Source of the DNA: an uncultured virus (IMG/VR IMGVR_UViG_3300040751_003707)
Lineage: Duplodnaviria; Heunggongvirae; Uroviricota; Caudoviricetes
Virus record (IMG/VR): IMGVR_UViG_3300040751_003707
Direction: 5' to 3' (one strand)
Length of the DNA stretch: 20,000 nucleotides
Shown: positions 1-20,000 of the stretch, in pieces
Layout: the number at the start of each line of letters is the position of its first letter
Numbering within the stretch: position 1 is the stretch's first letter
The notes under the pieces: model-generated
Told to the model about the DNA's origin: nothing
The model's database searches: none
What the model saw: only the letters and a program-made list of their open reading frames with translations
Made by a program: the position numbers and the translations under genes

Positions 1-2
1 CC

Positions 3-266
3 TTCTTCACAGAGGGTACTTTAAATAGCACACTATTTTTAGGACTTGCCTCAGAGACAGGGGAAGTTCTTGATGAGGTGTTAAAAGTAGAAAGAGTTGA
101 TAAAAACTATGAAGAAAACGTAGAGGCGCTTATATTAGAACTAGGTGATGTTCTTTGGTATGTGGCAATGATTGCAAAAAGACAAGGTTATTCTCTTCAA
201 GAGGTAGCCTGTAAAAACTTTCACAAACTTACAGAAAGAGAGTTAGCTAAAAATGATGAACGTTAA
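3..266 (+). CDS. MazG-like NTP pyrophosphohydrolase (5' end outside window)
   Basis: Frame is open from the window edge. Motifs GLASETGEVLD and LELGDVLWYV are typical of all-alpha MazG-like NTP-PPases. Confidence 0.8.
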   Translation, partial: FFTEGTLNSTLFLGLASETGEVLDEVLKVERVDKNYEENVEALILELGDVLWYVAMIAKRQGYSLQEVACKNFHKLTERELAKNDER

Positions 267-468
267 AATTATTGATCGTGTTGAATGCTACGGTAAACTA
301 TGCGATGATTCAAACTTTGTTATTGTATGTGATGATGAGTACTACGATGCAATTTGGTGTGAAGGAAACCCATACAGTGAAGACGGTACTTTTAGCTCTT
401 GGCGGGAGGTTGTTAAAGCATTGAAAGAGCGTTATCGCACTGATATTATTGAAATTTCTGCTGTATAA
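253..468 (+). CDS. hypothetical protein (71 aa)
   Basis: Overlaps the upstream stop and fits the tightly packed operon. Confidence 0.65.
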   Translation: MMNVKIIDRVECYGKLCDDSNFVIVCDDEYYDAIWCEGNPYSEDGTFSSWREVVKALKERYRTDIIEISAV

Positions 469-492
469 AAATACTTCCGACTAAAGACCAAA
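466..492 (+). promoter_or_regulatory. putative phage-RNAP promoter, copy 1 (predicted +1 G486)
   Basis: TAAAAATACTTCCGACTAAAGACCAAA is intergenic and near-identical to copies at 8206 and 16125. Confidence 0.75.
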
Positions 493-506
493 CAAGAGAG
501 GTTAAG

Positions 507-1259
507 ATGATCGCACTAATAGATGGAGACGTTCTCCTTTACATGGCAATCTGGGATACAGAAAACTTGACTGAAGCAATTGCTAATCTTAATGAAAAAA
601 TTAAAAATGCAAAAGAAGGCTGTTTTGCAGATGAAATTGCAATTGCAGTAGGCGGTCCTAATAATTTCAGAGAAAAGTTATATGACAAATATAAGCTTAC
701 TGCAATCAGGCAAACATCAAGGCTAAACAAGGCTGATTGGTTCGATGAGCTTAAGGCATATCTGTCTTCATTAGAAGAGTCTGTACTTACAGATGGATAT
801 GAGGCTGACGATCTTTTACGGATATGGGCAGCAGTTTTAGCAGAAAGAGGGATCCCTCATGTTGTTGTATCAATTGATAAAGACTTAGACTGTATTGTTG
901 GTAATCATTATGACCCTAAAAAAGATCATATATACAAAGTAGATCAGGAATATGCAACAAGATTCTATTGGAAACAAATTTTAACAGGTGATAGCGTAGA
1001 TAACATCCCCGGTATTGAAGGTGTCGGCCCTAAGACGGCTGAAAAAATTTTGAACGGGCTTTGTACAGAAGAAGAATATAAAGCCGCTGTGTGTAGAGCT
1101 TACTATAAAAAGTACGGATCTGACACAGGGTATAGCAACCTCTTACTAAATGGCAAACTAATTCATATCTGGCGCTATTATGAAGACTACTTCACGCTAG
1201 ATAGGAATTATTACGATGAGGTTAACAAAGAGCAAGATAGGGCATTGGAGATTTCATAA
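507..1259 (+). CDS. 5'-3' exonuclease / flap endonuclease (T7 gp6 / RNase H-like)
   Basis: Motifs LIDGD, YEADD, SIDKDL and H3TH GDSVDNIPGIEGVGPKTA. SD GAGAGG upstream. Confidence 0.92.
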   Translation: MIALIDGDVLLYMAIWDTENLTEAIANLNEKIKNAKEGCFADEIAIAVGGPNNFREKLYDKYKLTAIRQTSRLNKADWFDELKAYLSSLEESVLTDGYEADDLLRIWAAVLAERGIPHVVVSIDKDLDCIVGNHYDPKKDHIYKVDQEYATRFYWKQILTGDSVDNIPGIEGVGPKTAEKILNGLCTEEEYKAAVCRAYYKKYGSDTGYSNLLLNGKLIHIWRYYEDYFTLDRNYYDEVNKEQDRALEIS

Positions 1260-1701
1260 CAAACACCCAAATTACTTTGACAATGAAAAATACTTTGGTT
1301 TTTTATACTGCATAGAAAACAAAATTACCAATCAGTTCTATATAGGTAAAAAGCAATTCTTTCATCATGCAAAACGTTCTTCAAAGTTGCATAACAAAGA
1401 GATGACTTGGAGATCTTACACAAGTTCTTCTTTACATCTAAACAATGCAATCAAAGAGCATGGGAAGAAAAACTTTGACTTCGTTATTATAGACTTATAC
1501 AAAACAAAAGGTGGTCTGTATTACTCAGAAGTTTACTCTCAAGTTGTATTAAGTTGCTTAACAGAAAGGTTAGAAGACGGTATAACCCCCAGGTTTTATA
1601 ATCGTCAAATTGCTGCTGTAAGATTTATACCTAAAGAACCTCCAACAAGTAACACTAAATTGTTTATAAAAGATTTATCAAAAAGGTTAAAGATATGCTA
1701 A
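1216..1701 (+). CDS. GIY-YIG-superfamily endonuclease
   Basis: FGFLYCIENKITNQFYIGKK followed by WRSYTSSS and a C-terminal FYN motif. Confidence 0.7.
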   Translation: MRLTKSKIGHWRFHNKHPNYFDNEKYFGFLYCIENKITNQFYIGKKQFFHHAKRSSKLHNKEMTWRSYTSSSLHLNNAIKEHGKKNFDFVIIDLYKTKGGLYYSEVYSQVVLSCLTERLEDGITPRFYNRQIAAVRFIPKEPPTSNTKLFIKDLSKRLKIC

Positions 1702-1910
1702 TTACAAGGGTCTCAATCCTAACAGGTATTGAAAGAACTATAGACATTGATGCCACAAAAGAACAAATTATTGATTGGGAAAAAGGTAATGGTCTTGTTC
1801 AAGATATCTTCCCAGATCTTACCGCAGATGAGCGAGAGTTTATAATTTCTGGTATTACACTTGATGAGTGGAATGAGAACATTCAAGAAGAAGAGGAAAA
1901 TTATCTTTGA
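1695..1910 (+). CDS. hypothetical protein (71 aa)
   Basis: Overlaps both neighbouring genes; contains FPDLTADEREFIISGIT. Confidence 0.7.
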   Translation: MLITRVSILTGIERTIDIDATKEQIIDWEKGNGLVQDIFPDLTADEREFIISGITLDEWNENIQEEEENYL

Positions 1911-3583
1911 GTAGAATTGTTCAGAAAAATCAACCTTGCGAGAGTTGTGGAAGTTCAGACGCAAAACAGATTTATGAAGACAACTCTGCTTATTGCTTTT
2001 CTTGTAGAAAATACTATAAGAGCGACAATTCAGAAAGTGAAACAGTAGTGGAATCAACAGATAACAAAAAGCAATATAACAAAGCTGCTCTTATCAAAGA
2101 GATTTACGAAAACTACCCCTCTCGTGGTTTTAAAGAAAGAAATATCTATAAAGCTGTAGCAGAGTTGTATGGGGTAAAAGTTAGCTATGATGAATCGGGT
2201 GAGATTGACACACACTATTACCCCTACCGTGTAAATGAAAATGGTCAGCCGGGTGGCTATAAGATTATGGTCGTACCTAAAGACTATAGCTCAAGAGGCT
2301 CAATCGGAACCGTAAAAGGTCTTTTCGGTATGCATCTCTGGAAAGCTGATAAACGTCTTATCATCACAGAAGGTGAAAAAGATTGTATGGCTATCCAGTG
2401 TGCTTACTACAAGAAGTACAAACGTTTCTTCCCTGTTGTGTCACTCCGAGCTTCTACTGCAACAAAAGATCTTGTTGAGATTCGAGACAAACTCCGAGCG
2501 AACTTTAAAGAGATTATTTACTGGCCTGACAACGATGAAGCTGGTGAGAAAGCTAAAAGAGATGTTGCTAAGATTATCGGTTATGACAAGGTAAAAATTG
2601 TCAATGTCTCAGATAAAGATGCAAATGATCTTTGGATCAGAGATCAAGACGCGGTGCTCAATGCTGTATACAATGCTAAGTCTTATACACCAGCAGGCAT
2701 ATTAGATGTAAATCAATTATGGGAACAGCTAGAACAATACAACACTATTGAGTCTCATCCTTATCCAAAAATGATGGACAGGCTAAATGATAAGCTTAAG
2801 GGGATGAGGCTTGGCGAGATTACCCTCTGGACATCCGGTACAGGTTCTGGCAAGTCTACTTTACTTAGAGAAATTGCTTTGCACCTTCTTGAAACAACCG
2901 ATGAAAAGGTTGGTATTGTATCTCTTGAAGAGTCTCCTGCAGAGACTGCAAGAAAGCTTTCTGGTATGCATCTTATGAAGAACCCCGCTAAAGACGAAAT
3001 ACCTCTGGATGAACTCAAAGAAGGTTTTGACAGTGTATTCGGCGATGGCAGAGTTATGGTTCTTGATCACCACGGTTCTGTTAATGATGAATCTATCATT
3101 GACTTCTTAGAGTTTATGTGCCTAAGTGATGTAAAGTATATCTTTGTTGATCACATCACGATTCTTGCCTCTGAGGGTATGCATGGATTGACAGGAAATG
3201 AAGCAATTGATAAAATCATGAATGAACTTCTAAGAATTGCAAAAAAGTACAACGTATGGATTGGACTTATCTCTCATTTAAGAAAAGTTGAAAGTGGTAA
3301 ATCATTTGAAGACGGTAAGTTACCCACAATTGACGATATCCGAGGATCAGGTTCTATCAAACAAATTAGTTTTGATATCATTGCTTTTGCAAGAAACCTA
3401 AGTGCAGCAGATGAAACTGAAAGAAACACAATTAAAACAAAAGTATTGAAATGCCGTTATACAGGTCTTACAGGACCAACCGGTACACTGATTTATAACT
3501 ATAACACAGGGCGTCTTGAGTATGGAAATGACTTCGAAGAGTTTACACCAGCGCCTTCTTACAATGAAAATAAGAGATTTTAA
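1907..3583 (+). CDS. T7 gp4-like DNA primase-helicase
   Basis: Zn ribbon CESCGSSD..YCFSC, TOPRIM motifs ITEGEKD and PDNDEAG, Walker A GTGSGKST, SF4 motifs FVDHI and RGSGSIKQ. TTG start with SD AGAGG. Confidence 0.95.
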   Translation: MSRIVQKNQPCESCGSSDAKQIYEDNSAYCFSCRKYYKSDNSESETVVESTDNKKQYNKAALIKEIYENYPSRGFKERNIYKAVAELYGVKVSYDESGEIDTHYYPYRVNENGQPGGYKIMVVPKDYSSRGSIGTVKGLFGMHLWKADKRLIITEGEKDCMAIQCAYYKKYKRFFPVVSLRASTATKDLVEIRDKLRANFKEIIYWPDNDEAGEKAKRDVAKIIGYDKVKIVNVSDKDANDLWIRDQDAVLNAVYNAKSYTPAGILDVNQLWEQLEQYNTIESHPYPKMMDRLNDKLKGMRLGEITLWTSGTGSGKSTLLREIALHLLETTDEKVGIVSLEESPAETARKLSGMHLMKNPAKDEIPLDELKEGFDSVFGDGRVMVLDHHGSVNDESIIDFLEFMCLSDVKYIFVDHITILASEGMHGLTGNEAIDKIMNELLRIAKKYNVWIGLISHLRKVESGKSFEDGKLPTIDDIRGSGSIKQISFDIIAFARNLSAADETERNTIKTKVLKCRYTGLTGPTGTLIYNYNTGRLEYGNDFEEFTPAPSYNENKRF

Positions 3584-3594
3584 AGGATACTACT

Positions 3595-3804
3595 ATGAGT
3601 GAACAAGAATTCGTAATTGCGCTAATGTCAAGCATTATTATTAAAACAAAGCGTGAGATTGAGCTAACAAGCTATGAAAAAAGCTTCTTAAAAGAGCTTG
3701 AATCAAACTTTGATGGTTTAGATGAAGAAAAGCAAAATAATCTGCTACTCATCACTGAGCTTGTTGAATTTAAAGCAGCGGAAGATCGGGGTGAGGTTCA
3801 GTAA
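3595..3804 (+). CDS. hypothetical protein
   Basis: SD AAGGA and operon packing. Confidence 0.65.
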   Translation: MSEQEFVIALMSSIIIKTKREIELTSYEKSFLKELESNFDGLDEEKQNNLLLITELVEFKAAEDRGEVQ

Positions 3805-4070
3805 TGAACTTCTTTCCGACAGAACTCCCCGGCAAGCTTGCTAGGGCGTGGTCTTATTTTAACGAGTTTATTCTTAAAGTAAACCTAAAAACAGAAGATG
3901 CTTTCATTCGCTTTATCAACTCCGAAGACATCAAGAAAAAGTTCTCAGAAGAAGAACGAGAAGCATTACTTGCTTGGTGGTCAGCAGAAAACGATATTGA
4001 AGAAGAAGAAGAAGTATCAGTCGAAGAAACTCCACAAGTTAGCGAAGAACATACACCTGCTTGGTATTAA
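3804..4070 (+). CDS. hypothetical protein with acidic tail
   Basis: TAATG stop-start overlap; SD GAGG. Confidence 0.65.
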   Translation: MNFFPTELPGKLARAWSYFNEFILKVNLKTEDAFIRFINSEDIKKKFSEEEREALLAWWSAENDIEEEEEVSVEETPQVSEEHTPAWY

Positions 4071-4098
4071 CATATAAAAATAATAGGGGGAACCTATA

Positions 4099-5976
4099 AT
4101 GCTACTAGATAACTATCAATCTTTTATCCATTTATCTAGATACTCTAGGTTTATGGAAGAAGAAAACCGTCGAGAAACTTTTGAAGAAACGATCAGTCGA
4201 TACGTTAACTTCTGGCGTAACAACAAAAATTTGTCAAATATCATTTCTAAAGAAGAGTTTGACGAGCTACAAAAAGCAATTAATAACCTTGAAGTCATGC
4301 CCTCTATGCGAGCACTATGGAGTGCAGGTGATGCTCTTGCACAGAACAACTTCAGAGGTTATAACTGTAGCTTTGTAGCAATGGATCATATCCGTGCCTT
4401 TGATGAAATTCTCTACATTCTTATGGCGGGTACAGGCGTAGGGTTCTCAGCTGAATCGCACCACGTTAACAAGCTACCGATTGTAAATGATAACTTTAAT
4501 GAAACTGACAGAGTAATCACTATCGGTGACAGTTCAGAGGGTTGGGCAAAAGCTCTTCGGAAGCTTATTGCAGAGCTTTACCTTGGTAACATCCACCAAT
4601 GGGATTACAGCAAAATCCGTCCTGAAGGTGCAAGACTTAAGACAATGGGTGGTAGAGCTTCAGGTCCAGAACCGCTTAAAGACTTGTTCGAGTTTGTAAC
4701 AAACAAATTTAGGAAAGCTGCTGGTAGAAAGCTAACTCCGATCGAAGTGCATGACATTGTTTGTAAGATTGCAGAAATTGTTGTTGTAGGTGGTGTTCGC
4801 CGTTCAGCGCTTATTTCCCTTTCTGATATTGGTGATGCAGAGATCCGTGATTGCAAAAGCGGAAGTTGGTTTAAAACAGAACTACAACGTGCTCTTGCCA
4901 ATAACTCCGGCGCTTACGATTCAAAACCAACCATGGCTGTGTTTATGGAAGAGTGGATTGCTCTTATGAAGTCTGGCTCTGGTGAACGCGGCATTTATAA
5001 TCGAAATGGTGCTCAGGCAATGGCCCCTGCACGCCGAGACGGTTCTAAAATTGAAGGTTGTAACCCTTGCGCAGAGATTCAACTACGGTCTGGTCAGCTT
5101 TGTAACTTAACTGAAGTTGTCTGTAGACCCGGTGATACCCTTGGTGATCTGAAACGTAAAGTCCGAATTGCAACTATCCTTGGTACACTTCAGTCAACTC
5201 TTACTGACTTTAAGTATGTACGCAAGATCTGGCAAACTAACTGTGAAGAGGAACGGCTACTTGGTGTTTCACTTACTGGTATTCAAGATTGTGAGCTTCT
5301 TCAGAATCCCGACCCAGAACACTTAGAGGCTCTTAAGGAAGTAGCTATTGATGTGAATAAGGTTTATGCAGAACGGCTTGGGATTAATCCAGCTACAGCA
5401 ATCACAACTGTTAAACCTTCTGGTACTGTATCTCAGCTTGTTGATTCTGCTTCTGGTATTCATGGTCGCTTTTCTAAGCACTATATCCGTGCTGTAAGAC
5501 AAGCAAATTCAGACCCGCTTACACAAATGCTAATCGATCAAGGTGTACCACATGAACCGGATGTGACAAACCCACTTAAGACGACTGTATTTTACTTCCC
5601 AATCAGTTCTCCTGATTCTGCTGTTCTAGCTAATGAGCAAGGTGCTATTAAGCAACTAGAGAACTGGAAAATTTTCCAAAAACATTGGTCTGAACATTCT
5701 GTTTCTGTAACCATCTACGTAAAAGAACATGAGTGGCTGTCTGTGGGGGCGTGGGTATACGAAAACTTCGAGTATATCACAGGGGTATCGTTCTTACCTT
5801 ATGATGACCACGTATATGCTCAGGCACCATACTCACCGTGTAATGAAAGGAAATATCGTGCTGTTCTTGAAGCAATGCCATCAATCGACTTCTCAAAACT
5901 TTCAGATTACGAGCATGAAGACAATACTGAAGGTGCGCAAACCCTTGCATGTTCTGCCGGTGGTTGTGAGATTTAA
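4099..5976 (+). CDS. nrdJ: class II (adenosylcobalamin-dependent) ribonucleotide reductase, monomeric type
   Basis: Motifs PSMR, GYNC, VGGVRRSALI, NPCAEI, TVKPSGT and C-terminal CSAGGCEI. 625 aa, with no NrdB in the window. Confidence 0.92.
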   Translation: MLLDNYQSFIHLSRYSRFMEEENRRETFEETISRYVNFWRNNKNLSNIISKEEFDELQKAINNLEVMPSMRALWSAGDALAQNNFRGYNCSFVAMDHIRAFDEILYILMAGTGVGFSAESHHVNKLPIVNDNFNETDRVITIGDSSEGWAKALRKLIAELYLGNIHQWDYSKIRPEGARLKTMGGRASGPEPLKDLFEFVTNKFRKAAGRKLTPIEVHDIVCKIAEIVVVGGVRRSALISLSDIGDAEIRDCKSGSWFKTELQRALANNSGAYDSKPTMAVFMEEWIALMKSGSGERGIYNRNGAQAMAPARRDGSKIEGCNPCAEIQLRSGQLCNLTEVVCRPGDTLGDLKRKVRIATILGTLQSTLTDFKYVRKIWQTNCEEERLLGVSLTGIQDCELLQNPDPEHLEALKEVAIDVNKVYAERLGINPATAITTVKPSGTVSQLVDSASGIHGRFSKHYIRAVRQANSDPLTQMLIDQGVPHEPDVTNPLKTTVFYFPISSPDSAVLANEQGAIKQLENWKIFQKHWSEHSVSVTIYVKEHEWLSVGAWVYENFEYITGVSFLPYDDHVYAQAPYSPCNERKYRAVLEAMPSIDFSKLSDYEHEDNTEGAQTLACSAGGCEI

Positions 5977-5988
5977 GGAGCATCTATA

Positions 5989-6108
5989 ATGAACAAGAAA
6001 AGTAACAAAGTAATCTTTAGTAGTTCCCGTAAACGAACCTCTATCGGCGGTAACAAGCGTAAAACATCTTCCATGAATAAACATAAACGGAGGATGTCTA
6101 AGGGATGA
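5989..6108 (+). CDS. small basic protein (39 aa), missed by ORF track
   Basis: SD AAGGAG; translates to MNKKSNKVIFSSSRKRTSIGGNKRKTSSMNKHKRRMSKG; ATGA overlap with the next gene. Confidence 0.7.
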   Translation: MNKKSNKVIFSSSRKRTSIGGNKRKTSSMNKHKRRMSKG

Positions 6109-6386
6109 AAACCTTAGAAGAGGTTATAAGTACTCATAATGAAATTGTCTTTGAGATTAACAATAAACTCTCTAAAGAACAATTAGTATTGAATTCAGAA
6201 AAAGAAGAGAAAGTAGAAGAAGAAATGAGCAATACCGTTAACACAAATAAACAAGACATTGCAAAACTAGTAGGAACAATTACCGGTTATATTCTAGGTC
6301 GAGTTTTAGTTTATCTCTTAGGTTTAGGTATCCTTTGGGTTAATCTCTGGGTACTTACACAGTTGGGGTGGTTGCCATTTCAATGA
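6105..6386 (+). CDS. hypothetical membrane protein
   Basis: C-terminal hydrophobic segment; ATGA-coupled on both sides. Confidence 0.65.
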   Translation: MKTLEEVISTHNEIVFEINNKLSKEQLVLNSEKEEKVEEEMSNTVNTNKQDIAKLVGTITGYILGRVLVYLLGLGILWVNLWVLTQLGWLPFQ

Positions 6387-6775
6387 TAGACACTGTTATG
6401 AAGAAGCTACTTAAGATAGCAGAAAAGGTTGAGCCTGTCTCGAAGGCGCGGTTAGCCGCCGCTATCTTATACAAAAAGAAAATTGTATCTGTCGGAACAA
6501 ATAAATACAAAACACATCCGATTATGTACAAGTTCAAGAAAAACGATCAGGCAATATTTCTACATGCTGAAGTAGACGCTATCGTTAAAGCTTCAAAGAA
6601 GTTGACAGAAAAGCAAATGGGAAAAGCAGAGCTTATCGTTGTTAGAGTACTTAATGACGGTACGCCTGCTATTTCTAAACCTTGTGATGGTTGTAAGCTT
6701 TGTATAAGCGATTACAACATTAAAAAAACTTACTATATAAAGGAAAACGGATGTCTAACAAGTGCGAACCTATGA
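6383..6775 (+). CDS. zinc-dependent cytidine/dCMP deaminase-family protein
   Basis: LHAE...SKPCDGC zinc motif. ATG 6383 overlaps the upstream TGA. Confidence 0.85.
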   Translation: MIDTVMKKLLKIAEKVEPVSKARLAAAILYKKKIVSVGTNKYKTHPIMYKFKKNDQAIFLHAEVDAIVKASKKLTEKQMGKAELIVVRVLNDGTPAISKPCDGCKLCISDYNIKKTYYIKENGCLTSANL

Positions 6776-7023
6776 GATACTTAGTAATTGGAAAAAACAA
6801 CTGTCGATTTTGTAAAGCAGTTATCGAAGAACTAGATCAAACAGGTAAAGAATACCTTTATAAAAACTTATCTGAAATGGATGATCTTGAGTACTTCTTT
6901 TGGGAAACGTTCTTAAAAGAAGATTTATCAGCTACAACCGTGCCAGTTGTTTTCAAGATTGTTGGAGGTTATGAAGAACTAATGCTAGAGAAATTAAAAG
7001 ATGACAACAAAAAATACCAATAA
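6751..7023 (+). CDS. glutaredoxin-like protein
   Basis: CRFC active site, TVPVVF cis-Pro motif and VGGYEEL; near nrdJ. Confidence 0.85.
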   Translation: MSNKCEPMRYLVIGKNNCRFCKAVIEELDQTGKEYLYKNLSEMDDLEYFFWETFLKEDLSATTVPVVFKIVGGYEELMLEKLKDDNKKYQ

Positions 7024-7426
7024 AAAGAGGGGACGTCCCCGAAAAAGACCACCTATTGAAAATCCAGTAGAAGAAGCATCAAGTGTGTTTTCTAAAGCTT
7101 TCAGCGAAATTCGTGTATTTTCTGTCTATGGTTTAGATGAGTATACAGAGTATCTTATCAAGACAATGTACAAAGATCCTCAGATTGATATCATCTTTGC
7201 TACAGATCCAGACGAAAGTAAACTTGCTAACTTTAACAGGTATATGTCTGGATTGAAGTTTTCACTTTACAGGTGGGGAGCTTTGTCTCATAAGGGGTTT
7301 GTAGAGGAACCTCCAACAAGTGTAATGGTAGTCTCTAAAGAACACTTTGAAAACGTAATGTCAAGGCTAAAGTATGATATTGAAATTGTAGTATTAGAAG
7401 AGCTTCTTAATTATGCAAAACAATAA
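7001..7426 (+). CDS. hypothetical protein with AT-hook-like KRGRPRKR motif
   Basis: 141-aa ORF with a basic N-terminus. Confidence 0.65.
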   Translation: MTTKNTNKKRGRPRKRPPIENPVEEASSVFSKAFSEIRVFSVYGLDEYTEYLIKTMYKDPQIDIIFATDPDESKLANFNRYMSGLKFSLYRWGALSHKGFVEEPPTSVMVVSKEHFENVMSRLKYDIEIVVLEELLNYAKQ

Positions 7427-7643
7427 TGAAGATTATGAAGGCTTTATCCCTTATAACCAACATCTATCTATGATCTTTGTAGAAGTTGTAGGTTTAGATA
7501 AAAGTACAGAAGATGGATTTTCTGACATCCTTGTAGTAAGATATGAAGATGAAGAATACGATCTTTATTGGGATAGTTATAACTTTTACTACAAAGGCTC
7601 TATCAAACATAATGGAAAACTAATAGAAGGGTTTATTCCATGA
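7413..7643 (+). CDS. hypothetical protein
   Basis: Overlapping operon packing. Confidence 0.65.
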   Translation: MQNNNEDYEGFIPYNQHLSMIFVEVVGLDKSTEDGFSDILVVRYEDEEYDLYWDSYNFYYKGSIKHNGKLIEGFIP

Positions 7644-7876
7644 GCAAGATTCAAGAATACTTAATTCGTCTAGCCCATGAAAACTGTATTGTACGTTTTG
7701 TAAAATATGTAAGTACATGGTCTGATCATAGGCGGGTTATCAAAGAGCTTAATTTGCTTTCGGATCGTGAACTAAACGATATTGGGATTAGCAGGTATCA
7801 AATTGACAGTCTACTTTTTAGGAAGTCAGACAGAGAACTACGTCAACACCTCTATAACTTCGAAAAGGAAAATTGA
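7640..7876 (+). CDS. DUF1127-family small protein
   Basis: RRVIKELNLLSDRELNDIGISRYQI matches the DUF1127 signature (L..LSDxxLxDIGlsR). Confidence 0.85.
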   Translation: MSKIQEYLIRLAHENCIVRFVKYVSTWSDHRRVIKELNLLSDRELNDIGISRYQIDSLLFRKSDRELRQHLYNFEKEN

Positions 7877-7877
7877 T

Positions 7878-8207
7878 ATGAAAAAACTACTGATGTCCCT
7901 TGTTATGGCTGCAACTGTATTCTCTTGCGCACCAAGCTATGCACAAGAAGAAGACCAGCTTTGCACAATGCTTGGCGCTGCGGCTAATCAGATTATGACT
8001 GATCGTCAAGAAGGAGTCCCGATGGATTCTCAACTGGCTAGGGTAGACGCTGTTTCACTGAACAGCCCTACTGCTCGTTCGCTTCTATATACCCTTGTAA
8101 TTACGGCCTATCAGGTTCCGCGTGTTGTTACAAGGGAAGATCAAGCTGAAGTTTCTCTTCAATTTCAAGAACTTGTAGAAGAAACTTGTTTTGGGGAAGT
8201 GTCATAA
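7878..8207 (+). CDS. secreted hypothetical protein
   Basis: SD AAGGA before ATG 7878; signal peptide MKKLLMSLVMAATVFSCAPSYA. Confidence 0.75.
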   Translation: MKKLLMSLVMAATVFSCAPSYAQEEDQLCTMLGAAANQIMTDRQEGVPMDSQLARVDAVSLNSPTARSLLYTLVITAYQVPRVVTREDQAEVSLQFQELVEETCFGEVS

Positions 8208-8232
8208 AAAACACTTCCGACTAATGACCAAA
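8206..8232 (+). promoter_or_regulatory. putative phage-RNAP promoter, copy 2 (predicted +1 G8226)
   Basis: AAAAAACACTTCCGACTAATGACCAAA, upstream of the HNH/tRNA cluster. Confidence 0.75.
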
Positions 8233-8255
8233 GGTCTATTTTTGAATTCTCCTTG

Positions 8256-8283
8256 ACTCCTAAGCATGAGTAAAAACTGCTTA
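8256..8283 (+). promoter_or_regulatory. H-type RNA pseudoknot upstream of HNH RBS
   Basis: S1 ACTC 8256-8259 / GAGT 8268-8271; S2 TAAGCA 8261-8266 / TGCTTA 8278-8283. Confidence 0.55.
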
Positions 8284-8298
8284 CATAAAGGGTAATCT

Positions 8299-8658
8299 AT
8301 GAAAGTATGTACAACATGTAATATTGAAAAACCATTAGACTTGTTTTACAAACAGAAAAACAGAAAAAAATCAGTAATGTCTCAATGCAAGTCTTGCTCG
8401 AATAAAAAGCAAAAAGAACGTAGAGAGTACTTAACTAAAATAGTAAAAAGATACAAATTACTAAAAGGTTGTGAGTTTTGTGGATATAGAGATCATTTTT
8501 CTGCTTTACATCTAGATCATCTAGACCCAAGCAAAAAATTTAAAGCATTGTCTAGAATGCAAACCTATTCAAAATCTCGGATAAAAGAAGAAATAAGAAA
8601 ATGTAGAGTATTGTGTGCAAACTGTCACGCTGTTTATACATTTTATCAACAAAAATAA
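8299..8658 (+). CDS. free-standing HNH endonuclease with N-terminal CxxC module
   Basis: GCEFCG...LHLDHLDP...CRVLCANCH, plus N-terminal CTTCNIEKP..QCKSC. Confidence 0.88.
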   Translation: MKVCTTCNIEKPLDLFYKQKNRKKSVMSQCKSCSNKKQKERREYLTKIVKRYKLLKGCEFCGYRDHFSALHLDHLDPSKKFKALSRMQTYSKSRIKEEIRKCRVLCANCHAVYTFYQQK

Positions 8659-8663
8659 ATTTT

Positions 8664-8747
8664 GCTGCTTGCCCCACCCTCAGTCTTCTAAACTGATCCT
8701 CAAAGGTGGATGGACGGTACGGGGTTCGATTCCTCCAAGTAGCTCCA
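8664..8747 (+). tRNA. atypical D-arm-less tRNA-like RNA, anticodon UCU (Arg)
   Basis: Acceptor GCTGCTT/AAGTAGC followed by T-CCA; anticodon arm TCAGT-CTTCTAA-ACTGA; T loop GGGG-TTCGATT-CCTC; no D stem. Confidence 0.65.
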
Positions 8748-8830
8748 GCCAGTATGGTGAAATTGGTAAACACAGGGGACTTAAAATCCCCCGCGAAAGC
8801 TTGTCGGTTCAAGTCCGACTACTGGCACCA
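8748..8830 (+). tRNA. tRNA-Leu(UAA)
   Basis: Acceptor GCCAGTA/TACTGGC; GGGGA-CTTAAAA-TCCCC anticodon arm; long variable arm; A73 and encoded CCA. Confidence 0.95.
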
Positions 8831-8835
8831 ATTAT

Positions 8836-8910
8836 GCTCTTGTGGTGTAACGGTAACACTCACCGCTCATAACGGTTGCGCTACAGGTTCGAATCCTGTC
8901 GGGAGCACCA
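8836..8910 (+). tRNA. tRNA with CAU anticodon (elongator Met or lysidine Ile2)
   Basis: Acceptor GCTCTTG/CGGGAGC with G1-C72 paired, so not initiator-like; loop CTCATAA; ACAGG-TTCGAAT-CCTGT; ends ACCA. Confidence 0.92.
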
Positions 8911-8947
8911 GATATACATATACAGAAAAGTAGATAGGAATTACAAC

Positions 8948-9301
8948 ATGATCACAGTTGAAGCTCGCGCCCTCAAAGTTGACTGCATTTACTCCTTCAA
9001 AGGTTCATCAGAAAACAAACTATGGATCTGCCGCGAAGTTTTAGAGTCTGAACTATACAACTCAATTTGTGCTGAGATTCAATACGTTGAGTCTGGAAAG
9101 ATCTTCATTGTTGAACTTTCAAAGCACAAAGAGCTAAACTTTGTTTGTAACTTTGCAGACAAAAAGCGAAAGAATCGTAATAATGTAAACAAAAGCAAAG
9201 TAAAAGTAGTTGCATATAAAAACGGGCGATTAGTAAAGCGAGGCGAATCAGTGATGATCGGGAATGAAATCCAAGACAGTGAAACACGGTGGTTTAGCTA
9301 A
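8948..9301 (+). CDS. hypothetical protein
   Basis: SD AGGA before ATG 8948. The longer ORF-track start lies inside the tRNA. Confidence 0.7.
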   Translation: MITVEARALKVDCIYSFKGSSENKLWICREVLESELYNSICAEIQYVESGKIFIVELSKHKELNFVCNFADKKRKNRNNVNKSKVKVVAYKNGRLVKRGESVMIGNEIQDSETRWFS

Positions 9302-9549
9302 TGTCTGCAATCAAAAGTAAAAAATCTCAACCCAGATTTACTTTCAAAGAAGGAGTGGTGTATGTCTGCGTAAAGGCAGCATCACCTGGATATAAACAAG
9401 GTAATCTATATGAATGCTATCGAAATAAAAAAGGATTGCTTTGTCTACAAGGGGAAGACGGGTTTGAAGATTATACAACAATGCTAGTAAGTGATTTTGC
9501 AGTGTATGAGAAACGAGAAAACAAAGCAAACCTAACTACGGTAAAGTAA
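9301..9549 (+). CDS. hypothetical protein
   Basis: TAATG coupling with the upstream gene. Confidence 0.7.
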   Translation: MSAIKSKKSQPRFTFKEGVVYVCVKAASPGYKQGNLYECYRNKKGLLCLQGEDGFEDYTTMLVSDFAVYEKRENKANLTTVK

Positions 9550-9550
9550 C

Positions 9551-9682
9551 ATGACAACAGGTTATATATTATTGGGATTAGCAGTATCAATTGGCGTTTA
9601 TCTTTTTTCGCTTTTTATGTTTATTGCATTACCAATTATTATTATTAAGTCTTTAAAAGATAAATCTAGAGAAGAAAGTTAA
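9551..9682 (+). CDS. small single-pass membrane protein (43 aa), missed by ORF track
   Basis: MTTGYILLGLAVSIGVYLFSLFMFIALPIIIIKSLKDKSREES fills the gap exactly. Confidence 0.6.
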   Translation: MTTGYILLGLAVSIGVYLFSLFMFIALPIIIIKSLKDKSREES

Positions 9683-9688
9683 ATAAAA

Positions 9689-10003
9689 ATGTTTAAAATT
9701 ATTGTTGGCCTACTCGGGGTTTTAGGGGTTATGATGGCCCTTTCTCTTGGTGGTTTGTACTGGAATGGATACCTTGCACGGACACAAGAGGGTATCAGAA
9801 CAGACATTATGGAAGAAAGCGTATCTTATACAAGAGGTATGCGCAGAGAACTTGGCCGGTTACGGCTAGAATGGGAACAGGCCGATGCTGCTGGCCGCGT
9901 CGGTATTGAAGCTTATGTTCGTGACACATTCTCAGGCTATCTAGGGGTAGAGGAACTACCTGAAAACCTACAACAATTCCTGATCCAAGTTGGAGCTTAT
10001 TAA
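9689..10003 (+). CDS. membrane-anchored hypothetical protein
   Basis: N-terminal TM helix followed by a helical domain. Confidence 0.75.
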   Translation: MFKIIVGLLGVLGVMMALSLGGLYWNGYLARTQEGIRTDIMEESVSYTRGMRRELGRLRLEWEQADAAGRVGIEAYVRDTFSGYLGVEELPENLQQFLIQVGAY

Positions 10004-10004
10004 T

Positions 10005-10532
10005 ATGAAATTTTTCTACGGCCTAATCCTATCCGTTTCTGTTGGCCTTGCAATCTCAACTTCTGTATATTCAATGGGAAGCCCAAATAATGCACCGAAC
10101 GCTGATGAAATTCAGGCAATTCAAACTGAAATGAGTATGCGAGAAGCTGTTCAACAAGTTGGACCCCCTGCAATTGTCAACTACACAGAGCGTCGTCTTG
10201 TACGTTGGCTGTATGAGCTACGTGATGAACCCAACTATCGCACTTTCTCTTACATTGTAAACTTAAACGGTGATCTGATCTTCCTCTGTGACAGTGTTGG
10301 TTATGGTATCAACGCATCAATTCAGTTTACAAACCCAGAACGAGAAGTTTGGCGAGATCCTGTTGGTAGTGACACAAGCCCTGTTTATGCCCCTCAACCA
10401 GAACCAAACGGACTCTTTATGCCAGAAGGTCTTGCAGCAACCTATGTTATGTGCGTAAATGAAGGATCTGAAGATGTTCAAGCAGTATACGTTGAGCCAG
10501 AAGTGATTGTATCACCTTTCCAACTTCACTAA
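10005..10532 (+). CDS. secreted/periplasmic hypothetical protein
   Basis: SD GGAG before ATG 10005; signal peptide; CDSVGYGI..QFTNPE..QPEPNGLFMP motif. Confidence 0.8.
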   Translation: MKFFYGLILSVSVGLAISTSVYSMGSPNNAPNADEIQAIQTEMSMREAVQQVGPPAIVNYTERRLVRWLYELRDEPNYRTFSYIVNLNGDLIFLCDSVGYGINASIQFTNPEREVWRDPVGSDTSPVYAPQPEPNGLFMPEGLAATYVMCVNEGSEDVQAVYVEPEVIVSPFQLH

Positions 10533-10546
10533 ATAAAATTAACTAC

Positions 10547-10575
10547 AGCCCGTGATTAACGTCATGGGCTTTTTT
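10547..10575 (+). terminator. intrinsic terminator
   Basis: AGCCCGTGA-TTAACG-TCATGGGCT followed by a T run. Confidence 0.85.
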
Positions 10576-10599
10576 ATTATTAATCTAAAAGGAAAAGAC

Positions 10600-11160
10600 A
10601 TGTCTGTTAAAATCAAAGAAGGCGCTTACTACATCACTAACGAAGGTCTTGTCGCTGGCCCTGCAGAAAAAGAAGATTATTCATCAACTTTTTGTTGGAA
10701 CGTACCAAATATCCGCGATAATCACCCCTGTTACCATGCATATAAAAACGATGGTAGCTCTATTCTTGCGGATGAAAAATATAACCTCAGTAAAGAAATT
10801 GAGGTTGATGAAGATAAAAACTCAATTATTCAGTTTAAAGATTTAAAAAAAGAAGAGAAAAAAGACATTCTCTTTGCGCATTATGTAGACAATAAAAAAA
10901 TTGAGTATTACTATGATGGCTTTTGGCGTGATACCGAAGTACCCGGTTTTTATGGTGAGTCTGTATACCGCGTAAAAGAGGAACAATCTGAGGTAAAGAC
11001 CTTCAGCCTTTGCTTAAAGCCAGAAAAAGAGCTGTCTCTTCATATGCGTAAAGATATGGGTATTTACCCTACTAACGAAGACCTCCTTTATGCAACACTA
11101 GAAGTAAAATTTACAGACGGTGTTCCTGATTGGAAAACTGCTTCTATTAAGGGGGCGTAA
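10600..11160 (+). CDS. hypothetical protein
   Basis: SD AAGGA before ATG 10600. Confidence 0.75.
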   Translation: MSVKIKEGAYYITNEGLVAGPAEKEDYSSTFCWNVPNIRDNHPCYHAYKNDGSSILADEKYNLSKEIEVDEDKNSIIQFKDLKKEEKKDILFAHYVDNKKIEYYYDGFWRDTEVPGFYGESVYRVKEEQSEVKTFSLCLKPEKELSLHMRKDMGIYPTNEDLLYATLEVKFTDGVPDWKTASIKGA

Positions 11161-11183
11161 ACAGATCAATAAAGGTATATAAA

Positions 11184-11456
11184 ATGATTACTCAGCAAGA
11201 AATCGTTGAAAGTGAATTTGTAGAAGATCTAATGATAGAAAGGTTAAAGTGTATCTTTGAGTATAATAAAAACTTATACTTTAATAAGTATCTTTTTGAT
11301 GGTTTAGTCGATAATGACTTAATTAGCGCAATCCAGTTGTCAAAATCAGTTCTCGATGTATTAGATTATGTAGCTTACCCACACGATCCTTTCTTAAAAG
11401 AAAACAGAATTTTTCTAAATAATATTGAAGACTCTATTAAAGGGGAATTATTTTAA
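11184..11456 (+). CDS. hypothetical protein
   Basis: SD AAAGG; 90 aa. Confidence 0.65.
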   Translation: MITQQEIVESEFVEDLMIERLKCIFEYNKNLYFNKYLFDGLVDNDLISAIQLSKSVLDVLDYVAYPHDPFLKENRIFLNNIEDSIKGELF

Positions 11457-11457
11457 T

Positions 11458-11667
11458 ATGTTAAACTCGTATGAACAAAGCTTAGTTGATAATCTCTATG
11501 ATTCTGAAAAGTATATTGAGGAGTTGGAGGCTAGACTAGAAAAGGCAAGAGATGTTATAGACTGGGCATTAACTTGTTGGGATGACCACAACGAGCACGG
11601 ATACAACATGCAAGGCGATTGGGTTCAAGATGCTCGCGCCATTATGAAAGAAAAAAGCTATGAATGA
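11458..11667 (+). CDS. hypothetical protein
   Basis: SD AGGGG before ATG 11458. Confidence 0.65.
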   Translation: MLNSYEQSLVDNLYDSEKYIEELEARLEKARDVIDWALTCWDDHNEHGYNMQGDWVQDARAIMKEKSYE

Positions 11668-12193
11668 TTCTACCTACGAAACCGAAAGCCGCCCCATTCC
11701 AAAGAACCGTTATCGCAACGTGCGGCTTGTCGGGCATGATGTGAATGCGGACATCAGCAAGGAAGCGGTGGAGCAGCTTGCATATGAACTGGCTATGGGG
11801 TGCCTAGAGCATCAACCGAGATGGTATGGTGACACTCTTGGCGGTTCCATACGAGAAGACGAAACCAATCAGATGATGGAACAAGGGGCAAAGTACCTAC
11901 GCGCCCTTTTAGCCGAGCGTGACGCCCTCAAGGCCGAGGTGATGAATTTGCGGGAGAAAAACGATCGGTTGTTCGAGAAGGCGGACCTTTTGTGTATGAT
12001 TCAAGACGAAAGTTTTGACGTGAGATGTATATCGCTTCCAACACCCGGAGGCGATGACACAGGTATAGGCTGGCAAATCATCAGTCACTATATGGGAAAA
12101 CCTCAAGAGCACGTTATAGGGGAAAACTTTGACGACAATCTCTTAGCTGCCTTGAGAGAAGCTCGCGACACCCTAAAAGGAGAACATCCATGA
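11660..12193 (+). CDS. hypothetical protein (higher-GC)
   Basis: 177-aa ORF with coiled-coil-like LRALLAERDALKAEV. Confidence 0.75.
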   Translation: MNDSTYETESRPIPKNRYRNVRLVGHDVNADISKEAVEQLAYELAMGCLEHQPRWYGDTLGGSIREDETNQMMEQGAKYLRALLAERDALKAEVMNLREKNDRLFEKADLLCMIQDESFDVRCISLPTPGGDDTGIGWQIISHYMGKPQEHVIGENFDDNLLAALREARDTLKGEHP

Positions 12194-12468
12194 CTGATGC
12201 ACCAGAACAGATTTTGGCTTGGGAGTATAACGGTTATCGAAATGTGTGGGGGCTGGCAGAGCCTAATGACTGCACACTTGTGGACATTATGGGTAAATAC
12301 ATCCGCGAAGACCTATCCACCTACGACGCAGGTTTTGCCGCAGGGATCAAGCTGGCGGTGGATAGGCTCAGAAAGCTTTCCGGGAAACTAGACATATTGG
12401 CTTGCGAGGACGTTTTGCAAATAGCTGACGAGCTTTCCGCCCTCGCAAAACATAAAGAAACACAATAA
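12190..12468 (+). CDS. hypothetical protein (higher-GC)
   Basis: SD AAGGAG; ATGA overlap; MTDAPEQI...YIREDL. Confidence 0.75.
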   Translation: MTDAPEQILAWEYNGYRNVWGLAEPNDCTLVDIMGKYIREDLSTYDAGFAAGIKLAVDRLRKLSGKLDILACEDVLQIADELSALAKHKETQ

Positions 12469-12502
12469 CCACTTAAAATCAAAACACAAAAGGAACTGAA
12501 TA

Positions 12503-12835
12503 ATGTATAAGCCTGAAATGACTGGTTACGCAATCTTTGATCCGACTACTGGTAAGTGGTCACAAGGAGGTATTTCAAAAACCCCTTTTAAAAACACCCC
12601 TAAAGTCTGGCATCAATTTGGACATTTGAAAAACCACCTGAATATGTTTGTAAATGTGCGTTACACACCAAAAAGGATTGACGTAAGCTCTTATTACAGA
12701 GGCTGTTATGTCGTTGACATGGAGTCTATGAAACCTTTTGCTGAGTTTGATATTTACGATTATCTTTACCTCCAAGTATCAAAATTTAAAAATAGATTCG
12801 ATGTCTATCAATCCTTCCCTGTATATGAAGTATAA
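12503..12835 (+). CDS. hypothetical protein
   Basis: SD AAGGA; 110 aa. Confidence 0.75.
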   Translation: MYKPEMTGYAIFDPTTGKWSQGGISKTPFKNTPKVWHQFGHLKNHLNMFVNVRYTPKRIDVSSYYRGCYVVDMESMKPFAEFDIYDYLYLQVSKFKNRFDVYQSFPVYEV

Positions 12836-12852
12836 AAATAGGAATATCTGAT

Positions 12853-13284
12853 ATGAACGTAAAAAACATGAACAAAGTAATTGCATGGTTAGAAGCCGGT
12901 GCGCCACATGCATATTTTGATATGGATTACGGTGTTCAACAACCAAATGACTTTGAATTTTTCGGTAATTACACAGCTTATAAAAACGTAGAAGAAAAAG
13001 AGAACTGTGGTACTGTATGTTGCATTGCCGGGGCGGCTGCTCTTATGGATTACGCAGAAGAAATAGACTACAAAGGGGTATTTCCAAAGATTTCACCAGA
13101 AATGCGTTGGCAAGAGGTAGAAAAAAGAGCACTTAAATATCTTGGTTTACCAAAGGATTGTGCTGACTTTGGGAATGAACTGTTTTCACCTGAATATGCC
13201 CCTGAAAACTGTACACCACAAGAAGCAGCAGAGGCTATGAAAAGGGTTATGAAGGGCGAGTATCCGTGGCCTGAAGCTTCTTAA
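12853..13284 (+). CDS. hypothetical protein (CGTVCCIAG motif)
   Basis: SD AGGA; Cys cluster of a type seen in phage accessory proteins. Confidence 0.75.
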   Translation: MNVKNMNKVIAWLEAGAPHAYFDMDYGVQQPNDFEFFGNYTAYKNVEEKENCGTVCCIAGAAALMDYAEEIDYKGVFPKISPEMRWQEVEKRALKYLGLPKDCADFGNELFSPEYAPENCTPQEAAEAMKRVMKGEYPWPEAS

Positions 13285-13309
13285 CGTGTTAATCAACAAG
13301 GAAAATAAA

Positions 13310-13669
13310 ATGAACATCTACGAAAAAGCAGCTAATCATCTTTATAACATGACTGCACCTGCAATACTATATAGAGGCGAACCTTGTTTTTATAGAGTAG
13401 ATCCGGAAGATAAAGACTGCAATAGATGTGCAGTTGGGGCTATCATCAGCGATGAGCACTATCATGAAGGTTTAGAATACCACTTAGTAAATTATGGGAC
13501 TATATTAGAAGCAGTTTCTCTTTCTAACAATATTGATGTAGCTGATATTGATGTTGACCTCTTATCAAAAATTCAAAACTTACATGACGGATGGGCATTT
13601 AACACCTTAACAAAAGAAGATGTTAACAAAAAGCTTATCGAACTAGAACTTATCACAGAGGAAGTATAA
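13310..13669 (+). CDS. hypothetical protein (CFYR..RCAVG..QNLHD)
   Basis: SD AAGGA before ATG 13310. Confidence 0.75.
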   Translation: MNIYEKAANHLYNMTAPAILYRGEPCFYRVDPEDKDCNRCAVGAIISDEHYHEGLEYHLVNYGTILEAVSLSNNIDVADIDVDLLSKIQNLHDGWAFNTLTKEDVNKKLIELELITEEV

Positions 13670-14596
13670 ATGTCTGAATTTAAAAAATACATGCACCTTG
13701 AACGGCTAAAGACAACACCTGTTATCGGTATTACAGAAGGCACTGTTTATGTGTTTCCGAAGCTAGATGGGACAAACGCACAGGTCTTCTATGACAGTGA
13801 TCACCCCACTCTTATCGGTTGCGGGTCTCGTAACCGTAAACTAGAAGAGGGGAACGATAACGCCGGATTTATGAATTGGGCTATCAAGCAAGACAATTTG
13901 AAAGCCTTCGTAAAGGATCATCCAAACCTTATCCTATACGGTGAATGGCTTGTCCCTCATTCCCTGAAGACTTACAGAGATGATGCATGGAGAAAGCTCT
14001 ATATCTTCGATGTCTACGACACAAAACAGGAGAAGCTTCTGCACTTTGAAGAATATAAACACACTCTTAAAGAGTACGAAACAGAAGAAACAATCCTCCT
14101 TCATCCTTTTGCAATCGTAAAGACCAATGATGTAGATCATTTTTATAGTCTTCTGGAACACAATACATATGCTATCAAAGAAGGTGAAGGACATGGAGAA
14201 GGTATTGTGCTTAAAAACTACGAATACAAAAACAGGTTTGGTAATCAAATCTGGGCGAAGCTTGTGTCATCTTCTTTTAAAGAAGACTTCGTAAAAGCAA
14301 TGGGGCCAATTATGATTACAGACAAGAAGGAGGCTGTAGAGTATAAGATTGTAAATAAGTATGTCACTCAAGAACTTGTTGATAAAGCTTATGCAAAGAT
14401 CAACCTCATTGAAGATGAAGGGTTTACCTCTCGCTCCATCCCTCGCTTACTCACCACAGTCTACTATGATTTAATCCTTGAGGAGACATGGGAGTTCCTG
14501 AAAGAACATAAACAACCAACAATTGATTTTAAACTTCTTCAGAACCTTACAATCGCCCGAATCAAGAAACTACGTCCAGATATTTTCGGTCAATAA
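13670..14596 (+). CDS. ATP-dependent RNA ligase, Rnl2-like
   Basis: Nucleotidyltransferase motifs I (PKLDGTN), III (LYGEW), IIIa (YIFDV), IV (GEGIV) and V (WAKL). Confidence 0.85.
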   Translation: MSEFKKYMHLERLKTTPVIGITEGTVYVFPKLDGTNAQVFYDSDHPTLIGCGSRNRKLEEGNDNAGFMNWAIKQDNLKAFVKDHPNLILYGEWLVPHSLKTYRDDAWRKLYIFDVYDTKQEKLLHFEEYKHTLKEYETEETILLHPFAIVKTNDVDHFYSLLEHNTYAIKEGEGHGEGIVLKNYEYKNRFGNQIWAKLVSSSFKEDFVKAMGPIMITDKKEAVEYKIVNKYVTQELVDKAYAKINLIEDEGFTSRSIPRLLTTVYYDLILEETWEFLKEHKQPTIDFKLLQNLTIARIKKLRPDIFGQ

Positions 14597-14608
14597 TCTA
14601 ATAAGGGA

Positions 14609-14845
14609 ATGACTATGAAATTCGAGTATGAAGAACAAAAAGACTCAACACCACTTCCTGTTGCATTTATTGATACAGACGGTGACCTGATCTTTAACTG
14701 CGCTAACGACGCTAATAATAGTTTAGTTTTTATTAACAAAAACGGGTATGGAGATTCCTCAAATAATATTGACTTCGAAGAGCATCTCAAAGAACGCAGT
14801 GTAAAGAGCTTTTACAAAGGCGATAAACTAACTATTACGTTTTAA
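14609..14845 (+). CDS. small hypothetical protein, tandem paralog 1
   Basis: VAFIDTDGDLIFNC...KSFYKGDKLTITF. Confidence 0.75.
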   Translation: MTMKFEYEEQKDSTPLPVAFIDTDGDLIFNCANDANNSLVFINKNGYGDSSNNIDFEEHLKERSVKSFYKGDKLTITF

Positions 14846-14855
14846 AGGGAAAGAT

Positions 14856-15110
14856 ATGCTTAGCTTTGAATACACTAAACAAAATAAAGATAAAAAAGTT
14901 ATTGCTGTAATTGACTGTGATGGTGATCTCATCTTCAACTGTAAAGACAGAGATAATGCCTGTATTGTCTTAGATCGTAACACTATGGAGTGCTATGAGG
15001 AGCCATACCTCAACATTGATAAAATGATTATGCAGGGAGTTGAGAAGGTCTTCTATGAAGGCGAATCTGTAACACTACACTTCGGGAATAAGGATAAAAT
15101 TAATGCCTAA
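14856..15110 (+). CDS. small hypothetical protein, tandem paralog 2
   Basis: IAVIDCDGDLIFNC...KVFYEGESVTLHF. Confidence 0.75.
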   Translation: MLSFEYTKQNKDKKVIAVIDCDGDLIFNCKDRDNACIVLDRNTMECYEEPYLNIDKMIMQGVEKVFYEGESVTLHFGNKDKINA

Positions 15111-15360
15111 TTTTGATAAGCTGATGGAAGAGAAGCAGGAACCAACTAAAGAGCCGATTGCAATCCTTGGTTACATGTCAGGCTATAAAAACAGGTTTTT
15201 CCTTGCAATTAAAACAGATAATCCAGAAAAATATATCTGGCTTTATAGTGGTTACTCAAACAGTAATATCACTGTTCAGAGTTGTTCATTCAGGGACATT
15301 TCTGAAGAAAATATCATCCGTAAGTTCTACGAAGGTGATGAAATAACCTTCACACTCTGA
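15103..15360 (+). CDS. small hypothetical protein, diverged paralog 3
   Basis: EPIAIL...RKFYEGDEITFTL. Confidence 0.7.
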   Translation: MPNFDKLMEEKQEPTKEPIAILGYMSGYKNRFFLAIKTDNPEKYIWLYSGYSNSNITVQSCSFRDISEENIIRKFYEGDEITFTL

Positions 15361-15376
15361 TAACATACAAATACAC

Positions 15377-15487
15377 ACCCACATACACTCAGTCTATACA
15401 TGTTTACTTTATATCTCCTTTAAAAAGGGGGTGTGAGGTAGATGTGTATAGATTGGGTGTATGTGGGTCTTATTTTTTTTTTTTTTT
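15377..15487 (+). terminator. giant 44-bp hairpin with U15 tail (terminator-like or processing structure)
   Basis: 15377-15420 pairs with 15425-15468 (34 Watson-Crick plus 10 G-U, no mismatch); T15 run at 15473-15487. Confidence 0.8.
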
Positions 15488-15516
15488 ACATATACAGATA
15501 AGGATACACAAATACA

Positions 15517-16113
15517 ATGAAAGAATGTTTTGATAAATCACTCAGTGAAGTTCTTAAGTATGAAGGTGGGTTCTCAAACCATCCAAGTGATACCGGTGGA
15601 GCCACTAACAAAGGAATTACTATCGGCACCTATCGACGTTATAAAGGGAGTGCATCAGTAACAGTAGATCAGCTTAAGAACATCACAGAAGACGAAGTAA
15701 GGGATATCTATAAGAAACTCTATTGGGATAAAGTCCGTGGGGATGAACTACCACCGGGACTTGACTTCTTGACCTTTAACATGGCAGTTAATGGAGGTCC
15801 ATCCAGAGGTGTTAAACTACTACAATCCTCTCTTGGTGGGCTTGATGTTGATGGCATTATCGGACCAAACACTATGAGAAAAGCTTGGCTCACTTACCTT
15901 GAACCAAGGGATAACAGCATTGTAACTGTATTCGATGAGTTTGAATCAGACACTAATGACTTCTACACAGGAATTGTAGAAAGAAATAGAAGTCAATCAG
16001 CCTTTATCCGGGGGTGGATTAACAGATCTCATGCTGCTTGTACCTTTGCTAAGGATCTTCTCTTATGGTTTGATGAAGAATATGATGTAAGTGGGTATGA
16101 AAAATACCTATGA
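15517..16113 (+). CDS. endolysin, glycoside hydrolase family 108
   Basis: YEGGFSNHPSDTGGATNKGIT, IYKKLYWD, FNMAVNGG, VDGIIGPNT and FIRGWINR. Confidence 0.92.
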   Translation: MKECFDKSLSEVLKYEGGFSNHPSDTGGATNKGITIGTYRRYKGSASVTVDQLKNITEDEVRDIYKKLYWDKVRGDELPPGLDFLTFNMAVNGGPSRGVKLLQSSLGGLDVDGIIGPNTMRKAWLTYLEPRDNSIVTVFDEFESDTNDFYTGIVERNRSQSAFIRGWINRSHAACTFAKDLLLWFDEEYDVSGYEKYL

Positions 16114-16124
16114 AAATAAGGGGG

Positions 16125-16146
16125 TAAAAATACTTCCGACTAATGA
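16125..16146 (+). promoter_or_regulatory. putative phage-RNAP promoter, copy 3 (predicted +1 G16145)
   Basis: TAAAAATACTTCCGACTAATGA, upstream of the structured RNA and the late/packaging genes. Confidence 0.75.
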
Positions 16147-16415
16147 TAAAACGGTATACATGTATATATCAATCCTCTGATGTAGTTATTATGCACTATG
16201 TAGGTTATTATATTTGTAGTTATATATTGTTTGAACATAACGGGACTTCTACTGACATCTGAAAGAAGTATCCCTTACGCCCCCCGATGATGTCACTTTG
16301 ATAGGTGTTATTTATTTAATGACAACTCTCCTTCGGGGGGTTAATGTTTAAATAATATATAACTATAAATATAATAACCTACATAGTGTGTTAAAACTAT
16401 ATTATATTGATTTCT
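16145..16415 (+). ncRNA. candidate structured ncRNA or long 5' leader
   Basis: 48-bp stem 16191-16238/16344-16391 with 5 G-U pairs, outer extensions out to 16168/16411, a GC-rich multi-helix core and no ORF. Confidence 0.6.
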
Positions 16416-16538
16416 TTTAATTTTTATTTATTTATTTTATAGATTAAAGTTAAAAAAGATCAAAAAATGCATGAAAAAATATTAAAAAGAACTTTGTAGA
16501 ATACATACATAAATAACTTTACTAAAGAGGTGAAACCT

Positions 16539-16820
16539 ATGTCTGAATCAGAAAAACAAGAATGGCATTTATCTAAGTCAGTTCCGCTGACAATTATCTT
16601 TGGAGTCATTGTGCAAACCATTACGCTTGTATGGTTCTTTGCTGTACTCCGAAGTGATGTTGATGTAAACAGAGCTAATATCTTACGTCTTGATGCTCGA
16701 ACAGAACAGCTTGAGACTGCTGTACATACACAGTCATTGGCTATTGCAAGAATGGATGAGAATATTGCTTTCATCAGAGCTTCGATTGAACGTATGGAGA
16801 GGGTAAGATCAGGGAACTAG
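16539..16820 (+). CDS. single-TM coiled-coil protein, holin-like candidate
   Basis: SD GAGGTG before ATG 16539; TM VPLTIIFGVIVQTITLVWFFAV; near the endolysin. Function is inferred from context only. Confidence 0.6.
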   Translation: MSESEKQEWHLSKSVPLTIIFGVIVQTITLVWFFAVLRSDVDVNRANILRLDARTEQLETAVHTQSLAIARMDENIAFIRASIERMERVRSGN

Positions 16821-16883
16821 TAGTATTGTTTTTATGTATGTATTTATGTATTGATTGATTAACTTAATAAGGATGGTAGAACA

Positions 16884-17228
16884 ATGGAAGAAAAGGAAGA
16901 GAAGCCTAAAAGAAGAGGCCCCGGTGGAAAGACAAGAGGGGCAGGTCGCCCTAAAGGCTCAAGAAATGTACACAGTAAAGACTCTGTTAAAAAGCTAGAT
17001 GAACTAAAGTTTGATCCTATTGAAAAGATGGTTCATGAGTATAATGAAATTAACAGACTACTAGATGAAGGACAGATCAGAGTTGGTTCCGGTGCTCATG
17101 CTCAACTTATTGCTACCAAAGCCACTCTTATTAATAACCTAATGCAATATGGTTATAAGAAAGTACCTGATAAACAAACTATTGGTGATCCTGATCTGAA
17201 ACCTATTGCAATCAAACTAACAACTTAA
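16884..17228 (+). CDS. putative terminase small subunit
   Basis: Basic GRPKGSRN N-terminus and a helical body; lies upstream of terL. Confidence 0.55.
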   Translation: MEEKEEKPKRRGPGGKTRGAGRPKGSRNVHSKDSVKKLDELKFDPIEKMVHEYNEINRLLDEGQIRVGSGAHAQLIATKATLINNLMQYGYKKVPDKQTIGDPDLKPIAIKLTT

Positions 17229-17242
17229 TAAGGAGTCATGTC

Positions 17243-17527
17243 ATGGCAGAAAAAGACCCCCGATTGACTCGATTGGGCTTATCTAGTTATAATCAACCGA
17301 AGAGAACACCTAATCACCCAACTAAGTCACATGTTGTTGTTGCTAAAGTAGGAAGTACAATTAAGACTATCCGCTTTGGCTCACAGGGTGTTTCTGGTAG
17401 TCCAAAGAAAGAAGGTGAATCTGAGTCATATCGTAAGCGGAGAGAAGCTTGGAAAGCCAGACATGCAAAGAACATTGCAAGAGGCAAATTAAGTGCTGCT
17501 TATTGGGCTAATAAGGTTAAATGGTAA
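17243..17527 (+). CDS. basic phage protein (94 aa)
   Basis: SD AAGGAG; KTIRFGSQG...WKARH...SAAYWANKVKW. Confidence 0.8.
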   Translation: MAEKDPRLTRLGLSSYNQPKRTPNHPTKSHVVVAKVGSTIKTIRFGSQGVSGSPKKEGESESYRKRREAWKARHAKNIARGKLSAAYWANKVKW

Positions 17528-17533
17528 TTTATT

Positions 17534-17686
17534 ATGCCATTACGTAAAGGTTCATCCCGATCAATTGTTTCTTTCAATATCAGAAAACTTATTAATGAAG
17601 GTTATAATCAAAGGCAAGCTATAGCTATAGCATTATCTAATTCAAGAAAGAAAAGAAAAGCAACAACAAGAAAAAGAAGAAGATAG
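17534..17686 (+). CDS. small basic protein (50 aa), missed by ORF track
   Basis: MPLRKGSSRSIVSFNIRKLINEGYNQRQAIAIALSNSRKKRKATTRKRRR fills the gap before terL. Confidence 0.75.
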   Translation: MPLRKGSSRSIVSFNIRKLINEGYNQRQAIAIALSNSRKKRKATTRKRRR

Positions 17687-17692
17687 TATTAA

Positions 17693-18523
17693 ATGAGTAG
17701 AGAAATTGAATTACATAAAGGACAATCGGAGGTTATCAGAGATCTTTTTATTGATAAGAATTGTAGATATGCTGTTGTTAATGCCTCTCGTGGTTTTGGT
17801 AAATCTTACGCTGCTTCTGTAGCTGCTATGCTTGCTGTTCAAGAGTTAATGGAATTACCGGAAGATGTCCCAAATAAGAACGTAGCTGTTATTGCACCAA
17901 CCTACAGTCAGGCAGTGGATATTTACTATCCTTTGATTGCCTATCAGCTTGGTATGGAAGACTATGCAGAGAAAACATCTAAGAACGCAGGTACTTTCTG
18001 GTTCCCTAAAAACGTACAGTTAAAGATCTGGTCTTATGAAGCCTCTGCCCGTATGAGAGGGACAGGCCAGTACTTTGTTGTTGCTGATGAAGTTACCTCT
18101 TGGAAGGGCGCTGGTATGAACCTCAAAGAGTCTTGGGAGAGTATTATTCAACCTTGTGTCTCTACAAGATGGTCAAAAAAGAATGCTGACAAATTTGGTG
18201 CCAATCCGGGTAGAGGTCTTATTATTTCCACTCCCAATGGCTATGACTATTTCTACGAGCTGTACAATAGGCAGGAGCACGATAATGAGTGGCGATCATA
18301 CACCTATACCTACAGGGATTCCCCCTACCTAGACGAGGAAGAGATTGAGAGAGTGAAGCTGTCTGTGGATCCTCTTAAGTTTGCCAGAGAATACGAAGCC
18401 AGTTTTGAAGATTCAGGTAATAACGTATTCTATACCTTCGACAGAAAAGAACACATTGATGCTTCTCTCCCATACTTTGAAGATGAAGAAGAAGTACATG
18501 TGGCAATTGACTTCAATGTCGGT
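17693..18523 (+). CDS. terL: terminase large subunit, exon 1
   Basis: Walker A SRGFGKS, Walker B VVADE, ISTPNG and FAREYEASF; ends at nuclease motif VAIDFNVG. Confidence 0.92.
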
Positions 18524-19202
18524 AAAGTTTTAGCCGACTTTAAACTCCGTGAATTCAGAGAAACCCCTAACGTAAAGACGAGGGCAACCCTGAGCCAAGC
18601 CTATTTATATAGGAAGGTGCAACGACTATCCCTTGTGGAGTACACTCAAGTGAGTGGAAGCGCGGAGATACATTTAATAATGTATAAGATATAGTCTGGT
18701 CTTATAGGAAACTATAAGCAGTTGTTTTGTTATGTCACCCTGAAAAGGAGACCTGACATGAAAAAATGTTGTGTATGTAAAATAGAAAAACCCCTTTCTT
18801 CTTTTGGAAGTCATAAAGGAAGAAAAGACGGAAAACAAACTTATTGTAAAGATTGTTCTAAATCTGAACAAACCAAATGGTATTACAAAAGAAAATACAA
18901 TATAACCATAGAACAAAGAAACCATTTGTTAGAGAAACAAAATGGTAGATGTGCAATCTGTTATTCTTTAATAGACTTCCATGATGGTTGTAGAGGTAGC
19001 CGGACAGGCAATAGCGCCGTTATAGACCATTGCCATGGAAAAGGACACATAAGAGGTGTTCTTTGTGGGCATTGTAATACTGGATTAGGTGCATTTAAAG
19101 ATAATATAAACAATTTGAGTATAGCTATAGAATACTTAAATAATAATTAACTACATAACAAAACAACGATCAAGGATTAACGACCTTTGGTGAACATAAA
19201 CG
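18524..19202 (+). mobile_element. group I self-splicing intron (679 nt) in terL
   Basis: P1 GTCGGT/GCCGAC with U18523-G18533; P3 CTCCGT/GCGGAG; R element GCAACGACTA and S element AAGATATAGTC (P7); P9 CTTATAG-GAAA-CTATAAG; terminal G19202; splicing restores the frame. Confidence 0.93.
18758..19150 (+). CDS. intron-encoded homing endonuclease, T4 endonuclease VII-like
   Basis: SD AAGGAG; YNIT..QNGRCAIC..IDHCHGKGHIRGVLCGHCNTGLG. Confidence 0.9.
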   Translation: MKKCCVCKIEKPLSSFGSHKGRKDGKQTYCKDCSKSEQTKWYYKRKYNITIEQRNHLLEKQNGRCAICYSLIDFHDGCRGSRTGNSAVIDHCHGKGHIRGVLCGHCNTGLGAFKDNINNLSIAIEYLNNN

Positions 19203-19709
19203 ATTATGGCTTCTGTTATCTTTGCTATCAGAGGTAATCAAATCCATGTATTAGATGAAATGCAAGGTCATCCAGACACAGAAACGTTAGCAAATAGATT
19301 AAAAGAAAAGTTTAAGAGTAATCGGAGAATCATTTCTTACCCAGATCCAGCGGGTAAAGCAAGGAAAACATCTGCTGCAGTGGGTACAACCGACTTCTCT
19401 ATTTTACAATCAGCTGGAATTGTCACAAAGGCACACAGTAAAGCTCCACCAATCATTGATTCGGTTGCTGCTGTTAATAAGAAATTCAAGAATGCCAACG
19501 GTGATATTGATATCCTAGTTCATCCCAGATGTGTTAATACGATTAAATCTATTGAAAGAACACAATGGACTGAGTCTAATCCAGATACAGCTACTATCGA
19601 TAAGAAAGAAGGTATTGAACATTGGTCAGATGCTTTCCGTTATGCTGTTGAGTATCTGTATCCTATCAGAGCCGGTACTAAAGTAGCTACAAGAGGTTTC
19701 AACTTTTAA
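19203..19709 (+). CDS. terL: terminase large subunit, exon 2 (RNase H-like nuclease domain); spliced product 445 aa
   Basis: Junction reads DFNVG|IMASVIF; motifs YPDPAG and HWSDAFRY. Confidence 0.92.
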   Translation: MMASVIFAIRGNQIHVLDEMQGHPDTETLANRLKEKFKSNRRIISYPDPAGKARKTSAAVGTTDFSILQSAGIVTKAHSKAPPIIDSVAAVNKKFKNANGDIDILVHPRCVNTIKSIERTQWTESNPDTATIDKKEGIEHWSDAFRYAVEYLYPIRAGTKVATRGFNF

Positions 19710-19725
19710 TTATAAGGAGATTATT

Positions 19726-19845
19726 ATGGCTACTAAATTAGCTGGTAAAGTTATTTCAAGTAAAGACAGATTAAGTGCGGAAGAGTTAAAGAAAGCTAAA
19801 GATAAGCTTATTAAAGAACAAAACGAAAATAGAAATAAAAAATAA
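19726..19845 (+). CDS. small hypothetical protein (39 aa)
   Basis: SD AAGGAG; MATKLAGKVISSKDRLSAEELKKAKDKLIKEQNENRNKK. Confidence 0.6.
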   Translation: MATKLAGKVISSKDRLSAEELKKAKDKLIKEQNENRNKK

Positions 19846-19889
19846 CCTTCTAGTTTGTCACCCGAGGGTCACAAAGAAAGGAAACTAAA

Positions 19890-20000
19890 ATGGCACGATC
19901 AAGAATTAACTCCAGCTCTAAAGATCTTATTGATGATAATGGGGCTGTTCTTGTGTCTATTGTTGAGGGGGAACAAATTCAGTTAGATATTACTCTTAAT
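19890..20000 (+). CDS. hypothetical protein, runs off window
   Basis: SD AAGGA; MARSRINSSSKDLIDDNGAVLVSIVEGEQIQLDITLN is open to the window end. Confidence 0.65.
   Translation, partial: MARSRINSSSKDLIDDNGAVLVSIVEGEQIQLDITLN

What the first reader, a model, noticed from the sequence alone, without database searches (positions are those of the whole stretch)
16145..16415. Candidate novel promoter-driven structured RNA: long dsRNA stalk presenting a kissing-loop core, upstream of packaging genes
Seen: directly after promoter copy 3, 16191-16238 pairs with 16344-16391 (48 uninterrupted bp, 5 G-U). The stalk is extended by 16178-16187/16395-16404 and ATCAAT/ATTGAT, and followed by a U-rich tract. 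The enclosed ~105-nt core is more GC-rich. It has a hairpin GGGACTTCT/AGAAGTATCCC (16242-16274) whose loop TGACATC (16253-16259) is complementary to GATGTCA (16289-16295), which sits inside a second domain closed by CCCCCCGA/TCGGGGGG (16280-16287/16333-16340). Known: loop-loop pairing oligomerises phi29 pRNA, and structured phage RNAs can engage immune sensors. Inference: an uncharacterised ncRNA or late-operon leader (packaging scaffold, decoy, or processed RNA). I do not recognise it as a known family.
Basis: partly seen in the sequence, partly recalled or inferred. Interest (0 to 1): 0.85.

Follow-up and report, generated by a model that had tools for sequence, protein, structure and literature searches.

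The report
New pseudoknotted phage leader RNA family
The inverted repeat is the local, unusually long-stemmed copy of a previously undescribed folded RNA that a group of uncultured estuarine and marine phages place right after one of their own promoters, ahead of their lysis and DNA-packaging genes; what it does is still unknown.

Summary
It is not a one-off. The 105-nt core belongs to a conserved RNA family found upstream of the terminase gene in uncultured relatives of the Naomviridae roseophages. 22 of 26 related loci with at least 3.4 kb of upstream DNA carry it. In 36 distinct sequences 97.2% of cells pair and 32 of 43 pairs show compensatory change. That includes 5 of the 6 pairs of the loop-loop (pseudoknot) helix. 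No Rfam family matches. Bacterial and archaeal genomes gave 0 hits from 49 pattern candidates. The RNA starts at a phage-specific promoter that recurs 3 to 6 times per genome, and these phages encode a T7-like RNA polymerase. The 60-bp stalk is peculiar to this phage; relatives have about 13 bp. Best reading, at moderate confidence: a folded 5'-terminal domain of the late transcript that acts as a stability, processing or protein-docking module. A free-standing RNA, a ribozyme or a packaging role are not excluded. Transcription of this copy is not shown.

The parts
16120..16144 (+). Phage-specific promoter, copy 3. The conserved block is about TAAAAATACTTCCGACTAATGA. The predicted start of the RNA is near G16145, which is an inference.
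   Evidence: 3 copies in the window at 469, 8209 and 16128, all on the + strand, against 0.13 expected. The related motif AATACCTGACGTT[TA]AAGA lies just upstream of the RNA in relatives and recurs 6 times in G002 and 5 times in G003, always on the gene strand. A T7-like RNA polymerase (PF00940, 272-290 bits) is encoded in G002, G003 and DSS3_VP1.
16168..16173 (+). P1, 5' strand (ATCAAT); pairs with 16406-16411.
   Evidence: Exact reverse complement. Homologous to family P1, in which 7 of 8 pairs show compensatory change.
16174..16178 (+). Conserved asymmetric internal loop, 5' side (CCUCU; family CUCU or UUCU), facing AU at 16404-16405.
   Evidence: UCU and the facing A are invariant in the 17-sequence seed. 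Homology to the window was read.
16179..16238 (+). P2, 5' arm, expanded here to 9 + 48 bp around a 3x3 loop (16188-16190 / 16392-16394).
   Evidence: Pair counts. Family P2 is 13-14 bp, with 11 of 14 pairs compensatory.
16242..16274 (+). P3 hairpin with a 13-nt loop ACU-GACAUC-UGAA (16251-16263).
   Evidence: 8 of 9 P3 pairs are compensatory. The closing U-A pair and the loop flanks UAC and UGAAA are nearly invariant.
16254..16259 (+). Pseudoknot / kissing strand a (GACAUC).
   Evidence: Pairs with 16289-16294. Family variants are GACAUC/GAUGUC, GAUAUC/GAUAUC, GGUAUC/GAUACC, AACAUC/GAUGUU, GAUACU/AGUAUC and UGCAUC/GAUGCA. 5 of 6 pairs are compensatory and 99.5% of cells pair.
16280..16286 (+). 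P4, 5' strand (CCCCCCG); pairs with CGGGGGG at 16334-16340.
   Evidence: 5 of the 6 counted pairs are invariant C-G. The outermost pair covaries: CG 27, AU 6, UA 2.
16289..16294 (+). Pseudoknot / kissing strand b (GAUGUC), 2 nt after P4.
16296..16333 (+). Variable P5 region enclosed by P4.
   Evidence: Its length and sequence vary across the family, and it is nearly absent in L037.
16334..16343 (+). P4 3' strand, followed by the junction UUA (family UUAU).
16344..16411 (+). 3' arms of P2 and P1, including the internal-loop AU.
16412..16440 (+). U-rich tract after the stalk. It is specific to this phage and could serve as a terminator tail or an RNase E-type site (inference).
   Evidence: Read. 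No such tract follows P1 in L076 or L080 or in the other relatives listed.
16473..16522 (+). Spacer features before the first late gene: an A/T-tract (GAAAAAATATTAAAAAG, from 16473) and AATACATACATAAATAACTTTAC (16500-16522). The second resembles the relatives' promoter plus P1 5' strand.
   Evidence: Coordinates. In G002 and G003 an AAAAAATTTC motif occurs once per genome, just upstream of the o114 homologue. Its meaning is unknown.
16530..17228 (+). First late genes after the RNA. o96 has a transmembrane helix and a coiled coil. o114 is basic and helical and is a possible small terminase (inference).
   Evidence: Translations. Homologues follow the RNA in every related locus that holds downstream DNA. 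No Pfam assignment was found.

Best explanation
The element is this phage's copy of a conserved, previously undescribed structured RNA. It is most likely the 5'-terminal domain of the transcript that the phage's own T7-like RNA polymerase starts at promoter copy 3, at the head of the late (lysis membrane protein, o114, terminase) gene block.

It would fold as it is made. The very 5' end pairs with a segment about 150-250 nt downstream, forming P1, a conserved UCU/A internal loop and P2. This stalk carries a three-way junction. The 13-nt loop of hairpin P3 forms a 6-bp helix with a strand held just inside the G/C-clamped helix P4.

The conserved face is the pseudoknot end (UAC..UGAAA and CCCCCCG-NW), not the junction. 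I therefore read it as a docking or recognition surface for a protein, on a stalk that buries the 5' end. At about 22 bp or more, interrupted by an internal loop, the stalk has the form of the RNase III processing sites of T7 transcripts.

In this phage P2 has grown to about 60 bp of near-perfect duplex and is followed by a U-rich tract. This copy would therefore be an especially good RNase III substrate and a partial terminator.

Shown: the fold, its conservation and covariation, the strand, the position after a recurring phage promoter, and the synteny. Inferred: that it is transcribed from that promoter, that it acts in cis on the late transcript, that a protein binds the pseudoknot face, and that the stalk is cleaved.
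For: Fold and family. In 36 distinct sequences 97.2% of cells pair and 32 of 43 pairs have changes on both sides. 0 of 500 shuffles reach this, and slid controls pair at 41-57%. The pseudoknot was not part of the covariance model, yet 5 of its 6 pairs covary.

Strand. Model scores are 81-170 bits on the + strand for 39 full-stalk hits and 57 bits for the three minimal-stalk copies, against 33 bits or less on the - strand. All 7 non-Watson-Crick stalk positions in the window are G-U on the + strand.

Promoter link. The RNA begins within about 5-30 nt of a motif that recurs 3 times in the window, 6 times in G002 and 5 times in G003, always on the gene strand. A T7-like polymerase is present.

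Synteny. In all 26 related loci tested, and in all 13 further ones that hold downstream DNA (of 17 tested), the RNA lies upstream of the o114 homologue. Where TerL is within the locus, the RNA lies upstream of it too. This holds even where a 247-aa gene or holin-like membrane genes are inserted between them. That pattern fits a role at the level of the transcription unit rather than control of one gene's translation.

Prevalence. 22 of 26 TerL loci with at least 3.4 kb of upstream DNA carry it.

Where conservation lies. The junction strands vary and tolerate an extra hairpin (L010, L013, L016, L024). The P3 loop flanks and P4 are nearly invariant.

Late genes of this phage were transcribed in the sampled estuary. 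Contigs of RNA libraries X4 and X8 carry the terminase exons joined at 18523/19203.
Against: No transcript of this copy was seen. In RNA libraries X4 and X8 the contigs stop at 16160 and 16153 and resume at 16454 and 16683. These are assembled contigs, which also break at the repeat in the DNA run, so this argues neither way. The 3' end of the RNA is unknown. A unique A/T-tract motif and a promoter-like remnant lie between the RNA and the first late gene. The late genes may therefore have their own start, and the RNA may be a separate unit. No partner protein is identified. The sequence invariance of P4 and of the loop flanks would equally suit catalysis or ligand binding. The cultured relatives DSS3_VP1 and DSS3_PM1 lack a detectable copy.
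Confidence: 0.4

Rival explanations
1. It is a free-standing, abundant trans-acting RNA: a decoy, sponge or scaffold. It would be released from the 5' end of the transcript by cleavage in or after the stalk. Its conserved pseudoknot face would bind a host or phage factor. In one version the 6-bp pairing forms between molecules and builds dimers or rings, as in phi29 pRNA.
For: It lies at +1 of a strong phage-type promoter. The closing stalk buries both ends, as in stable small RNAs. The distance to the next gene varies from about 115 to 1,330 nt, with genes inserted in between. A possible separate start for the late genes lies in the spacer. The two pairing strands are not self-complementary in most variants, so reciprocal pairing in trans is sterically possible.
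Against: No conserved terminator or 3'-end signal follows P1 in relatives. P3 (about 10 bp) and P4 plus 2 nt (about 9) place the two strands at matching heights on neighbouring helices, which favours pairing within one molecule (inference). The terminase is a classical large subunit with a Terminase_6N domain, so a pRNA-like adaptor is not needed. No Rfam pRNA match was found.
Confidence: 0.25
2. It is a self-cleaving ribozyme of a new class. A hairpin loop pairs into the internal loop of the next helix, the same strand order that I recall for pistol ribozymes. It would trim the 5' leader.
For: It has a compact pseudoknotted core with invariant unpaired nucleotides. Small ribozymes are common in phage DNA (recalled knowledge).
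Against: No match to pistol, hammerhead, twister, twister-sister, hatchet or HDV models, even at E up to 10 in the window and E up to 5 in 8 member loci. A hammerhead reading of CUGAAAG...CGAUGA fails. The GA of GAUGUC is inside the covarying helix, and the position that would be the invariant A6 varies among A, C and G. One RNA-library record carries the L080-type core uncut across 345 nt, though DNA carry-over cannot be excluded.
Confidence: 0.08
3. It is a ligand-sensing riboswitch that gates read-through of the phage polymerase into the late genes.
For: Its 5' position, its three-way junction with a distal tertiary contact (as in purine riboswitches, recalled), and, in this phage, a stalk followed by a U-rich tract.
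Against: The junction, where such aptamers bind ligand, is variable and accepts an extra hairpin. No conserved alternative pairing or terminator follows P1 in relatives. No Rfam riboswitch matches.
Confidence: 0.07
4. The repeat acts as DNA: a packaging (pac) site, an origin or a genome end, with cruciform extrusion or protein binding to the palindrome. Alternatively, in this phage it is mainly a terminator or insulator closing the upstream early/middle transcript.
For: It lies next to the presumed small-terminase gene, where pac sites often sit (general knowledge). The surroundings are A/T-rich. Several assemblies break in or beside it, for example L005, which starts at window 16414, and L020, L023 and L028, which start inside it. 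In T7 and T3 the phage polymerase pauses at the concatemer junction and meets gp18/gp19 to start packaging (passage in PMC3276506).
Against: Double-stranded DNA sites need neither G-U-tolerant, strand-specific covariation nor a covarying pseudoknot. The stalk sequence is not conserved while its pairing is. The near-complete contigs G002 and G003 do not end at the element. The DNA run also breaks there, in the manner of a repeat-induced graph break.
Confidence: 0.06

Closest known systems
phi29 packaging RNA (pRNA, Rfam RF00044)
   Same: 5' and 3' ends pair into a long helix that carries a three-way junction. Two loops with covarying complementarity. The gene lies near the packaging functions of a phage.
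   Different: No sequence or structure match. The terminase here is a classical large subunit (Terminase_6N), not the phi29-type ATPase. The pairing here is 6 bp, between a hairpin loop and a strand inside a helix-closed loop, and is well placed to form within one molecule.
Pistol self-cleaving ribozyme (Rfam RF02679)
   Same: The order of strands, as recalled: hairpin, linker, outer helix 5' strand, partner of the hairpin loop, variable hairpin, outer helix 3' strand.
   Different: No model match. The core is about twice the size, the conserved nucleotides differ, and it is embedded in a long closing stalk. Cleavage is untested.
RNase III processing sites and 5' stem-loops of phage T7 transcripts
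   Same: Made by a single-subunit phage polymerase. A duplex of about two helical turns or more, interrupted by an asymmetric internal loop. Lies at gene-block boundaries. A paired 5' end could stabilise the message (established T7 biology, recalled).
   Different: T7 sites are simple hairpins without a conserved pseudoknotted core. Here the internal loop sequence (UCU/A) and a 95-nt tertiary core are conserved, which host RNase III would not require.
Unnamed candidate structured RNAs of viruses and phages (Fremin and Bhatt 2023, PMC10690425)
   Same: That survey of IMG/VR predicted over ten thousand motifs. The main text says 14 are consistently upstream of a putative large terminase domain (passages seen).
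   Different: I could not establish whether this family is among them. The motif strings were absent from the six supplementary files that could be searched. Two large files and one other were not searched.

Membership tests
phi29 pRNA | Match to the Rfam covariance model RF00044 | tested here: not met
   No hit at gathering score in the window, nor at E up to 10 in 16100-16480.
phi29 pRNA | Loop-loop pairing that forms between molecules to build a ring | tested here: inconclusive
   The pairing covaries at 5 of 6 pairs. Covariation cannot separate pairing in cis from pairing in trans.
phi29 pRNA | Works with a phi29-type packaging ATPase on a protein-primed genome | tested here: not met
   The terminase is a split classical large subunit with Terminase_6N.
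Pistol ribozyme | Match to Rfam RF02679 and its conserved nucleotides | tested here: not met
   No hit in the window or in 8 member loci.
Pistol ribozyme | Site-specific self-cleavage | not testable with these tools
   Needs an in-vitro cleavage assay.
Hammerhead ribozyme | Invariant CUGANGA and GAAA cores flanking stem II | tested here: not met
   The position that would be A6 varies among A, C and G. The GA lies inside the covarying helix. No Rfam hit.
Three-way-junction riboswitch aptamers (purine type) | Conserved junction nucleotides that form the ligand pocket | tested here: not met
   J2/3 varies in length and sequence and holds an extra hairpin in L010, L013, L016 and L024.
T7-type RNase III processing site | Duplex of about 20 bp or more with an internal loop, in a phage-polymerase transcript | tested here: met
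   P1 (8 bp), the loop and P2 (13-14 bp) in the family. About 6 + 9 + 48 bp in the window.
T7-type RNase III processing site | Cleavage by host RNase III | not testable with these tools
   Needs an enzyme assay or end-mapping from raw reads. Only assembled contigs were available.
New family defined here (model R1) | P1-loop-P2 stalk, P3 with a 13-nt loop, G/C-clamped P4, 6-bp pseudoknot | tested here: met
   The window scores 81.4 bits, E 9e-20, against a model built without it. All elements are located in the window.

The most novel reading that the evidence does not exclude
The RNA is part of the packaging machinery of a phage with a classical terminase. One possibility is that the nascent folded RNA, still tethered to the phage's T7-like polymerase just upstream of the terminase genes, marks the DNA where the terminase assembles. 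That would be an RNA-defined pac signal, extending the known T7/T3 coupling of polymerase pausing to packaging. The other possibility is that copies join through the covarying 6-bp contact into a pRNA-like ring.
Probability: 0.06. Interest if true: 0.9.

Novelty: new variant of a known kind. Interest (0 to 1): 0.62.

Why it matters
This adds a well-supported RNA fold with a covarying pseudoknot to the short list of conserved non-coding RNAs in lytic marine and estuarine phages. It is tied to a defined promoter of a phage-encoded single-subunit polymerase, at the switch to late genes. That makes it directly testable. The RNA is short enough to transcribe in vitro and probe for cleavage, multimers and partners. 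If it regulates or marks the late/packaging transcript, it would be the first such element described for the Naomviridae-like dU-DNA phage lineage. It would also be a rare case of a structured leader acting with a T7-like polymerase. If it only stabilises the message, it is a tidy but ordinary addition to RNA family catalogues.

Tried and rejected
**DNA similarity searches.** Searches of the phage record collection with the region found nothing, in both near and distant modes. The window's own assembly is not held. The nearest record, G001, shares only the promoter motif with the query and does not reach the element.

**Host-type promoter scan.** Five sigma-70-like sites were found against 5.6 expected, so there is no support for a host promoter. 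Terminator-like hits at 16326-16340 are simply the 3' part of P4.

**Hammerhead reading** of CUGAAAG / CGAUGA was rejected on covariation.

**Seventh loop-loop pair** (T16253-A16295). It is not conserved: most relatives have C.A or U.C there.

**Bacterial and archaeal genomes.** 49 pattern hits were found, about the number I estimated for chance matches. 0 pass the model at E up to 0.01. The pattern covered only pseudoknot types ending ..CATC/GATG...

**Viral pattern scan.** I tested 30 of the 60 hits, those from contigs I did not yet hold. 19 are members and 11 are not at E up to 1e-6.

**Cultured relatives** DSS3_VP1 and DSS3_PM1 gave no hit with default filters. DSS3_VP1 also gave none with filters off (best 6.1 bits).

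**RNA libraries.** The window's own element is not covered by the contigs of X4 and X8, and only from 16318 in X5. The DNA run X1 covers it in three overlapping pieces. The two RNA contigs stop 7 nt apart (16160, 16153). That is at most a weak hint.

**Literature.** The Naomviridae paper has one unrelated use of 'promoter' (about the terminase intron) and no mention of a non-coding RNA, an RNA polymerase or intergenic elements (term search of the text). A five-term search for a terminase-upstream pseudoknotted RNA found 0 papers. The supplements of PMC10690425 that could be searched lack the motif, and three files were not searched.

**Identity of o114.** No Pfam family at E up to 5, apart from a chance-level CHAT hit. 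A language-model look-alike search points weakly to a DUF5681 cluster (score 0.92). 'Small terminase' therefore remains an inference.

Full report
**1. What the window is**

All sizeable reading frames run on the + strand. They encode:
- a 5'-3' exonuclease, a T7-type primase-helicase, a ribonucleotide reductase and a dCMP deaminase;
- two tRNAs, an RNA ligase and an endolysin (15517-16113);
- then small proteins and a large terminase.

The terminase is split by a group I intron that carries an endonuclease VII-type gene. Its N-terminal part is 67% identical to that of roseophage DSS3_VP1, which is filed under Naomviridae. The window is 29-49% G+C. Sequencing runs labelled estuary hold 84-96% of the sampled words. 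So this is an uncultured estuarine relative of that phage family.

**2. The observation**

- 48 uninterrupted pairs, 43 Watson-Crick and 5 G-U.
- A 10-pair extension.
- The ATCAAT/ATTGAT hexamers. ATTGAT lies at 16406-16411; my script tested 16405-16410 by mistake.
- The 7-nt loop complement and the C/G clamp.

The + strand RNA folds at -106.9 kcal/mol, z -12.2, with 0 of 200 shuffles as good. The - strand folds 26 kcal/mol worse, because all seven non-Watson-Crick stalk positions are G-U on the + strand. The element starts right after one of three copies of a 17-nt motif, against 0.13 expected.

**3. It is a family**

A search of viral contigs with the terminase gave 80 related loci. In L076 and L080 the same core sequence sits between inverted repeats of entirely different sequence. 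A motif search found the core in 36 of those loci.

I built a covariance model from 17 compact members, without the window. It found:
- 41 loci plus the window at E of 6e-13 or better, and one truncated copy, among 85 sources. Scores were 57-170 bits on the + strand and 33 bits or less on the - strand.
- 19 members among 30 further candidate loci from a pattern scan.

Of the 26 terminase loci with at least 3.4 kb of upstream DNA, 22 carry the RNA. It lies 977-3,359 nt upstream of the terminase start. One of the four exceptions, L052, holds a divergent RNA at the same place. It has a similar stalk, a G/C-clamped domain and a plausible 5-bp loop contact of different sequence.

Bacterial and archaeal genomes gave 0 members from 49 pattern candidates.

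**4. The fold**

Read on L082:4182-4341 and carried to the window, the fold is as follows.
- P1: 8 bp.
- Asymmetric internal loop: CUCU on the 5' side facing AU. UCU and the A are invariant in the seed.
- P2: 13-14 bp.
- A three-way junction.
- P3: 4 + 5 bp, with a 13-nt loop A-C-U-[6 nt]-U-G-A-A.
- A 5-nt linker.
- P4: CCCCCCG/CGGGGGG.
- Two variable nucleotides, then the 6-nt partner of the P3 loop.
- A variable hairpin, P5.
- Junction UUAU, leading back into P2.

On 36 distinct sequences 97.2% of cells pair and 32 of 43 pairs have changes on both sides. No shuffle of 500 reaches any of the five measures. Sliding the partners by 1-3 columns drops pairing to 41-57%.

The alignment is fitted to the model for the nested helices, which inflates those numbers somewhat. 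The pseudoknot was not in the model, yet 5 of its 6 pairs covary. The variants seen are GACAUC/GAUGUC, GAUAUC/GAUAUC, GGUAUC/GAUACC, AACAUC/GAUGUU, GAUACU/AGUAUC and UGCAUC/GAUGCA. P4 is almost invariant in sequence.

The junction is the least conserved part and holds an extra hairpin in four lineages. Minimal forms (L025, L141, L145 types) keep only the P3-P4-pseudoknot core, about 95 nt, closed by a 6-7-bp helix.

**5. What is special here**

The window's P2 is expanded to 9 + 48 bp. Relatives have 13-14 bp, 21 bp in L076 and 20 bp in L080. Only in the window does a U-rich tract follow P1.

**6. Promoter and polymerase**

The window motif (AAATACTTCCGACTAATGA) and the relatives' motif (AATACCTGACGTT[TA]AAGA) share the same layout. 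Each lies just upstream of P1, within about 5-30 nt in the copies examined.

The relatives' motif recurs 6 times in the 60.8-kb contig G002 and 5 times in G003, always on the gene strand. G002, G003 and DSS3_VP1 encode a 722-735-aa protein that matches the T7-type polymerase family at 272-290 bits. I infer that this polymerase reads these promoters, and that the RNA begins near G16145, so that its 5' end is built into the stalk. A host-type promoter scan gave nothing above chance.

**7. Context**

In all 26 loci tested, and in all 13 of the 17 that hold downstream DNA, the RNA is followed by a homologue of o114. This is a basic, helical small protein that may be the small terminase (an inference). 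Usually a homologue of o96 (transmembrane helix plus coiled coil) comes next, and then the terminase.

In some lineages a 247-aa gene or two to three holin-like membrane-protein genes lie between the RNA and o114. The RNA thus marks the head of the late block, whatever the first gene is.

The spacer before o114 carries an A/T-tract motif that occurs once per genome. In the window it also carries a 23-nt stretch resembling the relatives' promoter plus P1 strand. A separate start for the late genes cannot be excluded.

**8. Expression**

Contigs of two RNA libraries (X4, X8) carry the terminase exons joined at 18523/19203. In X4 the join has no differences over 623 nt. The join restores a 445-codon frame without stops. 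An intron-less allele with three differences also exists in a DNA run, so splicing is likely but not proven.

One X4 record carries the L080-type element.

The window's own element is not covered in X4 and X8. Because these are assembled contigs that also break at the repeat in DNA, I draw nothing from that.

**9. Comparison with what is known**

No Rfam family matches in the window or in eight member loci. In outline the element resembles phi29 pRNA: paired ends, a three-way junction and covarying loop contacts. It fails the pRNA model, and the packaging ATPase is of a different type.

Its strand order matches what I recall of pistol ribozymes, but no model matches. A hammerhead reading fails on covariation. 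Its stalk has the form of T7 RNase III sites.

The Naomviridae description has only one unrelated mention of a promoter and mentions no non-coding RNA (term search). A survey of over ten thousand viral RNA motifs may include this family, but its sequence files could not be searched.

In T7 and T3 the phage polymerase pauses at the concatemer junction and meets the terminase subunits to start packaging (passage in PMC3276506). That keeps a packaging-linked role conceivable.

**10. Verdict**

The element is a real, conserved, strand-specific RNA fold with a proven tertiary pairing, new to Rfam, at +1 of a phage-polymerase promoter ahead of the late genes. That part I hold at about 0.95.

Its function is unresolved. 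My estimates are:
- cis-acting 5' domain that buries the 5' end, offers a protein-docking pseudoknot face and is processed in the stalk: 0.4;
- released trans-acting RNA: 0.25;
- ribozyme: 0.08;
- riboswitch: 0.07;
- DNA-level site or terminator: 0.06.

Noticed in passing
window 17693-19709: The large terminase gene is split by a group I intron (Rfam hit at 18475-18718, 93.8 bits) that carries an endonuclease VII-type homing gene (18722-19150). Contigs of RNA libraries join 18523 to 19203, and the joined exons give a 445-codon open frame. A DNA run also holds an intron-less allele, which joins 18522 to 19206 with 4 other letters in between.
   Followed up: partly
window 469-485, 8209-8225, 16128-16144; G002 and G003 contigs: A phage-specific promoter family of AATAC...GAC...TAAxGA layout. 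There are 3 copies in the window and 5-6 per 60-kb relative, all on the gene strand. They include tandem pairs about 90-120 nt apart in G002 and G003, which recall the paired T7 promoters at its replication origin.
   Followed up: partly
G002:C1:19163-20326, G003:C1:16545-17690, G004:C1:13428-14534, MN602266.1:24386-25507: Besides the 722-735-aa T7-like polymerase, each relative has a 1,450-1,510-aa open frame with a weak (29 bits) but above-threshold match to the same polymerase family. This may be a second, possibly virion-borne, polymerase.
   Followed up: no
window 16473-16522; L019, L026 and other loci just upstream of the o114 homologue: A conserved A/T-tract (AAAAAATTTC-like) occurs once per genome between the RNA and the first late gene. 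In the window, AATACATACATAAATAACTTTAC resembles the relatives' promoter plus P1 5' strand, as if left over from a rearrangement.
   Followed up: partly
window 16530-17228 versus relatives: The order of the two small late genes is o96 then o114 in the window. It is o114 then o96 in the relatives that hold both.
   Followed up: no
L085 (MN602266.1) 2230-2530: DSS3_VP1 lacks the RNA family. At the syntenic place it has two promoter-like repeats (GGGTRCGTTAAAGA) followed by a G+C-rich, hairpin-rich leader of about 170 nt that contains CCCUGAAAGG. This may be an analogous, unrelated or very diverged element.
   Followed up: partly
L052 2591-2820: A divergent RNA at the same position (18.9 bits, E 0.002; fold z -7.7). 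It has a similar stalk and G/C-clamped domain but a different core, so the family is probably wider than model R1 detects.
   Followed up: partly
L005, L020, L023, L028, L105, L009 (contig ends): Several public assemblies begin inside or immediately beside the RNA. L005 starts at window position 16414. This is probably a graph break at the inverted repeat, but a physical DNA end was not excluded.
   Followed up: no
window 1216-1701, 8299-8658, 8748-8910: Further mobile-type genes, a SegE-like GIY-YIG endonuclease and an HNH endonuclease, lie beside tRNA-Leu(UAA) and tRNA-Met(CAU).
   Followed up: no
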